Source: a virus
Direction: 5' to 3' (one strand)
Virus record (IMG/VR): IMGVR_UViG_3300045988_079078
Length of the DNA: 39,895 nucleotides
Numbering within the stretch: position 1 is the first letter of the stretch; each line of letters begins with the position of its first letter. The notes under the pieces were generated by a model, which searched no databases, was not told where the DNA came from, and saw nothing but the letters and a program-made list of their open reading frames with translations. A program made the position numbers and the translations under genes. Below are positions 1 to 39,895 of this stretch, in pieces.

Positions 1-196
1 CTGTAGCAGATGCCGCGCCCCGCCAGCCTGTAGCAGATGCCGCGCCCTGGTCGCCTGTAGCAGCTGCCGCGCCCTGCCAGCCTGTAGCAGATGCCGCGCC
101 CCGCCAGCCTGTAGCAGATGCCGCGCCCTGGTCGCCTGTAGCAGATGCCGCGCCCTGGTCGCCTGTAGCAGATGCCGCGCCCTGACGGCCTGTAGC
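1..196. repeat. 27-nt in-frame tandem repeat, 7 units (first unit lacks 1 nt); continues the array at 39767-39895
   Basis: The unit is CCTGTAGCAG[A/C]TGCCGCGCC plus a variable 7-mer (CCGCCAG, CTGGTCG, CTGCCAG or CTGACGG). Units are contiguous with no spacers. Confidence 0.97.
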
Positions 197-529
197 ATGT
201 TTGGAGTTTTCCGGAATGGCTTTCTCCATCGTGTACTTAACGGCAGCTTTTACAAGCCCAGCAATGCCGATTTCTGCTTTCACAGCAATCTTTTTGCCGC
301 AGCGCTTGCTATCTTTGTTGCTTTTTTTATCGCTCACATCGTCCAAATCCACCTCACAGTAGCGGCTCATGTTGCCGGGGGCGTAGTATTCAAATACATC
401 CAACGGGTACTCGCAGGCATGGAAGCCTTTCTCGCAAAGTTTTGCTTCTGGCTCTTCGTAGGCCTTGCCGATTTCATACTGGAAATCTTTGCATTTCAGG
501 TTTTCGTCAAATCCTTTATATGCTTTCAT
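1..529 (-). CDS. N-terminal part of the 9-aa-repeat protein (DUF7666-like N-domain, recalled); the ORF leaves the window at nt 1 and resumes at 39895
   Basis: ATG at 529-527 forms an ATGA overlap with the stop of the upstream gene. The translation reads MKAYKGFDENLKCKDFQYEIGKAYEEPEAKLCEKGFHACEYPLDVFEYY..., followed by ATG-x-x-GAAS repeats. There is no stop before the window edge. Confidence 0.8.
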   Translation of the reverse strand, partial: MKAYKGFDENLKCKDFQYEIGKAYEEPEAKLCEKGFHACEYPLDVFEYYAPGNMSRYCEVDLDDVSDKKSNKDSKRCGKKIAVKAEIGIAGLVKAAVKYTMEKAIPENSKHATGRQGAASATGDQGAASATGDQGAASATGWRGAASATGWQGAAAATGDQGAASATGWRGAASAT

Positions 530-765
530 CTGGTTGCCTCCAAAAGATTGCCGCACAGTGGATTCATGGCCAGCAGTGCGAGGATGGTTACGGGAATGTT
601 CATGCTGCCGAGCGCTGCCAGCAGCAGCACCAAATCTGCGGTGATTGCCAGCTTGACTAAAGCGCGGGGAAGTGATAAAATACAAATAGAGCTTTTACCT
701 TTGCTCATTTTTCCTTTGCCGCTTCGGTATGCCAGTACCGGGGCGGCTTCTTTTTTTGCAGTCAT
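526..765 (-). CDS. Small hydrophobic protein (79 aa from ATG 765)
   Basis: The RBS AAGGAG lies 8 nt upstream of ATG 765. A TM-like segment LAITADLVLLLAALGSMNIPVTILALLAM is present. The stop overlaps the next ATG (ATGA). Confidence 0.6.
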   Translation of the reverse strand: MTAKKEAAPVLAYRSGKGKMSKGKSSICILSLPRALVKLAITADLVLLLAALGSMNIPVTILALLAMNPLCGNLLEATR

Positions 766-766
766 T

Positions 767-1060
767 TCAAACACTCCTTTGAATTAAAATACTTCTTAGC
801 TCTGAAAGAACGCTGTCGATGCGTTCCTCATTCGTTGGTGGCCGCTTTACGCGGATTCGGGTTCCTGCCGGGTAATACTCGGCAAATTCCTCAAGTGTGA
901 TGTTCAGAACTTCGCACACTCTGCGAACTTCCGTCCATTGCCAATCCTGCCGTCCGTTTACACGGTGCGAAAACACGCCAGGGTTTATTCTGGCGGCTTC
1001 TGCAAGGCGCTTCTGGTTCCAGCCCTTTGACTTGATGTAGTCGTTAAATGTTGGGTACAT
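767..1060 (-). CDS. Putative HTH DNA-binding early protein (97 aa)
   Basis: The segment KGWNQKRLAEAARINPGVFSHRVNG is helix-turn-helix-like. The gene sits directly after the cro-like gene. Confidence 0.6.
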   Translation of the reverse strand: MYPTFNDYIKSKGWNQKRLAEAARINPGVFSHRVNGRQDWQWTEVRRVCEVLNITLEEFAEYYPAGTRIRVKRPPTNEERIDSVLSELRSILIQRSV

Positions 1061-1069
1061 CTTGTCACC

Positions 1070-1270
1070 TCACTCGCAGTAGCCGACGAGATTTTCCATC
1101 GGAACAGAAAGAATCAGCGACATTTTCTGAACCTTGTCGGCGGTAGGGGTCGTCCGGCTGTTCTCCCAAAAAGATACACACCCAGTCGAAACGCCGAGCT
1201 TTTCTGCAAGCTCACTCTGGGTGATTCCAGCCTTGCGACGTTCAAACTCGATTTTTGTCATGCGTGACAT
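1070..1270 (-). CDS. XRE-family HTH regulator, Cro-like
   Basis: The segment ITQSELAEKLGVSTGCVSFWENSRTTP is a typical XRE HTH. The protein is 66 aa and is the first gene after a strong promoter. RBS is AAAGGAGA. Confidence 0.8.
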   Translation of the reverse strand: MSRMTKIEFERRKAGITQSELAEKLGVSTGCVSFWENSRTTPTADKVQKMSLILSVPMENLVGYCE

Positions 1271-1301
1271 TCACTTGTCTCCTTTCGTGTTTCTAACTAT
1301 T

Positions 1302-1330
1302 ATTATACTATAAAAACTTAGTAAAGTAAA
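1302..1330 (-). promoter_or_regulatory. Early promoter copy A (minus strand): -35 TTTACT, 17-nt spacer, -10 TATAAT
   Basis: Read directly from the sequence: -10 is the reverse complement of 1302-1307, and -35 is the reverse complement of 1325-1330. It overlaps the palindrome TTATA-C-TATAA that is shared with copy B. Confidence 0.65.
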
Positions 1331-1381
1331 TACTATTGATAAAAAAATATACTTAGCGAAGCATTGAATTCGCAAAGTATA

Positions 1382-1756
1382 TCATCCATCATTTGCTCTG
1401 CGGATGATCTCTACTAAAATCTTATCGCGGTTCTCGCTGGTGGCGGGCAGCATCCAATCAAAATCAAGCACCATGCGCTTGCCGCTATCGTGCAACTTCT
1501 CGGTGGGGTTGTATCGGCCCCAGCATCCGCGCTCATCGTAGACGTAAACATCTACAGACCAGTAGGATGGCAGCACGTAGGAGATGAAGCCATGCCGATG
1601 CCAGATATTTGGCAAACTGTTCCTGCTGCTGTTGTCCGGGTGGCAGGCTGTCATGTCCACGCAGACGGTCTCTCCGCGCGGTGTCAGGCCGTTGAATGTG
1701 TAACGGATGAGAGTGCTGCCAATCTTTTCAGCTTTGCAATCTTCCAACGAAATCAT
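1382..1756 (-). CDS. Hypothetical early protein (124 aa)
   Basis: ATG 1756 lies 1 nt after the Lar-like stop and has the RBS AAAGGGG. The translation MISLEDCKAEKIGSTLIRYTFNGL... looks like a compact globular protein. Confidence 0.65.
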   Translation of the reverse strand: MISLEDCKAEKIGSTLIRYTFNGLTPRGETVCVDMTACHPDNSSRNSLPNIWHRHGFISYVLPSYWSVDVYVYDERGCWGRYNPTEKLHDSGKRMVLDFDWMLPATSENRDKILVEIIRRANDG

Positions 1757-1757
1757 A

Positions 1758-1988
1758 TCATTTGCCCCTTTCCGTTCGGTGGTTCCATATGTCGGCAACG
1801 TCGATGCGCTGCATTGTCCACCCTGGGTCGATTGTGGCGGTGCATCCGTTGCAGCATACCCGCCAGCGGTCGCCGATCGCGGTCTCATACTGTTCATAGC
1901 GGATACGGTCCTCACCGCAGAATGGGCATGGCAGCAACGCGAAATCGCTGTCTTGCGCTGGCATGTAAATTTCTTTGATTCTCTCCAT
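1758..1988 (-). CDS. Lar-family restriction alleviation-like zinc-ribbon protein
   Basis: It has LLPCPFCGEDRI...RVCCNGCTATI...ADIWNHR, i.e. two Cys pairs plus the C-terminal WN-R motif typical of Lar-like proteins (recalled). Confidence 0.6.
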   Translation of the reverse strand: MERIKEIYMPAQDSDFALLPCPFCGEDRIRYEQYETAIGDRWRVCCNGCTATIDPGWTMQRIDVADIWNHRTERGK

Positions 1989-2081
1989 TCGGTGGTAAGG
2001 TCTGCCGCATCAATTACAATGCGGCGCCCCTGCCAGATGGGTTCAGAGTGGTGTAATGTTTTCATGGTGTGCTTTCCTTTC

Positions 2082-2279
2082 TTATGCGTGCCAACGCTCG
2101 TAAGGTACGAGGTTGAAGGCTTCGTCGTAGTAGCTCACATCTACCGAAATCCCCTCGCCGTACTTGTCGTACATTCGGTTGCAGTAGGTGCTTACGCTCT
2201 TTTCGCTTTTGCGGATAACAGGCTTGAGCATATCGCCTGTGTCATCAAAAATCACGGTGCATACATAATCTCGTTTCAT
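2082..2279 (-). CDS. Hypothetical early protein (65 aa), first gene of the leftward operon
   Basis: RBS AAGGAGG lies upstream of ATG 2279, and the coding frame is clean. Confidence 0.65.
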   Translation of the reverse strand: MKRDYVCTVIFDDTGDMLKPVIRKSEKSVSTYCNRMYDKYGEGISVDVSYYDEAFNLVPYERWHA

Positions 2280-2356
2280 TTTGTTTTCCTCCTTGTACTT
2301 TGAGTGAGTGTGTGGTATACTGAATTTGTAAACTTTAGTTTTCTTTTACTGTAATT

Positions 2357-2385
2357 ATTATACTATAATTATTATAGTTTGTAAA
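2357..2385 (-). promoter_or_regulatory. Early promoter copy B (minus strand): -35 TTTACA, 17-nt spacer, -10 TATAAT
   Basis: -10 is the reverse complement of 2357-2362, and -35 is the reverse complement of 2380-2385. It lies in the divergent region opposite the repressor gene. Confidence 0.65.
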
Positions 2386-2457
2386 GTAGATTTCGCAAAT
2401 TTTTGAAAAAAATATTTACTTTGATAATTACATAAAAGTAAGCCAAGGAGGTTCAAA

Positions 2458-3012
2458 ATGTTTTGGGATAAATTCGTCTCGTTGTGTAATGAAAAAGGCA
2501 AGTCTCCAACAGTGGCATTGGAAGAAATTGGCCTTACGGCAGCAGTCGGAACGCAGTGGAGCAACGGAGCACAGCCTAGAAAAACAAACGTATATCAAGT
2601 GGCAAAGTATTTTAATGTAGACCCCCAAGAGCTTACCGACACAGAAGCTGATACGCCATTCTATAAAAACTTGTGCAGGATTAGTGCAGAGAGAAATGAA
2701 TCCGTGCGGTCAATTGCCCTAAAAGCGGGATTGTCAAATGCGGCGCCCACAAACTGGGCGAAAGGGAAAATGCCGACAGATGCAACAATTGCGAAAATAG
2801 CTGCATATCTTGGTACAACATCGGAAGATTTGCTATCAGAAAATAGCCAGCCAAAGCAAAAAGAAAAGCCCACCGCACAAGGCGATGGGCTAAAACTCAA
2901 TTCCTATGAAGACATCGATCAGTGGCTTGGCACTTTAGATGGAAAAGGTCTTGATATGGTAATTGCGATGGCAGCAGCAAAGAAGGTGAAAGTCAATGAA
3001 GATAAACCCTGA
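2458..3012 (+). CDS. CI-like repressor with two tandem XRE-type HTH domains and no S24 peptidase domain
   Basis: RBS is AAGGAGG. There are two HTH-like units (SPTVALEEIGLTAAVGTQWSNG and VRSIALKAGLSNAAPTNWAKG). The gene is divergent from the early operon. Confidence 0.7.
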   Translation: MFWDKFVSLCNEKGKSPTVALEEIGLTAAVGTQWSNGAQPRKTNVYQVAKYFNVDPQELTDTEADTPFYKNLCRISAERNESVRSIALKAGLSNAAPTNWAKGKMPTDATIAKIAAYLGTTSEDLLSENSQPKQKEKPTAQGDGLKLNSYEDIDQWLGTLDGKGLDMVIAMAAAKKVKVNEDKP

Positions 3013-3430
3013 TTGCGTCCGCGATGTTATGCTCGGTCTGGAAGAACAGCTCGGTTTGTTCCTGAATGATAAATGCAGCATGGAATTTGAATGCTCCAAT
3101 CCCGACAAGCTGAAAAAATCCTCTTTTATAAAGGGTAAAGGGTATTCACGGGAAGATTTGTTTTATTCTTGCTTGCAGGCTGCTGAAAATGGCTATATTG
3201 TGGCGGACTACCGTATTGACAAACAGTTAAATACTATAGAGTTTTACGGAATCCTATATATTACGCCAAAAGGCCATGACTTTATTGCGTCAATTTCCAA
3301 TCAGCAGACGTGGCAGGAAAAAATAAAGCCCACCTTGTCAGCGGTGGGCAATGTATCTCTTACAGTAATTGAAACGATTGCAAAAGGTGCGGTAACTGCG
3401 CTTATTGAGCATCATCAATCCGGCTCTTAA
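2996..3430 (+). CDS. DUF2513/YjcQ-like protein (recalled family)
   Basis: The N-terminus MKINPDCVRDVMLGLEEQ resembles DUF2513 openings. The gene overlaps the repressor 3' end by 17 nt. Confidence 0.45.
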   Translation: MKINPDCVRDVMLGLEEQLGLFLNDKCSMEFECSNPDKLKKSSFIKGKGYSREDLFYSCLQAAENGYIVADYRIDKQLNTIEFYGILYITPKGHDFIASISNQQTWQEKIKPTLSAVGNVSLTVIETIAKGAVTALIEHHQSGS

Positions 3431-3641
3431 AGGCATTGTGCGGGCGAAACGCCGTGTTTCCCTGTGCTGCAATTACACTGGCCGCAATAGCTCTGTCCAG
3501 CTCTAACGGAAGATTTTGTGCATCGTAAAAGTTCATGCCAGAGACTTCAATCAGTTTCAGCATTTTTTCGATGACTTCATCTTTTTTCTTCCTGTACTCG
3601 CTGCTGTCGCACTTGTTGTAAACATCAATTCTATCCCGCAT
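3402..3641 (-). CDS. Hypothetical protein (79 aa)
   Basis: The ORF overlaps the upstream 49-aa gene by 11 nt. It is convergent with the DUF2513-like gene and overlaps it by 29 nt. Confidence 0.45.
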   Translation of the reverse strand: MRDRIDVYNKCDSSEYRKKKDEVIEKMLKLIEVSGMNFYDAQNLPLELDRAIAASVIAAQGNTAFRPHNAFKSRIDDAQ

Positions 3642-3780
3642 CGCTTGTCTCCTTTATAACCTCATTACAAATTGCAATAGCATCTTTCAGCGGGATTTCT
3701 CGCAAAAGCTGCTTTGCCTGCTCTCTTAAACTAAGTATCGTACTTTTTTCAACTGTTGTCAATGGTTCTTTTTTCATCAT
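3631..3780 (-). CDS. Hypothetical small protein (49 aa from ATG 3780)
   Basis: The RBS GGGGGAAT lies before ATGATG at 3780. The helical sequence is MMKKEPLTTVEKSTILSLREQAKQLL... Confidence 0.45.
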   Translation of the reverse strand: MMKKEPLTTVEKSTILSLREQAKQLLREIPLKDAIAICNEVIKETSDAG

Positions 3781-3815
3781 AATTCCCCCAAAATTAAATA
3801 AGGTTGTGATACTTA

Positions 3816-4319
3816 ATGAAATTTGGTGTACGAAAGCCTTCATTTAAAAAATCTATTAAGGCCAGAACAACAGGTCGCATAAACCGCGCTGTAAAACGTG
3901 CCGTAAATCCTCTTTACGGCAAAAAAGGTGTAGGCTTTGTAAAAGACCCATCTCGCTCTATAAAAAATGCTGTGTATCAAAGAACGACTTTTAGCGTTTT
4001 TGGTCATGGCGGTTCTTCTAAAAAGGCTCCTTCTTCTTCAACCTCAAACATGGGTTTCGGGTGTACGCCAGCAGAAAAAGAAAAAAAGCCGCAAAAGCAT
4101 ATTCAAATCAACTGGAATGCAGTGGGGATTGGGGCGCAATGGTTTTTTGCTGTTGTATTCCTATTTGCCGCATTTGGCACTGGCAATATAATCGCTACCG
4201 TATTAGCAATTGCATCCGCCTTGATGCTGTGTCCGGCTTTCCCAATTAGAAAAAAGCTGAAGACAATGCCGTGCGTTGTAATTTCAATTGTCTTAATGAT
4301 GATTGCAACAAACTTGTGA
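3816..4319 (+). CDS. Membrane protein with a very basic N-terminal domain and 2-3 C-terminal TM helices
   Basis: The N-terminus is MKFGVRKPSFKKSIKARTTGRINRAVKRAVNPLYGKKG.... Hydrophobic segments are WFFAVVFLFAAFGTGNIIATVLAIASALML and CVVISIVLMMIA. Confidence 0.65.
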   Translation: MKFGVRKPSFKKSIKARTTGRINRAVKRAVNPLYGKKGVGFVKDPSRSIKNAVYQRTTFSVFGHGGSSKKAPSSSTSNMGFGCTPAEKEKKPQKHIQINWNAVGIGAQWFFAVVFLFAAFGTGNIIATVLAIASALMLCPAFPIRKKLKTMPCVVISIVLMMIATNL

Positions 4320-4607
4320 TTGTATTTTACACAACTCACAGTTGTATTTCAACACTTTCACAAAAATACTCATTTGTCAAGTCTTAGCTGTCCTATATAT
4401 CGGATTTCCAGCACTTGACAACCGTTTTTTTTGGTCGTTTCCGTCCATGATGGGACGGCGGCTTATTTACCAGCCTTTCCATTTGTCTGCCCCCCCTTTG
4501 ACCAAAATTGTACTGCATCCACAATATGCTTTTTGTCAAAGGCTGTAAATGACCAATATCGACAACCATGCCGGATATGATAGATTCAGCAATCGCAGGT
4601 GAAATCT

Positions 4608-5024
4608 ATGGACGTATCTTATATAAAAATGTTGATGGAGCGTCAAAACATGACGCAAGCAAAGCTGTCAGAATTGACAGACATTCCGGCGACCACTTTG
4701 TCTAAGATTCTCAACGGTTCTACCGACAGCCCAGCTTTTGCCAACATCGCAGCCATCGTAAAGGTGCTGGGGGGCAGCCTTGATGTGATGGTCGGCATCG
4801 TATCAGACCCGGATGCAGCGCCAGTGCAGCAATCAGAGCGCCAGCTATATCAACAGCTGATTGCAGACAAAGAGCGCCAGCTGCGCAGCATAAACGGCAT
4901 AATGGAACAGAAACAGCAATGGTTGCGCAAGATGTGGCGTGCTCTTATGATTACCGTTGTTATACTCGGCATAATACTTGTTGCAGACATTTTCATCGGT
5001 TCTGTAGGTTTTATCCGATATTAA
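4608..5024 (+). CDS. Membrane-anchored XRE-family HTH protein
   Basis: The RBS AGGTGA lies 5 nt before ATG 4608. The HTH is MTQAKLSELTDIPATTLSKILNG, followed by a coiled-coil-like middle and the C-terminal TM ALMITVVILGIILVADIFIG. Confidence 0.7.
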   Translation: MDVSYIKMLMERQNMTQAKLSELTDIPATTLSKILNGSTDSPAFANIAAIVKVLGGSLDVMVGIVSDPDAAPVQQSERQLYQQLIADKERQLRSINGIMEQKQQWLRKMWRALMITVVILGIILVADIFIGSVGFIRY

Positions 5025-5070
5025 ACAAAAACGCCCCTGCCGGTGTTCGTACCACCGACAAGGGCAAAGA

Positions 5071-5105
5071 GCCGTCAACATAAAAAGTTGACGGCATTAT
5101 TATAA
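5071..5105 (+). terminator. Hairpin (9-bp perfect stem GCCGTCAAC/GTTGACGGC) followed by an AT-rich tail
   Basis: Read directly. It lies between the XRE-TM gene and the integrase. The T-tract is weak (ATTATTATAA). Confidence 0.4.
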
Positions 5106-5128
5106 CACACACACAAAGGAGCCGCAAT

Positions 5129-6214
5129 ATGAAAAGAACAAATACCGCAAAATGGATTGAATCTGCCCAGCGCTGGCAGATAAACGTGCAAAAAGACGGC
5201 GTGCGCAAAACCTTTACCAGCGCCAAACCGGGACGCACAGGCCAGCGGGAAGCGAACGCCAAGGCTGACGCATGGCTTGAAAAAGGCATTCAGAACCGCA
5301 AACAGACTGTTTCCGAAGCGTATGTCCAATACATGGCCCGCCAGATGAAGATTTCGTCCGAGGGGAACTGGAAGCCCTTGCAGGGGCGCTATAACAAGTG
5401 GATTGCCCCGCGCATCGGGGATATGCGCTTGACTTCCCTTACAGAGCAGGCAGTGCAGGACATATTGGATGATGCTTTTGCAGCAGGCCGCAGCAAGAAA
5501 ACAATCAAAAACATTGCGGGAGACCTGCGCAGCTTTTTCAAGTTCTGCCGCCGCTCTGGATGGACAACGTTTGATCCAGAGGAACTGCACGTTCCAGAGG
5601 GTGCGCGTTTCAAAGAGCGAACCATTTTACAGCCGACAGACATTATAACGCTTTTGAACATAGATACCACCATAAGCAGGGGGCACAGGGTATTTGACAA
5701 GTATATACATTATTATAGATTAGCTGTTTTTACAGGGATGCGCCCGGGTGAGCTTCTTGGCCTTGAGTGGGGAGACGTTGATGGTGGCGTTGCTCGGATA
5801 AAGCGCTCCGTAAACATATACGGAAAAGAATCAAGAGGAAAGAATGAAAACGCCCCTCGCGCAGTTATCCTTTCGGCTCGTTCGCTGGAAGAACTGAACG
5901 CGCAAAAAGAGTTGACTGGAATGTGTCAGCGCGTATTTCCGCAGGTAGAAGAACGGAACATTCGCCGCGCTTGGCAAAGATACTGCGCCGCAAACGGTAT
6001 TACATGCTGCACTCTGTACGAGTTGCGCCATACGTTTGTAAGCATTGCCGCCAATCTGCCAACAGGGCAGCTAAAACAGGTGATAGGGCACAGCCAGAAT
6101 ATGGATACATACGGCGTGTACGCGCATGCCATAAACGGACAGGATAAAGTAATAGCCGAGAACATAGAGGGCATCTTTGATGCAGCCATAGCAGCAGGAA
6201 AAAGTACACAGTGA
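5129..6214 (+). CDS. int: Tyrosine recombinase / phage integrase
   Basis: The C-terminal catalytic region has LYELRHTFVS and GHSQNMDTYGVYAH. The protein is 361 aa, has the RBS AAAGGAG and lies next to the att-like site. Confidence 0.9.
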   Translation: MKRTNTAKWIESAQRWQINVQKDGVRKTFTSAKPGRTGQREANAKADAWLEKGIQNRKQTVSEAYVQYMARQMKISSEGNWKPLQGRYNKWIAPRIGDMRLTSLTEQAVQDILDDAFAAGRSKKTIKNIAGDLRSFFKFCRRSGWTTFDPEELHVPEGARFKERTILQPTDIITLLNIDTTISRGHRVFDKYIHYYRLAVFTGMRPGELLGLEWGDVDGGVARIKRSVNIYGKESRGKNENAPRAVILSARSLEELNAQKELTGMCQRVFPQVEERNIRRAWQRYCAANGITCCTLYELRHTFVSIAANLPTGQLKQVIGHSQNMDTYGVYAHAINGQDKVIAENIEGIFDAAIAAGKSTQ

Positions 6215-6325
6215 AAGTACACACTTTTTATTCTCGGGCTGTATTTGGTATGGGGTCGATAATACCAACGGTACACACTTTTTGCGATAAGAAATGAATA
6301 TAATACCGTGCTTCGTGTAATAATC

Positions 6326-6352
6326 GGGGTTCGAGTCCCCCATCCTCCACCA
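6326..6352 (+). other. attP core candidate: 3' end of a tRNA/tmRNA-like gene (T-arm plus acceptor 3' strand plus ACCA)
   Basis: The sequence is GGGGTTCGAGTCCCCCATCCTCCACCA. It has a canonical TTCGAGT T-loop and ends in ...CTCCACCA, which would give a G3:U70-type acceptor as in tRNA-Ala or tmRNA. No 5' half is present. Confidence 0.6.
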
Positions 6353-6358
6353 CAAAAA

Positions 6359-6397
6359 ACGCCGTAGATACGTTAAAGTCTACGGCGTTTTCTTTTT
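6359..6397 (+). terminator. Rho-independent terminator immediately after the tRNA-like end
   Basis: The stem CGCCGTAGA/TCTACGGCG (6360-6368 / 6379-6387) is followed by TTTTCTTTTT. Confidence 0.75.
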
Positions 6398-6424
6398 CAA
6401 GTACACACTTTAGTACACACTTGC

Positions 6425-6562
6425 CTATTTTTTAAGCAGATTGTGCAGCAGTTCTGCATACAATTCCGGTCGCGCTTCTTTCAGCGCATCCATAAACTCA
6501 TCCAGCACACGCCACACTCGCCCGGTATCGGCCTTTTTTACAATCTCCAAAAATTCACTCAT
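6425..6562 (-). CDS. 45-aa protein, paralogous to the C-terminus of the upstream 123-aa protein
   Basis: ATG 6562 overlaps the upstream stop by 8 nt. MSEFLEIVKKADTGRVWRVLDEFMDALKEARPELY aligns with SEFLRAVSNVDTTAALNVLDELMSALYVANPKVY. The ORF is below the ORF-track cutoff. Confidence 0.55.
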   Translation of the reverse strand: MSEFLEIVKKADTGRVWRVLDEFMDALKEARPELYAELLHNLLKK

Positions 6563-6926
6563 CCTGTAAACGCTCCAATTTCCGCATTACGCCATTATAA
6601 ACTTTAGGGTTTGCCACATACAAGGCCGACATAAGCTCATCCAGCACGTTCAGCGCCGCTGTGGTGTCTACGTTTGATACAGCCCGCAAAAATTCACTGC
6701 CACCAACAGCAGCCCTTGTAGACGGCTCTGCTGCTTCGTAGTAACGCACAGGCTCTTGCCGTTCTGCTTTTTGTGGGGAAGGGGATACATCTGCAAGCTG
6801 CTGATTTTTCACAACATACAGCGCCGCCAAATTTTTAACTCTGGTCATGGTAAGTTCGCTGTTTTCGATTTCGGCTATAGCGCCGTCAATCTCTCGCACG
6901 TCCACCATAGCCGCCACCTCCGTCAA
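6555..6926 (-). CDS. Hypothetical protein (123 aa)
   Basis: The ORF is coupled to its neighbours by ATGA-type overlaps and has a helical C-terminal domain shared with the 45-aa ORF. Confidence 0.6.
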   Translation of the reverse strand: MTEVAAMVDVREIDGAIAEIENSELTMTRVKNLAALYVVKNQQLADVSPSPQKAERQEPVRYYEAAEPSTRAAVGGSEFLRAVSNVDTTAALNVLDELMSALYVANPKVYNGVMRKLERLQDE

Positions 6927-7318
6927 ACGTTTTTCAGTTCATCAATGCAATGCTGGATAGTCTCGCGGTCGTATCCATTAACGTTTCGGATCATGTCTTC
7001 TAGCTTTCGCATCATGCTGTCTCGCGCATCGTCTCGGCTGTAATGGCCGCGCACATAATGCGACCCGCGCCGCGCGTAGCTGCTGCCGCGTCCATAATTG
7101 CCGCGCATGTTTGCGCTCCAATCGCCATCCCGGCTGTAATCTTCATCGCGGCTGTAACCACCATCTTCCAACATCGTGATTTTATCAATGTTCTTGATGG
7201 TGTCTGTCAGCTTGTGAACAGTTTCCAAGTCGCCAGCAGACATTTCGCCTTTTTTGCCGATTTCGTCAAGCTCTGCGCACAGCATGTCCTTCAAATCGTA
7301 CATAACTTTCATACTCAT
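6923..7318 (-). CDS. Hypothetical protein with a central R/S/Y/D/G-rich low-complexity region
   Basis: The central region is GGYSRDEDYSRDGDWSANMRGNYGRGSSYARRGSHYVRGHYSRDDARD, flanked by helical ends. Confidence 0.6.
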   Translation of the reverse strand: MSMKVMYDLKDMLCAELDEIGKKGEMSAGDLETVHKLTDTIKNIDKITMLEDGGYSRDEDYSRDGDWSANMRGNYGRGSSYARRGSHYVRGHYSRDDARDSMMRKLEDMIRNVNGYDRETIQHCIDELKNV

Positions 7319-7331
7319 AATAGCGCTCCTT

Positions 7332-7754
7332 TCAGCTCACTCTCTCAACCACAAAGTTTGCGTTCGCAAACGAAACGGTTTGTGTGCTTGTATTTTCGGC
7401 GGCAACGGTCAGGCAGCATCCGCGCGGAACTTCAACAAAAGCCGTGACGTAAATATTAAAATAGTTTTCTACTGCTGCCGGTGTCACGGTTGCAGTCGCA
7501 CTGTTCAACGGTTCACCATTGATGGCAAGCGCAGCAGTAATAGCTTCCACTGTGCCGCCGGTAGGGATAGCAATGTTTGCACCAAATCCCACTTTGAAAC
7601 GAGCTTTGCACTGGTTTGTAATGCCGCGCAGCGTAACAATACCGGCACCCTCTCTGTGTACGACACAGCCCTTACCCGCTACTGCCGTTTCGGTCAGGGG
7701 CACATTTTGCCCAGCGGCCACAGTCACAGCGTTGGCGTTGGTAAACTCAGCCAT
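7332..7754 (-). CDS. Beta-sandwich protein resembling a BclA C-terminal / C1q-TNF-like domain (140 aa)
   Basis: The RBS GGAGGGGAAAG lies before ATG 7754. It shows an alternating beta pattern (...IVTLRG..ARFKVGFGANIA..LAINGEPL..FVEVPRGCCLTV..ANFVVERV). The family call is from memory only. Confidence 0.45.
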   Translation of the reverse strand: MAEFTNANAVTVAAGQNVPLTETAVAGKGCVVHREGAGIVTLRGITNQCKARFKVGFGANIAIPTGGTVEAITAALAINGEPLNSATATVTPAAVENYFNIYVTAFVEVPRGCCLTVAAENTSTQTVSFANANFVVERVS

Positions 7755-7947
7755 TACTTTCCCCTCCATCCGTAAATTTATAGCCGAAATTTTCAGCAAA
7801 TTTTTGCCATGTATAAAGTTCTTCCATGCTGCGCACATTTTTCGCAATCTCGGAGTATATTAAAATTTCTTCCATTTTTAACGCTGAAAGGTCGATTTTG
7901 GCCAAATGCTCGCAAATTTTATTTTTGAGGTCTTTTGATTCTATCAT
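7747..7947 (-). CDS. Hypothetical protein (66 aa)
   Basis: RBS is AAAGGA. The gene overlaps the next gene by 8 nt. Confidence 0.55.
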   Translation of the reverse strand: MIESKDLKNKICEHLAKIDLSALKMEEILIYSEIAKNVRSMEELYTWQKFAENFGYKFTDGGESNG

Positions 7948-7963
7948 AAAGCAGTCCTTTCAT

Positions 7964-8004
7964 AAAAAGATAGCGGCGGGACGATTGCCCCGCCGCTTTG
8001 TTTG
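7964..8004. terminator. Bidirectional intrinsic terminator between the 252-aa gene and the 66-aa gene
   Basis: The 9-bp GC stem AGCGGCGGG/CCCGCCGCT (7972-7980 / 7989-7997) has T-tracts on both sides. Confidence 0.7.
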
Positions 8005-8061
8005 GAAAATCGGCACGGGGCCGAACATGTCAGATGTTCCGACAAGTTGCCGTATTCGGTT

Positions 8062-8820
8062 TTAGCAGGCGCAGCCGTTGCAGGTGCCGCAATTCCCATA
8101 CTGATACGGTGCGGGAACAGGGAAAGCAGGAACAGGGCGGGGGTTGTAGTAAGCAAGCTGCCCACTCATATAGGCTTTCAGCGTTTCATTCTGCGCAGCC
8201 TGACTTGCGGCAAGCTGTGCGGCAAAAATCTGCTGGTTCTGCTCGGCAATCTTGGCATCCTTTGCTTCAATCCGCTGTGCAGTAAGCGCATCAAGCACCG
8301 CACGCGCATTGGCGTTCTGGTTCTCAATGATGTCTCGAGTGCCGTTCTGAATGGTCTGGCGCGTGTCGCAAGCCTGCGTAGCAAGGTTGTAGTTAACGCC
8401 CTGAATCGCTTCGCGGGTTTCGCAGCAGCAATTTGCCTGCTGCATCTGCATCGCGTTAAGCTGCTGCATAAATGCGGCCTGCTGATTGGCGCGGCTGATT
8501 TCAGCCGACATAAAGCCCTGCTGCATAGCGTTCTGCACGCCGTTGACAAGCTGTGCCTGAGCATAGAAGCCGTCACACAGGCCGTTGTTTACGTTGTCAA
8601 TCTTGCGTTCGATGTTGGCAAAGTCACTGGTAAGGACGTATCCATCCATAACGCCAGCACCATTGCCGTTGTTGCCGCCCCAACCGTTGCGGCCCCAGCC
8701 AAACAGGAACAGGACGATAATCCAAATCCAGTCCTGCCCCCACATGCCCATGCCGCCATTGTAATTATTGGCGGGCTGTACCGGCATTGTCATAACAGTG
8801 CCGTCCGAAGATAAGCTCAT
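8062..8820 (-). CDS. Membrane-anchored Q/N-rich, Cys-rich protein (252 aa)
   Basis: RBS is GAAGGGAG. It has a G/W-rich TM region (GMWGQDWIWIIVLFLFGWGRNGWGGNNGNG), conserved-looking Cys motifs (GLCDGFY, NCCCETRE, ATQACDTR) and the C-terminus GNCGTCNGCAC. Confidence 0.7.
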   Translation of the reverse strand: MSLSSDGTVMTMPVQPANNYNGGMGMWGQDWIWIIVLFLFGWGRNGWGGNNGNGAGVMDGYVLTSDFANIERKIDNVNNGLCDGFYAQAQLVNGVQNAMQQGFMSAEISRANQQAAFMQQLNAMQMQQANCCCETREAIQGVNYNLATQACDTRQTIQNGTRDIIENQNANARAVLDALTAQRIEAKDAKIAEQNQQIFAAQLAASQAAQNETLKAYMSGQLAYYNPRPVPAFPVPAPYQYGNCGTCNGCAC

Positions 8821-8868
8821 ATTTTTACTCCCTTCAAATAAATTTTATTGTCTAACCGTGCGCACGGA

Positions 8869-9093
8869 TTAAACCTGTCCCATAAACGACCTAAACTGCT
8901 GCGCCATCGCTTGCAGTTGGTTCAACTGAGCTTGGCTCATCTGCCCGGATTGCAACAGCTTTTCTACTTCTTTTTTGGGGTCTCCCTGAAAATTTGCCCG
9001 GAACTGCTGAAACTGCTGCATCATCTGCTGAAATTGTCCCATCGGGCCGGGCATACGACCGCCGCCTAAAGCATTAAACAGTGGATTTGGCAT
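8869..9093 (-). CDS. Q-rich small protein (74 aa)
   Basis: RBS is AAGGAGAG. The sequence contains MPNPLFNALGGGRMPGPMGQFQQMMQQFQQFRANFQGDPKKEVEKLLQSGQMSQAQLNQL... Confidence 0.6.
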   Translation of the reverse strand: MPNPLFNALGGGRMPGPMGQFQQMMQQFQQFRANFQGDPKKEVEKLLQSGQMSQAQLNQLQAMAQQFRSFMGQV

Positions 9094-9535
9094 TTTCGCT
9101 CTCCTTTTTCTTTGTCAGCGGTTTATCTGCCGCCAGCGCGTCAAAGCGTGCCGCCAGCGCGTCAAACTCTGCACGGGTGACAAACTCTCCGGCTTGCGTT
9201 TGCGCGGCCTGTGTGGGCTGTTTCTGTGCCGCTGTGCGCTCTGCATAATCGAAGATGCGCAACGGCTGCGGCATCCCGCTTGCGTCCACTGTTTTGATAT
9301 AGAACGAGCTTTTCTCGCTATCCATCAAAAGTACGCTGTTTCCTGGCGCACAAAGGTAACTTTTTGCCGCTTCTTCTCCCTGCACCCAAATAATAGGCGC
9401 AGTCTGCTGTGCAGTCTGTTGCTGCGGATACGCTGCCTGTCGAAGCTGTGCAAGCTGGTCAGGCATTGCAGTGGGCTGCCCCATCGGGTAATATCCCGGC
9501 GCAAATCCGGGCTGATACGGTACGCCAAACGCCAT
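9074..9535 (-). CDS. Hypothetical protein with a P/Q-rich N-terminus and a globular core (about 153 aa)
   Basis: ATG 9535 is preceded by AAAGGA; the ORF track offers a TTG start at 9541. The core reads IIWVQGEEAAKSYLCAPGNSVLLMDSEKSSFYIKTVDASGMPQPLRIFDY. Confidence 0.6.
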   Translation of the reverse strand: MAFGVPYQPGFAPGYYPMGQPTAMPDQLAQLRQAAYPQQQTAQQTAPIIWVQGEEAAKSYLCAPGNSVLLMDSEKSSFYIKTVDASGMPQPLRIFDYAERTAAQKQPTQAAQTQAGEFVTRAEFDALAARFDALAADKPLTKKKESENAKSTV

Positions 9536-9541
9536 AGTCAA

Positions 9542-9919
9542 TCATCCTTTCTGCCAGTAGTACAGCGGCACTTCATCTCCGCTGTCCCATGTATCCAGCC
9601 AATCCCCATTCTGCACGCACACAACATGCGTAGCCATAGCCAAAATGTACGTGCCGTCCTGGTGGTCTTTTGCAAACTGCGCTACTGTGTAACAATCCGG
9701 GCAACTGTTTGGCAGCGTGTAACGCTTCCAACCACATCGCCGCAAATAGCTGCCCCAAACATAGTTTGCAGACGGCATATCATGCAGTTCAAATCCTGCC
9801 AACACCAGCGCCGCATATACAGCCGCCCACGATTGATGCGTTGCGGCTGCAATGGCTCTGACGGTACAATCGCCAACGCGCTTTTGCTCTGGGTTTAGGT
9901 TGATTTGCCTGTATGCCAT
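9542..9919 (-). CDS. Putative papain/C39-like cysteine peptidase-fold protein (125 aa)
   Basis: RBS is AAGGAAAAAGGAG. A candidate Cys-His dyad is present (VGDCTVRAI ... AMATHVVCV). Confidence 0.4.
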   Translation of the reverse strand: MAYRQINLNPEQKRVGDCTVRAIAAATHQSWAAVYAALVLAGFELHDMPSANYVWGSYLRRCGWKRYTLPNSCPDCYTVAQFAKDHQDGTYILAMATHVVCVQNGDWLDTWDSGDEVPLYYWQKG

Positions 9920-9945
9920 CTTCACCGCTCCTTTTTCCTTAATTG

Positions 9946-10001
9946 TACAAAAAAAGACGGCGCAACGTAGGCCAGTAAAGTGCCAACATTGTGCCGTCTT
10001 T
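9946..10001 (-). terminator. Intrinsic terminator (13-bp stem with 1 mismatch) followed by a U-tract
   Basis: The minus-strand RNA reads AAAGACGGCACAA...TTGCGCCGTCTTTTTTTG. It ends about 25 nt before the RBS of gene 9919. Confidence 0.65.
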
Positions 10002-10004
10002 GGG

Positions 10005-10043
10005 ACAAAATAAAAAAGGCGCGACCACAAAAGCAGCCGCGCC
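10005..10043 (-). terminator. Intrinsic terminator directly after the 54-aa HTH gene
   Basis: The minus-strand RNA reads GGCGCG-loop-CGCGCC followed by TTTTTTATTTTG. Confidence 0.6.
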
Positions 10044-10050
10044 CATTAAA

Positions 10051-10215
10051 TCAGCCTATTTTGTTTTTGATGCTGTGTACGCGCCGTTTTACCGTGCGTT
10101 CGCTGCAATTCAGTTCTGCCGCAATATCAGCATTGCGCCAGCCGCGCCGCCGAAGCTGCAAAACATCCGTTTCTTCATCGGTCAGCAAACCGCCGACAAA
10201 ATCAAACTTTGGCAT
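10051..10215 (-). CDS. 54-aa LuxR / sigma-70 region-4-like HTH protein
   Basis: The translation is MPKFDFVGGLLTDEETDVLQLRRRGWRNADIAAELNCSERTVKRRVHSIKNKIG. The ORF is below the ORF-track cutoff and starts 2 nt after the holin stop. Confidence 0.6.
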   Translation of the reverse strand: MPKFDFVGGLLTDEETDVLQLRRRGWRNADIAAELNCSERTVKRRVHSIKNKIG

Positions 10216-10217
10216 GA

Positions 10218-10412
10218 TTACTCATCCTTCTTGTTCTTGCTTTCGGTCTGCGTGCCAAAATAAAAGGCCACGACCATTGTCACAATGGTCATGACCGTGT
10301 CCGGCTGCAATTTGCTCTGCAGCGCCAGCACCGCAAAAACCGCAACTACAACCAGCGTTACAATGGTTTTTACCTTGATAAGCGCTGCCAGATTCTTGAT
10401 AAAATCGTTCAT
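10218..10412 (-). CDS. Holin (two TM helices, charged C-terminus)
   Basis: It has IVTLVVVAVFAVLAL and VMTIVTMVVAFYFG followed by the tail TESKNKKDE. It lies in the lysis cassette. Confidence 0.7.
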   Translation of the reverse strand: MNDFIKNLAALIKVKTIVTLVVVAVFAVLALQSKLQPDTVMTIVTMVVAFYFGTQTESKNKKDE

Positions 10413-10429
10413 ACAATATGCACCCTCTT

Positions 10430-10783
10430 TCAGCCAATCAGATGCTTCTGCAAGGCTTCCTTTGCTTTCTGCATCTGGTCAATGTTGTTTCCGTCAAGGT
10501 TGTGGTCAAGCAGGGCAAGCAGCGCCTGCATGGTCACGTGCTGCCCCTCATCCATGCGGTCAAGCCGCAATTTGTCGTTTTTCAAAAAGCCCTCCATAGC
10601 GTTCACCCGCGCTTCAAGCTTTGTAATGCGTTCATCCTGGTCTGTCTTTGGCTTTTTCACCGCGGTAATCACTTTGCTGATAGCCACGCCCCCGGCATAC
10701 AGCCCGGCAGCAGCCCCCGCCGCGTAAATCAAAAACGCCCAGGCTTCCGCAATCGTAAACGAAAATACGTGCTGCATCGGCAT
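10430..10783 (-). CDS. N-terminally membrane-anchored coiled-coil protein (lysis-associated, XhlA-like role possible)
   Basis: The RBS GGAGGTG lies before ATG 10783, which overlaps the endolysin stop (TGATG). The TM AWAFLIYAAGAAAGLYAGGVAI is followed by a coiled coil. Confidence 0.6.
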   Translation of the reverse strand: MPMQHVFSFTIAEAWAFLIYAAGAAAGLYAGGVAISKVITAVKKPKTDQDERITKLEARVNAMEGFLKNDKLRLDRMDEGQHVTMQALLALLDHNLDGNNIDQMQKAKEALQKHLIG

Positions 10784-12051
10784 CACACCTCCGCCCATTC
10801 GCTTTTATACAGCCCGGCATCCGTCAGGCCGCGTTCCTTGCACAGCAAGTAGATTGCATCTGCATCGCCCTGTGAGACCGGCCCTACCGTAATGACCTGT
10901 AACTTGCTTGCAGGCTTGTCCACTGCAGGCAGGGTCTTAACTAAATGGTTAAGGTCAACCACGCCGGTGATACCTGCGACGCTGCCCTGCCCGTATTGGT
11001 GGATGTATCGCGGCAGCGTCTTGTCGTAATTTGTACGCGTGTCGGCAAGCCAGCCGATGTAATCTTCACACAAGTAGGCGTAGTCGATGTTCGCGCTTGC
11101 AAAGGCCGTGAATGTGTAAATACCTGCCGTGAATCCGTGCGTCTTGGCTCTCTCACAAAACACCATTGCGATTGCCGTTCGCTGGTCTTTCGTCAGGTTG
11201 TCTGCTCGGCCATCGTGTGTGCCGGTCTCGGTCGTGTGCCCCCATTCGCTGTCAAAAAACAGCGGGTAGCCAGCCGGTGCAAGGCTTGCACAAAAGTCTG
11301 CCTCCTCGCGGGCTTCGTCCACCGTGATGGCCTGCGAGAAAAAGTAAAAGCCGAACAGCTTTCCGCTTGCTTTTGCCCCTGCAAGGTTAGCATCGTACTG
11401 ATCGTCTTTCATAAGCTTTCCGCTGCCGTAGCCGCGATAGCCAATGCGAACAATGGCGCGGTAGGGAACACTCGCCCAGTCGATAGCGCCCTGGTGGTGG
11501 GATACATCAATCAGCACTTCCTCACTGTTGGGCTGTGCAGCATCCGCAGGCTTTTCCACAGCATGTTCTCCGGCGCGGTATGTAAACACCTGCCCACTTG
11601 CCGTAGTGAAGTCGCTGTCAAGCCACACCAGCGGGTTGGTGCGCTTGCCGTTCAGGATAACTTCAAAGTGCAGATGCGCACCAAACACATTCCCGGTCAC
11701 GCCAGAATAGCCGATAAGTTCGCCCTCTTTGACCTTCTGCCCAACCTTGACGCAATAGCTGCTCAGGTGCGCGTACCGCGTCTGTAAAGTCTTTCCCTTG
11801 TAGGGGTCATGCTTGATGCGCACCATGTTGCCATAGCTCTGCATCCCGGTTTTTGTGTGGCCGTCCCAGTCCTGCACCTGGTCAACCGTGCCGTCCTCTG
11901 CCGCGTAGACCGGGCGCTTGTAGTCCGTGCCGTTCTGCGTGCGCCAGTCGGCGGCCTGATGCAAGCTGCCGTCGTTGTAGTACCAGCCCTGCGTTAAAAC
12001 GTGCAGGTCAAGCGGCCAGTGCAGCAGAACCTCACCGTTTGAAAGTCTCAT
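10783..12051 (-). CDS. Bifunctional endolysin: M23 peptidase plus GH25 muramidase plus a small C-terminal domain
   Basis: M23 motifs are HQAAD and GAHLHFEV. GH25 motifs are IDVSHHQGAIDW and FFDSEWGH. Confidence 0.85.
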   Translation of the reverse strand: MRLSNGEVLLHWPLDLHVLTQGWYYNDGSLHQAADWRTQNGTDYKRPVYAAEDGTVDQVQDWDGHTKTGMQSYGNMVRIKHDPYKGKTLQTRYAHLSSYCVKVGQKVKEGELIGYSGVTGNVFGAHLHFEVILNGKRTNPLVWLDSDFTTASGQVFTYRAGEHAVEKPADAAQPNSEEVLIDVSHHQGAIDWASVPYRAIVRIGYRGYGSGKLMKDDQYDANLAGAKASGKLFGFYFFSQAITVDEAREEADFCASLAPAGYPLFFDSEWGHTTETGTHDGRADNLTKDQRTAIAMVFCERAKTHGFTAGIYTFTAFASANIDYAYLCEDYIGWLADTRTNYDKTLPRYIHQYGQGSVAGITGVVDLNHLVKTLPAVDKPASKLQVITVGPVSQGDADAIYLLCKERGLTDAGLYKSEWAEV

Positions 12052-12093
12052 GATTTGTTGTCCTTTCTGTTTGTTAGTCAGCTAAAGCTTCCT

Positions 12094-14754
12094 TTAGTTA
12101 ATCATGAAATATTTCATGATTTCCCTTGCATTGTATTTTGCAATCTTCTTTGCACCGTTTTCGTTTGTATGAATACCGTCAAGCAAATCAGTCTGAATTG
12201 GTGCAACACCAGATTGTTCAGGATGGTCATAATCGATCGTTGTTTGGCTTTCGTAGATGTTTCGGATTCCGCATCTGCGAGTGTCGATTGTTTCTGCTCC
12301 AAGCCTATCGGCAACAAAATTGATGAAATCACCTTTCTGGTAAATGCTATCGAAAGTTTCATAACATTCTTGGGTTGGCGTACACATAAATATCACGGCA
12401 TTCGGATAAGCCTCATGCAACTTCTGAAATCCATACCGCATAGAACCTGCCAATGTCTGACGATTTACGTTATCAATAGGCACAACAGTAAAGTTGTTCT
12501 GAGCGTAATTCGTGATAAACTGGTTCTCTACACTTTCTTTTGTCTGCACAGAGAAATCAACAGAATCATTTGTTCCAAACGAAAATGTAATAACATCAAA
12601 GTCCTGATAATCTGCATCACCATTTGATTTTGCGTTTAGCACTTTCTGTACTTGATTTCCCATTACATTGCCATCCGTAGATGGCTGTGGATTTCCGTCA
12701 TAGGTTTGATTAGCAACCTTATCTTGCCATGTAGAACCCGCAACGGACACATTCACAACCTTGTCAGCAAGGAGATACTGTTTAATCCAATGCGTCCATC
12801 CGTTTACACCGCCCATAGCGGTGATACTATCTCCAAGTGTAAGAATCTTTAATCCTTTCCACTTTGGAATAATTGAACTCGGCAATGCAGATTCAGTTAC
12901 TGTAACATAAAGCTCTCCATACGGAGTAAATTTAGTAATTCCATATTGCTCGATTTTCAAAGTGTTAAGAGTATCTCCAAGACCTCCATTTTTAGAGAAT
13001 CTCAAATAATACGCACCATCGGGAACTGTTAATACGGTAGGTTCATTGTTTATGCCATACAAATATTTTTTATCTGCATCAAAATATGCTCCGGTACTTG
13101 CAACACCGATAGGGAGTTCATTACTGCTGAAATAGAGAACCATTCCCGGTTTTACAGGAATGTAATCACTTGAATCCCATGATGAAAAGGAAGTATCAAA
13201 GTAGCCGCTATCTGATAACACAGCACCTTTTACAACAGCATTTTTGTTAAAAAGGTTTGAATGGTCTTCCTGTATTTTTACAACTTCGGCTTTGACTTCG
13301 CTTACTTCGGCTTTGACTTTGCTTACTTCGGCTTTGACTTTGCTTACTTCGGCTTTGACTTTAACCTCACCATATGGAACATATGTGGTTCTCAAACCGT
13401 TTTCAATCTGCAACTTTTCTTTTTTTGAATCGAAAGAAAATCTTGCGTACCCATCAGATGTGACTGCTATATTATTATTATTATTAGGGTTGCCAAATCC
13501 ACTTATAAACTTCTTTTGAGCGTCATAAAAAGCGCCTGTGCTGTAATAGGTTGGTTCATTGTTTGCGCTAAAATAGAGTACATCTCCTTTAGATACTGGG
13601 ATATAGTCTGTAGCTTCCCATCCGCTAAATCCGTTCATTTCGCTGCCATCACCAGAACTTATAGCCACATTTGCTTTTGCCGCTGCCGGATTAAAAAGAT
13701 TAGGAGAAATGATGTTACCTAAATCTTCCTTTAGCTGACTAACTGCCTCCTTGTTCTCGGAAATTTGTGCCATAGAATCCTTGATGCTGTTGACAGTGTT
13801 GTCGGCATCTGCCGCGCTCTTTTTGGCCGCCGCCGCGCTATCAGCAGCGCTGTTCTCGGATTTTGCTGCTTTTTTCTCACTGGCCGCTGCTGCTGTGGCT
13901 GATTTTGCCGCAGCATCGGCATAGCCACTTGCGGCATCTTTTGCTGCGTCAGCATCTTGCAGGGCGTTTTCCGAGCCCGTTTTTGCTTCAAGCGCCTTTT
14001 TTGCTGCGTCCTCTGCACTCTGCTTGGCAGTTTCAGCCGCATTTGCACTCTGTGCGGCCTCGCCAGCAGCTTGTCCAGCGACACCCGCTGCATTAGCGGC
14101 TGTCTGAGCAGCATTTTCGGCGCTGCCCTGTGCGGTCTGAGCTGCTTTGGCGCTCTCGTTAGCCGCGTTGGCAGAGGATTCAGCCGCCTCTGCCTTGCCA
14201 GCCGCGCTCTCGCTGGATGCTGCCGCGTCCTCGGCACTCTTCTTGGCTGCCGCTGCACTTGCAGCAGCGCCGCCCGCTCCCTCGCCCGCCTTTTTGGCCG
14301 CATCCTCAGCGGCTTGGCGGGCGTTCTCGGCGGCGTCTTGCGCCGCAGTGGCAATGCTGACGGCATTGTTCGAGTTGGCAAGAATCTGCTGCACAACATC
14401 CGGCGTCGGCGTGCCGGGGTTGTCTCCCTCGATGTCAGAGTGCGGCTTGATATTGTATCCAATATCCACAGTAATGCGCTGCACGTTTTCCGCAAGACCG
14501 ACAAAAACAATTCTGCCGACGCCTGCCTGCTTCGCCGTAGCTTCCGGCGGTACGGCAAGCATACCGTCTGCCCCAACAACAACCTTTGTCGCAGTCCCGT
14601 CCGGCGCGTGGAATACAGCCAGAATGTCCAGCCCATCCCAACTGTCATCTGCCGTCACATGCAGCTGCTCGATACCGTAACTGTCAAAAGTGCCAAGTGA
14701 TAAGTTGCCGGGTCTAACACTATATCCTTTCAGCTGTACTTCATGCAATGCCAT
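12094..14754 (-). CDS. Tail fibre / receptor-binding protein with an Ala-rich coiled coil, two duplicated beta-sandwich modules and a C-terminal SGNH/GDSL esterase
   Basis: SGNH blocks are LTLGDSITAMGG, FSFGTNDS and DGIHTNENG. The internal duplication is NLFN..DYIPV..VLYFS..STGA(F/Y)(Y/F)DA.KK... Confidence 0.8.
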   Translation of the reverse strand: MALHEVQLKGYSVRPGNLSLGTFDSYGIEQLHVTADDSWDGLDILAVFHAPDGTATKVVVGADGMLAVPPEATAKQAGVGRIVFVGLAENVQRITVDIGYNIKPHSDIEGDNPGTPTPDVVQQILANSNNAVSIATAAQDAAENARQAAEDAAKKAGEGAGGAAASAAAAKKSAEDAAASSESAAGKAEAAESSANAANESAKAAQTAQGSAENAAQTAANAAGVAGQAAGEAAQSANAAETAKQSAEDAAKKALEAKTGSENALQDADAAKDAASGYADAAAKSATAAAASEKKAAKSENSAADSAAAAKKSAADADNTVNSIKDSMAQISENKEAVSQLKEDLGNIISPNLFNPAAAKANVAISSGDGSEMNGFSGWEATDYIPVSKGDVLYFSANNEPTYYSTGAFYDAQKKFISGFGNPNNNNNIAVTSDGYARFSFDSKKEKLQIENGLRTTYVPYGEVKVKAEVSKVKAEVSKVKAEVSEVKAEVVKIQEDHSNLFNKNAVVKGAVLSDSGYFDTSFSSWDSSDYIPVKPGMVLYFSSNELPIGVASTGAYFDADKKYLYGINNEPTVLTVPDGAYYLRFSKNGGLGDTLNTLKIEQYGITKFTPYGELYVTVTESALPSSIIPKWKGLKILTLGDSITAMGGVNGWTHWIKQYLLADKVVNVSVAGSTWQDKVANQTYDGNPQPSTDGNVMGNQVQKVLNAKSNGDADYQDFDVITFSFGTNDSVDFSVQTKESVENQFITNYAQNNFTVVPIDNVNRQTLAGSMRYGFQKLHEAYPNAVIFMCTPTQECYETFDSIYQKGDFINFVADRLGAETIDTRRCGIRNIYESQTTIDYDHPEQSGVAPIQTDLLDGIHTNENGAKKIAKYNAREIMKYFMIN
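13284..13367. repeat. 21-nt tandem repeat (about 4 units) encoding VKAEVSK heptads
   Basis: The unit CTTCGGCTTTGACTT(C/T)GCTTA is repeated. The translation is KVKAEVSKVKAEVSKVKAEVSEVKAEV. Confidence 0.9.
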
Positions 14755-15320
14755 TACATCACCTCAAACCATTCTGTGTCATCAAGCGCCGGGGCCGCGC
14801 CGTCCTGCAGGGCCATGTACAGTTTGTCGCCGTCGGTGTAGTAGTAGCCTGTGCAGACGGTCATGCCGTCCACCCAGTACAGCGGGCGGTCGTTGGTTCC
14901 GTAGGCGTTGGGGTCTTCCTGCAGTTCCCACGCAAAACCCGCCGTGCCGCTGTAGGTCGGCACCCACTTGTAGCCCAGTTTCGGGGGCATGGTGGGCTTG
15001 GCCTCGGTGGGGATCTCGGCCAACATCAGGGAGAGTTTGGTCGCATCGTCCAGCACAATGGTGCTCGCCTCGATCTCCGCCTGCTGCCGCTTGGCCAGTT
15101 CGGCCACGGTGTAGCGGTGGTACAGCTGGCAGTCCTCGTACACATCGTAGCCGGAGATGATGTGTTCAAGGCCTTTGGGGTCGTCCTCGGTGACAGTGCC
15201 CTGCATCACTTCCCGGCTCTCCGGCACATGCTCGGCTACCCGCCGGGCGGTGTAGAGATAGCCGGCTGACAGGTCGGGAGAGGTCAGTTCCTCGTTGGTG
15301 ATTTCATCGTAGATTTTCAT
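14754..15320 (-). CDS. Hypothetical tail-associated protein (188 aa)
   Basis: The coding frame is clean and the stop overlaps the tail fibre ATG (TAATG). Confidence 0.6.
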   Translation of the reverse strand: MKIYDEITNEELTSPDLSAGYLYTARRVAEHVPESREVMQGTVTEDDPKGLEHIISGYDVYEDCQLYHRYTVAELAKRQQAEIEASTIVLDDATKLSLMLAEIPTEAKPTMPPKLGYKWVPTYSGTAGFAWELQEDPNAYGTNDRPLYWVDGMTVCTGYYYTDGDKLYMALQDGAAPALDDTEWFEVM

Positions 15321-15365
15321 TTTTTTATCTTTCAGCTCCTTTTTGTTGAATTCTTGGTGTACAAA

Positions 15366-15911
15366 TTAGAGCAATATAATTGCATTTACGGCAACATATT
15401 CGGCAGATCTATATACGACAATGCGATAATATTTATGCTTACTAGGATTTAGGCACATATTGATTTGATCACCAAGCATCGGCAACTGTGCGTAACTATT
15501 TTTTCGGATATTCACTGCATCATCAACTTTGGTAAAATTTGTGCCATCATTCGAGAAATAAAGTTCAGCACTTGTTGGCCCGTTCACACCGTAACTGCTA
15601 TAATTAGGGCCAATAACAAAAACAGCATGTACAGCCGTCGGTTCTGGCAATTCGATGTCAATCTGCCCATCTTTTCCAGAACCAAAATGGCATACGTTTT
15701 CGTTATACCCGTTTTCATTCCAGTTATAAACGCGATAATTGTGGTTAAACATATACCAGGCGGCTCCAGCGCTAGCATCATTTCCGCTTAAAGACTTCAT
15801 GCTAACTTTATAACCGTTTTGTGAATTAGAGCTCATTGCCGGAATAATATTTGTCAGTTCAGTGCTTTTTTTAGATGTCCCGCCTCCCGGAATCCTCGGT
15901 GCTACTCCCAT
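15366..15911 (-). CDS. Galactose-binding/discoidin-like beta-sandwich protein (start uncertain: 15911 or 15935)
   Basis: It has low GC and a beta-rich sequence (WYMFNHNYRVYNWNENGY...YYRIVVYRSAEYVAVNAI). ATG 15911 overlaps the stop of a 16-aa uORF. Confidence 0.5.
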   Translation of the reverse strand: MGVAPRIPGGGTSKKSTELTNIIPAMSSNSQNGYKVSMKSLSGNDASAGAAWYMFNHNYRVYNWNENGYNENVCHFGSGKDGQIDIELPEPTAVHAVFVIGPNYSSYGVNGPTSAELYFSNDGTNFTKVDDAVNIRKNSYAQLPMLGDQINMCLNPSKHKYYRIVVYRSAEYVAVNAIILL

Positions 15912-15973
15912 CAGCAGCCACCCCGCGCAGCACATGCCGCAGATTTCTTACAATGTTTCATGCTAAACCTCCA

Positions 15974-16969
15974 TCAGCTTTGAATAACCCACCGCGCCCG
16001 GATCTCGGCGGTGGGCTTTTCTTTTACCTTAACTAGCACCGAATTGTACGCCGTGACCGTCACGCCGTCGTTGATGATGTCCTGCACTTCATCCAGCACA
16101 TCATCGGTAGCGGGCACCCCGGTCTTGTCGTAGCCGATGCCGGACAAAAACTCGCTGGCAGCCGTCACCACCGGCGCATGGCTGTTCGCGCAGGTCAGCG
16201 TAGCCGTCTGCTGGTACAGCAGGCCTTTGGCCTGGTCTGCGCTACTGCAAGCCGTCCACCTGCCCAGCGTCAGCGTGGCATAGTAGATGTTGGAAACCTC
16301 GTCGATGGCTTTAAAAATATCCGTCCGCCGCCCCTGAGGGTCGTAGGTGCTGCGTAGCATGGTAGCAGTTCCGGCGTTGATGTCGTTCAGTTCCTCTTTA
16401 ATCTGCTGCAGAAACTCTTTAAATTGCTGCTGCATGGTGGTAGTATCTACGCTCACCCAGTCAGTCACAAGCCCGCATACTGTGCTGTCAAGTCGTTCAT
16501 CGGTAATATTGGCCGACGTGATTTTGCTTGCTGCCGCAGGAATTGCAATCTGTGCAAGCGAAATCTGCCGCAACAGACTATTGTTTGTCAGTGCCGGTGC
16601 AACAGGTGTAGAAGCCGCCGTACCTTTCAGCACTTCAATGCGCGGTTTTGCTGCATAGTCTACTGTGTCCCAACTCACAACAACACGGTCAATACGCGGC
16701 GATACAGCATTCGCCAGCGGGATTGTCAGCTGTAACTCGCTGCCGGTCTGTTCTTTGGTATCATTCCAAAAAACCGTACCGTCTGCTTTGTCGTTTGCAA
16801 GCCAACCAACACCATCCGATACCCTTACCGTCATATTGCCGTTTGCAGTAACACTTAAATTGCCATCCGCGCCAAAAACGCCGCTTGTACGCCCGTGCAG
16901 CCACTTCATGACATTTTGTGCCCCGATGTATTCGTCAACATTATTCGGGAAATTTTTAATTTCTGCCAC
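15974..16969 (-). CDS. Tail / baseplate-associated structural protein (331 aa)
   Basis: The call rests on position in the tail module. The start is GTG with the RBS GAGGTGAG. Confidence 0.55.
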   Translation of the reverse strand: MAEIKNFPNNVDEYIGAQNVMKWLHGRTSGVFGADGNLSVTANGNMTVRVSDGVGWLANDKADGTVFWNDTKEQTGSELQLTIPLANAVSPRIDRVVVSWDTVDYAAKPRIEVLKGTAASTPVAPALTNNSLLRQISLAQIAIPAAASKITSANITDERLDSTVCGLVTDWVSVDTTTMQQQFKEFLQQIKEELNDINAGTATMLRSTYDPQGRRTDIFKAIDEVSNIYYATLTLGRWTACSSADQAKGLLYQQTATLTCANSHAPVVTAASEFLSGIGYDKTGVPATDDVLDEVQDIINDGVTVTAYNSVLVKVKEKPTAEIRARWVIQS

Positions 16970-16973
16970 TGTC

Positions 16974-17984
16974 TCACCTCAACACTGTTAAAATCGGGTC
17001 GCCAATAACCAGCTTAACGCTCGACCCGTTTGCATCCTGTGAATACTTTGCCGCCGTTATTCTTGCCTTGTACTTTACACCCAGCCGCAAAGAAACGCAC
17101 CAAACCAAATCTCCGACATTATATGCCGTGCCCAGTTCATCGCCGTCCGCGTCAATGTCAAATCCGTTTCGGTTCAAATGGCTACCTAGCTGCAACGCTG
17201 CATACTGCTTAACGCGCGTCTGAAACGCAGCGTTTGTCTCGCCATCCTGCTGTGCGTCTCCGCTGAACCTCGCCCATAGTTCGCGCCGTTCCGCATCGCT
17301 GGCCGTGCCAGCCTGCACCACAAACTTTGTACCGTCTTTGTACTGCGCTTCACAGTAGCACACATTTTTGTATTCAGAAATATCCTTGTCAACTACCAGT
17401 CCGGGCGCTGTTCCGCGTTCCTGCACAAAAAGGACCGCGTTTAATCCCTCTGTACGGTCAACTCCCTTATACAATTCAAACGTTTCCGTTTTGGCTCTGT
17501 AGTCCAAAACCATTCGGTTTCCAATCTCGGCATCTGTCAAAATCGGCTGTATGCAGTTTAACAGTTCATCCCCGTACACCTCTGTTGCTTTCACGGTTTC
17601 TGTCAAGCCTTTTTTCTCTGCCAGCAGTACAGGCAGCCCGCGCAGGTTGGCAGTAATAACGCTGTATACATCTGTTTCCACGTTGGCAATGCTGGCAGTT
17701 GCCGCAATAACACGCCGGTTCAGTTTGTTGTTCAGGCTGTAACCGTTCAACGTGATTTCGCTGTTATCGCAATCGAACTGTATTTCTTCCACCGTATACG
17801 CAAGTTTTCGCTCTACAATGTACAAAACAGCATCCAGCTCCACTATCCCGATGTTGTAATCATCCATCGGTAAAACTACCGTAAATTTTCCCACATCGTT
17901 ATAGTAGTCGCTGAATTCGCTGCTGATCGCGTGTGTGATTTCGTGTCGGTTACTAAGGTCAGGGGAGAACAGCTCTAATCTCAT
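16974..17984 (-). CDS. Tail-associated protein, siphovirus Gp37-like (recalled family)
   Basis: It lies immediately after Dit with an ATGA overlap. The N-terminus is MRLELFSPDL...FTVVLPMDDY. Confidence 0.5.
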   Translation of the reverse strand: MRLELFSPDLSNRHEITHAISSEFSDYYNDVGKFTVVLPMDDYNIGIVELDAVLYIVERKLAYTVEEIQFDCDNSEITLNGYSLNNKLNRRVIAATASIANVETDVYSVITANLRGLPVLLAEKKGLTETVKATEVYGDELLNCIQPILTDAEIGNRMVLDYRAKTETFELYKGVDRTEGLNAVLFVQERGTAPGLVVDKDISEYKNVCYCEAQYKDGTKFVVQAGTASDAERRELWARFSGDAQQDGETNAAFQTRVKQYAALQLGSHLNRNGFDIDADGDELGTAYNVGDLVWCVSLRLGVKYKARITAAKYSQDANGSSVKLVIGDPILTVLR

Positions 17985-18835
17985 ATTACCGTTACACCCG
18001 CACTTTCTTCCGCAAACGAAACACTCATCTCAACGTTTTCAAGCCCACTGTCCGCAGTAGGTTTCCACGCATTGTCGCCCGTATGGATTCTGTACAGCGT
18101 ACTTTCAAGCGTAAGTGCACCCCGGCAGTCACCGTCCTTAGAGCTTGTGACCGTTGTTTTCCCGTGCGATGTCTTGATAACGACACGCTCATCTTCCACA
18201 AGCGTTTTTTCCAGCCGCAACACTTCACCTGTCAGCATGTTTTCAATGCCTACGTTTGTTGCCGTCTCGCCAACGCAATTGATTTCCAGAATAAACGGCA
18301 CATCAAACTGCCCGAAATTCTGCAATACAATGTATTTCAGCACAATGACTTTGCCGAAATAATACGTTTTGCTGATATTCCATGGGAATTTAAAACCTTT
18401 TTGCACGCCGCGCAGCTGCATTGCCTTTCGTTCGCCGCTTTCCCAATACGGGTAGGGGGCAAGCAGGCCGAGCTGAAACGGCGCACCGTGTTTTGATGCG
18501 CCAATGGTAGGCGATGCCGTTACAATAACATCTATGTGCCAGTCTCCGGCATATAACACACCGGTCAGGTCAGGCCGAATAACGGTCATAAGCGCGTCTT
18601 TCAGCGCTTGCGCGTCTTTGCCTATAACTCTGCCATTGATGGTAATAGGCCGCGTCTGAATGGCCTTGGATTGCACCGTAGCGCCTACTTGACCGATGCC
18701 CTGCGCCGTGTTGGCAGTGACCGAAATTGTATCAATGCCATCCGGCTTACTGATAAGATAACCATGATCATAGTCAAACACGATAGACTGCCCCAGCGAG
18801 TTGACGTATTTAAAAGTCTTGCTTAAAAAACTCAT
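17981..18835 (-). CDS. Distal tail protein (Dit)
   Basis: It follows the tape measure directly, and ATG 18835 overlaps the tape measure stop (ATGA). Its size and position are typical. Confidence 0.65.
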   Translation of the reverse strand: MSFLSKTFKYVNSLGQSIVFDYDHGYLISKPDGIDTISVTANTAQGIGQVGATVQSKAIQTRPITINGRVIGKDAQALKDALMTVIRPDLTGVLYAGDWHIDVIVTASPTIGASKHGAPFQLGLLAPYPYWESGERKAMQLRGVQKGFKFPWNISKTYYFGKVIVLKYIVLQNFGQFDVPFILEINCVGETATNVGIENMLTGEVLRLEKTLVEDERVVIKTSHGKTTVTSSKDGDCRGALTLESTLYRIHTGDNAWKPTADSGLENVEMSVSFAEESAGVTVI

Positions 18836-21222
18836 ATCGCCCACCTCGCCCGCTGAAAATACGCTGCTGTACTTGCTGCCAGTTCAACCGGCGTTTGCTT
18901 TGCCGCGTAAATATTTTGCGTCAGGGTAAAACCGCTGCCGCTGCCCTTACCGCGTCTGTAGTTGTCCGCTTCATCGGCTGTCAGCACCATCTCACCGCGA
19001 TGCAGATTTGCAACGTAGTTGTTATAGGGAACATAATCCATGCCGCCTGCGTGGCTGCCGTCAGACCCCGTGTTGTTTTTCACATCACTTGCATTGATGA
19101 CAAAAATGCTCTTGATGCCATCCCACAAGCCCTGCACGAAGCTGACAAGACCACCCCAAACAGCCGCAATGCCGCCCTTGATGCCCTCAACAACGTTCTG
19201 GCCGACCGTAGAGAAAAAGTCAAACGCACCTTCAAAGATGCCTTGAATCGACTCCCACGCGCCCTGAAAGTCACCAGACAACACAGCGTCAATTGTAGAA
19301 AACACGCCGGTAATCAAATTAAACACAGTCTGGAAAAAGCTTACCGCAACATTCCAGATGCTTTGAATAATGATCCACGCGCCCTGGAAGAAGCCGCTGA
19401 TAATCGGTGCAAATGGCGCAAAGATAACAACAATTGCCTGGAAGATAGCCTGAAAGAATGCGCTTGCCCTTGCCCATACAGTTTGTACAAGGCTCCATGC
19501 AGCGCTGAACGCTTCACCGATGCTCTGTATGACTGGGGTCAAATCTGTAATGACCTGTGTAACGACTTGCCCAATAACCTGCATAGCCGCTTCAACATAA
19601 GGCTGCACCCATGCTACAAGCTCTTCGATTTTTGCCCAGATGTTTTCAATAACGCCATTTACAGAATTTCTGAAATCTTCGTTCTTCGCATACAGCACAG
19701 CCAAAATACCAACCAGTGCGCCAATTGCAACCACAACCAGTGTAATTGGGTTTGCTGCCAAAACCGCATTAAAAGCGGCTTGCGCTTTTGCCGCTGCCGC
19801 CTGTGCCAACGTCATAAGAGAAATCTTCCCTGTAAGCAATCCGGCAAGAACTTCGGATGCCTTTAATGTGCTATTGAGCGCACCCTGTGCAATTTCCGTG
19901 TCAGAAAGCCCCATGCTGAACAAAGAAACAGCAACTTTGGCTTCGTCAAAGGCCGTTGCCATTTTTTGGATTTTCGTCCCGATTTGCCAGCCTTTTACAG
20001 CTGCACCAACCGTCACAAGTGCTGGTGCGATTTCTTCAATTACAGGCACGACTTCTTCAGCTGCTGTTTTAACATTATCAAAAATGTCAAGCAAGAACGA
20101 AAAGTCAGAGTTTTCAATCGCGCTTGTCAGCCCGGAAATAATTGCATCGCCAAAAAATGAGAACACATCAGCAACAATGGGCTGCAATTCACTTGCTACG
20201 CTGCTTAACCCGCCGAAAAGAGCCTGCAAGCCCTTTTCAATAGTCGGTTCAAGCTCCATAATCACGCCGCTTACATAAGGCGCAAGCTGTGTGACCAGTT
20301 CGCTCAAACCATCAATCAAAGTAGGCACAATTTCTTTGATGCGCGGTATAATGTTGTTTCCGGCAGTAATAACGCTGTCAACAAGGTTGTCCACCAAGGC
20401 TTGAAAGTCTTGCTCCGGGTCTGCAATTCCGGTCAAAAGATTTTCCCAAGCGCTTTTCATCGACGCTGTACTGCCTTGAATTGTAGTTGCAGCTTCCTTG
20501 CTGGTAGTTCCCATAATGCCCATGTTTGCCTGCACTACATGAATCGCTTGCACAATGTTTGCGTAAGACATACTGTTGGAATCAACCGTAACGCCAAGCT
20601 CTTTCTGCGTGTCCGTCATGGCAGCAGCTTCTTTGATAAGCCGCTTCATCTCAGCCTGCGTGCCGCCGTAGCCAAGTTTCAGGTTGTCCAGCATCGTGTA
20701 GTTCTGCTTCGCAAAGCCGTTGTATGCGTCTTGGATGGACGATATGTTAGTGCCCATCTTGTTCGCATTATCGGACATATCCGAAATTGCAGTATTTGCC
20801 ATTTCAGCGGCTTTTTCTGTGTCGCCGCTCAAACTTGAAACCAGTGCCGCCGCAAACGATGTGGATGTTTCCATGTAATCATTTGCTGAAAGACCCACAT
20901 TCTTGTATGCGTCTTTTGCGTAGTTCTCTATGATTCCCGCGCTATCTTTGTACAGCGTTTCCACGCCACCTACAAGCTGTTCGTAGTCTGCATAACTGTC
21001 CAACGATGCCTTGCCGATTGACACGGCCATGTTTGCAGCGTTTTTTCCGATTTCCGTAATGCCGTTGGCTACGGTCCGCAAGCCGTCTGAGACAACATTT
21101 CCAAGCAGCGTACCGCTAAACACGTCCATCAAAGACGATGCGCCGCCTTTTGCCTTTTCAACGCCTTTTTCATAGTCGTCTGTGTTCAGACTTAATTTTG
21201 CATATAAATTAAAAACGTCCAA
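18832..21222 (-). CDS. Tape measure protein
   Basis: It is 796 aa and helical, with hydrophobic or Gly-rich central segments. It lies downstream of the G/T chaperones. The start is TTG with the RBS AGGGAG. Confidence 0.85.
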   Translation of the reverse strand: MDVFNLYAKLSLNTDDYEKGVEKAKGGASSLMDVFSGTLLGNVVSDGLRTVANGITEIGKNAANMAVSIGKASLDSYADYEQLVGGVETLYKDSAGIIENYAKDAYKNVGLSANDYMETSTSFAAALVSSLSGDTEKAAEMANTAISDMSDNANKMGTNISSIQDAYNGFAKQNYTMLDNLKLGYGGTQAEMKRLIKEAAAMTDTQKELGVTVDSNSMSYANIVQAIHVVQANMGIMGTTSKEAATTIQGSTASMKSAWENLLTGIADPEQDFQALVDNLVDSVITAGNNIIPRIKEIVPTLIDGLSELVTQLAPYVSGVIMELEPTIEKGLQALFGGLSSVASELQPIVADVFSFFGDAIISGLTSAIENSDFSFLLDIFDNVKTAAEEVVPVIEEIAPALVTVGAAVKGWQIGTKIQKMATAFDEAKVAVSLFSMGLSDTEIAQGALNSTLKASEVLAGLLTGKISLMTLAQAAAAKAQAAFNAVLAANPITLVVVAIGALVGILAVLYAKNEDFRNSVNGVIENIWAKIEELVAWVQPYVEAAMQVIGQVVTQVITDLTPVIQSIGEAFSAAWSLVQTVWARASAFFQAIFQAIVVIFAPFAPIISGFFQGAWIIIQSIWNVAVSFFQTVFNLITGVFSTIDAVLSGDFQGAWESIQGIFEGAFDFFSTVGQNVVEGIKGGIAAVWGGLVSFVQGLWDGIKSIFVINASDVKNNTGSDGSHAGGMDYVPYNNYVANLHRGEMVLTADEADNYRRGKGSGSGFTLTQNIYAAKQTPVELAASTAAYFQRARWAI

Positions 21223-21237
21223 TTTATCACTCCCTTC

Positions 21238-21266
21238 TTGAATTTTTGCTTTATTTGCTGTATTCT
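21238..21266 (+). promoter_or_regulatory. Promoter for the opposite-strand moron: -35 TTGAAT, 17 nt, -10 TATTCT
   Basis: Read directly. It is followed by the RBS AGGAGG at 21274-21279. Confidence 0.5.
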
Positions 21267-21287
21267 AATCAATAGGAGGTGTTTTTT

Positions 21288-21662
21288 ATGACAAAAGCAA
21301 AAAATGCGGTAATCGCCGGTGATTTTATGGGCAAAAAAGTGTCTGTTTCATTTGGCAAAGTCTCTATGGACGTTGGTGGTCTATCAGCACTTGAACTAAA
21401 CAGCCGTACTGTTGCCGGTTACTCTGTGGTAGATGAAACTCACAAAACGTCTATGGCTTCCGGCGTTATGCGCGGCATGGTCGGCGGTGCTTTGTTTGGT
21501 GGTGCTGGCATGGTTGCCGGTGCAATGACTGCCAAGCAAAAAGGCGTTTATCAGGTTGTTATACAGCTTATAGATGACCCGCAATGGCGTTACAGCGGCA
21601 AGCGCTTCCTGTTGGAAGTTGACGAGCCAACCTATAAAGCCATTATCAAAAATTGTTTCTAA
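21288..21662 (+). CDS. Opposite-strand moron: glycine-zipper membrane-associated protein (124 aa)
   Basis: AGGAGG lies 8 nt before ATG 21288. It carries GVMRGMVGGALFGGAGMVAGAMTA. It is the only + strand gene inside the structural block. Confidence 0.7.
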   Translation: MTKAKNAVIAGDFMGKKVSVSFGKVSMDVGGLSALELNSRTVAGYSVVDETHKTSMASGVMRGMVGGALFGGAGMVAGAMTAKQKGVYQVVIQLIDDPQWRYSGKRFLLEVDEPTYKAIIKNCF

Positions 21663-21664
21663 AT

Positions 21665-22338
21665 TTAGCCGCCCTCTGTTTGGGCGACTTTTTTCTCTGC
21701 TTCTTTCAATCCATGCCGCGCCGCAAAGTCTTTGAAATCCGCCTGCACCTGTTCTGGTGTCCGCGTATCCACTTTGGGCGGGTGAATAATGTCAATATAT
21801 CTCGCTGGCCTGTCCTTTACGCCTGTAACAGCTACCACAAGGCTCCACGCACTGTCTGTCATGTATACCTTGTACATCTGCTCTTCAAAATCAGCTTTTA
21901 AAGCGTAAGGCAGCGCCGACACAAGCGCCTTTGCGCTCAGTTTCGGCATTTTCAGCAGTACAGGGATTACTTGTTCTGCCCGCCACCGAGATACGATTTG
22001 AAAAAATCAACAAAGCCCTTATCGTTCACCAGGACGTAAACTTGCTTGCAGGTGATAAGGAAATTCTGTTTGCCGATTTCTTCCACTGTCAGTCCGTTAA
22101 ACGGTGCAAGGATTGCGTATACATCCTCGCGGTGCTGCTTCAACGCAATGTTCAGCAGCTTAACGATTTTTGCAAGGCCGAAACGCTGCATTGCAATGCG
22201 GGTCGTTTCGCCCTTCGGCATCGCTTTCTGCATCTCTTTCACAAGTGCTTCATCGTCAATAAGGTTTGTGATGGGCTGCGCGATTTGCAAAACGACTTCC
22301 AGCGCTTCATCAGTGCTAAGTTCAGAAAAAATCCGCAT
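21665..22338 (-). CDS. Tail assembly chaperone G-T fusion made by a -1 programmed frameshift
   Basis: The -1 frame is open from the slippery site into ORF 21665-21949. Confidence 0.7.
21967..22338 (-). CDS. Tail assembly chaperone (gpG-like)
   Basis: It lies between the major tail and tape measure genes and contains a slippery heptamer near its 3' end. Confidence 0.75.
   Translation of the reverse strand: MRIFSELSTDEALEVVLQIAQPITNLIDDEALVKEMQKAMPKGETTRIAMQRFGLAKIVKLLNIALKQHREDVYAILAPFNGLTVEEIGKQNFLITCKQVYVLVNDKGFVDFFKSYLGGGQNK
22000..22006 (-). promoter_or_regulatory. -1 ribosomal frameshift heptamer T_TTT_TTC
   Basis: The zero-frame codons are GAT TTT TTC AAA. The site fits the X_XXY_YYZ rule. 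Confidence 0.7.
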
Positions 22339-22931
22339 TAGGCTTCATCCTCTCCTGCTTTGATATACACCTCGCACGGCACAGTGTCCTGCGCGGTGAT
22401 GGAGTAGTGCGCCGTGTATTCGAAGCTCATCTGGCCTTTTTCCTTGTCTCCCGTCTGCAAGCTGAAACCGCCGGTGGACAGCGTATTCAGCATGTGAATG
22501 GCACAGAAACCGCCGTTCGTAGTGCCGTGCTTGTCCGAATAATCGCACAGCAGCCACAAATCGGTAAAGTCGCTGTCTTTCAGGTCGTTGCGTGGCGTGA
22601 TTTTGGAAACCTTGGAAGTGGTCGTAACATCCGCAGCGCCAAGCATGCTCTTGGCATTTTCTGCCGATGCCGAAACATAAGTGCCGCTGCACTTGACTTC
22701 CCACGATTCAATCTGCTTCAGCTCTTTCATGTTCTTGGGGCAGTTGTCGATATCCTCGCCGAAGTCGGTAAAGCTCGGCACAGCCGTAAAGTTGATGCCG
22801 CCGGTCGTAGCGCCCAGCAGCGCACTTTCTTCCGGCGCCGTACCGGCAGCCGGGTCAAACGTAGTTGCAAGATAACCAGCGTTCAAGACCAGTTCCTTAA
22901 ACGCAGATTCAGGAATACGAGTAAATTTCAT
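22338..22931 (-). CDS. Major tail protein
   Basis: It is 197 aa and sits upstream of the chaperones. The sequence is beta-rich. Confidence 0.75.
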   Translation of the reverse strand: MKFTRIPESAFKELVLNAGYLATTFDPAAGTAPEESALLGATTGGINFTAVPSFTDFGEDIDNCPKNMKELKQIESWEVKCSGTYVSASAENAKSMLGAADVTTTSKVSKITPRNDLKDSDFTDLWLLCDYSDKHGTTNGGFCAIHMLNTLSTGGFSLQTGDKEKGQMSFEYTAHYSITAQDTVPCEVYIKAGEDEA

Positions 22932-22940
22932 GCTTTCACC

Positions 22941-23309
22941 TCAATTTAGGCATAAAAATTCGGCGGTAACGTTGATGTACCGCCGTTTTAGGTTTTTGTC
23001 TGTGTCATCTGCCAGCGATTGGCAGAACGGGGAGCCGCGTTTTAACCAAATCAAGCCGCCATCTACCGGCAGCGTCACGCCGCCAATGCCCAGCGCGTCC
23101 GAAAGCTCAAGCGCCTTTGCATTGGGCACCGCTTCGCTCGTGGTATGGAACCACATGTTGACCGTCAGCGATACCGCACCGCCGCCCCATGCGTCAAACA
23201 CAGCATCATAGGTCAAGTAGGGGAGTACAGCGTCATCCGGCACGGCGTTGCTGGCGTATGCGGTCATAAACTGCCCGAAAAACTGCTGTAATGCAGCGCC
23301 CTTTGTCAT
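22941..23309 (-). CDS. Tail terminator / tail completion protein
   Basis: The call rests on position and size (122 aa). The gene has an ATGA overlap with the upstream gene. Confidence 0.55.
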   Translation of the reverse strand: MTKGAALQQFFGQFMTAYASNAVPDDAVLPYLTYDAVFDAWGGGAVSLTVNMWFHTTSEAVPNAKALELSDALGIGGVTLPVDGGLIWLKRGSPFCQSLADDTDKNLKRRYINVTAEFLCLN

Positions 23310-23671
23310 GTCAGCAATCCCTCCCGTAATCGTTCAGCCGTAAAACTTTTTAGGTTTTGCAGCATCGGGGAAGCGCTTGCCGGGGCTCGCTTTTCTTCCG
23401 GGCGGCTCGTGACCCGGAAATATGCCCCGGTCGTCACATCCTTGTACACGCTGCCGTACTCGATGGGCACATCTTTCCGCACAATGCCGGTATACACGCT
23501 GGTCACACCCTGCGCTTCGGCCTGCCGTGCTTCAAGGCTGCTGTCAAATGCGACGTAATTTGAAAACTCTGCGCCCTCGCGCCACTCGGTAGAATAGCCG
23601 CCCTCGCCGTCAGGCTTTGTCAGTTTGTCCATAATGATGCAGCTGCGCGAAAAATCATCTAAAAGGCTCAT
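23306..23671 (-). CDS. Head-tail adaptor / head closure protein
   Basis: The call rests on position. ATG 23671 forms an ATGA overlap with the upstream stop. Confidence 0.5.
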   Translation of the reverse strand: MSLLDDFSRSCIIMDKLTKPDGEGGYSTEWREGAEFSNYVAFDSSLEARQAEAQGVTSVYTGIVRKDVPIEYGSVYKDVTTGAYFRVTSRPEEKRAPASASPMLQNLKSFTAERLREGLLT

Positions 23672-24093
23672 AGCTTTCTCCATTTGTTTAGCCGGGACGC
23701 AAACACGCCCTGCCAGCCCGTCACAGAGCCGCCGGAGCTGCCGTTTGCGCTCGATTTGGTGTAACTATACCCCGCAAAACTCTCGCTTTGAAATGGGCTG
23801 TTTGCGGCGCTCTCATACTTGTTGCGCCATGCTTCCACATCCTCAACCAGAGAAATAAAGGCAGCGGGCACAGCAAGCGCCCACACAGCGCCGTCAAACG
23901 TTTCATCGGACAAGCCGCCAGCACCGTACTGGTACACGCCATCGTTGAACACGCTCCCGATAATGCGGAAATATTGCCCCTCAACTAAAAAAGGCAGCGT
24001 AATGCTGCCGTCCTTGATGGTAAATGTGCCGCTGTACGCGCCATCCGGAACCTTAAACCAGTTCCGGCATTCTCGCATCAATTCTTCAAGCAT
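23668..24093 (-). CDS. Head-tail connector protein
   Basis: It sits directly after the major capsid gene and is 141 aa. Confidence 0.5.
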   Translation of the reverse strand: MLEELMRECRNWFKVPDGAYSGTFTIKDGSITLPFLVEGQYFRIIGSVFNDGVYQYGAGGLSDETFDGAVWALAVPAAFISLVEDVEAWRNKYESAANSPFQSESFAGYSYTKSSANGSSGGSVTGWQGVFASRLNKWRKL

Positions 24094-24108
24094 TACGCTG
24101 CCCCCTTA

Positions 24109-25107
24109 TTACTTTTTGAACTTTGCCAGCACGACTTTGGCTTCGTTGGTCAGAGCCGCAACGTAAAACTCGTCAGCGGTGATCTCGGTGGAACGGTTAC
24201 GCGGCTTGCGCTCGGTCTCCACGTTGATATTGCGCTTGCGGTAGATGGTCAGAGCGGGGACATCGTCCTCAGTCTCGCTGTCCTCGTTCAGCTTGACGAT
24301 GGGGCAAGCGTAATAGGCGGTAGCAGCAGCCTTGACCTTATCGCCGACAACCAGTGCAGCAGCGCAATGCGGCTGGATGGTCGCCAGATGCTTTTTGGTG
24401 GAGGTTTCGGCGGTAGTATCAGCGACAATCTCAATGGTGCCGGTGCTGTTGTCCTTCTCATACTCGATAGAAGGAACCTTGCGGGATGCGACAACGCGGG
24501 TGTTGGCGATCTTGCCAATTTCGCCGGTGACAGCAACGCCAGCCTGATACTTGTCAGCGCTGATAAAGTCAGCATCCTTGCGCAGGGTAGCCATCTGCTT
24601 GGGGTTGATGAACATGACCTTGTCGCTGTTGATCTCCTCGTTGAACACGTCGATAGCATCCACAACGCCGCTGTACTTGATAGCGGCAGCAGTGCCGTCA
24701 TACACCAGCGTAGCGCCCTGCAAGGCTTCCATGCAGTCATTGTCGATTTTAGCAGCGATAGACAGCGCCAGCTGCGCATTGGCTTCGCCAACAGGGTTGC
24801 CGTAGCCGGACAGCACAGCTTCATCGGTCAGGCCAACGCCCTTCATGGCCTTCTTGATTTTGTACTTCTTGTCCTTGGTGCTCATCTTGTCGATGTCAAC
24901 GTCAACGCCCTCTGCAACGTCTTCGGCGTCGCCAATGTAACCGTAAGACGGCACGGTAATGGTATCGCCGGGCACGCCGGCAAGGGTGTCATCCATTTTT
25001 GCAAAAGGTGCCACGCGGATTTTGTCAGGGATTTTAGCCGAAATCATATCGGCCATGACTTCCGGGTCGATCAGGTCTGCAAGCTTGGTCAAAATAGTAT
25101 CTGCCAT
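24109..25107 (-). CDS. Major capsid protein (HK97-fold type)
   Basis: It is 332 aa and follows the scaffold gene. Its composition suggests strong expression. Confidence 0.8.
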   Translation of the reverse strand: MADTILTKLADLIDPEVMADMISAKIPDKIRVAPFAKMDDTLAGVPGDTITVPSYGYIGDAEDVAEGVDVDIDKMSTKDKKYKIKKAMKGVGLTDEAVLSGYGNPVGEANAQLALSIAAKIDNDCMEALQGATLVYDGTAAAIKYSGVVDAIDVFNEEINSDKVMFINPKQMATLRKDADFISADKYQAGVAVTGEIGKIANTRVVASRKVPSIEYEKDNSTGTIEIVADTTAETSTKKHLATIQPHCAAALVVGDKVKAAATAYYACPIVKLNEDSETEDDVPALTIYRKRNINVETERKPRNRSTEITADEFYVAALTNEAKVVLAKFKK

Positions 25108-25110
25108 GTG

Positions 25111-25734
25111 TTAATCTCCTTTGCTGTTTGCAAGCTCGGCATACTGTTCCGGGCTTTCTTTCTTGAGTTTCAGTCGGTCGGCATAGCCCATCTTTTTAAA
25201 GGCTTCTGCCGTGATGGAACCACTGCCGCCGTTTCCGGCAGGTGGGTTCGGCGTGTTCGCGCCCTGAGTGCTGGTAGTTACAACAAATTCGCCGTAACCG
25301 TCTTTCAAACTGGTTTCAAACTTTGCGGCGTCTTTCGCCGCGCCGTTTTCGTCCAGCTCCAAAGCATCCAGAAAACCATCTGCCTTTGCCATCTTGGCAA
25401 CAGTGGCAATTCGCTTGTCGGCAATGCCGATTTTCTTTAGGGCGGTCTCCAATGCCTTTTCTTTGGCAGCAGTAGTCTTTTCGGCGGCCACGCTGGTTTT
25501 GTAATCCTCAAAAGCCTTGTGCTCGGATTCATACTTCTCTTTGTAACCGTCATCGCCCTTGCCTTTCAGGTCGTCCAGTTCCTTTTGAACGCCGGGAAGT
25601 TTTTCCGCATCGGCTTTATAGCGGTCAACGTCCGCTTTCAAACCGTTTACGGTGTCAGTGTGGGCTTCAATAATAGTGTCCTGCTGCTCTTCGGTCAGCC
25701 CCATACCTTTAAGCAGCTTGCGAGTAATAGCCAA
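25111..25734 (-). CDS. Scaffolding protein
   Basis: It is helical, charged and coiled-coil (KADVDRYKADAEKLPGVQKELDDLKGK...). It lies immediately upstream of the capsid gene. Confidence 0.75.
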   Translation of the reverse strand: MAITRKLLKGMGLTEEQQDTIIEAHTDTVNGLKADVDRYKADAEKLPGVQKELDDLKGKGDDGYKEKYESEHKAFEDYKTSVAAEKTTAAKEKALETALKKIGIADKRIATVAKMAKADGFLDALELDENGAAKDAAKFETSLKDGYGEFVVTTSTQGANTPNPPAGNGGSGSITAEAFKKMGYADRLKLKKESPEQYAELANSKGD

Positions 25735-25811
25735 TGTTTCCGCTCCTTTTCTTCGGTGTCAGTTCTTCGACATTCGCGTTTATATAAAAACAGCGGTTCT
25801 TTGCTGTTTTT

Positions 25812-25856
25812 GCGTATAAAAATAGCAACCGCCGATAAAATCTCGGTAGTTGCTAT
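25812..25856 (-). terminator. Strong intrinsic terminator 13 nt after the lipoprotein gene; a second, weaker hairpin lies at 25786-25811
   Basis: The minus-strand RNA reads ATAGCAAC-TACCGA-GATTTTA-TCGGCG-GTTGCTAT followed by TTTTTATAC. Confidence 0.7.
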
Positions 25857-25869
25857 GTAACCTTGCCTT

Positions 25870-26253
25870 TTACGGTTTCACTTCAACGCTGGGCAACACA
25901 TTTGTGTGGAAATACAGCTTGTAATGATACGGATCTGTGTGTGTTCCTGTAATATCCTCGACAACATACATTGTGTAGCTGTTTAGGTAGATGTAATTTT
26001 TCCTGTAAGTATCAGGGCCAACCTTTACAGTGCAGACAAGCTCATTGCTGGAATTGTTGGAGATAGACATATACCCCTCGGCTTCCATAATGACCTTGTC
26101 TGTTCTGGCGTTGTATACGGTGATTTTTCGTTCACTCTCAAAGTAATCGGCCTGTTTAGAAATATTGGAGTTTGCTCTAGCGGCTTCGGAGCAGCCGCAC
26201 AAAAGCAAAGCTGAGGCCATAACTGCGATTGCGATATAAAGAATCTTTTTCAT
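25870..26253 (-). CDS. Lipoprotein (127 aa), a low-GC insert in the head module
   Basis: The RBS GGGAGGAAAG lies before ATG 26253. The signal peptide plus lipobox is MKKILYIAIAVMASALLLCGC|SE. Confidence 0.7.
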   Translation of the reverse strand: MKKILYIAIAVMASALLLCGCSEAARANSNISKQADYFESERKITVYNARTDKVIMEAEGYMSISNNSSNELVCTVKVGPDTYRKNYIYLNSYTMYVVEDITGTHTDPYHYKLYFHTNVLPSVEVKP

Positions 26254-26287
26254 GTGCTTTCCTCCCAATAAAAAGAGCCGGAAAACG

Positions 26288-26788
26288 TCAATCGTTTTTC
26301 AGCTCTCGCTTAATAATTTTTTGGTACTGTTCTGCATGGTTAGCGACAGCAGGCTTGATAAATGGTTTTGCCGGTTGCCCGTTTGTGTAGTACGCCTCAA
26401 CAGGCGGTTTCTGGTTGCGCAGCATAGCAACAATACGTTTTGCTTCTTCCAGCGTGTACCGCTTGCCGGGATGCTTGCTTTTATTGCTTGTTCCGCCAAC
26501 AACATACACCCAGTATCCGCTTGTGTGCGCTGGCCCATATACGCCGGTTCCCATTTCAATGAAGCTGGCATAATACACCGGGCTGCCAACGTACACTGCC
26601 TTTTCTTCCATGTTTACTGTGTGCGTGATACTGTTTCGCAAATAACCTGTGCCCTTTTTACCTGGGCTGTTTACAAGCTTTTTGGCATAGCCCTCTGCTA
26701 CCAACCCGCACTTTTCAAGCGCCCGCTGGCACGCCGCTTCAAGCTCTTTGTAAACTTCAGCGCTGTGGTCGTCAAAGATGATTTTCAT
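26288..26788 (-). CDS. HK97 gp10-family phage protein
   Basis: It has GYLRNSITH, VYYASFIEMGTG and AKPFIKPA motifs (recalled family). Confidence 0.55.
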   Translation of the reverse strand: MKIIFDDHSAEVYKELEAACQRALEKCGLVAEGYAKKLVNSPGKKGTGYLRNSITHTVNMEEKAVYVGSPVYYASFIEMGTGVYGPAHTSGYWVYVVGGTSNKSKHPGKRYTLEEAKRIVAMLRNQKPPVEAYYTNGQPAKPFIKPAVANHAEQYQKIIKRELKND

Positions 26789-27813
26789 TTTTCAATCTTT
26801 CCAGCGTTTTGCGTAGCTCCTTCCTTCCAGCTTTCCCACTGCGCATAGGTCATATCCGATACAAGTATGCTCTTTCCCGTTTCCGGGTCGCGTGCACGGC
26901 GCAGTGGGTTCGGGGTTTTTGGCACATCGTCAAGCGCTGCAATTAGAGTACATCGGCAGTTATACACCAAATAGCCCGGTGCGCTTGCATCGCCGGGAAA
27001 CATAATCTCATAGCCGTCTACTTTAAACGGCTTGTCATTGTCAACTGTCTGACCATCCAGCATCGCGTGCGCGTGTCTGGTGCGGTTGTCCAGCGTTGCA
27101 AGCCATTGCTTTTTCAGCTTTATGCCCATGTCTTGTGCGGCGCGGTAAGTATCTAGCCTTCCCGCGTTCTGCGCTGCTGTAACCGCCGTTCTAGCGGTTC
27201 GGATAGCGCTTGTGCGGTTCATATCCTGCATACGGCTTTGTAAATCGTTGGCGATTTTCGGTATGCTTTTGCCTTGCAGGATGGAGCTTGTCACGCTGGC
27301 GGTAATCTGTTGCTTGCCGTATTTCATGTCAATTCCGCGCCGCAATGCCCGCTTTGGCGGGTAGTACGGCATCAAGTCTGGCTGTTCAACAATCAGACGT
27401 TTAACGGTCTGCTCATCCCACAGCGTAAAATCTGCTTTGTCGGAAACCTGCTCGATTTTGTAAGCGGCATAATTGCGATTCAAGCTGTAAATGCCCGGCG
27501 TGGCGTCATTGACATAGGCCACAGCCGTTGCATTAGCATCGGTGTACCTTTCTGCCACTTTATCGCGCAGGGCTTCAAAACGCTTTCCGCGCCCTATCTG
27601 CGCAAGCCGCCACTGCTTGTATTGCTGCTCTGTGATTTCGCCTGCATCGAGCTTTTCTTTCATGGCTGCATCACGCTTCTCGAATTGCTCAAAATAGGCT
27701 TTCACCGTGTCGGTCAGTTCGTCAGCAGCTTCTTTGTACAGCTTTGCGATGCGCTGTTCCAGCTTTGCAAGCTCCTTGTCGGTCAGTTTGTGGGCGTAAT
27801 CAGGTTTCGCCAT
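26785..27813 (-). CDS. Minor head / head morphogenesis protein (SPP1 gp7 / Mu F-like)
   Basis: It follows the portal gene and carries the LVYNCRCTLIA motif. Confidence 0.75.
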   Translation of the reverse strand: MAKPDYAHKLTDKELAKLEQRIAKLYKEAADELTDTVKAYFEQFEKRDAAMKEKLDAGEITEQQYKQWRLAQIGRGKRFEALRDKVAERYTDANATAVAYVNDATPGIYSLNRNYAAYKIEQVSDKADFTLWDEQTVKRLIVEQPDLMPYYPPKRALRRGIDMKYGKQQITASVTSSILQGKSIPKIANDLQSRMQDMNRTSAIRTARTAVTAAQNAGRLDTYRAAQDMGIKLKKQWLATLDNRTRHAHAMLDGQTVDNDKPFKVDGYEIMFPGDASAPGYLVYNCRCTLIAALDDVPKTPNPLRRARDPETGKSILVSDMTYAQWESWKEGATQNAGKIEK

Positions 27814-29203
27814 TGCCGTTCAGTCCTTCTCCCGGCTGGTTCTGCGGCTCATTAGGCTGCGGATTGTTATTCCTACGGTCAAGTTCCTCTGCCGCCTTTC
27901 GCTTCAAAAGCTCTTTTACTTCTTCAGGCGTCAGCCACGGCAGGTGGTTAAGCACGGCCTCGTCGTCAAGATACTCTGCCGCCGTCATAACCATCTGCGT
28001 CTCTTCAGTCTGGTTTGCAATGCGGTTCCACTTGAAAGACGGTTCATCTTCTACGCCAACGATTTTTAGCAGGTTTGCAATGAAGCCGCGGATGCAATAC
28101 TCAAAATCGCCGCATTTATCGTCCTGCTGCTGGTACGACAGTCGAATTGCTGTGGCCGTCATGTTGCCAGATAGTGCCTTTGCAGGATTCATAAGCATTG
28201 AGTTCTCGTACATATCATCTTTCAAGTAGTCAAGCAGCATTTTGTTGGCATCAACGGGCACCGCAAGAGTGTTTGCCTGCGCATCTACCCCGCGATCAAG
28301 AACAACAGCGTGCAGCTGCTTCATTCGATTGACAAAATTCACCAAATCAGCATCTTCCATGCCGCCGGTGCCTTTCAGCACCCAGTAAAAAGCGCTTGTT
28401 TCGTCAACGTTATTTGCCATACCCGACATGATAAAGTCATAGCAATCAATGCTTGGGCGGATACCAATTAGCTCCGATTCCTGCAAATCGTTGGCATACA
28501 TGGGGATAATCGGAAAACCCGGATAATTCTCACCTATAACATCAACGATGCCGTCTGCTTCTGTTCGCTTGATTTGTCGCTTGTATGGATGCTTTTCCTG
28601 CAAAACCATCATTTTCTCTTTATCGCGCTGGATGTACTCTGTCAAACCGTCTGGCTCGTACAGCGTCCAGCGCTTTGTGCCATCCTCAAAACTCCAATAC
28701 CGCACACCTGCCCGCAGCGCTCGTGTATCCTGGTCATACAGCGGGGCAAATCCTGGGCTGTTTGGAGTGTCTGCAAAGCTAAATACTTCCAGATGGTCAT
28801 AATTCCAGAAGCCAAAAGCAACGCCGTCAACACAAGCCTTTTTTGCTAAATCTTGCAATCTGTTGTCAAACTGCGTCCCCAACTTATCCTTTGTATCGGT
28901 TTTCCCAAACGTCACGCCATTGGAAAGCACATATTGCACCTGCTGCAACACAAACTGCCGAAAAAATCCGTGTGTCAGCTTGTAATTACTCGACCACACA
29001 TCTTTTACCGCTTCACCAGTTGCCGTGCGCAGCATTTTTTGATAGTTCAGAATCGTAATGTTGCGTTTTGCGTAATATGCTTCTGCATCCCGTGCTACTC
29101 TGTATCTTTCACAGCCCTTGTGCTCTTGTACAAGCTCTTTCACAAATTCCTGGCGGGCACTTTCATCGTTTTGAAGTTTTTCTAAATTTTGGTATACCTT
29201 CAT
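27800..29203 (-). CDS. Portal protein
   Basis: It is 467 aa, lies directly after TerL and has an acidic C-terminus. Confidence 0.85.
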   Translation of the reverse strand: MKVYQNLEKLQNDESARQEFVKELVQEHKGCERYRVARDAEAYYAKRNITILNYQKMLRTATGEAVKDVWSSNYKLTHGFFRQFVLQQVQYVLSNGVTFGKTDTKDKLGTQFDNRLQDLAKKACVDGVAFGFWNYDHLEVFSFADTPNSPGFAPLYDQDTRALRAGVRYWSFEDGTKRWTLYEPDGLTEYIQRDKEKMMVLQEKHPYKRQIKRTEADGIVDVIGENYPGFPIIPMYANDLQESELIGIRPSIDCYDFIMSGMANNVDETSAFYWVLKGTGGMEDADLVNFVNRMKQLHAVVLDRGVDAQANTLAVPVDANKMLLDYLKDDMYENSMLMNPAKALSGNMTATAIRLSYQQQDDKCGDFEYCIRGFIANLLKIVGVEDEPSFKWNRIANQTEETQMVMTAAEYLDDEAVLNHLPWLTPEEVKELLKRKAAEELDRRNNNPQPNEPQNQPGEGLNGNGET

Positions 29204-29213
29204 ACTCGCCCCT

Positions 29214-30437
29214 TTAAATCAGCCAATTTACTGTTTGTGTTGCAGATTTTCTCCAAATTCCTGCCGTCTGAATAACGTACCTCAAAGCATCCATAGCATG
29301 ATCATTTTCTTTGATAACTTTATCTTCCGGGGCGGTTTCGTCCCAGCGGTAAAGCCCAAATTCCTGTATCGTGCGCTTGCAACAGTCGTTTACCAGTAAC
29401 TTTTTATCCGCAATACACTGCGCCACATGCTGGATTCCCTCAATAACGGTATTGTCAGCATCCCAAATTTTGAATTTATGTTCTTTTTCAACCAGAGCAA
29501 TAAAAGAAGCAGCAGACGGGTCAACGATTAATCGTTTAATCGTCAAATCTCCCGCCAGTTGCTTTAAATCCACGTAATATTCAGCGTCAGTTTTTTGCTG
29601 ATTCGTTTCTCTTCCGCTGTGGTAGAACTCTTTTACAACGTACCAAACGCCGTCACAATGCCCAACTAACAACATTGCAGTAGGGTTCAAAATGCCGTAG
29701 TCCATGCCGATATAGTAAGTATCATATTTTCTCTGCACTGTTGGTACAACGTTATCAAACATCGGGTACACAAGGCCATCTGCAACAACCCACAAGCCGC
29801 GAATATAGCGGTCGTAAAACACGCCGCTATACATATTTTTGTACCGTTCAAGCGTCTTTTGGCTCAGGCTTGGATTGTCCGTCATTGCAAACTGCAAATA
29901 CAACGCATTTCTCTCATCCCGGCGCATAATCCAATTTTTGTAGAACCAATGTTGCGGACTGCCTGGGTTGCAACTAAACCATATTTTCGCGCCGTCAACA
30001 CTGCATCGGGCAAGAGCCTGGTTTACAAAAGATTCCGGCATCAACGCCACTTCGTCCAGCAACACGCCAGCCAATGTGCGTCCTTGAATCAGCATAAAAG
30101 AGGATTCATCTTTGCCGCCGAAAACCTCAAAATAGTTGCGTTTGCCGTCTTTGCTGATAACTTCAAGCACCTTGTCGGCACGTCTCCATTTGAGCGTATA
30201 TATCTCTTTTGCAAGAGTCATGGAAATAAACGGCACAATAATATTTTTTTGTGCGCTATCAACGGTTTTACCACAAATCCCAAACCGTTGATTGTCAAAA
30301 CGCTCCATTGCCCATTTTACGAACGCCCACGTCTCGATAGACGTTTTGCCAGAGCGAACAGCCCCATCACAAATTATTGCGTCATAATTACTATATGGGA
30401 ACGCAAGTATCTTTTTTTGCTTATCACTGATCGCCAT
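29214..30437 (-). CDS. terL: Terminase large subunit
   Basis: Walker A is DGAVRSGKT. The protein is 407 aa and overlaps TerS. Confidence 0.9.
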   Translation of the reverse strand: MAISDKQKKILAFPYSNYDAIICDGAVRSGKTSIETWAFVKWAMERFDNQRFGICGKTVDSAQKNIIVPFISMTLAKEIYTLKWRRADKVLEVISKDGKRNYFEVFGGKDESSFMLIQGRTLAGVLLDEVALMPESFVNQALARCSVDGAKIWFSCNPGSPQHWFYKNWIMRRDERNALYLQFAMTDNPSLSQKTLERYKNMYSGVFYDRYIRGLWVVADGLVYPMFDNVVPTVQRKYDTYYIGMDYGILNPTAMLLVGHCDGVWYVVKEFYHSGRETNQQKTDAEYYVDLKQLAGDLTIKRLIVDPSAASFIALVEKEHKFKIWDADNTVIEGIQHVAQCIADKKLLVNDCCKRTIQEFGLYRWDETAPEDKVIKENDHAMDALRYVIQTAGIWRKSATQTVNWLI

Positions 30438-30807
30438 CGCTCTTTAACGACCTCGCCAGTTCTCTTAGGCTTGCGCTCAGCCCATCATCTTGCACTGCTC
30501 CCTCTGCGATTGTAGTCTCCACTTGATCTTTCTGCCCCAGATACTGCTTGCCTAGCCAAATTGCCATATTTGCGTTCTTTTCAGCAAGCCTCCACTGGTG
30601 CCTGCGCAGCGATATTTTCCCCGTGCTGCGCTTTTCCTTGAATACCTCGGAAAAAGTTTTGTTATATGTCTTTTTGCACCATGAATTAAGTGTTTTATCC
30701 GTTATGCCGAACCAACCACAGATTTCTTCAAGGGTGCATTGCAATCCGCATAGGCTTTCAAACTGTTTTTGGTCTATGTTCTTTTTGGGTCTACCTGTGC
30801 GAGCCAT
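30424..30807 (-). CDS. terS: Terminase small subunit
   Basis: The N-terminal HTH-like region is MARTGRPKKNIDQKQFESLCGLQCTLEEICGWFGITDKTLNSW. The call is supported by position. Confidence 0.75.
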   Translation of the reverse strand: MARTGRPKKNIDQKQFESLCGLQCTLEEICGWFGITDKTLNSWCKKTYNKTFSEVFKEKRSTGKISLRRHQWRLAEKNANMAIWLGKQYLGQKDQVETTIAEGAVQDDGLSASLRELARSLKSDGDQ

Positions 30808-30811
30808 TCTC

Positions 30812-31759
30812 TCACCCTTTCACCCGCTTTTCTTTGATTCTGCAAGAGCATTTAGGCTCTTTCGCCCATTTTTTGAAGATGAATTGCATTTGGGTATCAA
30901 TCTTCTCTTTATCTTTCACAAGAACGCCAACCTTAAACGGTTTCAGAATGTGCTTGAAATAGGCTGCTCCTGCTTCCGCTTGCGATGTGATGCAGTTGCT
31001 TTTGCTTCTCATTCCGCAGCTGTAAATATTGCCATACAGTTTGCGCATATGCTCGCCACGTTTTACACCAGCTTCGGCATATGCTTTTCGGCATCCAGTC
31101 AGGTCTTTGTTTTGCGCTTGCCCTGTCTTGCTATACCGCAAAGGTGCAACCTGAACAGATGGGACGCCCATTTGCTTTAGTTTCAAGCGAAACTCGACGT
31201 CGTCCTCAAAGTCACCTTGGAATAAATCAGGGCATCTGTCAACATCCAATGCAAAGCAGCTATATACAAATCTCTCCGACAAATAATCATCCGCAGGAGC
31301 AGCTACGCCGCATAGCGTACAGCCTGACATTGCAGCATTAGTGCATTCCAGCACAGTTACAAGCGTATCTACGAAATCATCAAGCATTTCATCTCTGCTT
31401 TCGACGCGGTATCGCTTGATTGTCTTGTCGTCGATTTTTCGCGTGTACCCGATTTCTAAAAATGTTATGTTATCGTCCAACTGGATAAGATATCTGTACC
31501 CATGTTCACGTGCGTACTTGATCGCATAGCTGCGGTTCATCGGGGCATACCACGCATTGTCGCTTGTCTTTGCAACGGACTTATACCATTCCTCATATTC
31601 TTTAGGAACGTTTACAATTTCCCAATCGGTGTCGTATCCCTCTGAATTGTTAGAAATGATGATATGCGGGTATACGGTTTTATTTTTCTCCGTCGGGCGC
31701 TGCTGTTTCGTTCCCGGACGTTTCCCCGATATCTCCACTATCAGTGTTTTCTCTTTCAT
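30812..31759 (-). CDS. GT-A (GT2-like) glycosyltransferase-fold protein with no TM segment
   Basis: NRSYAIKYAREHGYRYLIQLDDN fits the GT2 RN..A..G..fLD.DD pattern, and GDFEDDVEFRLKLKQMG fits the ED..l.lR...G pattern. The RBS GGGAGGG lies before ATG 31759. Confidence 0.5.
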   Translation of the reverse strand: MKEKTLIVEISGKRPGTKQQRPTEKNKTVYPHIIISNNSEGYDTDWEIVNVPKEYEEWYKSVAKTSDNAWYAPMNRSYAIKYAREHGYRYLIQLDDNITFLEIGYTRKIDDKTIKRYRVESRDEMLDDFVDTLVTVLECTNAAMSGCTLCGVAAPADDYLSERFVYSCFALDVDRCPDLFQGDFEDDVEFRLKLKQMGVPSVQVAPLRYSKTGQAQNKDLTGCRKAYAEAGVKRGEHMRKLYGNIYSCGMRSKSNCITSQAEAGAAYFKHILKPFKVGVLVKDKEKIDTQMQFIFKKWAKEPKCSCRIKEKRVKG

Positions 31760-32270
31760 CCTGCATACCCTCCCAATATTTTTGCAGGCGTTCCAGCTTT
31801 TCTTTGCTGTCACTTTTGAAAACAGCCTCGTACATTACGCCAAACTCGTTGTTTTCCACTGCTGCCTTGTCGCTTTCATCAAGGGTATTATCAAACAGCC
31901 CCCCCAATTCAAAGCCAGTAAACAGAGCGTCATCGTCAAACGCATCAAGTTCTTCCAGCTCTTGCAGCAGCTTCTTGTTATCCCAGATTGCGACATCTGA
32001 AACCTTATTGTCAGCAAGCCGAAACGCCTTGATTTGCTCCGGCGTGAGGTCGTCCGCAATCACGCACGGAACCTCTTTCAGTTTCAGTTCCTGCGCTGCC
32101 TTATATCGCGTATGCCAGCATACAATTTCTCCGTCAGCCGCAATCACAATCGGAACTTTGAAACCATACGCTTCAATGCTTTTTGCGACTGCCGCTGCTG
32201 CCTTGTCATTGATTCTTGGGTTGTTTTCGTATGGGTGGATTTCTTCCAGCGATTTCATCACAACTTGCAT
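31680..32270 (-). CDS. ParB N-terminal-domain protein with an acidic tail (no methyltransferase domain)
   Basis: RBS is GGAGG. It has EEIHPYENNPRINDK...KVPIVIAADGEIVCWHTRYKAA...FRLADNKVSD. Confidence 0.75.
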   Translation of the reverse strand: MQVVMKSLEEIHPYENNPRINDKAAAAVAKSIEAYGFKVPIVIAADGEIVCWHTRYKAAQELKLKEVPCVIADDLTPEQIKAFRLADNKVSDVAIWDNKKLLQELEELDAFDDDALFTGFELGGLFDNTLDESDKAAVENNEFGVMYEAVFKSDSKEKLERLQKYWEGMQDERENTDSGDIGETSGNETAAPDGEK

Positions 32271-32290
32271 AACTTCCTCCTTTATGCAAC

Positions 32291-32320
32291 ACAAAAAGCC
32301 CACACAATTTGTGTAGGCTT
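32291..32320 (-). terminator. Intrinsic terminator 17 nt upstream of the ParB RBS
   Basis: The minus-strand RNA reads AAGCCTACACA-AAT-TGTGTGGGCTT followed by TTTGTGTT. Confidence 0.65.
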
Positions 32321-32775
32321 GATTTCCCCAAAACCCCTTTGCGCCGGAGGAAAAGCGCTTTCCCGCCCTACCGGTTTATGCTGTGCCGGTCTCACCCGTT
32401 GCGGGTAGCAAATCCGCAACGCTTTCATACAGTCAGAATTTACCGTGCCTGCTGTCCACACGCTTTTTTCATCCGCTGCATTTATATAAAATAGCGCCGC
32501 ATTCGGAGTGACAGCGCCAGCCTTGACCCGGCACGGTTCCGCTGAACTTACCCGCCAGCAAACACGTGGAAAAGGTTTATCCCTTACGGGCAAGCCCATT
32601 GCATGGCCTTGGTGTTGCGCTCGACCTCATGCGGGCAGGCGCAGCATATAAAATGCCCGTCTTTCCGGGCTGCCAGCTATAAGAATAGGAGAATTGAAAC
32701 AATAAAAAAAAGAGGTTTTAGCTATGCCGTAGGCTGTCCCGGTCCTACATCATCCAGCATATCTATAATAGCAGG
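32291..32775 (-). ncRNA. Candidate structured leader / ncRNA (about 480 nt, unclassified)
   Basis: No credible ORF is present. The region is GC-rich, unlike the other AT-rich intergenic regions. It has multiple hairpins (a GNRA-capped CCC-GTAA-GGG, and GTTGCGG...CCGCAAC), three terminator-like elements and a thrice-repeated motif. Confidence 0.35.
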
Positions 32776-33207
32776 TTAAAAGTGAACTGGAGTGCACAGA
32801 TTTTCAATTGCAGCGCGGTGTAATTTTTTTGCCCATCGCTCGGAAATATTTAGATTTATAGCAATCTTCCACCAATACGGTGTGCCGACAATATACCGTT
32901 CCCGCAAAACGTCCCGTTGCATTTGGTCTTGCACAGAGTTTATTGCGGTTTCAATTTCTTCCCTTTGCATCTCGGTGTCAATAATCTGCTTGTATAGAGC
33001 TTCTTGGCGCTCCATTATTCTGCAAACGGCATCCTCGATTTTATTTTTACCGCCGGCAGACACCACAACGGGGGATAATGCTTTAGTTGTCGCTGCTGCT
33101 CGTTCACGTTCGCTCTGTATCTGCTGGCGCAGCTGTCGTTCACAATTCCTGCTGCGTTGGTATCTCCACAGCCACGCTTTCTTTTGGTTGAATTCTTCTC
33201 TGGTCAT
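32776..33207 (-). CDS. Late-gene activator candidate (sigma-70 region-4 / ArpU-RinA-DUF1492-like)
   Basis: It is 143 aa. The C-terminal region LRERYIVGTPYWWKIAINLNISERWAKKLHRAAIENL is HTH-like. Its position upstream of the packaging genes is typical. Confidence 0.6.
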   Translation of the reverse strand: MTREEFNQKKAWLWRYQRSRNCERQLRQQIQSERERAAATTKALSPVVVSAGGKNKIEDAVCRIMERQEALYKQIIDTEMQREEIETAINSVQDQMQRDVLRERYIVGTPYWWKIAINLNISERWAKKLHRAAIENLCTPVHF

Positions 33208-33328
33208 TGGCTCTCCTTTCTTTCAGTTTCATGCAGCGCGGCAGCGTGCAAATATTGTCATTCTTCCACTCGCATGTCGCGCAAAGATGTTCGCGGGCGT
33301 ATTCATCAACTAGTTGCTGTTTTGTCAT
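33140..33328 (-). CDS. Small Cys-rich protein (62 aa)
   Basis: It has an ATGA overlap with the upstream stop and carries CATCEW...CTLPRC. Its 3' end overlaps the activator gene by 68 nt. Confidence 0.45.
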   Translation of the reverse strand: MTKQQLVDEYAREHLCATCEWKNDNICTLPRCMKLKERRANDQRRIQPKESVAVEIPTQQEL

Positions 33329-33918
33329 GGGGTCACCTCCGGGGGTTTAGGGAGCGGCATCCAATGGGTGACGGCGGTCCCGTTAAATTTTCTTTCTTTT
33401 CCGTAGTGAAATATCGCTTGAAATCCATCTCCGATATTGCAAAAACACAATACATACTCGTCTTTTTCCGGCAGCCTGTCTTTAACGCTTATCCATTCAC
33501 TCATTTGCGGTCGCTCTGGCTCTTTCCCTACTTCCTTGCAGAAGTCCAAGTAATCATCTACGGCATTGCGGAACTCTTTCTCAATATTTTCGATTTCAAA
33601 CGCATGAAAATTTACCAAATCCTTGATGCCATCCAATGTTCCATGCCAGAGTTTATCGTCTTCATCATACTCTACCGTAGCAGTGTACCCGCGATAAGCA
33701 AGTTTTGGCTCTTTCATGTGATCCACGGTTCCGCGCATAATGTGCGCCGTAGACCGTATCGCGTCCGGGTTATCTGCCAATTTCTGCAACTCATTCAGGT
33801 CTTCAAGTATACATGTAATGCCGCATGTATTGCACTCTTTTGTTATGTCCGTACACATGCCACAGGCATCGCTGTATTTCGTGATTTTATCGCGGATTGC
33901 TTCTTGAAGTTGTGTCAT
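33325..33918 (-). CDS. HicB-like fold fused to a DUF551-like C-terminal domain
   Basis: The RBS GGAGG lies before ATG 33918. YRGYTATVEYDEDDKLWHGTLDGIKDLVNFHAFEIENIEKEFRNAVDDYLDFCKEVG is HicB-like, and WISVKDRLPEKDEYVL...THWMPLPKPP is DUF551-like. Confidence 0.55.
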   Translation of the reverse strand: MTQLQEAIRDKITKYSDACGMCTDITKECNTCGITCILEDLNELQKLADNPDAIRSTAHIMRGTVDHMKEPKLAYRGYTATVEYDEDDKLWHGTLDGIKDLVNFHAFEIENIEKEFRNAVDDYLDFCKEVGKEPERPQMSEWISVKDRLPEKDEYVLCFCNIGDGFQAIFHYGKERKFNGTAVTHWMPLPKPPEVTP

Positions 33919-34499
33919 TCCGATACCTCCTCTACATACGCCATGTTCTGGCGCAGATTGAGGGATTTCGGATTGAGAACACAAGCCGGGGCAACAGCGC
34001 CGCAGTTGCACGCACCGTAGTTGTACAGCAGACAACCCGCGTTCACAGTGCGAACGATGCTCGATCCTCCCGCGTCGGAATCCTTATCTCCGCAACGCAA
34101 AGGTGTGGCAGTCCAAATCAAGCTGTCGTAGTGCGGGATGTAGTCACGGTACTTGCGGTATTCGTCACAAGTTAGGATAAAAACAAGGTCTTCCACAGTA
34201 CCATAGTTGCAGTCGCCATTATCTGCCACTAGGTCAACCTCGTGGAAAATAAGATTATCGATGCCGATAACTTTAGCCAAACAAAGCACTTGTTTGCGAA
34301 TCGCGCTGGTACGGTAATTATTCCAATTACCATTTCCGTCAGCGTACTGCTCATTCGGGCAGAACTTTGCGTCTTCTTTCCACGGCTTTTCCATTATGGC
34401 AAGCACGCCGCCGTCAGGGTGGTTCGGGTCAAGGCAGACCCACTCGTAATTCTTGAACATAAAGTGTTCGCCGGGGAGTAAAGTTGTGATGTTAGTCAT
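33915..34499 (-). CDS. Hypothetical protein (194 aa; DUF6273-like by recollection)
   Basis: The RBS GGAGGTG lies before ATG 34499. The C-terminus is Cys-rich. Confidence 0.5.
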   Translation of the reverse strand: MTNITTLLPGEHFMFKNYEWVCLDPNHPDGGVLAIMEKPWKEDAKFCPNEQYADGNGNWNNYRTSAIRKQVLCLAKVIGIDNLIFHEVDLVADNGDCNYGTVEDLVFILTCDEYRKYRDYIPHYDSLIWTATPLRCGDKDSDAGGSSIVRTVNAGCLLYNYGACNCGAVAPACVLNPKSLNLRQNMAYVEEVSE

Positions 34500-35046
34500 T
34501 GTTGGGCACCTCCGTGAGCCAGTAGTCTTTTGCGCAGGTTCCACATTTAATTAAATAGTTATCGTCTGTGCAGCATTTAGAATCTATATCACACGGACGA
34601 ATCGCAAGAACTCCGTTACTGTCTAGTTTTGCGTTTGGGAACCGCTTCAAAAACTCACTCTGGCGGGTCTTGACTGGGTGGTCTTTCGCCCATTGCTCAA
34701 CTTTTGAAATTGTTTCCTCAATGCTTTTAACTGAATCGTCATCTGGCCAAATCATGCACAAGTCCCCTCTACAAGCAAGGTATTTCTTACAGCCTTGATC
34801 TATCATCTCAGCGTGACGGCTATTAAGAAACGCGCCAATCTCAACGCTTGCGTTTTCGATTCTTTCCTTAAAGTCGGGCCATTCTGGCGGATTCTCTGTC
34901 CCATCAAACGCAATCGTCAAGCGCTTTTCATTTTCCTGCAGCAATTGCTTTGCCGATTCAAGGCTTGAAATGGCATCGTTCAGCTTGTCAATTGTCATTC
35001 GCACTTCGGCTCTTGCGTAAATGATCTGAAATTTATCATCGCTCAT
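34492..35046 (-). CDS. Hypothetical protein (184 aa)
   Basis: The RBS GAGGTGGAA lies before ATG 35046. Confidence 0.55.
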   Translation of the reverse strand: MSDDKFQIIYARAEVRMTIDKLNDAISSLESAKQLLQENEKRLTIAFDGTENPPEWPDFKERIENASVEIGAFLNSRHAEMIDQGCKKYLACRGDLCMIWPDDDSVKSIEETISKVEQWAKDHPVKTRQSEFLKRFPNAKLDSNGVLAIRPCDIDSKCCTDDNYLIKCGTCAKDYWLTEVPNND

Positions 35047-35136
35047 AATTTTCCACCTCGTTAAATCGCTGGTCATTTCCGTTAAATGCGATATGCAATT
35101 TGCCGGTGTTGCAATCGTCTGTTTCCTCTCTTTCTG

Positions 35137-35556
35137 TCAAAACGGCAAATCCTCGCCGTCCTCAATCTCTGCAAAATCGGCTGCGCTGCCGTTGGAGTAG
35201 CCGACTGTCGGCTTACCGCTAGTGCGCATGGCTCCGTCTGACTTACCGCAGAAGTTAGCGTTTTGCACAACCACCTCAATCGCGGTGCGGTTCTGGCCGT
35301 TCTTGTCCTGATACTGGCGGGACTGCAGGCGGCCGTCAACGGCAATCAGCGCACCCTTTCCGAAATACTTACAGATAAACTCTGCGGTCTTTTCCCATGC
35401 GGTGCAGGGAATCCAGTCTGTCTGGCTGTTGCCGTTGGCATCTTTTCGGCCCCGGTCGCAAGCGATGCGGAAGGTGCAGACTCTCTTGCCGGTAGTGGTC
35501 TGCCGCATTTCAGGGTCGCGGGCGAGCCGACCCATCACGGCAATGATATTCAGCAT
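35137..35556 (-). CDS. ssb: Single-stranded DNA-binding protein
   Basis: The OB-fold N-terminus is MLNIIAVMGRLARDPEMRQT...WIPCTAWEKTAEF. The acidic tail is EIEDGEDLPF. Confidence 0.9.
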   Translation of the reverse strand: MLNIIAVMGRLARDPEMRQTTTGKRVCTFRIACDRGRKDANGNSQTDWIPCTAWEKTAEFICKYFGKGALIAVDGRLQSRQYQDKNGQNRTAIEVVVQNANFCGKSDGAMRTSGKPTVGYSNGSAADFAEIEDGEDLPF

Positions 35557-35571
35557 ATTTTCACCTCGTAG

Positions 35572-35988
35572 TTAATCCCAGCCAGCATAGGCGCTGCGCC
35601 CTGCGGCTTTCGCTTTCTCGTGCTTCTCGATTTGCCGTTGGCAGAAAGCGGCGTCAAGGATACCGCACTCGGCTAGGTCTGCGTACATTTTGGCATCCCA
35701 CTTTGTCATCGGTGGGCGAATCTCATTGCACCAGGCAATCAGTTCAGCAGGAGAGGACGGTGGGAAGATTTGCCCAGCGCGAACTTTTCTGTCGATGGCC
35801 TCTTTTTGGAGTTTTACGGGCACATCCTGCAAAGCTTTCTCCCACACGGCGATCATGGAGCGCTTTTGTGCAGGTGTTTTTCCGTTGCCAAAGTTCGGCC
35901 ATACGGCGGCGATATAACCCATGATGTAGTGCAGGCCATCCTCGACGGGCTGCGCCTGCTGCGTAAGATCTGTGTTTGATACGGTCAT
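35572..35988 (-). CDS. Replication-associated protein (helicase-loader-like position)
   Basis: ATG 35988 forms an ATGA overlap with the replisome organiser stop. The protein is 138 aa. Confidence 0.4.
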   Translation of the reverse strand: MTVSNTDLTQQAQPVEDGLHYIMGYIAAVWPNFGNGKTPAQKRSMIAVWEKALQDVPVKLQKEAIDRKVRAGQIFPPSSPAELIAWCNEIRPPMTKWDAKMYADLAECGILDAAFCQRQIEKHEKAKAAGRSAYAGWD

Positions 35989-36686
35989 TGCCCCGTAAGC
36001 CAATCGAAGTCCCTCCCATCTGCACGGCGCTGCGGCGCTGCCTGCTGTGCATCGCGTATCGGATAGAACGCCTGCCAGCCCTTGCGCACGACCTCTCGCA
36101 TGTAGTCCTGCAAGCTCATGCTGCTTTGTGCTGCCATGCCAGCCAGCTTGTCGAGGTTTTGCCCGATAGCGCCCTTGGTTTCTGGCGCCCGCTGTTTCTT
36201 GCGGTTGTCGAGCCACTCAAAGAGCAGCTCTCGCAGCTCTGCGTCCTGCGTGTACTCCTCGATAGCTTTCTTTGCGGAGTATGCAGGCGCGCGCTTGCGC
36301 GTAGCCACGCTTTCAGCGTGGCATATATCTTGGGTATCGTTAGATACACAAGATATATTTTGTTTTTTGTTTTTTGTTTTTTGTTTACCTGCATTTGCTG
36401 GCAATTGATAGCAATTGCTATCAATTGCTTCTTCATTTGGCAATTGCTTGCGTTTCTTTCCGTTCTCGCTTAGCTTGGCACATTTTTCGCTGTACCGTTC
36501 TTTTGCTGCATCTATATCTTCCGTGATAAAGTCAAATGCGGTTTCCTCACGTCCATTGAGTTGCGTCTTTTCTCCCGTCTCGTTATATACCATAAGAGCA
36601 CGGAACAGCCGACCTAGCTCGCTATCTGATAGGTTGCGCGTTTTCTTTCTGTAGGAATTAAAGCAGCAGAAATACTCTAGTGCCAT
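35985..36686 (-). CDS. Replisome organiser / DnaD-domain-like replication initiator
   Basis: The N-terminus is EYFCCFNSYRKKTRNLSDSELGRLFRALMVYNETGE and the C-terminus is LRELLFEWLDNRKKQRAPETKGAI...RKGWQAFYP. An ori-like repeat cluster lies in the basic linker. Confidence 0.6.
   Translation of the reverse strand: MALEYFCCFNSYRKKTRNLSDSELGRLFRALMVYNETGEKTQLNGREETAFDFITEDIDAAKERYSEKCAKLSENGKKRKQLPNEEAIDSNCYQLPANAGKQKTKNKKQNISCVSNDTQDICHAESVATRKRAPAYSAKKAIEEYTQDAELRELLFEWLDNRKKQRAPETKGAIGQNLDKLAGMAAQSSMSLQDYMREVVRKGWQAFYPIRDAQQAAPQRRADGRDFDWLTGQ
36322..36447. repeat. Origin-like cluster: an interrupted 15/16-bp inverted repeat, (TTTTTTG)n and four GCAATTG boxes including a perfect 26-bp palindrome
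   Basis: An inverted repeat ATATATCTTG-G-GTATC / GATAC-A-CAAGATATAT spans 36323-36360. A T-rich tract spans 36357-36386. The palindrome CAATTGATAGCAATTGCTATCAATTG spans 36402-36427, and GGCAATTG lies at 36439-36446. Confidence 0.6.
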
Positions 36687-36688
36687 AT

Positions 36689-37342
36689 TCAATTTTCCTT
36701 TTCTTGATGGCAGTGCATATAAACGTATTCTGAATTTGCTGCCATGTTTGAGTAAAGCCAATCGTCGGCTTTCTCTTTACTTAGATGCTCACGCATCACT
36801 CGCTTTTCATACACAAACTCGCCGTTAATTTTCTTCTCCGCAATGCGGTCTTGAATGTCCGCTTCTTCGTAATTGGCTTCCACGAGATAAAGGCTGTAAC
36901 CCTTGGCCTTGATGCCGTTCAGATTGTTTGTGTCTGTGGCGTAAAATAGGCGATCTATAGGGTGCTGCTGTAGCTCAATATGCCAGCAGCAATTTTGCAC
37001 ATCGTGCTTTGTCTCCTGCGCCTTTATGCGGCATAGCCCTTTGTAGGTGTACCAGCGGTCTGTGCGTATAGCATCTATCTGGTTAGCCTTTACGCCCGCA
37101 TCTACGAGAGGGGCGCATAGCCACGTGCAACACGCAAAACGCAGTGTCGGTCTCTCTCTGGCGAGCCTGTGCAGCGTGGCGGGGTTAAAGTGGTCGCCGT
37201 GGATGTGTGTGAGCAATACGAGCTTTAAGCTCTTGTAATCGTCTGCAAGCCGGGAAAATGGAACGCCGCAATCAATCAATATTGAATTTTGAATGAGAAC
37301 GGAGTTCCCTTGACTTCCAGTTGAAATTATCTTGTAGTCCAT
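36689..37342 (-). CDS. MBL-fold metallo-hydrolase
   Basis: It has the LLTHIHGDH motif. The gene lies next to RecT. Confidence 0.75.
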   Translation of the reverse strand: MDYKIISTGSQGNSVLIQNSILIDCGVPFSRLADDYKSLKLVLLTHIHGDHFNPATLHRLARERPTLRFACCTWLCAPLVDAGVKANQIDAIRTDRWYTYKGLCRIKAQETKHDVQNCCWHIELQQHPIDRLFYATDTNNLNGIKAKGYSLYLVEANYEEADIQDRIAEKKINGEFVYEKRVMREHLSKEKADDWLYSNMAANSEYVYMHCHQEKEN

Positions 37343-37343
37343 C

Positions 37344-38273
37344 TTACAGGCTGCTCAAATCAATTTGCATCGGCTCGGCAGTGGCGTTCGCATTTTCAAC
37401 CGCCTGTTCCGTCTGCTGCTGTTCAAGCTGCGGTGCAGGCTGTGCAGCAGATTCAAGGCGAACGTCCTTTGCAGATGCGACGCGCTCTGCAATCAACTGT
37501 CCATCGTTGTCATGCGTGATGGTATCATCGTGTTCAAGCGCGGTCTGCATATCTACGCTCATAATGCCCCAGCGGGAAATAAGCTGACGAAGCATGGTTT
37601 TCTTTGCCATATCATCGAAATTCTTGTACCAGAACGAGGAATACTTCCACATCTCGCTTTGCTGAACGTTTCCAGCCAGCAGATTTTCGTACCCTTTGCG
37701 GCTAAAAGCGGGGCTGTAAGTGTCTGCATGGGTCATCATCTTTTCTTTGCTCCAATACAGCACCTTGCGGAATCCGTTCAAATACTCAAAGTAGGCCATA
37801 TAGCCGATGGTCGGCAGGGCATCACGCACATCATCGTCCTCAATGAACTTGAACCGGGCTTTTCCTGTTTCTGGGTCTTTGCCCATGTACTCGCCCTGCT
37901 TGATGACCATAACATCGAGGTCTTTGTACTGCCCGCTGCGCAACGCCAACTGGATATAGCCCTTATAGCCAAGCACGAACTGCGCCGTCGTGGTCTGCTG
38001 GCGCTTGTTTTTGAACGGCACGAGATAATATTGCCCCAGCTGCGGGGAAGGGGAGAGCTTCAAGCTCTCGCCAAGCAGCGCACCGGCAAGAATCGTACCG
38101 GCGTCGCATTCCTGCAAGGCCGGATTCACAGCGACAGCGCTCGTGATGCTGGCGGTGAAACTGCGGGCGCGGTCAGGGTCGCGCAGCGTGTTATTGATTA
38201 GGTTCTGATAGCTCTGTGTCGTGATCGCAACGGAAAACTTCGGTTTCTGTGCCAACTGATTAGATGTCGTCAT
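37344..38273 (-). CDS. recT: RecT-family single-strand annealing recombinase
   Basis: The core FVLGYKGYIQLALRSGQYK is typical of RecT. The protein is 309 aa. Confidence 0.8.
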   Translation of the reverse strand: MTTSNQLAQKPKFSVAITTQSYQNLINNTLRDPDRARSFTASITSAVAVNPALQECDAGTILAGALLGESLKLSPSPQLGQYYLVPFKNKRQQTTTAQFVLGYKGYIQLALRSGQYKDLDVMVIKQGEYMGKDPETGKARFKFIEDDDVRDALPTIGYMAYFEYLNGFRKVLYWSKEKMMTHADTYSPAFSRKGYENLLAGNVQQSEMWKYSSFWYKNFDDMAKKTMLRQLISRWGIMSVDMQTALEHDDTITHDNDGQLIAERVASAKDVRLESAAQPAPQLEQQQTEQAVENANATAEPMQIDLSSL

Positions 38274-39150
38274 AGCTCATACCCTCCTGCATGATGAACT
38301 GTTTCAGCTTCTTCAACTGTTCGATGGTGCCGCGAACGGAGAACTTTACTTCATAGACAGTAGGCTGCGTTTCATCTGGCTCCTGCACGGCTGCTGGCTG
38401 TTCTTCAATCGGTGCGAGAACTTCTTCAACAGGCGGTTCCGTAGCATCCTGCACCTCTGCAATGGCCTGCTGTACCTTTTCTTCTGCCGCCTGCTGCCGT
38501 TCCAGTGCTGCGCGGCGTTCAGTTTCTTGCTGCTTTTGCAGTTCGATTTGCTCATGCCGAGCGCGAACCGTACTCAATGCAAGCGCAACATTCAGCGATT
38601 TCTTATATTCAACCAGCAACTCGGCGGCGTCCTCATGGCGGGAAAGCTCCTGCACCTCTTCGGCGATTTTAAGTACCGTCGAGGTCAACGCGGTCTTCAC
38701 GCCGTTTACGCTGGTCGAAAGCCCGATTTTCAAATTCATCTGCTCGAAGCGTAGCCAGGGCAGATTGTTCGCCTTGCAAAGCTCTGCGAAGTAGCTTTGA
38801 ATTTCCTTTACCTTATCAGCCTTCAAGCCGGTCTCGACCTCGTCAACGCGGCGCTTCAACTCGGCATCGGCCTTTTTGTACGGGTCTGCGATGCACTGCT
38901 TGTACACTTCCTCAAAGCGGTTGTACGGCTCCATGATGGCTTCTTTGACCCGTTTGCGCTGTTCTTCCATAGCCGCAAATTCCTTGCCAAGCTCGGTGCG
39001 AATTTTCTTTACATCGCCGCGCGTTTCTTCCGTGCAAACAAGCTGCATCGCGTTATTGGTACGGGCTTCCACATCGGCTTTCACAAGCTGTAGATGTTCC
39101 TCGATAACGGGCAGCTGCTTTAGCGTAATTACCTGCATTTTGTTTTCCAC
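38260..39150 (-). CDS. DUF1351-like protein (commonly upstream of RecT in Firmicutes phages)
   Basis: The N-terminus has ITLKQLPVIEEHLQLVKADVE, followed by a long coiled coil. The call is supported by synteny with recT. Confidence 0.55.
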   Translation of the reverse strand: MENKMQVITLKQLPVIEEHLQLVKADVEARTNNAMQLVCTEETRGDVKKIRTELGKEFAAMEEQRKRVKEAIMEPYNRFEEVYKQCIADPYKKADAELKRRVDEVETGLKADKVKEIQSYFAELCKANNLPWLRFEQMNLKIGLSTSVNGVKTALTSTVLKIAEEVQELSRHEDAAELLVEYKKSLNVALALSTVRARHEQIELQKQQETERRAALERQQAAEEKVQQAIAEVQDATEPPVEEVLAPIEEQPAAVQEPDETQPTVYEVKFSVRGTIEQLKKLKQFIMQEGMSYDDI

Positions 39151-39154
39151 TTTT

Positions 39155-39355
39155 TCAAACCTCCATATGTTTGAATGACTCCATGCTCTGGCACAGGCCA
39201 GCTTCGGCAGATAGCATCAAGTCTCGCATCTGCTGATACTTGATAAAATCAGGCGTTGAGCGGTCATGCACGATGCGCTGCATAGCCTGAAAATGTTTCT
39301 GGTATTTATCCGGGGCGTTATTTTCAAACGCCATTCTGATGTTTTCGCAAATCAT
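39155..39355 (-). CDS. Hypothetical protein (66 aa)
   Basis: The ORF is tightly packed in the early operon. Confidence 0.5.
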   Translation of the reverse strand: MICENIRMAFENNAPDKYQKHFQAMQRIVHDRSTPDFIKYQQMRDLMLSAEAGLCQSMESFKHMEV

Positions 39356-39358
39356 TTT

Positions 39359-39562
39359 TTAAGCTCCTGCCGCAATCGAGGTATGGATTCCGAGCGCGGT
39401 CAAAACTGTCTTAACGTCCAAGTCATCGTAGCGGTAAATTGCACCGCCCAGGTCTACAATCTCGTCGCCCTCGTAGTACGGTACGCCGTCAGCGTCCGTT
39501 CCAATCGGTTCATCATCATAGGGCGGGAAGGGGTTATCTTGATGGCCCCAAAAGCTGGTCAT
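39359..39562 (-). CDS. Hypothetical acidic protein (67 aa)
   Basis: ATG 39562 forms an ATGA overlap with the repeat-protein stop. Confidence 0.55.
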   Translation of the reverse strand: MTSFWGHQDNPFPPYDDEPIGTDADGVPYYEGDEIVDLGGAIYRYDDLDVKTVLTALGIHTSIAAGA

Positions 39563-39895
39563 TTGGACACCTCCACAAGCACGCCGTTTTTCAGCTTGTA
39601 CCAGGTATCGGACTTGATGTTTTCACCGTCAACTTTAAAGCACTGCACATCTTTACGATGCCAGTTAAATTTCTCGTCGCTTTCCCATTCTGCAATCACA
39701 ATCCAGCATCCTAAAGCGCCTTTAGCTTTACTATCAATGCCGAGCGCAGCAGCAACGCTTTCCGTGCCTGTAGCAGATGCCGCGCCCTGCCAGCCTGTAG
39801 CAGATGCCGCGCCCTGGTCGCCTGTAGCAGATGCCGCGCCCCGCCAGCCTGTAGCAGATGCCGCGCCCCGCCAGCCTGTAGCAGATGCCGCGCCC
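39559..39895 (-). CDS. C-terminal part of the 9-aa-repeat protein (continues from 1-529 across the circular junction)
   Basis: The frame is open from the window edge. The translation is ...ASATGTESVAAALGIDSKAKGALGCWIVIAEWESDEKFNWHRKDVQCFKVDGENIKSDTWYKLKNGVLVEVSK*, with the stop at 39559-39561. Confidence 0.8.
   Translation of the reverse strand, partial: GAASATGWRGAASATGWRGAASATGDQGAASATGWQGAASATGTESVAAALGIDSKAKGALGCWIVIAEWESDEKFNWHRKDVQCFKVDGENIKSDTWYKLKNGVLVEVSK
39767..39895. repeat. 27-nt tandem repeat, 4.8 units, same family as 1-196
   Basis: Units start at 39767, 39794, 39821, 39848 and 39875 (the last is partial, 21 nt). Confidence 0.97.

Follow-up and report, generated by a model that had tools for sequence, protein, structure and literature searches.

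The stretch of DNA analysed here, a 39,895-nt virus record (IMG/VR IMGVR_UViG_3300045988_079078; hereafter, the window), carries between its lysis cassette and attP a block of small genes, the seven-gene core of which is a separately regulated operon moving among phages whose hosts are Clostridia of the gut and rumen. The ORF list and a reading of the sequence place nine ORFs (g1 to g9) in this interval, all co-oriented on the minus strand at 6425-9919, in agreement with an earlier, sequence-only reading of the window. These ORFs are real genes. Their dN/dS ratios against relatives are low: every testable member of the block is under purifying selection (0.06-0.35), with values of 0.09 for g1, 0.08 for g2, g3 and g7, 0.06 for g4, 0.07 for g6, 0.23 for g8 and 0.35 for g9. 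Just before the attP region, the block is closed by a bidirectional terminator (6356-6391, no strand assigned; 14-bp stem in the hairpin scan), and many IMG/VR provirus contigs stop about 1008 nt beyond the g6 stop codon, near window position 6324, next to a stretch resembling a tRNA 3′ end.

Distribution of the block among phages

The sequence-only reading had proposed nine families, to be checked for co-occurrence. The set is indeed kept as a unit across loci, but the strictly colinear core comprises seven genes, g1-g4 and g6-g8, whereas g5 is optional and g9 lineage-specific. The same gene order, g1-g2-g3-g4 followed by a structured RNA with a terminator and then g6-g7-g8, was seen in more than 100 loci, and the core was found in thousands of contigs of gut phages and prophages. 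At least five phage backbones unrelated to one another carry it. Over the 14-21 kb that was read at each block, four backbones have only the block proteins in common with the window phage: Dulem virus 33, Dulem virus 35, bajarodcaudo virus 5 and L100, a locus that also encodes a CHAP lysin and a MuF polyvalent protein. No virion gene is common to L100 and the window phage, yet the g6 of L100 is 77% identical; in Butyrivibrio phage Ceridwen, the virion module is 21-46% identical to that of the window phage and g6 only 45%. As read from these sequences, the block is conserved and portable, and its similarity follows host clade, not virion genes. Ceridwen, a cultured carrier, lacks an integrase, is lytic in vitro and forms plaques on Butyrivibrio fibrisolvens, and the block is also present in prophages attributed to Gemmiger formicilis. 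Its placement varies: at locus L111 it is convergent with the late operon, and in Dulem virus 35 the late head operon harbours it, with the minor capsid protein 2 gene on one side and the scaffold gene on the other.

This last location, among the genes for minor capsid, scaffold and major capsid proteins, and the retention of the block by a lytic phage would suit virion accessories made late, such as head or tail decoration, a fibre tip formed by a g6 trimer, or ejection proteins using the membrane-inserting segment of g4. Such a role is nevertheless unlikely, given that the block pairs with unrelated structural modules, is insulated by terminators, has its own promoter, and encodes no protein matching a structurally annotated PHROG. 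Searches of Pfam, NCBIfam, PADLOC and PDB sequences returned no match for the block proteins, and family-profile searches linked none of them to a known family of virion or lysis proteins. Neither of the two observations that would have told against the sequence-only reading, clear homology of this kind or a gene set not conserved as a unit, was thus made.

Regulatory anatomy

Immediately upstream of the block lies a gene for a 54-aa HTH protein of the sigma-70 region 4/GerE-LuxR type (10051-10215, minus strand), which starts 2 nt after the holin stop codon, matches the Pfam families GerE (4e-10) and Sigma70_r4_2 (7e-7), and has a dN/dS of 0.03. A small HTH gene that abuts or overlaps the holin gene immediately precedes g1 in at least 10 lineages, among them Ceridwen, L018, L099, L100 and L108; no HTH gene was found upstream of the block in Dulem virus 35. 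This protein is probably the regulator of the block. Like GerE, it is scarcely more than an HTH domain, and its Pfam matches place it with GerE, minimal LuxR and sigma-region-4 regulators; unlike GerE, it is encoded by a gene coupled to a phage holin gene, and its putative target is suggested by adjacency and phased repeats only.

The HTH gene is followed by a terminator that closes the late/lysis operon (10017-10044, minus strand; 12-bp stem with 8 GC pairs and a T-run), and a hairpin with a T-run occupies this position in most lineages. The regulatory region of g1 (9920-10001, minus strand) comes next and contains an inverted repeat readable in the sequence at 10001-9946 (GACGGCACAA...TTGCGCCGTC, with a T-run), 11-nt phased repeats (ACGGCAC/TTGGCAC/CTGGCC), a TACAAT box and an AAGGAG ribosome-binding site. 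The GGCAC-N6-GGCAC pair occurs once in the window against 0.26 occurrences expected by chance, so that its weight comes from the cross-lineage comparison only: other loci have lineage-specific 11-nt phased repeats in the same place, for example, three copies of GTTGGCGTAAA in L040. Behind the phased repeats, about 22 nt before the g1 ATG, a TACAAT/TATAAT box is conserved, whereas the same comparison found no -35 box. The earlier statement that no obvious promoter follows the terminators is wrong. Two arrangements point the same way: in close relatives of the L040 type, a divergent two-gene insert separates the HTH gene from g1, so that g1 needs a promoter of its own, and the convergent orientation of the L111 block likewise requires an independent promoter.

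Between g4 and g6 lies a structured RNA of three hairpins (7962-8061, minus strand), the last of which, an intrinsic terminator (7997-7972), adjoins the ribosome-binding site that follows. The RNA folds with an MFE of -45.2 kcal/mol (z = -4.5), and of 61 unique spacers, 54 have the terminator hairpin and 56 have hairpin 2, the latter with covarying pairs (GC:14/AU:8/CG:1); no Rfam family matches it. The terminators of the sequence-only reading were thus recovered, the hairpins at 10044-10017 and 7997-7972 in the scan and that at 10001-9946 as a visible inverted repeat, whereas the holin-coupled HTH link, the phased repeats with the TACAAT box and the three-hairpin RNA were absent from it. The comparisons above show the regulatory anatomy of the block.

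Phage morons are autonomous promoter-gene-terminator cassettes, usually situated between the lysis genes and att. The block shares their position, flanking terminators, own promoter region and portability. It could, accordingly, be a lysogenic-conversion moron, expressed in the prophage from its own promoter and altering the membrane or envelope of the lysogen, as in superinfection exclusion, with the late-made HTH protein acting as a repressor or modulator. We consider this a real, if minor, possibility: the block sits at the extreme end of the prophage, with the lysis genes on one side and attP or the integrase on the other, it can run in the direction of the late genes or against it, its similarity follows host clade, and g4 is membrane-anchored. 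However, the block comprises seven genes in one operon, has a regulator gene of its own and contains an attenuator-like RNA, purifying selection retains it in an integrase-less, lytically growing phage, and in Dulem virus 35 it resides within the head operon. Furthermore, the promoter, without a -35 box, appears to be activator-dependent, six of the seven core proteins have no route to the surface, and a PADLOC search of the block gave no match.

The encoded proteins

No block protein has a signal peptide, and the sole hydrophobic segment of the block is in g4. The composition claims of the sequence-only reading were borne out. The most conserved member is g6 (7332-7754, minus strand; 140 aa; phrog_20016, 5e-58), with homologues in at least 7884 clusters at 90% identity and 595 at 50%. 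Its AF2 model (pLDDT 97.5) is a stand-alone jelly roll of the TNF/C1q/BclA-CTD type, the best PDB matches in Foldseek being F-BclA, BclA, ExsFA/BxpB and EDA (TM 0.66-0.75, E ~1e-6), so that the predicted fold agrees with the resemblance first noted from the sequence. TNF-like folds are common among phage proteins (Foldseek against BFVD), in particular as knobs at fibre tips and spikes, such as the phi812 spike and the A-1(L) fibre, which would be in line with a virion role, but g6 has no stalk or attachment domain, and its high conservation is the opposite of that expected of a receptor-binding tip.

The same fold invites comparison with the exosporium. The TNF-like trimers of the Bacillus exosporium, ExsFA/BxpB and BclA-CTD, have the jelly roll in common with g6 (TM 0.66-0.75), and ExsFA/BxpB, like g6, is a stand-alone domain (~140-170 aa) made in the cytoplasm without a signal peptide. 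By contrast, g6 has no detectable sequence relationship to these proteins and no collagen-like stalk, is phage-encoded, and its trimerization and peptide docking are putative. The sequence-only reading had found the composition of the block reminiscent of spore-coat or exosporium proteins; on that view, the phage would supply such proteins and remodel the spore surface of its host. The exosporium proteins among the g6 matches, the Cys-rich and Q-rich partners, and the match of the adjacent regulator to the Pfam GerE family are in its favour. This reading is highly improbable. Sequence searches matched no coat or exosporium family, a comparison of g2 with a GerQ sequence was negative, the Pfam GerE model is a generic LuxR-type HTH, and the TNF-like fold is widespread in phages. 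The carriers, moreover, are a phage of Butyrivibrio fibrisolvens, which is not known to sporulate, and prophages labelled Gemmiger formicilis. The latter species is described as non-spore-forming (PMC11724591). Since the named hosts do not sporulate, the spore-coat reading is already largely refuted by host range.

The first gene of the operon, g1 (9542-9919, minus strand; phrog_3754, 2e-28), encodes a 125-aa cytoplasmic protein in which alignment of homologues revealed invariant Cys18, His98 and Asp109 and an invariant CPxC motif; the GDC...ATHVV motif was found as originally quoted. In the AF2 model (pLDDT 93.9), Cys18 lies at the N-terminal end of a helix, and His98 immediately precedes the strand 99-103. 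As in papain-like peptidases (C39, Tae4/NlpC-P60, Josephin, AvrPphB), the Cys thus opens a helix and the His and Asp are on or beside adjacent strands, and all top Foldseek matches belong to this superfamily, although they are weak and non-significant (Josephin, AvrPphB and Tae4; E 0.2-1.5). The model therefore supports a minimal papain-like topology, yet with no significant match to any such enzyme. Of the earlier papain/C39-like label, the residues and their placement survive, whereas structural matching does not back it. However, g1 has no Pfam match to C39 or C39_2, and hhalign against a C39_2 lysin gives a probability of 6.6%; unlike in C39 bacteriocin systems, no ABC transporter or double-glycine substrate is encoded nearby; and the CPxC motif is extra to the papain-like set.

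Homologues of g1 occur alone, without the rest of the block, in Tsamsa-like Bacillus phages and in Geobacillus phage GBK2, where they lie among small early genes, and some are annotated as 'putative peptidase'. Together with the dependence of block similarity on host clade, this is compatible with a host-takeover or anti-defence module in which the g1 protease attacks a host protein and the other products are its regulators or decoys. We find this quite improbable, given that a place at the extremity of the late region and a link to a holin-coupled regulator do not suit early takeover, that six other conserved low-complexity or structural proteins would be left unexplained, and that no known defence or anti-defence family was matched (PADLOC).

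The putative membrane anchor is g4 (8062-8820, minus strand; 252 aa; phrog_16490, 1e-49), with homologues in at least 7998 clusters. Its conserved acidic N-tail leads into a short hydrophobic segment flanked by W and G; a Q/N-rich region, in which a CCC motif is invariant, and a C-terminus rich in Cys complete the protein (11% Q, 11% N, 3.6% C overall); the motifs CDGFY, CCCE, QACD and GNCGTCNGCAC are present as first reported. The charge distribution weakly favours an N-out/C-in orientation. The i-spanin Rz likewise has an N-terminal membrane segment, conserved cysteines and a location adjoining lysis genes, and its coiled-coil body has a counterpart in the long Q/N-rich region of g4, helical as judged by eye. 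Unlike Rz, g4 has no lipoprotein partner or sequence similarity to it, its body is predicted to be cytoplasmic, and the hosts of the block phages are monoderm.

The remaining products are small and mostly of low complexity. In g2 (9074-9535, minus strand; 153 aa; phrog_21718, 1e-31; 11% Q, 8.5% P), a P/Q/Y-rich N-terminus precedes a small conserved central domain (WV.GE...D.SG.P...D..ER), a helix and a K-rich tail, with no PDB or Pfam match. The order-conserved g3 (8869-9093, minus strand; 74 aa; phrog_22984, 3e-21) is 23% Gln, and g7 (6923-7318, minus strand; 131 aa; phrog_28802, 3e-10) has an R/S/Y/G/D-rich core between conserved N- and C-terminal segments in the alignment. The core protein g8 (6555-6926, minus strand), without database matches, is kept after g7 in most lineages; the gene is present as proposed, although its start is more likely the ATG at 6908 behind GGAGGTG, giving 117 rather than 123 aa. 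Overlapping its stop codon, g9 (6425-6562, minus strand; 45 aa) is a duplicate of the g8 C-terminal domain (42% identical), as had been suspected, and is found only in close relatives of the window, as 'g8-g8' architectures. Finally, g5 (7747-7947, minus strand; 66 aa) is an optional accessory gene in a variable slot, with no nucleotide homologue and absent from most close relatives; distant protein homologues fill the same slot in L007, L014/L015 and L100-L103.

Proposed role

We tentatively favour, at a probability of roughly 35%, a self-contained accessory operon that is horizontally mobile among siphophages of Clostridia (Oscillospiraceae and Lachnospiraceae), is activated by the HTH protein late in the lytic cycle, and yields a membrane-tethered cytoplasmic assembly. 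On this reading, the block would belong neither to the virion genes nor to the canonical lysis genes or the spore coat. We counted for this proposal the lytic carrier Ceridwen and the late placement in Dulem virus 35, the colinear core and its portability, the similarity that follows host clade, the HTH-holin coupling, the own promoter and covarying internal RNA, the predicted localisation (no signal peptides, and a hydrophobic segment in g4 alone), the g6 and g1 folds, and the strong purifying selection; counted against it were the terminator-bracketed site beside attP, the classical position of a moron (lysogenic conversion), the non-significant papain-like matches of g1, the weak charge bias behind the g4 topology, and the single occurrence of the phased GGCAC pair in the window.

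Timing, the activator role of the HTH protein, topology, binding partners and cellular effect are all what we infer. The HTH protein would be made from the 3′ end of the late operon, together with the holin, and would bind the 11-nt phased repeats before g1, turning on a promoter that has a -10 but no -35 box, so that the block becomes a 'very late' lytic transcription unit; if the HTH protein were a repressor, this timing would reverse. The internal hairpins and terminator would fix or gate how much of g1-g4 is made relative to g6-g8. The products would remain cytoplasmic, because none has an export signal, and would come together at the cytoplasmic face of the membrane, with g4 as the anchor, the g6 TNF-like trimer as a docking adaptor in the manner of ExsFA/BxpB trimers, g2, g3, g7 and g8 as low-complexity partners, and g1 as a cysteine peptidase or related acyl-transfer enzyme processing these partners or a host target. 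As infection ends, the output of the operon would then affect the host cell or its envelope.

Gene content, conservation and carriers of the block

The robust outcome of our analysis is that the block between the lysis cassette and attP is a seven-gene operon of Clostridia phages that is autonomous, regulated and able to move horizontally. In the window, the block comprises nine closely spaced ORFs, here numbered g1 to g9 in transcription order, all on the minus strand, as the sequence-only reading had described; the motifs and compositions quoted in that reading likewise proved correct on reading the sequence. The ORFs are g1 (9542-9919, 125 aa), g2 (9074-9535, 153 aa), g3 (8869-9093, 74 aa), g4 (8062-8820, 252 aa), g5 (7747-7947, 66 aa), g6 (7332-7754, 140 aa), g7 (6923-7318, 131 aa), g8 (6555-6926, 123 aa, or 117 aa if started at the ATG at 6908) and g9 (6425-6562, 45 aa). 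Upstream of the block lie genes for an endolysin with Peptidase_M23 and GH25 domains (10783-12051), a DUF7365 protein (10430-10798) containing a coiled-coil and, at its N-terminus, a hydrophobic segment and a 64-aa holin-like protein (10218-10412), and downstream of it are a bidirectional terminator (6356-6391) and, on the opposite strand, a tyrosine integrase gene (5129-6214).

Two features of the flanks deserve mention in their own right. The 886-aa protein encoded just upstream of the lysis genes (12094-14754) carries a GDSL lipase/esterase domain at its C-terminus. On the minus strand at 6320-6350, the sequence GGGGACTCGAACCCC...CCACCA resembles the 3' end of a tRNA gene; ARAGORN detects no complete tRNA at this place, many IMG/VR provirus contigs terminate near 6324, and the segment is probably the attP core within a tRNA gene.

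Scans of all nine proteins against Pfam, NCBIfam and PADLOC yielded noise only, six of the nine match PHROG families, all of unknown function, and literature searches found no description of the block. The families are nevertheless abundant: g6, g4 and g1 are each represented by at least about 8000 clusters at 90% identity, with g6 forming 595 clusters at 50% identity, nearly all of them stand-alone proteins of ~140 aa; a single exact g4 sequence is present on 663 contigs, and the window's own g6 type has at least 599 matching IMG/VR stretches. The order g1-g2-g3-g4-g6-g7(-g8) is invariant across 15 GTDB genome loci, 80 IMG/VR loci and several GenBank phages. Diversity among the loci came from the genomes of GTDB, from INPHARED and from look-ups of exact proteins; IMG/VR gave almost no matches when queried with distant g6 sequences. 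By contrast to this colinear core, g5 is optional, being missing from most close relatives, with distant homologues in the same slot in other lineages, and g9 is a duplicate of the C-terminal domain of g8 that is restricted to the relatives of the window. Thus, the gene set is conserved as a unit, but the unit consists of seven genes (g1-g4 and g6-g8), not nine. The dN/dS values, 0.06-0.09 for g1-g4, g6 and g7, 0.23 for g8 and 0.35 for g9, point to purifying selection on every block ORF that has nucleotide homologues.

Several loci depart from this layout in detail. The window lacks an optional ORF of ~45-68 aa, 'g0', that in L001 (Dulem virus 33), L003, L095, L099 and L107 (the cultured Butyrivibrio phage Ceridwen, 22288-22494) overlaps the start of g1 and is thereby translationally coupled to it. 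In the close relative L054 (about 8380-10000), there are two g4 matches (a 'g4-g4' architecture), the sequence after the first stop reading like a second g4 start. Endonuclease-like genes are inserted between g6 and g7 in Ceridwen (24928-25722) and, on the opposite strand, between g3 and g4 in Dulem virus 33 (7751-8302); selfish insertions at gene junctions are tolerated by the block.

The phages that carry the block place it in different surroundings. In the window's own lineage, which has the whole virion module in common with Ceridwen at 21-46% identity, the block comes after the lysis genes; in L100-L103, phages that encode a CHAP lysin together with a giant MuF polyvalent protein, it forms the last phage genes before host genes. 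Dulem virus 33 has it between the integrase and lysis genes, bajarodcaudo virus 5 (L018) after the holin, lysin, DUF7365 protein and sigma-r4 HTH, and Dulem virus 35 within the head operon, flanked by the minor capsid protein 2 and scaffold genes, and in L111 it is convergent with the tail/late operon. In the distant lineage L108, the block is directly followed by genes for a plasmid-type Rep3 replication initiator and a resolvase (4982-6141), and this element may be a phage-plasmid. Within the 14-21 kb around each block, the carrier backbones other than Ceridwen have only block proteins in common with the window. The g6 protein of the window is 77% identical to that of L100 versus 45% to that of Ceridwen; block similarity tracks host clade, not backbone.

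Putative promoter, operator and RNA elements

A 54-aa HTH gene (10051-10215), whose product has Pfam GerE and Sigma70_r4 matches, starts 2 nt past the holin stop codon. At least 10 lineages have a small HTH gene immediately before g1, its sigma-region-4/GerE type being Pfam-confirmed in the window and L018 and judged by reading the sequences in the others. The gene is followed by a strong terminator (10044-10017) and, downstream, by a second hairpin with a T-run, the 5' arm and loop of which hold 11-nt phased repeats (ACGGCAC/TTGGCAC/CTGGCC; 9920-10001, minus strand). After the repeats, ~22 nt upstream of the g1 ATG, comes a TACAAT box that lacks a correctly spaced -35 hexamer. The -10-like box recurs in other lineages, where the repeats differ in sequence but are equally phased; in relatives of the L040 type, for instance, the repeats are three copies of GTTGGCGTAAA (L040, about 7890-8005). 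The exact repeat pair is unique to this site within the window, and the mini-HTH encoded next to the phased repeats probably uses them as its operator. We set aside a sigma-54 interpretation of the TGGCAC-N5-TGGC sequence preceding g1, as its -12 element is not conserved among lineages.

In L040, a close relative of the window, the HTH gene is separated from g1 by two inserted genes (192 and 119 aa; 6957-7818) that lie on the opposite strand and have no Pfam match. This insert is absent from the window; the L040-type upstream region recurs in at least 10 IMG/VR relatives (L039-L043, L049, L054, L062, L081 and L089). Given such an opposite-strand insert in close relatives and the convergent block of L111, we infer that the block has its own promoter. 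Together with the conserved -10 box, these arrangements refute the earlier impression that the block has no obvious promoter. Its description as bracketed and interrupted by terminators fits the terminators at 10044-10017 and 6356-6391 and the hairpin in the g4/g6 spacer.

That spacer (7962-8061, minus strand) encodes a three-hairpin intergenic RNA after the g4 stop, with the same arrangement after g4 in L001-L019, L036, L074, L088, L093 and L095. Hairpin 1 is variable in sequence; hairpin 2 has the form TCGGC-loop-GCCGA, with clear compensatory changes (at one pair, GC:14, AU:8, CG:1); and hairpin 3, GC-rich and followed by a T-run, adjoins the ribosome-binding site of the next gene, g6, and is a Rho-independent terminator kept through compensatory changes. 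The structure persists where the flanking proteins are only 35-60% identical, has an MFE z-score of -4.5 and is represented among 61 unique spacers by the terminator in 54 and hairpin 2 in 56; Rfam holds no family for the intergenic RNAs. Hairpin 2 has in its 5' half a sequence, GCCCCG, that complements CGGGGC in the terminator's 5' arm, and the two co-vary in L095 (ACCCCG with CGGGGT), making an antiterminator switch possible. Elsewhere, in L008, L010 and L014-L016, the ribosome-binding site and start codon of g1 lie inside a hairpin, AAGCCCATAC...GGTATGGGCTT, which suggests translational control of g1.

Predicted folds and localisation of the block proteins

The most conserved member of the block, g6, is modelled by AF2 with a pLDDT of 97.5 as a jelly-roll beta-sandwich superposable on BclA-CTD/C1q/TNF. 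Its best Foldseek matches in the PDB are F-BclA, BclA-CTD, ExsFA/BxpB and the TNF ligand EDA (TM 0.66-0.75, E 1.7e-6 to 1e-5), and among viral structures it most resembles other stand-alone gut-phage proteins of 130-143 aa. The earlier suggestion of a BclA-CTD/C1q-TNF protein is therefore confirmed for the fold but not for family membership by sequence: neither Pfam nor NCBIfam, including the C1q, TNF and BclA C-terminal models, gave anything at E <= 0.1, and PDB sequence and profile searches with g6, g1 and g2 found no match. BclA-type collagen-like glycoproteins, moreover, have a GXY stalk N-terminal to the globular domain, whereas g6, at 140 aa, is jelly roll throughout, and there are no GXY repeats in any block protein.

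In g1, previously read as papain/C39-like, C18, H98 and D109 are invariant in 43 sequences, as is a CPxC motif, and in the AF2 model (pLDDT 93.9) Cys18 forms the N-terminus of helix 18-27, His98 immediately precedes strand 99-103, and Asp109 ends the next strand, 106-109. Thus modelled, g1 has the Cys/His/Asp arrangement required of the papain-like cysteine peptidase fold. The best Foldseek matches, Josephin-2 (E 0.22, TM 0.45), AvrPphB, Tae4 and TssM, are all papain-like, but none is significant; one database source labels a g1 homologue 'putative papain-like endopeptidase'. Pfam gives no match of g1 to the Peptidase_C39 or Peptidase_C39_2 profiles, and, as regards the ABC exporter/double-glycine leader partnership of C39, there is no transporter gene in or near the block at any locus examined. 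Nor did hhalign support g1 as the equivalent of the catalytic domain in the C39_2-type lysin from bajarodcaudo virus 5 (probability 6.6%), and the argument for g1 as an accessory endolysin was therefore dropped. A further possibility is that g1 is a transglutaminase acting on Q-rich partners. Lone g1 homologues occur among the small early genes of Tsamsa-like Bacillus phages and Geobacillus phage GBK2.

Among the block proteins, only g4 has a hydrophobic segment; its conserved N-terminal tail (MSLSSDG..MTMPV.P) is nearly free of Lys/Arg, which weakly favours an N-out/C-in topology, and the protein combines an invariant CCC motif with a Cys-rich C-terminus. The g2, g3, g7 and g8 proteins combine short conserved segments with low-complexity regions and have no detectable relatives of known function; g7 and g8 were compared as possible paralogues, which was rejected. 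No block protein has an N-terminal hydrophobic signal segment or other export signal. Given this and the membrane anchor of g4, a cytoplasmic membrane-tethered assembly is the simplest reading. In it, a putative g6 trimer could bind peptide tails of partner proteins, as the analogy to ExsFA/BxpB would suggest.

What the block may do

The claim that the block is not a classical phage module holds. Spanins and similar lysis accessories need an outer-membrane lipoprotein partner and a diderm host; the block lacks such a partner, and the hosts are monoderm Clostridia. PADLOC defence models have no significant match in the block, the match to g3 being marginal (E 0.003), and the HTH alone matches generic CARF-HTH models. 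The proposed analogy with spore coat or exosporium does not stand, and a spore-coat function is unlikely. Nothing in Pfam or NCBIfam matches coat or exosporium families (ExsY/CotY, CotE, GerQ, Cde and others), the Pfam GerE match of the HTH is to a generic LuxR-type HTH model, and a GerQ-like g2 was rejected at an hhalign probability of 0.06% against a sequence taken to be GerQ of B. subtilis. The named hosts do not sporulate: the full block is found in a phage of Butyrivibrio fibrisolvens DSM 3071, a species not known to sporulate. One g6 cluster is attributed, by the source's own name, to Gemmiger formicilis, described as non-spore-forming (PMC11724591).

A role in the virion is less likely, because the structural modules that accompany the block are unrelated, block similarity tracks the host and g6, far from being the most variable member, is the most conserved one. 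Like phage morons, the block has its own promoter (inferred from the -10 box and the divergent upstream genes) and flanking terminators and is inserted between conserved modules, at a place that differs between backbones. The block belongs to no known system and is best described as a moron-like phage accessory operon. With respect to timing, we favour a late-lytic role over lysogenic conversion because the promoter seems to depend on an activator, the presumed regulator is expressed together with the holin, an integrase-less lytic phage retains the block, and the sole HTH-less case sits inside a late head operon. The integrase-less phage is Ceridwen, observed only in the lytic cycle (PMC7372960).

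A more specific and decidedly speculative proposal, to which we give a probability of roughly 0.15, is that the block is a dedicated very-late operon with which phages of non-sporulating Clostridia build an exosporium-like, membrane-tethered assembly in the cell. The operon would be governed by its own mini sigma-r4/GerE-type activator and an RNA attenuator; the Cys-rich, Q/N-rich g4 would anchor the assembly at the membrane, an ExsFA/BclA-like TNF-fold trimer would serve as adaptor, Q/P-rich and RGY-rich proteins would provide the matrix, and the papain-like enzyme would process or cross-link it.

The interest of the block lies in its widespread families, its unusual regulatory anatomy and the existence of a culturable test system. 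The cultured phage Ceridwen, which infects Butyrivibrio fibrisolvens DSM 3071, carries the whole block, so that its role can be tested directly. Neither the three-hairpin RNA nor the combination of phased repeats with a mini-HTH has been described before as a regulatory element. Few uncharacterised genes of human-gut Firmicutes phages are as widespread as the seven families, which move together as one regulated unit across unrelated phages, so a function, once assigned to the unit, would annotate thousands of phage genomes and could reveal a new late-infection process in Clostridia. If the exosporium-like assembly proves real, viruses would reuse this construction principle at the end of the lytic cycle, in a type of assembly previously unknown.

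Follow-up and report, generated by a model that had tools for sequence, protein, structure and literature searches.

What is a ParB-like protein doing beside a glycosyltransferase, immediately upstream of the terminase genes of a phage? The question is raised by the temperate phage recorded in IMG/VR as IMGVR_UViG_3300045988_079078, whose entire analysed stretch of 39,895 nucleotides is referred to below as the window. On its minus strand, a gene for a 196-aa ParB/Srx-fold protein (31680..32270; assigned from its ORF, Pfam, PHROG, and AlphaFold2/Foldseek) is followed by a gene for a 315-aa TAGT-family GT-A glycosyltransferase (30812..31759; Pfam, PHROG, AlphaFold2, and BFVD), hereafter the transferase. 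A first-pass annotation, made from the letters alone, had placed both ORFs at these coordinates, and inspection of the sequence and reading frames agreed: the ParB gene begins with an ATG at 32270, preceded by AAGGAGG, and ends with the stop codon at 31682-31680, while the transferase gene runs from an ATG at 31759 to the stop codon at 30814-30812. The same annotation had the pair directly upstream of terS and terL. This is supported by matches of the terminase small subunit (30424..30807, minus strand) to PHROG terS families (E = 5e-9) and of the large subunit (29214..30437, minus strand) to Pfam Terminase_6N (E = 2e-10). Since terS directly follows the transferase gene, the cassette is placed in the late, packaging operon.

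The region upstream of the pair contains a gene for a putative late-gene regulator of the DUF1492 (ArpU/sigma-like) family (32776..33207, minus strand; Pfam DUF1492, E = 2.5e-7), separated from the ParB gene by a leader; Streptococcus phage Javan464 has an identical gene order. Two elements were located in the leader, the fold of which has a z-score of −3.07. A terminator-like hairpin (32296..32320, minus strand; consensus scan and leader fold) consists of an 11-bp stem and a downstream T-rich run, and ends 26 nt ahead of the ParB ATG. An Rfam D12-methyl RNA motif (32358..32421, minus strand) reaches 93.2 bits (E = 7e-18), with a gathering score of 57. The motif derives its name from the methyltransferase genes found downstream of it. 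Two close relatives, L010 and L017, have it at the equivalent position, but more distant cassette-bearing loci lack it, and it was rejected as a component of the cassette.

The ParB-like protein had been described as carrying the ParB N-terminal domain that many phages fuse to N6/N4 DNA methyltransferases, and both parts of this description hold. PHROG 620 ("ParB-like partition protein") matches the protein with E = 3e-49, and its AlphaFold2 model finds Noc (7nfu) in a Foldseek search with E = 4e-6, and aligns with MxParB–CTPγS (7bnr) at an rmsd of 1.7 Å over 92 columns; the Pfam ParB_N match (E = 1.5e-5, 25.4 bits) just missed the gathering cut-off of 26.3 bits. The link to methyltransferases comes from the N-terminal part of PHROG 498 ("DNA methyltransferase", E = 1e-37), a 633-position profile whose N-terminal half aligns with the protein up to residue ~165, from the N-terminal part of PADLOC MTase_II, and from residues 1–97, which share 62–65% identity with ParB domains from Streptococcus Javan prophages, where some of the genes are annotated "DNA modification methylase". 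The protein stops at residue 196 and has no SAM methyltransferase domain, N6_N4 or other, fused to it. Its layout comprises a nucleotide-binding domain (residues 1–95), a conserved linker/C-terminal region (96–171), and a disordered acidic tail (172–196). The statement that the protein ends in an acidic tail instead of the enzyme is therefore correct for the last ~25 residues, which are disordered and lineage-specific, but not for residues 96–171, which are conserved and common to ParB-methyltransferase fusions. The protein is not a canonical chromosome or plasmid partition ParB: its model contains no HTH DNA-binding domain, with only short helices or disorder past residue ~110, a Pfam scan of window ORFs found no ParA gene nearby, and its pI is 4.4.

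The two coding sequences overlap by 80 nt (31680..31759, minus strand), and both frames read through the overlap, as had been reported earlier. The transferase Shine-Dalgarno sequence, GGGAGGG, sits in ParB codons W-E-G, and the start codon likewise falls within the ParB gene, an arrangement that implies coupled translation. All of 51 transferase homologues share nine residues encoded by the overlap (E9, I10, S11, G12, R14, G16, R21, T23, and E24), which indicates that the upstream start is genuine. In relatives, the overlap is 8–25 nt; the long overlap is limited to a clade whose ParB has a C-terminal extension of about 25–26 residues, and is thus attributable to this lineage-specific extension. 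A programmed +1 frameshift at AAA-TAA that would join the two proteins was considered and rejected, because it would remove the invariant N-terminal strand (residues 1–26) of the transferase, and because the overlap in relatives is so short. No ParB-glycosyltransferase fusion protein, which would have spoken for a physical complex, was found among 94 representative clusters, the longer matches being a tandem TAGT-TAGT protein and mis-called starts.

The second protein had been read as a TM-less, GT2-like enzyme of about 315 aa. Its length is 315 aa, and no transmembrane segment was detected (maximum Kyte-Doolittle value of 1.19 over a 19-residue window), but the family needs correction. The transferase belongs to the TAGT family (Pfam PF20691; 45.2 bits with a cut-off of 27.5, E = 1.4e-11, residues 7–204), and has no GT2/Gtr Pfam match; most of its homologues bear a precomputed PF20691 assignment. 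PHROG 842, beta-glucosyl-HMC-alpha-glucosyltransferase, also matches (E = 3.8e-14). The AlphaFold2 model (pLDDT 85.7, pTM 0.87) predicts a GT-A (single Rossmann-like) fold. In a BFVD Foldseek search, the top matches were TAGT proteins (best E = 5e-21, TM 0.73–0.78), and the best structural neighbours were phage TAGT proteins and the T-even-type beta-glucosyl-HMC-alpha-glucosyltransferase, so the structural comparison that the first-pass annotation had called for returned a transferase fold. A PDB sequence search gave no significant match, and neither did the PADLOC defence library. The absence of transmembrane segments and of GT2/Gtr matches, together with the late-operon position, agrees with the earlier view that this is not a Gtr-type lysogenic-conversion enzyme.

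The catalytic core of the transferase comprises residues 1–205 and is followed by a C-terminal extension (206–315) that is strongly basic (pI 9.96, net charge +17). The motifs quoted previously are present in the protein, and are the ones conserved among the 51 homologues: N75 R76 S77, Q93, D95 D96 N97, and F184 E185 D186 D187. R76, D95-D96-N97, and E185-D186-D187 are invariant in this alignment, which has 63 invariant columns in all, and the active-site motif is retained in actinophage members at 24% identity. The resulting R...DD(N)...EDD pattern, in which the third Asp of DDD is replaced by Asn throughout the subfamily, is the counterpart of R...DDD...EDY/F, the motif defined for JGT and for those phage DNA GT-A enzymes that have been tested (bioRxiv 10.1101/2023.12.21.572611). 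Judged by sequence, the catalytic motifs of the transferase are intact.

The first-pass annotation had proposed either DNA or the virion as the target. DNA-type GT-A enzymes move a sugar onto 5hmC, 5hmU, or a DNA-borne sugar, and DNA is a putative acceptor for the transferase. The TAGT family also holds GREB1, a protein O-GlcNAc transferase (PMC7968844), and family membership thus leaves the acceptor unfixed. The transferase could instead glycosylate a protein (capsid, tail, portal, terminase, or a host protein), with ParB as a regulatory or scaffolding subunit. Such a role, which we regard as unlikely, would be in line with GREB1 itself, with late expression alongside structural genes, and with a PDB Foldseek search, where the transferase had weaker GT-A matches, the top ones being enzymes that modify protein or glycan, for example ColGalT1. 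It would also require no acceptor-generating enzyme, and virion glycosylation is known in actinophages. However, a protein acceptor leaves unexplained both the obligate pairing with a methyltransferase-type ParB module and the strongly basic C-terminal region of the transferase. The cassette occurs beside unrelated terminase and capsid families in very different phages, a setting in which no protein stands out as a conserved acceptor, and in Lactococcus phage KSY1, the transferase homologue is located in the replication module.

The pairing itself is strict. At every locus for which upstream sequence is available, the transferase gene is directly preceded by an overlapping ParB gene, with KSY1 as the sole exception, and the two genes are paired in all ten of the Pfam-annotated neighbourhoods; a check of co-occurrence, proposed at the outset, was thus strongly positive. 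Literature searches returned nothing specific on a characterised ParB-glycosyltransferase pair or on DNA modification in KSY1. In a mirror-tree analysis, the correlation between the glycosyltransferase and ParB trees (r = 0.94) exceeded that between glycosyltransferase and terL (r = 0.81); this difference is too weak to part interaction from linkage, and co-evolution was not retained as evidence of interaction. Relatives frequently have tRNA genes immediately ahead of ParB, but these are of mixed identity (Trp, Met, Thr, Ser, Phe, and His), which indicates a tRNA hot spot with no specific link, and tRNA was dismissed as a target of the transferase.

Could the copy in the window be a decaying or inactive remnant, or could ParB serve in packaging or partition, with only an incidental link to the transferase? 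Box II of the ParB domain, GHTR (G-x-x-R), has W52 in place of a near-invariant glycine, while H53, T54, and R55 are kept; the motif could be located in 52 ParB ORFs, of which 50 have G at the first position and two have W. The window copy may therefore be impaired. Frameshifted ParB or transferase genes occur in five relatives (L009, L012, L019, L046, and L054), and the equivalent slot of Javan464 pairs a small ParB with a P-loop NTPase partner instead. Against this, both ORFs in the window are intact, the tryptophan recurs independently in L033, the frameshifts may be metagenomic assembly errors, pairing is near-universal across loci, and the transferase is strongly conserved family-wide, as its invariant columns show. 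We consider this explanation very improbable.

The relatives also bear on where the sugar might go. The cassette is present in gut Firmicutes prophages and in two cultured actinophages, Gordonia phage Lilbeanie and Microbacterium phage DelaGarza; a Clostridia MAG and a Lactobacillus MAG are among the hosts. No integrase was found in the two actinophages, and they were taken as lytic; their possession of the cassette, and its position next to unrelated terL families, argue against lysogenic conversion. Some relatives carry accessory genes for UDP-galactopyranose mutase (Glf), a second TAGT protein, or a TagD-like cytidylyltransferase, and one encodes a tandem TAGT-TAGT fusion protein. These accessory sugar genes and the fusion argue for a real glycan-building activity, and in Glf-carrying relatives the donor is probably UDP-galactofuranose. 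The same genes could speak for modification of a host envelope polymer (teichoic acid or cell-wall polysaccharide) leading to superinfection exclusion or changed adsorption, as Glf and the TagD-like enzyme make typical cell-wall precursors and the hosts are Gram-positive. The modification would take place in the cytoplasm and resemble that by the prophage-encoded TarP. This reading is improbable in our estimate: the cassette is part of the late packaging operon, past a terminator-like hairpin, and does not occupy a moron or lysogeny position, it is found in phages without integrase, and we know of no role for ParB in an envelope-polymer pathway. TarP is the top PDB match of related phage GT-A enzymes (bioRxiv 10.1101/2023.12.21.572611), but was not among the top 50 PDB structure matches of the transferase studied here.

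A DNA acceptor raises a difficulty of its own. Neither a TET/JBP dioxygenase nor a ThyS-like hydroxymethylase was matched by Pfam or PHROGs in the scanned window ORFs, including unannotated and larger tail-region ORFs, and the same scans found no methyltransferase domain that could represent the C5-methyltransferase of the 5hmC branch. None of the three enzymes was detected in the ten Pfam-annotated neighbourhoods (±10 kb) or in the complete genomes of Lilbeanie and DelaGarza, whose larger hypothetical proteins gave no TET_JBP or ThyS match with Pfam and PHROGs. In all of these scans, very divergent members could escape the profiles. Thus, with no enzyme making 5hmC or 5hmU found, no known DNA acceptor hydroxyl is available. 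To our knowledge, every case of DNA glycosylation in phages so far goes back to a hydroxymethylpyrimidine that either a TET/JBP dioxygenase or a homologue of thymidylate synthase produces, and we know of no sugar-nucleotide glycosyltransferase that acts on canonical DNA. Contigs with glycosyltransferases but without 5mYOX or ThyS have been judged "less likely" to encode DNA hypermodification (bioRxiv 10.1101/2023.12.21.572611). DNA hypermodification is, by association, a plausible function for the cassette, one that would have no known chemistry.

The best reading of the locus, to which we give slightly less than an even chance, is a late-expressed, ParB-assisted DNA glycosylation module for which no source of a 5hmC or 5hmU acceptor was found. 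As a modification cassette complete in itself, the two genes would be coupled in translation and expressed together with those for packaging, and the TAGT-family GT-A enzyme would move a sugar from a nucleotide-sugar donor. The ParB-fold protein, having no DNA-binding domain of its own, would be an NTP-binding partner that may physically interact with the transferase, either activating it or keeping it on double-stranded phage DNA, and contact with DNA would come from the basic C-terminal region of the transferase. This role for ParB is suggested by parallels with ParB activation of thymine dioxygenases and with ParB fusion to DNA methyltransferases. ParB homologues without a DNA-binding domain switch on phage 5mYOX enzymes in a dsDNA-specific manner (PMC13229309), and, in a passage of PMC8256090 that cites earlier work, ParB proteins are proposed to steer the DNA-modification apparatus in packaging. 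Phage DNA would thus be glycosylated after its replication, either just ahead of packaging or while packaging proceeds, presumably as a means of evading host nucleases, restriction included. In a more specific, hydroxymethyl-independent form of this mechanism, a TAGT GT-A enzyme loaded or activated by a ParB NTP switch would place the sugar on a canonical base (e.g., on an exocyclic amine) or on another position of DNA; we view this form as possible, yet unlikely.

The cassette consists of just two genes, and contains no detected TET/JBP or thymidylate-synthase homologue, yet is tightly conserved between gut Firmicutes prophages and lytic actinophages. If DNA is modified, the acceptor chemistry would be new, and the activator role of ParB would be widened from dioxygenases to glycosyltransferases, with a bearing on restriction and CRISPR evasion, on sequencing bias against modified phage DNA, and on enzyme tools. 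Should the hydroxymethyl-independent form be true, the chemistry would be undescribed for nucleotide-sugar glycosyltransferases, and the transferase would represent a second ParB-activator-dependent enzyme class after thymine dioxygenases. If the target is another one, the methyltransferase-type ParB module would be re-usable for non-DNA targets. Lilbeanie and DelaGarza are cultured carriers of this small system.

Several known systems share some features with the cassette. In DpdA/DpdB 7-deazaguanine DNA modification, a ParB-like NTPase likewise accompanies a DNA-modifying transferase, but the system is bacterial, and DpdA is an unrelated enzyme with other chemistry, a TGT-fold transglycosylase that exchanges the base. 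JGT of trypanosome base J synthesis and the T-even beta-glucosyl-HMC-alpha-glucosyltransferase share the GT-A/TAGT structural family with the transferase and have DNA as their substrate; both need a pre-existing hydroxymethyl or glucosyl group there, and, unlike the transferase, they lack a ParB partner. ParB-N6/N4 DNA methyltransferase fusions occupy the identical genomic slot, between the DUF1492 late regulator and terS, and the D12-methyl leader RNA, which is associated with methyltransferase genes, is a further shared link. The effector in the cassette is a separate, translationally coupled glycosyltransferase and not a fused SAM methyltransferase, while the ParB modules of the two (PHROG 498; survey of the ParB-CTPase fold in PMC12704722) are related at ≤65% identity over ~97 residues.

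Phage 5mYOX (TET/JBP) clusters (Burke 2021, PMC8256090; bioRxiv 10.1101/2023.12.21.572611; O'Toole 2026, PMC13229309) have in common with the cassette the Pfam TAGT domain with its R...DD...ED pattern and a small ParB that lacks a DNA-binding domain and is made up of a nucleotide-binding domain, a linker, and a short C-terminal stretch. Terminase genes are frequently nearby, as they are for the cassette, and accessory sugar-nucleotide enzymes and second glycosyltransferases occur both in these clusters and in relatives of the cassette. They differ from the cassette in that no 5mYOX dioxygenase, C5-methyltransferase, or thymidylate-synthase-like hydroxymethylase was detected in the latter, which leaves the hydroxymethyl acceptor missing. 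In the published 5mYOX systems, ParB partners the dioxygenase, and the glycosyltransferase-rich clade C2 is ParB-independent (PMC13229309; bioRxiv 10.1101/2023.12.21.572611; PMC8256090), whereas in the cassette ParB is coupled directly to the transferase.

The window is a temperate, siphophage-like element with an integrase gene (5129-6214, +) and, on the minus strand, genes for RecT (37344-38273, -), SSB (35137-35556, -), a DUF1492/ArpU-like late regulator (32776-33207, -), terS (30424-30807, -), terL (29214-30437, -) and portal (27800-29203, -). The ParB gene (32270 to 31680, -; 196 aa, AAGGAGG before the ATG) and the transferase gene (31759 to 30812, -; 315 aa, GGGAGGG before the ATG) lie directly upstream of terS. 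The 80-nt overlap between them reported in the first-pass annotation is real, and the GGGAGGG sits within the ParB W-E-G codons. Transferase residues coded within the overlap rank among the most conserved positions of the family: E9, I10, S11, G12, R14, G16, R21, T23 and E24 do not vary across 51 sequences, and the upstream transferase start is therefore genuine. Elsewhere, two adjacent ORFs (33915-34544, -, 209 aa; 34492-35076, -, 194 aa) lie between a DUF551 gene and SSB and share a 53-nt overlap; no Pfam family was found for either, and the sole match of the former is PHROG 9958 (unknown function). A gene at 8062-8820 (-), flanked by the lysis genes on one side and the integrase region on the other, encodes a protein of 252 aa that is rich in Gln, Asn and Ala and has a Cys-rich C-terminus (CGTCNGCAC); its sole match is PHROG 16490 (unknown function).

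The transferase matches the Pfam TAGT family (TET-associated glycosyltransferase, PF20691) over residues 7-204 with 45 bits (E=1.4e-11; cut-off 27.5 bits), as well as PHROG 842, annotated as beta-glucosyl-HMC-alpha-glucosyltransferase (E=3.8e-14). TAGT family, GT-A fold, is the appropriate label in place of the earlier "GT2-like"; the description as TM-less stands, since a transmembrane segment is absent. An AlphaFold2 model built with 51 homologues was confident (pLDDT 85.7, pTM 0.87). Its top matches among predicted viral structures were phage TAGT-domain proteins (E=5e-21, TM 0.73-0.78), and the beta-glucosyl-HMC-alpha-glucosyltransferase of Klebsiella phage PKO111 was also among the best; matches in the PDB were weaker and were to generic GT-A enzymes (ColGalT1, B4GALNT1, GnT-I, alpha3GalT). 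The invariant residues R76, D95-D96-N97 and E185-D186-D187, kept in actinophage homologues of just 24% identity, are counterparts of the R...DDD...EDY/F motif described by the NEB group for phage DNA GT-A enzymes and the trypanosome base-J glucosyltransferase (bioRxiv 10.1101/2023.12.21.572611). Beyond the Pfam domain, the final 110 residues are very basic (pI 9.96, net charge +17).

In a structure model searched with Foldseek, residues 1-95 of the ParB protein adopt the ParB/Srx nucleotide-binding domain fold, matching Noc (7nfu, E=4e-6) and Myxococcus ParB with CTPgammaS (7bnr, rmsd 1.7 Å). The model contains no HTH DNA-binding domain; short helices are followed by a disordered tail. The protein belongs with the small ParB-like proteins of PHROG 620 (E=3e-49). 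It also matches the N-terminal parts of PHROG 498 "DNA methyltransferase" (E=1e-37) and PADLOC MTase_II (E=2.5e-27), and tblastn aligned its first ~97 residues at 62-65% identity with ParB domains of Streptococcus Javan prophages, some of them in genes annotated "DNA modification methylase". These matches bear out the first-pass statement that many phages have the domain joined to a methyltransferase. The "acidic tail" was partly right: the protein is strongly acidic (overall pI 4.4), residues 96-196 carrying a net charge of -19, but the lineage-specific extension comprises the last ~25 residues only. Most relatives have a ParB of 168-180 aa and a transferase overlap of 8-25 nt. At residue 52, TGG (Trp; 32115-32117, -) stands where the GHTR nucleotide-binding motif has an almost invariant Gly. 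The first position of the motif is G in 50/52 and W in 2/52 of the ParB ORFs where it was located; the second W belongs to an unrelated locus, L033, where the change was independent, and Gly is kept in the 97%-identical homologues. W52 may be tolerated, may inactivate the protein or may stem from a sequencing error.

A profile-guided scan of IMG/VR yielded 51 loci, in which an overlapping same-strand ParB gene precedes the transferase wherever upstream sequence is present, with Lactococcus phage KSY1 as sole exception; the co-occurrence proposed as a check thus holds. The order ParB_N, TAGT, terS, terL, portal was found in 10/10 Pfam-annotated metagenomic neighbourhoods, and unrelated terL families adjoin the cassette across loci. 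Gordonia phage Lilbeanie (gp88/gp89) and Microbacterium phage DelaGarza (gp61/gp60) carry the pair with a 23-nt overlap and have no integrase; Microbacterium phages Gingerbug and Lesiram were also matched in the transferase homologue search. The transferase belongs to a narrow family (only 94 matching clusters, defined at 50% identity, among 1.84 billion representatives), and the host-genome matches were a Clostridia MAG and a Lactobacillus MAG. The ParB or TAGT gene is frameshift-split in six IMG/VR relatives (L009, L012, L019, L035, L046, L054), which could reflect prophage pseudogenisation or assembly error.

Accessory genes of relatives point to a genuine activity that transfers sugars and sometimes extends glycans. 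A UDP-galactopyranose mutase gene lies directly 3' of the transferase in loci L004-L006 and L036 and farther downstream within the cluster in L037; L037 and L043 have a second TAGT gene; L034 has a cytidylyltransferase gene directly 3' of the cassette; and in one representative protein two TAGT domains are fused in tandem (TAGT-TAGT). In this the genes are similar to the "sequential GT" and "GT plus epimerase" subclasses that have been described among clusters for sugar hypermodification of phage DNA (bioRxiv 10.1101/2023.12.21.572611). Directly upstream of the pair, L034 (7861-11329) also encodes a radical-SAM protein (280 aa) and an ADP-ribosyltransferase-exoenzyme-like protein (269 aa); members of the radical-SAM gene family, f47, are also present in L039, L040 and L042.

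Between the DUF1492 gene and ParB, the window contains a D12-methyl RNA (Rfam RF02950; 32358-32421, -; 93.2 bits, gathering score 57); a terminator-like hairpin (32320-32296, -) comes next. The RNA keeps its position in two close relatives, L010 and L017, but is absent from distant cassette-bearing loci. The motif was reportedly named by Weinberg et al. in 2017 after D12-class adenine methyltransferase genes downstream, and the leader fits a cassette occupying a methyltransferase slot. In the same slot (DUF1492 ... terS/terL), Streptococcus phage Javan464 (L061, 5001-6175) has a 172-aa ParB, mis-annotated "DNA modification methylase", with a 22-nt overlap with a 225-aa P-loop NTPase, whose annotation as an ABC siderophore transporter is erroneous; an ASCH/DUF3850-like gene follows. 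The small ParB thus resembles a hub whose partners can be exchanged. In 11 relatives (L010, L012, L013, L017, L019, L020, L022, L029, L063, L065, L069), tRNA genes for various amino acids (Trp, Met, Thr, His, Ser, Phe) lie in the intergenic region 0.1-1.9 kb upstream of ParB; the window has no tRNA gene upstream of the cassette.

The most economical reading, which we hold tentatively and at slightly less than even weight, is that the pair would form a late-expressed, ParB-assisted DNA glycosylation module. It is suggested by the transferase family, by a ParB module common to DNA methyltransferases, by the pairing of a basic transferase C-terminus with an acidic partner, by the packaging-operon position and by presence in lytic phages. 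As published precedents, phage thymine dioxygenases are activated, specifically on dsDNA, by ParB homologues that have no DNA-binding domain (PMC13229309), and a role for ParB in guiding DNA-modification enzymes at the packaging stage has been put forward (PMC8256090). Three rival readings carry less weight: glycosylation of a protein or the virion is improbable, TarP-like glycosylation of the cell envelope more so, and an inactive or only incidentally linked pair very improbable. Chemistry is where DNA glycosylation is weakest, since no known acceptor is present. Scans of the window, the 10 annotated neighbourhoods and the larger hypothetical proteins of the two complete actinophage genomes found neither a TET/JBP dioxygenase nor a thymidylate-synthase-like hydroxymethylase nor a C5-methyltransferase, though very divergent dioxygenases may have escaped them. 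According to O'Toole, many phage dioxygenases of the TET/JBP type (5mYOX) are missed by the Pfam model (PMC13229309). Within the DNA reading, truly hydroxymethyl-independent glycosylation is, as an overall figure, unlikely.

The ParB-CTPase fold survey does not mention glycosyltransferases (PMC12704722). The glycosyltransferase survey notes ParB-like neighbours in general terms only, ties ParB specifically to 5mYOX pathways, and treats glycosyltransferase contigs without 5mYOX or a thymidylate-synthase-like enzyme as less obviously DNA-related (bioRxiv 10.1101/2023.12.21.572611); in the O'Toole classification, the glycosyltransferase-rich clade is ParB-independent (PMC13229309). The dioxygenase-less, strictly paired ParB-TAGT cassette therefore appears, on sequence grounds, to be a new variant of known systems rather than a categorically new one.

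Follow-up and report, generated by a model that had tools for sequence, protein, structure and literature searches.

A D12-methyl RNA motif with an adjoining predicted intrinsic terminator between the late-activator gene and the late genes of an uncultivated phage

Introduction

The DNA analysed here (the window) is a stretch of 39,895 nt from a virus, IMG/VR record IMGVR_UViG_3300045988_079078, in which a long gap separates the gene of a late transcriptional activator from the late genes. An earlier note had described this gap as a GC-rich structured leader or non-coding RNA of about 480 nt, full of helices and carrying three terminator-like hairpins and a possible pairing switch. The locus raises the question of how much of the gap is a structured RNA, to which family such an RNA belongs, and what it might do for the genes behind it.

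Results

The gap and its neighbouring genes

The genes that border the gap, or lie behind it, are the following:

32776-33207, minus strand: late transcriptional activator of 143 aa, DUF1492 (LtrB) family (Pfam PF07374, E 2.5e-7)
31680-32280, minus strand: ParB_N-like gene with its Shine-Dalgarno sequence (ATG 32270; GGAGG 32280-32276)
30812-31813, minus strand: TAGT-like glycosyltransferase (Pfam PF20691, PHROG 842)
30424-30807, minus strand: terS (PHROGs)
29214-30437, minus strand: terL (Pfam)
27800-29203, minus strand: portal (ORF table)

The gap measures 505 nt (32271-32775) and is flanked by the DUF1492/LtrB late-activator gene, whose last coding base is 32776, and by the ParB-like gene, whose ATG is at 32270, so that the non-coding gap seen earlier is real. 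The same 505-nt gap was found, with independent gene calls, in five other loci (L334, L335, L337, L338 and L341). By a rough ORF-based estimate no gap of the window is longer, as had been supposed, and the runner-up measures 340 nt. The 143-aa activator was assigned to PHROGs 36 and 248 (transcriptional regulator/activator), and PMC3753634 shows activation of the late promoter upstream of terS by the DUF1492 family. The ParB_N-like gene, for which the gene calls of L334 and L335 agree, scored 25.4 bits against Pfam ParB_N, just under the curated cut-off of 26.3, and matched PHROG 620 with an E-value of 3e-49; it is the first gene behind a terminator that is described below as T3. The terS, terL and portal genes follow behind the glycosyltransferase gene without gaps.

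The description of the gap as GC-rich turned out to be only marginally correct, since its G+C content is 51.3% as compared to 49.2% in the whole window. A value of 60% is reached in the D12-methyl core described below and in 32500-32640, as against 43% in 32641-32775. Similarly, the abundance of helices holds for the 3' part, where the folding z-score with respect to shuffled sequence was -2.1 (32286-32424), and not for the remainder, which gave +0.45 (32425-32775); the segment 32478-32660 gave +0.10. A 105-aa ORF, already judged unlikely to be coding, crosses both the RNA motif and the terminator and has no Pfam match. We rejected it as a gene, because homologous leaders vary by 1-nt indels.

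No tRNA or tRNA-like element was detected in the window by ARAGORN or Rfam, and a permissive Rfam scan of 32100-33000 gave nothing besides D12-methyl and one chance-level match. Neither the gap nor the 146-nt element had a blastn match among cultured phages and plasmids. A sigma-70-like promoter was not scored anywhere in 31500-33500.

A D12-methyl RNA in the 3' quarter of the gap

The D12-methyl motif takes its name from its position upstream of a gene for a D12-class N6-adenine DNA methyltransferase, and was reportedly described by Weinberg et al. in 2017, in NAR 45:10811. A literature search returned no mention of 'D12-methyl' or RF02950, and the motif is absent from the main text of the 2017 paper. 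When the gap was scanned with Rfam, a match to RF02950 (D12-methyl RNA) was obtained at 32358-32421 on the minus strand, with a score of 93.2 bits (E about 4e-16, precisely 4.2e-16) against a curated gathering score of 57 bits, and the model was covered over its full length (positions 1-64 of 64). This segment is almost certainly a copy of the D12-methyl RNA motif, and the earlier suggestion of an unclassified non-coding RNA had to be abandoned. Its parts are:

32421-32414 with 32404-32397, minus strand: P1, 8 bp (Rfam model)
32413-32405, minus strand: loop 1
32396-32391, minus strand: linker GGUGAG
32390-32386 with 32374-32370, minus strand: P2, 5 bp (Rfam model)
32385-32375, minus strand: loop 2
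32369-32358, minus strand: D12-methyl tail, AGGGCGGGAAAG

Two helices that had been picked out by eye, GTTGCGG-N9-CCGCAAC and ACCGG-N11-CCGGT, are real and correspond to P1 and P2 of the Rfam model. In the linker GGUGAG and the 3' tail AGGGCGGGAA the window agrees with the consensus at every position; judged by its sequence, this copy is almost consensus for the catalogued motif.

Both hairpins covary in the 186 related human-gut phage contigs. In 60 distinct core sequences, P1 showed two pairs with double changes (in 15 and 8 sequences) and P2 one such pair (in 9 sequences). In the same set 95.1% of the cells of P1 and P2 were paired, as compared to 30-48% with slid partners, and the G-U pairs are valid on the gene (minus) strand only. 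The tail is nearly invariant in the 60 sequences, and the loops and linker are near-invariant too, although the invariance of the linker in this sample is uninformative, being fixed by the search pattern. Loop 1 (UGCU) is complementary to loop 2 (AGCA) in 57-60 of the 60 sequences, with one double change (UCGCU/AGCGA); this complementarity could reflect a kissing interaction, either intramolecular or intermolecular. Invariant G-tracts occur in the linker (GGG), in the tail (GGG-C-GGG) and after the tail (GGGG). They are spaced in such a way that the hairpins fall in the loops of a would-be G-quadruplex, and the insertion of form A is exactly such a hairpin.

The 3' extension and terminator T3

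Behind the core, two further parts of the leader were recognised:

32321-32358, minus strand: 3' extension past the end of the Rfam model, seen in 96 of the 186 family members; GCGC (32358-32355), UUUU, CCUCC (32350-32346), G, GCGC (32344-32341), AAA, GGGG (32337-32334), UUUU, GGGG (32329-32326)
32286-32320, minus strand: T3, predicted intrinsic terminator, AAGCCUACACA-AAU-UGUGUGGGCUU and then UUUGUGUUGC (terminator scan)

The GGGG tract past nucleotide 64 of the model is conserved in the D12-methyl family. The CCUCC of the extension is able to pair with the second G-tract, and in the RNAalifold consensus of 39 leaders it pairs with GGRGG; in 29 of the sequences its middle U lies opposite a G, and in 9 opposite an A. 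The T3 hairpin (32320-32296) has an 11-bp stem and a 3-nt loop (-15.6 kcal/mol, z -5.5) and runs directly into the U-run UUUGUGUU, which is the arrangement of an intrinsic terminator. Its CCUACACA/UGUGUGGG and CUCAUGC/GCAUGGG versions differ by two compensatory pairs and two wobble changes. T3 belongs to the D12-methyl leader: it lies 38 nt downstream of the 64-nt core and about 15 nt upstream of the Shine-Dalgarno sequence, and the terminator previously noticed just before the ParB ribosome-binding site is this one. In the consensus fold of the 39 leaders, no conserved pairing that competes with the 5' arm of T3 was found, the helices being independent.

A conserved structured RNA is therefore present on the minus strand between the late activator and the late genes, as had been proposed, but it is not a single element of 480 nt. 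Conservation, covariation and above-random stability confine the supported structure to the 3' quarter of the gap, about 130 nt (32290-32421), and the rest of the gap gives no evidence of structure.

The 5' part of the gap

The features upstream of the D12-methyl core are:

32716-32775, minus strand: segment just past the activator stop codon, candidate activator-binding or promoter region; motif copy 1, GCTATTATAGATATGCTGG, at 32772-32754
32641-32670, minus strand: T1, hairpin GCCCG-GAAAGA-CGGGC (32670-32655) and AUUUUAUAUGCUGC (motif copy 2; terminator scan)
32496-32612, minus strand: variable cassette 'module X', including the CCC-GTAA-GGG hairpin at 32590-32581
32492-32519, minus strand: T2, 9-bp hairpin with a 10-nt loop and then UAUUUUAUAUAAAU (motif copy 3), closing the cassette
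32480-32486, minus strand: distal TATAAAT box, -10-like, candidate promoter element
32437-32442, minus strand: proximal TAAATT box, 15 nt upstream of P1, candidate promoter element

Covariation in related phages was found as compensatory changes in P1, P2 and T3; the 5' 350 nt are identical in the closest relatives only and for this reason hold no covariation information, and in more distant ones they have been rearranged or lost, or tRNA genes stand in their place. The segment 32716-32775 is conserved only in contigs with the same 143-aa activator and differs in those with the other activator family; no sigma-70-type promoter was scored in it.

The three stem-plus-U elements of the earlier note are all present, but they are not equivalent. 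T1 and T3 were recovered by the terminator scan, whereas T2 (-12.1 kcal/mol, z -2.5) is absent from the scan output. T1 has 5 bp (-11.0 kcal/mol, z -4.8) and begins 105 nt past the last base of the activator gene; its relatives show a compensatory change from GCCCG/CGGGC to GCCGG/CCGGC, in addition to the wobble form GCCCG/CUGGC. It most likely ends the activator/early operon, as described for Ltr-type phages in PMC3753634. T2 closes the cassette, and in relatives its stem is invariant and its loop has an 18-nt insertion.

Module X, which also contains a T-arm-like hairpin (GCCGG-GTCAAGG-CTGGC), occurs in 10 other IMG/VR loci at varying distance from the D12 motif; its CCC-GTAA-GGG hairpin is deleted in L059 and L066, and no Rfam or tRNA match was found within it. 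Despite the conservation in 10 other loci, we rejected 32500-32640 as a second structured RNA, with a folding z-score of 0.1, partial deletion in some relatives and no compensatory change in the aligned ones.

Short repeats, D1 and D5, are present. The plus-strand motif reported to occur three times was recovered independently as repeat family D1; its 14-nt version is not significantly enriched in the window (8 matches vs. 6.4 expected). The pairing switch, in which 32528-32537 would pair with either 32442-32449 or 32383-32389, reduces to plain complementarity without comparative support: an 8-bp match is near chance level in 500 nt (1-2 expected by our estimate), and a pair is lost in relatives that have GGCACGTT at that place.

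At least five unrelated classes of upstream sequence have a TAnAAT-like box that precedes P1 by 12-17 nt. The TAAATT box occurs at equal spacing in four other loci (L001, L006, L018 and L054), and in L336 a 41-nt deletion brings the distal TATAAAT box to 17 nt from P1, so that the proximal box is dispensable there. As -10 elements all these boxes match weakly, and none was scored by the promoter scan.

The D12-methyl family in gut phages

The survey comprised 186 D12-methyl instances in human-gut phage contigs (about 190) of IMG/VR, selected with fixed patterns, by which the diversity of the linker and of P2 is under-sampled. A scan of genome contigs with a 16-base pattern gave 120 matches, all of them attributable to chance, in unrelated genomes and with none extending into the rest of the motif. 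In 100 of 100 true IMG/VR instances the motif lies upstream of the next gene and on the same strand; this gene was terL in 62 cases, a ParB-methylase in 14, portal in 9 and a D12 methylase in 4, and another gene in the rest. The extension and terminator are present in 96 of the 186 instances, and in the other 90, which have no terminator, the motif runs straight into the ribosome-binding site. The G-rich Shine-Dalgarno-like tracts are kept in both forms.

Behind an identical 505-nt gap the first gene is swapped, being ParB plus TAGT, a D12 methylase, a ParB-N6_N4 methylase or terS, and the leader with T3 is kept in every swap. In L337 the gene behind the identical leader is a PF02086 one, and a gene of this type also follows another family member in L095. 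Recombination breakpoints of the cassettes fall in or beside the element, which keeps a very high nucleotide identity in genomes that are otherwise mosaic. The motif adjoins at least three terminase types, namely a 497-aa Terminase_6N-type protein (weak Pfam match, E 5e-4), a 427-aa Terminase_3 protein and the 407-aa protein of the window, and the small subunits differ too. Upstream, two unrelated activator families are found. In many relatives tRNA genes or tRNA-like elements precede the motif on the same strand, at about 280-400 nt where both positions are listed; the equivalent place holds tRNA genes and a 58-nt tRNA-like element, and the tRNA-containing replacement sequence measures 525-1000 nt.

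D12-methyl is an orphan motif, and the window provides a new member of this known family. In the roughly 190 human-gut phage contigs it stands consistently at the boundary between regulatory/early genes and DNA-modification and packaging genes. To this the present analysis adds that a conserved intrinsic terminator, through which essential genes must be read, is a fixed companion of half of the copies, that the element is an exchange junction for methylase, glycosyltransferase and terminase cassettes, and that the name-giving link to a D12 methylase holds for a small minority of copies.

Discussion

The window's element has the same two hairpins, GGUGAG linker and tail as RF02950, matched over the full length, and it shares the setting of the family, upstream of a same-strand gene in uncultivated phage/metagenome DNA. 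It differs in that the next gene encodes a ParB_N protein, followed by a glycosyltransferase, and not a D12-class methyltransferase; the methylase neighbourhood, absent here, is an association seen in 4 of 100 loci and not a requirement. Moreover, the Rfam model ends at nucleotide 64, whereas the family has the further GGGG and, in half of its members, the CCUCC/GGRGG helix and the terminator.

The put RNAs (putL and putR) of coliphage HK022 are factor-independent antiterminator RNAs. With about 65-70 nt and two adjacent stem-loops they resemble the 64-nt two-hairpin core, and they too lie upstream of terminators that have to be read through for the expression of downstream phage genes. In contrast to put, D12-methyl belongs to Firmicutes-type gut phages, its loop and tail sequences are strongly conserved, and half of its copies are not adjoined by a terminator. 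The lambda region PR'-6S RNA-tR' likewise combines a late regulator gene, a short leader to a strong terminator and late genes that depend on read-through. Loading of the lambda Q protein depends on a DNA site and on a pause close to the promoter, and no conserved structure is required of 6S RNA; the leader RNA described here is instead conserved and covarying, and the regulator is an Ltr-type activator, not Q.

The late-promoter regions controlled by Ltr proteins (RinA/ArpU/LtrA/LtrB/LtrC) in Gram-positive phages consist of the ltr gene, a terminator, the late promoter and the late genes, with activator-binding repeats beside the ltr stop codon and then the promoter; in the passages of PMC3753634 from which this layout is taken these regions are short, and neither a structured leader RNA nor a second terminator is mentioned. 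The window has in common with them the DUF1492 gene, a terminator (T1) behind it and a late operon including terS further downstream. The repeats D1 and D5 of the window are short, and the segment next to its ltr stop varies with the activator family and is devoid of any scored promoter. The gap differs in its length, which is 505 nt here and extends to roughly 1 kb in tRNA-bearing relatives, and in that D12-methyl and T3 separate the first late gene from the presumed promoter.

We tentatively propose, rating it as possible but somewhat short of an even chance, that the late operon for DNA modification and packaging has a cis-acting leader RNA, with D12-methyl as its 5'-proximal part, by which read-through into the operon is controlled, possibly through antitermination. 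A leader with termination control and an antitermination RNA, both raised in the earlier note, remain the leading readings, because a terminator follows directly after the conserved minus-strand RNA, immediately ahead of the first ribosome-binding site. RNA synthesis from the activator/early operon would stop at T1 (32670-32655), and a new transcript would start at an activator-dependent, -10-only promoter, with two boxes, TATAAAT and TAAATT, as candidates at 15-60 nt upstream of P1. The two hairpins and the G-rich tail would take up their fold at the 5' end of this transcript or close to it, and the polymerase would then reach the conserved CCUCC/GGRGG helix and the strong terminator T3 (32320-32296). 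Since the approximately 15 nt between T3 and the Shine-Dalgarno sequence leave no room for a promoter and the genes follow without gaps, read-through of T3 would be the sole route to expression of ParB, glycosyltransferase, terS, terL and portal. The RNA, alone or with a host or phage factor, may set the level of read-through via the elongating polymerase, as in put or nut-type antitermination and unlike a classical aptamer/terminator toggle; an effect on the polymerase is favoured by the finding that no conserved alternative pairing covers the 5' arm of T3. The LtrB/DUF1492 type of the activator, by analogy with the gene order in PMC3753634, would be in keeping with such a leader. The proposal also draws on the constant same-strand position of the motif ahead of the next gene, on its coupling to T3 in 96 of 186 copies, on the retention of leader and T3 in every gene swap, and on a further terminator-like site inside the late operon, at 24009-23993.

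Against the proposal stand the weakness of the -10-like boxes and their failure to score in the promoter scan. Local control of a terminator is not the only or general job of the motif, because 90 of 186 copies lack one. Furthermore, as the element is a recombination junction for cassettes, part of its nucleotide conservation may reflect recent exchange rather than selection on the RNA, and T3 could be a leaky, unregulated attenuator. A bolder version, in which D12-methyl would be a processive RNA antitermination signal of human-gut Firmicutes-type phages, an analogue of put with independent origin and an active fold exceeding the two hairpins, appears to us rather improbable. Taken together, the coupling to a terminator, the exchange of cassettes at the element and the rarity of the methylase link give a testable hypothesis, control of late-operon read-through, for a widespread gut-phage RNA.

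The core and its extension might instead be a stand-alone, trans-acting phage sRNA of about 130-140 nt, starting from a promoter near P1 and ending at T3, with read-through into the late genes being incidental. RF02950 is filed as 'Gene; sRNA' in Rfam, the -10-like box keeps a constant spacing of 12-17 nt to P1, 96 of the 186 members have a strong terminator about 100 nt farther downstream, and the loops and tail are conserved in sequence as a recognition surface would be. We nevertheless consider this unlikely, given that the other 90 members continue into coding sequence, and are thus not always a discrete sRNA, that the essential packaging genes have no other visible promoter, and that no target can be named. 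STAB-SD sequences and 5' stem-loop stabilisers of Firmicutes suggest another comparison, in which the hairpins and the Shine-Dalgarno-like purine tracts (GGGCGGG, GGGG, GGRGG) would protect the long late mRNA from 5'-end-dependent decay or serve its processing. Protection would become relevant after cleavage from an upstream tRNA-containing precursor, and the same-strand tRNA genes or tRNA-like elements of many relatives, like the retention of the G-rich tracts in both forms, are in agreement with a function that suits terminator-bearing and terminator-free copies alike. It leaves the conserved terminator and the near-invariant loop and linker unexplained, generic stabilisers needing no such sequence conservation, and a stabilising role seems distinctly unlikely. 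The position in a 5' UTR, the high conservation of unpaired nucleotides in loops, linker and tail, and the DNA methyltransferase genes adjoining some members would also suit a metabolite riboswitch, with D12-methyl as the aptamer for a ligand linked, for example, to methylation or the nucleotide pool, and T3 or the ribosome-binding site as the platform. A classical toggle was rejected, as the consensus fold of the 39 leaders contains no competing helix: core and terminator have no mutually exclusive pairing, and about 40 nt with a helix of their own lie between them. A terminator platform is also at odds with the 90 terminator-free members, most members precede terminase or portal and not metabolic genes, and the core is small and simple, with two hairpins only, all of which makes a riboswitch very unlikely.

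Function at the DNA level, without any role of the RNA, is highly improbable in our opinion. A pac site, an activator-binding site or a linker for module exchange would account for the terminase genes that are always near, for the breakpoints in or beside the element and for its very high identity across mosaic genomes, but not for the compensatory changes that keep P1, P2 and T3 paired, nor for G-U pairs that are sensible on one strand only. We rejected a pac/cos site, because this RNA-type covariation is accompanied by at least three unrelated terminase types beside the same element, for which a common pac site is not expected; the activators upstream are of two unrelated families. Finally, that the whole of about 480 nt is one large structured leader or non-coding RNA with three regulated terminators and a pairing switch is hardly credible. 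The three hairpin-plus-U elements and the three-fold motif do exist; to judge from the sequences compared, however, this reading is already contradicted, as folding of the 5' 351 nt does not surpass that of shuffled sequence (z +0.45), relatives have this part rearranged, missing or exchanged for 525-1000 nt of tRNA-containing sequence, and the switch is not conserved.

The window itself is modest in content, with an almost consensus copy of the motif, ordinary terminators and mosaic spacer sequence.

Gene layout and content of the gap

Every gene in this region of the window lies on the minus strand. The earlier note had described a GC-rich structured leader or ncRNA of about 480 nt with three terminator-like hairpins (32291-32775); this observation was confirmed in part, and its interpretation is likewise supported in part. 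The non-coding gap is real and measures 505 nt (32271-32775), a spacing repeated in independent gene calls on contigs with an identical activator. It is flanked by two genes:

32776-33207 (-): DUF1492 gene, 143 aa (Pfam PF07374; PHROG transcriptional regulator/activator)
ATG at 32270 (-), GGAGG at 32280-32276: ParB_N-like gene, the next credible one (sequence, Pfam, PHROG)

DUF1492 corresponds to LtrB, a family described among the late transcriptional activators that Gram-positive phages encode (PMC3753634). Downstream of the ParB_N-like gene, a TAGT-like glycosyltransferase, terS, terL and portal follow gapless (ORF table, Pfam, PHROG). The 105-aa ORF in the gap, already judged unlikely to be coding in the note, is not a gene, since it matches no family, crosses both the RNA motif and the terminator, and 1-nt indels distinguish homologous leaders.

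The Rfam scan of the whole window, proposed earlier as a check, gave a single match, the D12-methyl RNA (RF02950), at 32358-32421 (-), which scored 93.2 bits (gathering score 57) over model positions 1-64 of 64. The window copy, nearly identical to the consensus, is a new member of this known family, and the helices GTTGCGG-N9-CCGCAAC and ACCGG-N11-CCGGT noticed before are its hairpins P1 and P2. Besides a mosaic spacer, the gap contains a terminator belonging to the activator gene and a close-to-consensus copy of a phage RNA motif, catalogued but without a characterised function, together with the motif's conserved terminator. No mention of the motif, by name or accession, was found in the literature searched; the 2017 paper that we take to be its source, and presumably its original description, does not discuss D12-methyl in the main text.

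Structure and covariation of the leader

In 60 distinct core sequences, 98% of the cells of P1 and 99.7% of those of P2 are paired, and pairing falls to 30-48% once the partners are slid. Compensatory changes were found at two pairs of P1 (15 and 8 sequences) and at one of P2 (9 sequences). In the terminator hairpin 32320-32296 (T3), two compensatory pairs and two wobble changes separate the versions CCUACACA/UGUGUGGG and CUCAUGC/GCAUGGG. The covariation check in related phages shows that P1, P2 and the terminator keep pairing by compensatory changes. All three contain G-U pairs; on the opposite strand these would be A-C, which places the RNA on the gene strand. Loop 1 (UGCU) is complementary to loop 2 (AGCA) in 57-60 of the 60 sequences, with one double change, which no more than hints at a contact between the loops.

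The family has two architectures. Form A (96 of 186 members, the window among them) goes on beyond the core as GCGC-UUUUCCUCCG-GCGC, AAA, GGGG, U3-4, GGRGG and ends in a terminator hairpin with a U-run, the ribosome-binding site lying about 15-25 nt further on. Form B (the other 90) lacks the terminator and runs as NNN-GGGG-AAUUUUU-GAGG straight into the ribosome-binding site. In 39 form A leaders, RNAalifold predicted a CCUCC-GGRGG pairing whose middle U stands opposite G or A.

The 3' 139 nt of the gap (32286-32424) are more stable than shuffles (z -2.1). T3 has an energy of -15.6 kcal/mol, as compared to -11.0 for the hairpin 32670-32655 (T1) and -12.1 for the hairpin 32519-32492 (T2); among relatives T1 shows a compensatory change, and the T2 stem is invariant. 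A terminator-like hairpin (GGCAGC-ATTAC-GCTGCC, then TTTTTT) also occurs within the late operon at 24009-23993 (-), directly after a 332-aa ORF (24109-25107).

Reach of conservation and mosaic spacer

When the region was compared by BLAST with the first 118 loci, the 64-nt core was common to about 100, the following 70 nt, ending at the U-run of T3, to about 60, and 32440-32500 to about 10; almost none share 32500-32775. Contigs with the same 143-aa activator have the first 135 nt past its stop codon in common, T1 included, followed by 525-670 nt of different sequence. The latter includes a 58-nt tRNA-like element, which appears to be devoid of the anticodon arm (L037 2605-2662, L033 4660-4717 and L095 6223-6280, all (-); 40.9 bits with the Rfam tRNA model). 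Genuine tRNA genes precede the motif, on its own strand, in many other relatives, at a distance of about 280-400 nt in the cases that list both positions. Further odd tRNA-like elements upstream of the motif are 84-86-nt genes (L001 8500-8585 (+) and L011 5591-5676 (+)) that ARAGORN assigns to tRNA-His, anticodon ATG. In relatives a conserved non-coding stretch, several hundred nt long, also separates the motif from the activator terminator (e.g., L011 4960-5180 and 5680-5950) or, in L037, the tRNA-like element from the T1-equivalent hairpin. It is common enough to surface in 64 loci as a spurious ORF family, and besides tRNA and D12-methyl no Rfam model reached its gathering score there.

The middle part of the gap (about 32496-32612) recurs in 10 other loci as a cassette whose distance from the motif varies. 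The three-fold motif pointed out earlier is a real repeat, two copies of which correspond in relatives to a conserved junction, hairpin plus AUUUUAUAUGCUGC, closing successive cassettes; its window-wide enrichment was not found.

Six contigs (L334, L335, L337, L338, L341 and L339) have a gap identical to that of the window, except for a few differences within the D12 element or 3' of it; in L339 it extends 58 nt further before the first called gene. L340 has about 500 nt of additional sequence in the gap, with a tRNA-like element. The first genes behind the leader (window 30812-32270 (-); L334-L341) make up a DNA-modification cassette that can be swapped. It encodes a ParB_N protein and a TET-associated-glycosyltransferase-like protein in the window, L334 and L335, a D12 methylase in L337, behind identical activator and leader, and a ParB-N6_N4 methylase in L336, whose leader is short by 41 nt; no modification gene is present in L339 and L340, where terS is the first gene. 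In L095 the gene directly 3' of the motif encodes a D12-class methyltransferase of 422 aa with about 17 SLQ/RLQ repeat units mid-protein, which suggests an internal variable tandem repeat. What emerges is a family-wide picture of D12-methyl at the early/late boundary, with read-through obligatory in one of its two architectures and the element also acting as a cassette junction.

Candidate promoter and possible function

A simple sigma-70 scan of 31500-33500 gave no promoter. A TAnAAT-like box lies 12-17 nt upstream of P1 in at least five unrelated upstream sequence classes, and the window has two such boxes:

32486-32480 (-): distal box, TATAAAT
32442-32437 (-): proximal box, TAAATT

The 41 nt lost in L336 include the proximal box, and the distal one now lies 17 nt from P1. 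The boxes would fit a -10-only, activator-dependent promoter whose transcript would carry the motif at its 5' end. Relatives carry an A-run (AAUCAAAAAAG) in the 10 nt preceding P1 (e.g., L011 5946-5957), so that P1 followed by a U-run (CUUUUUUGAUU) on the opposite strand would read as a terminator of antisense transcription; the window A-run is weaker (AUGAAAG, 32422-32430).

By its hairpin and U-run T3 is a canonical, conserved terminator only about 15 nt from the first gene's SD, and the packed downstream genes, terS, terL and portal included, leave no room for a promoter. Essential genes can therefore be expressed only if T3 is read through, and D12-methyl is the only conserved upstream element always linked to it. 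The explanation we rank first, still tentatively, is a leader RNA that would act in cis, in an antitermination-type manner, to set T3 read-through into the late genes. A stand-alone sRNA is a weaker candidate, and a 5' stabiliser or processing module is somewhat less probable again. A riboswitch is improbable: the consensus fold of the 39 form A leaders contains no conserved helix competing with T3, and 90 of 186 members are terminator-free, which makes a classical toggle unlikely. Compared with a toggle, a better fit is an effect of D12-methyl on the polymerase during elongation, or on the stability or translation of the whole transcript.

A site acting at the DNA level is more doubtful still. 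A pac or cos role in particular is unlikely, because the same element stands beside three terminase types and behind two unrelated activator families, and covaries as RNA. The least probable explanation, very unlikely in our judgement, is a single large RNA spanning the gap, as neither its 5' 351 nt (z +0.45) nor its middle 183 nt (z +0.10) fold above shuffles.

Relatives, host and window ends

A 16-base core pattern matched more than 118 contigs in IMG/VR, with about 100 true copies; a longer pattern matched 91 stretches of metagenome contigs, from human gut wherever record names were informative. Cultured-phage and plasmid collections contained nothing similar to the gap or the element, and bacterial genomes scanned for hosts with the core pattern gave chance matches only. 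The proteins closest to the window terL come from Firmicutes phages. Two related contigs have RAGATH-5 (RF02685) matches barely over the gathering score (L045 1169-1221 (-) and L075 6298-6350 (-)). L116 and L118 carry a D12-methyl variant without the entire P2 hairpin (GGGTGAGACCGG-TAGGGCGGG), which looks like a deletion between two CCGG repeats.

A 27-nt tandem repeat (consensus CTGTAGCAGATGCCGCGCCCTGCCAGC) occupies both window ends, with 7.3 copies at the start (1-197) and 4.8 at the end (39766-39895). Joined through an array of about 12 copies, which could be iterons or belong to a repeat-containing gene, the contig is probably circular.
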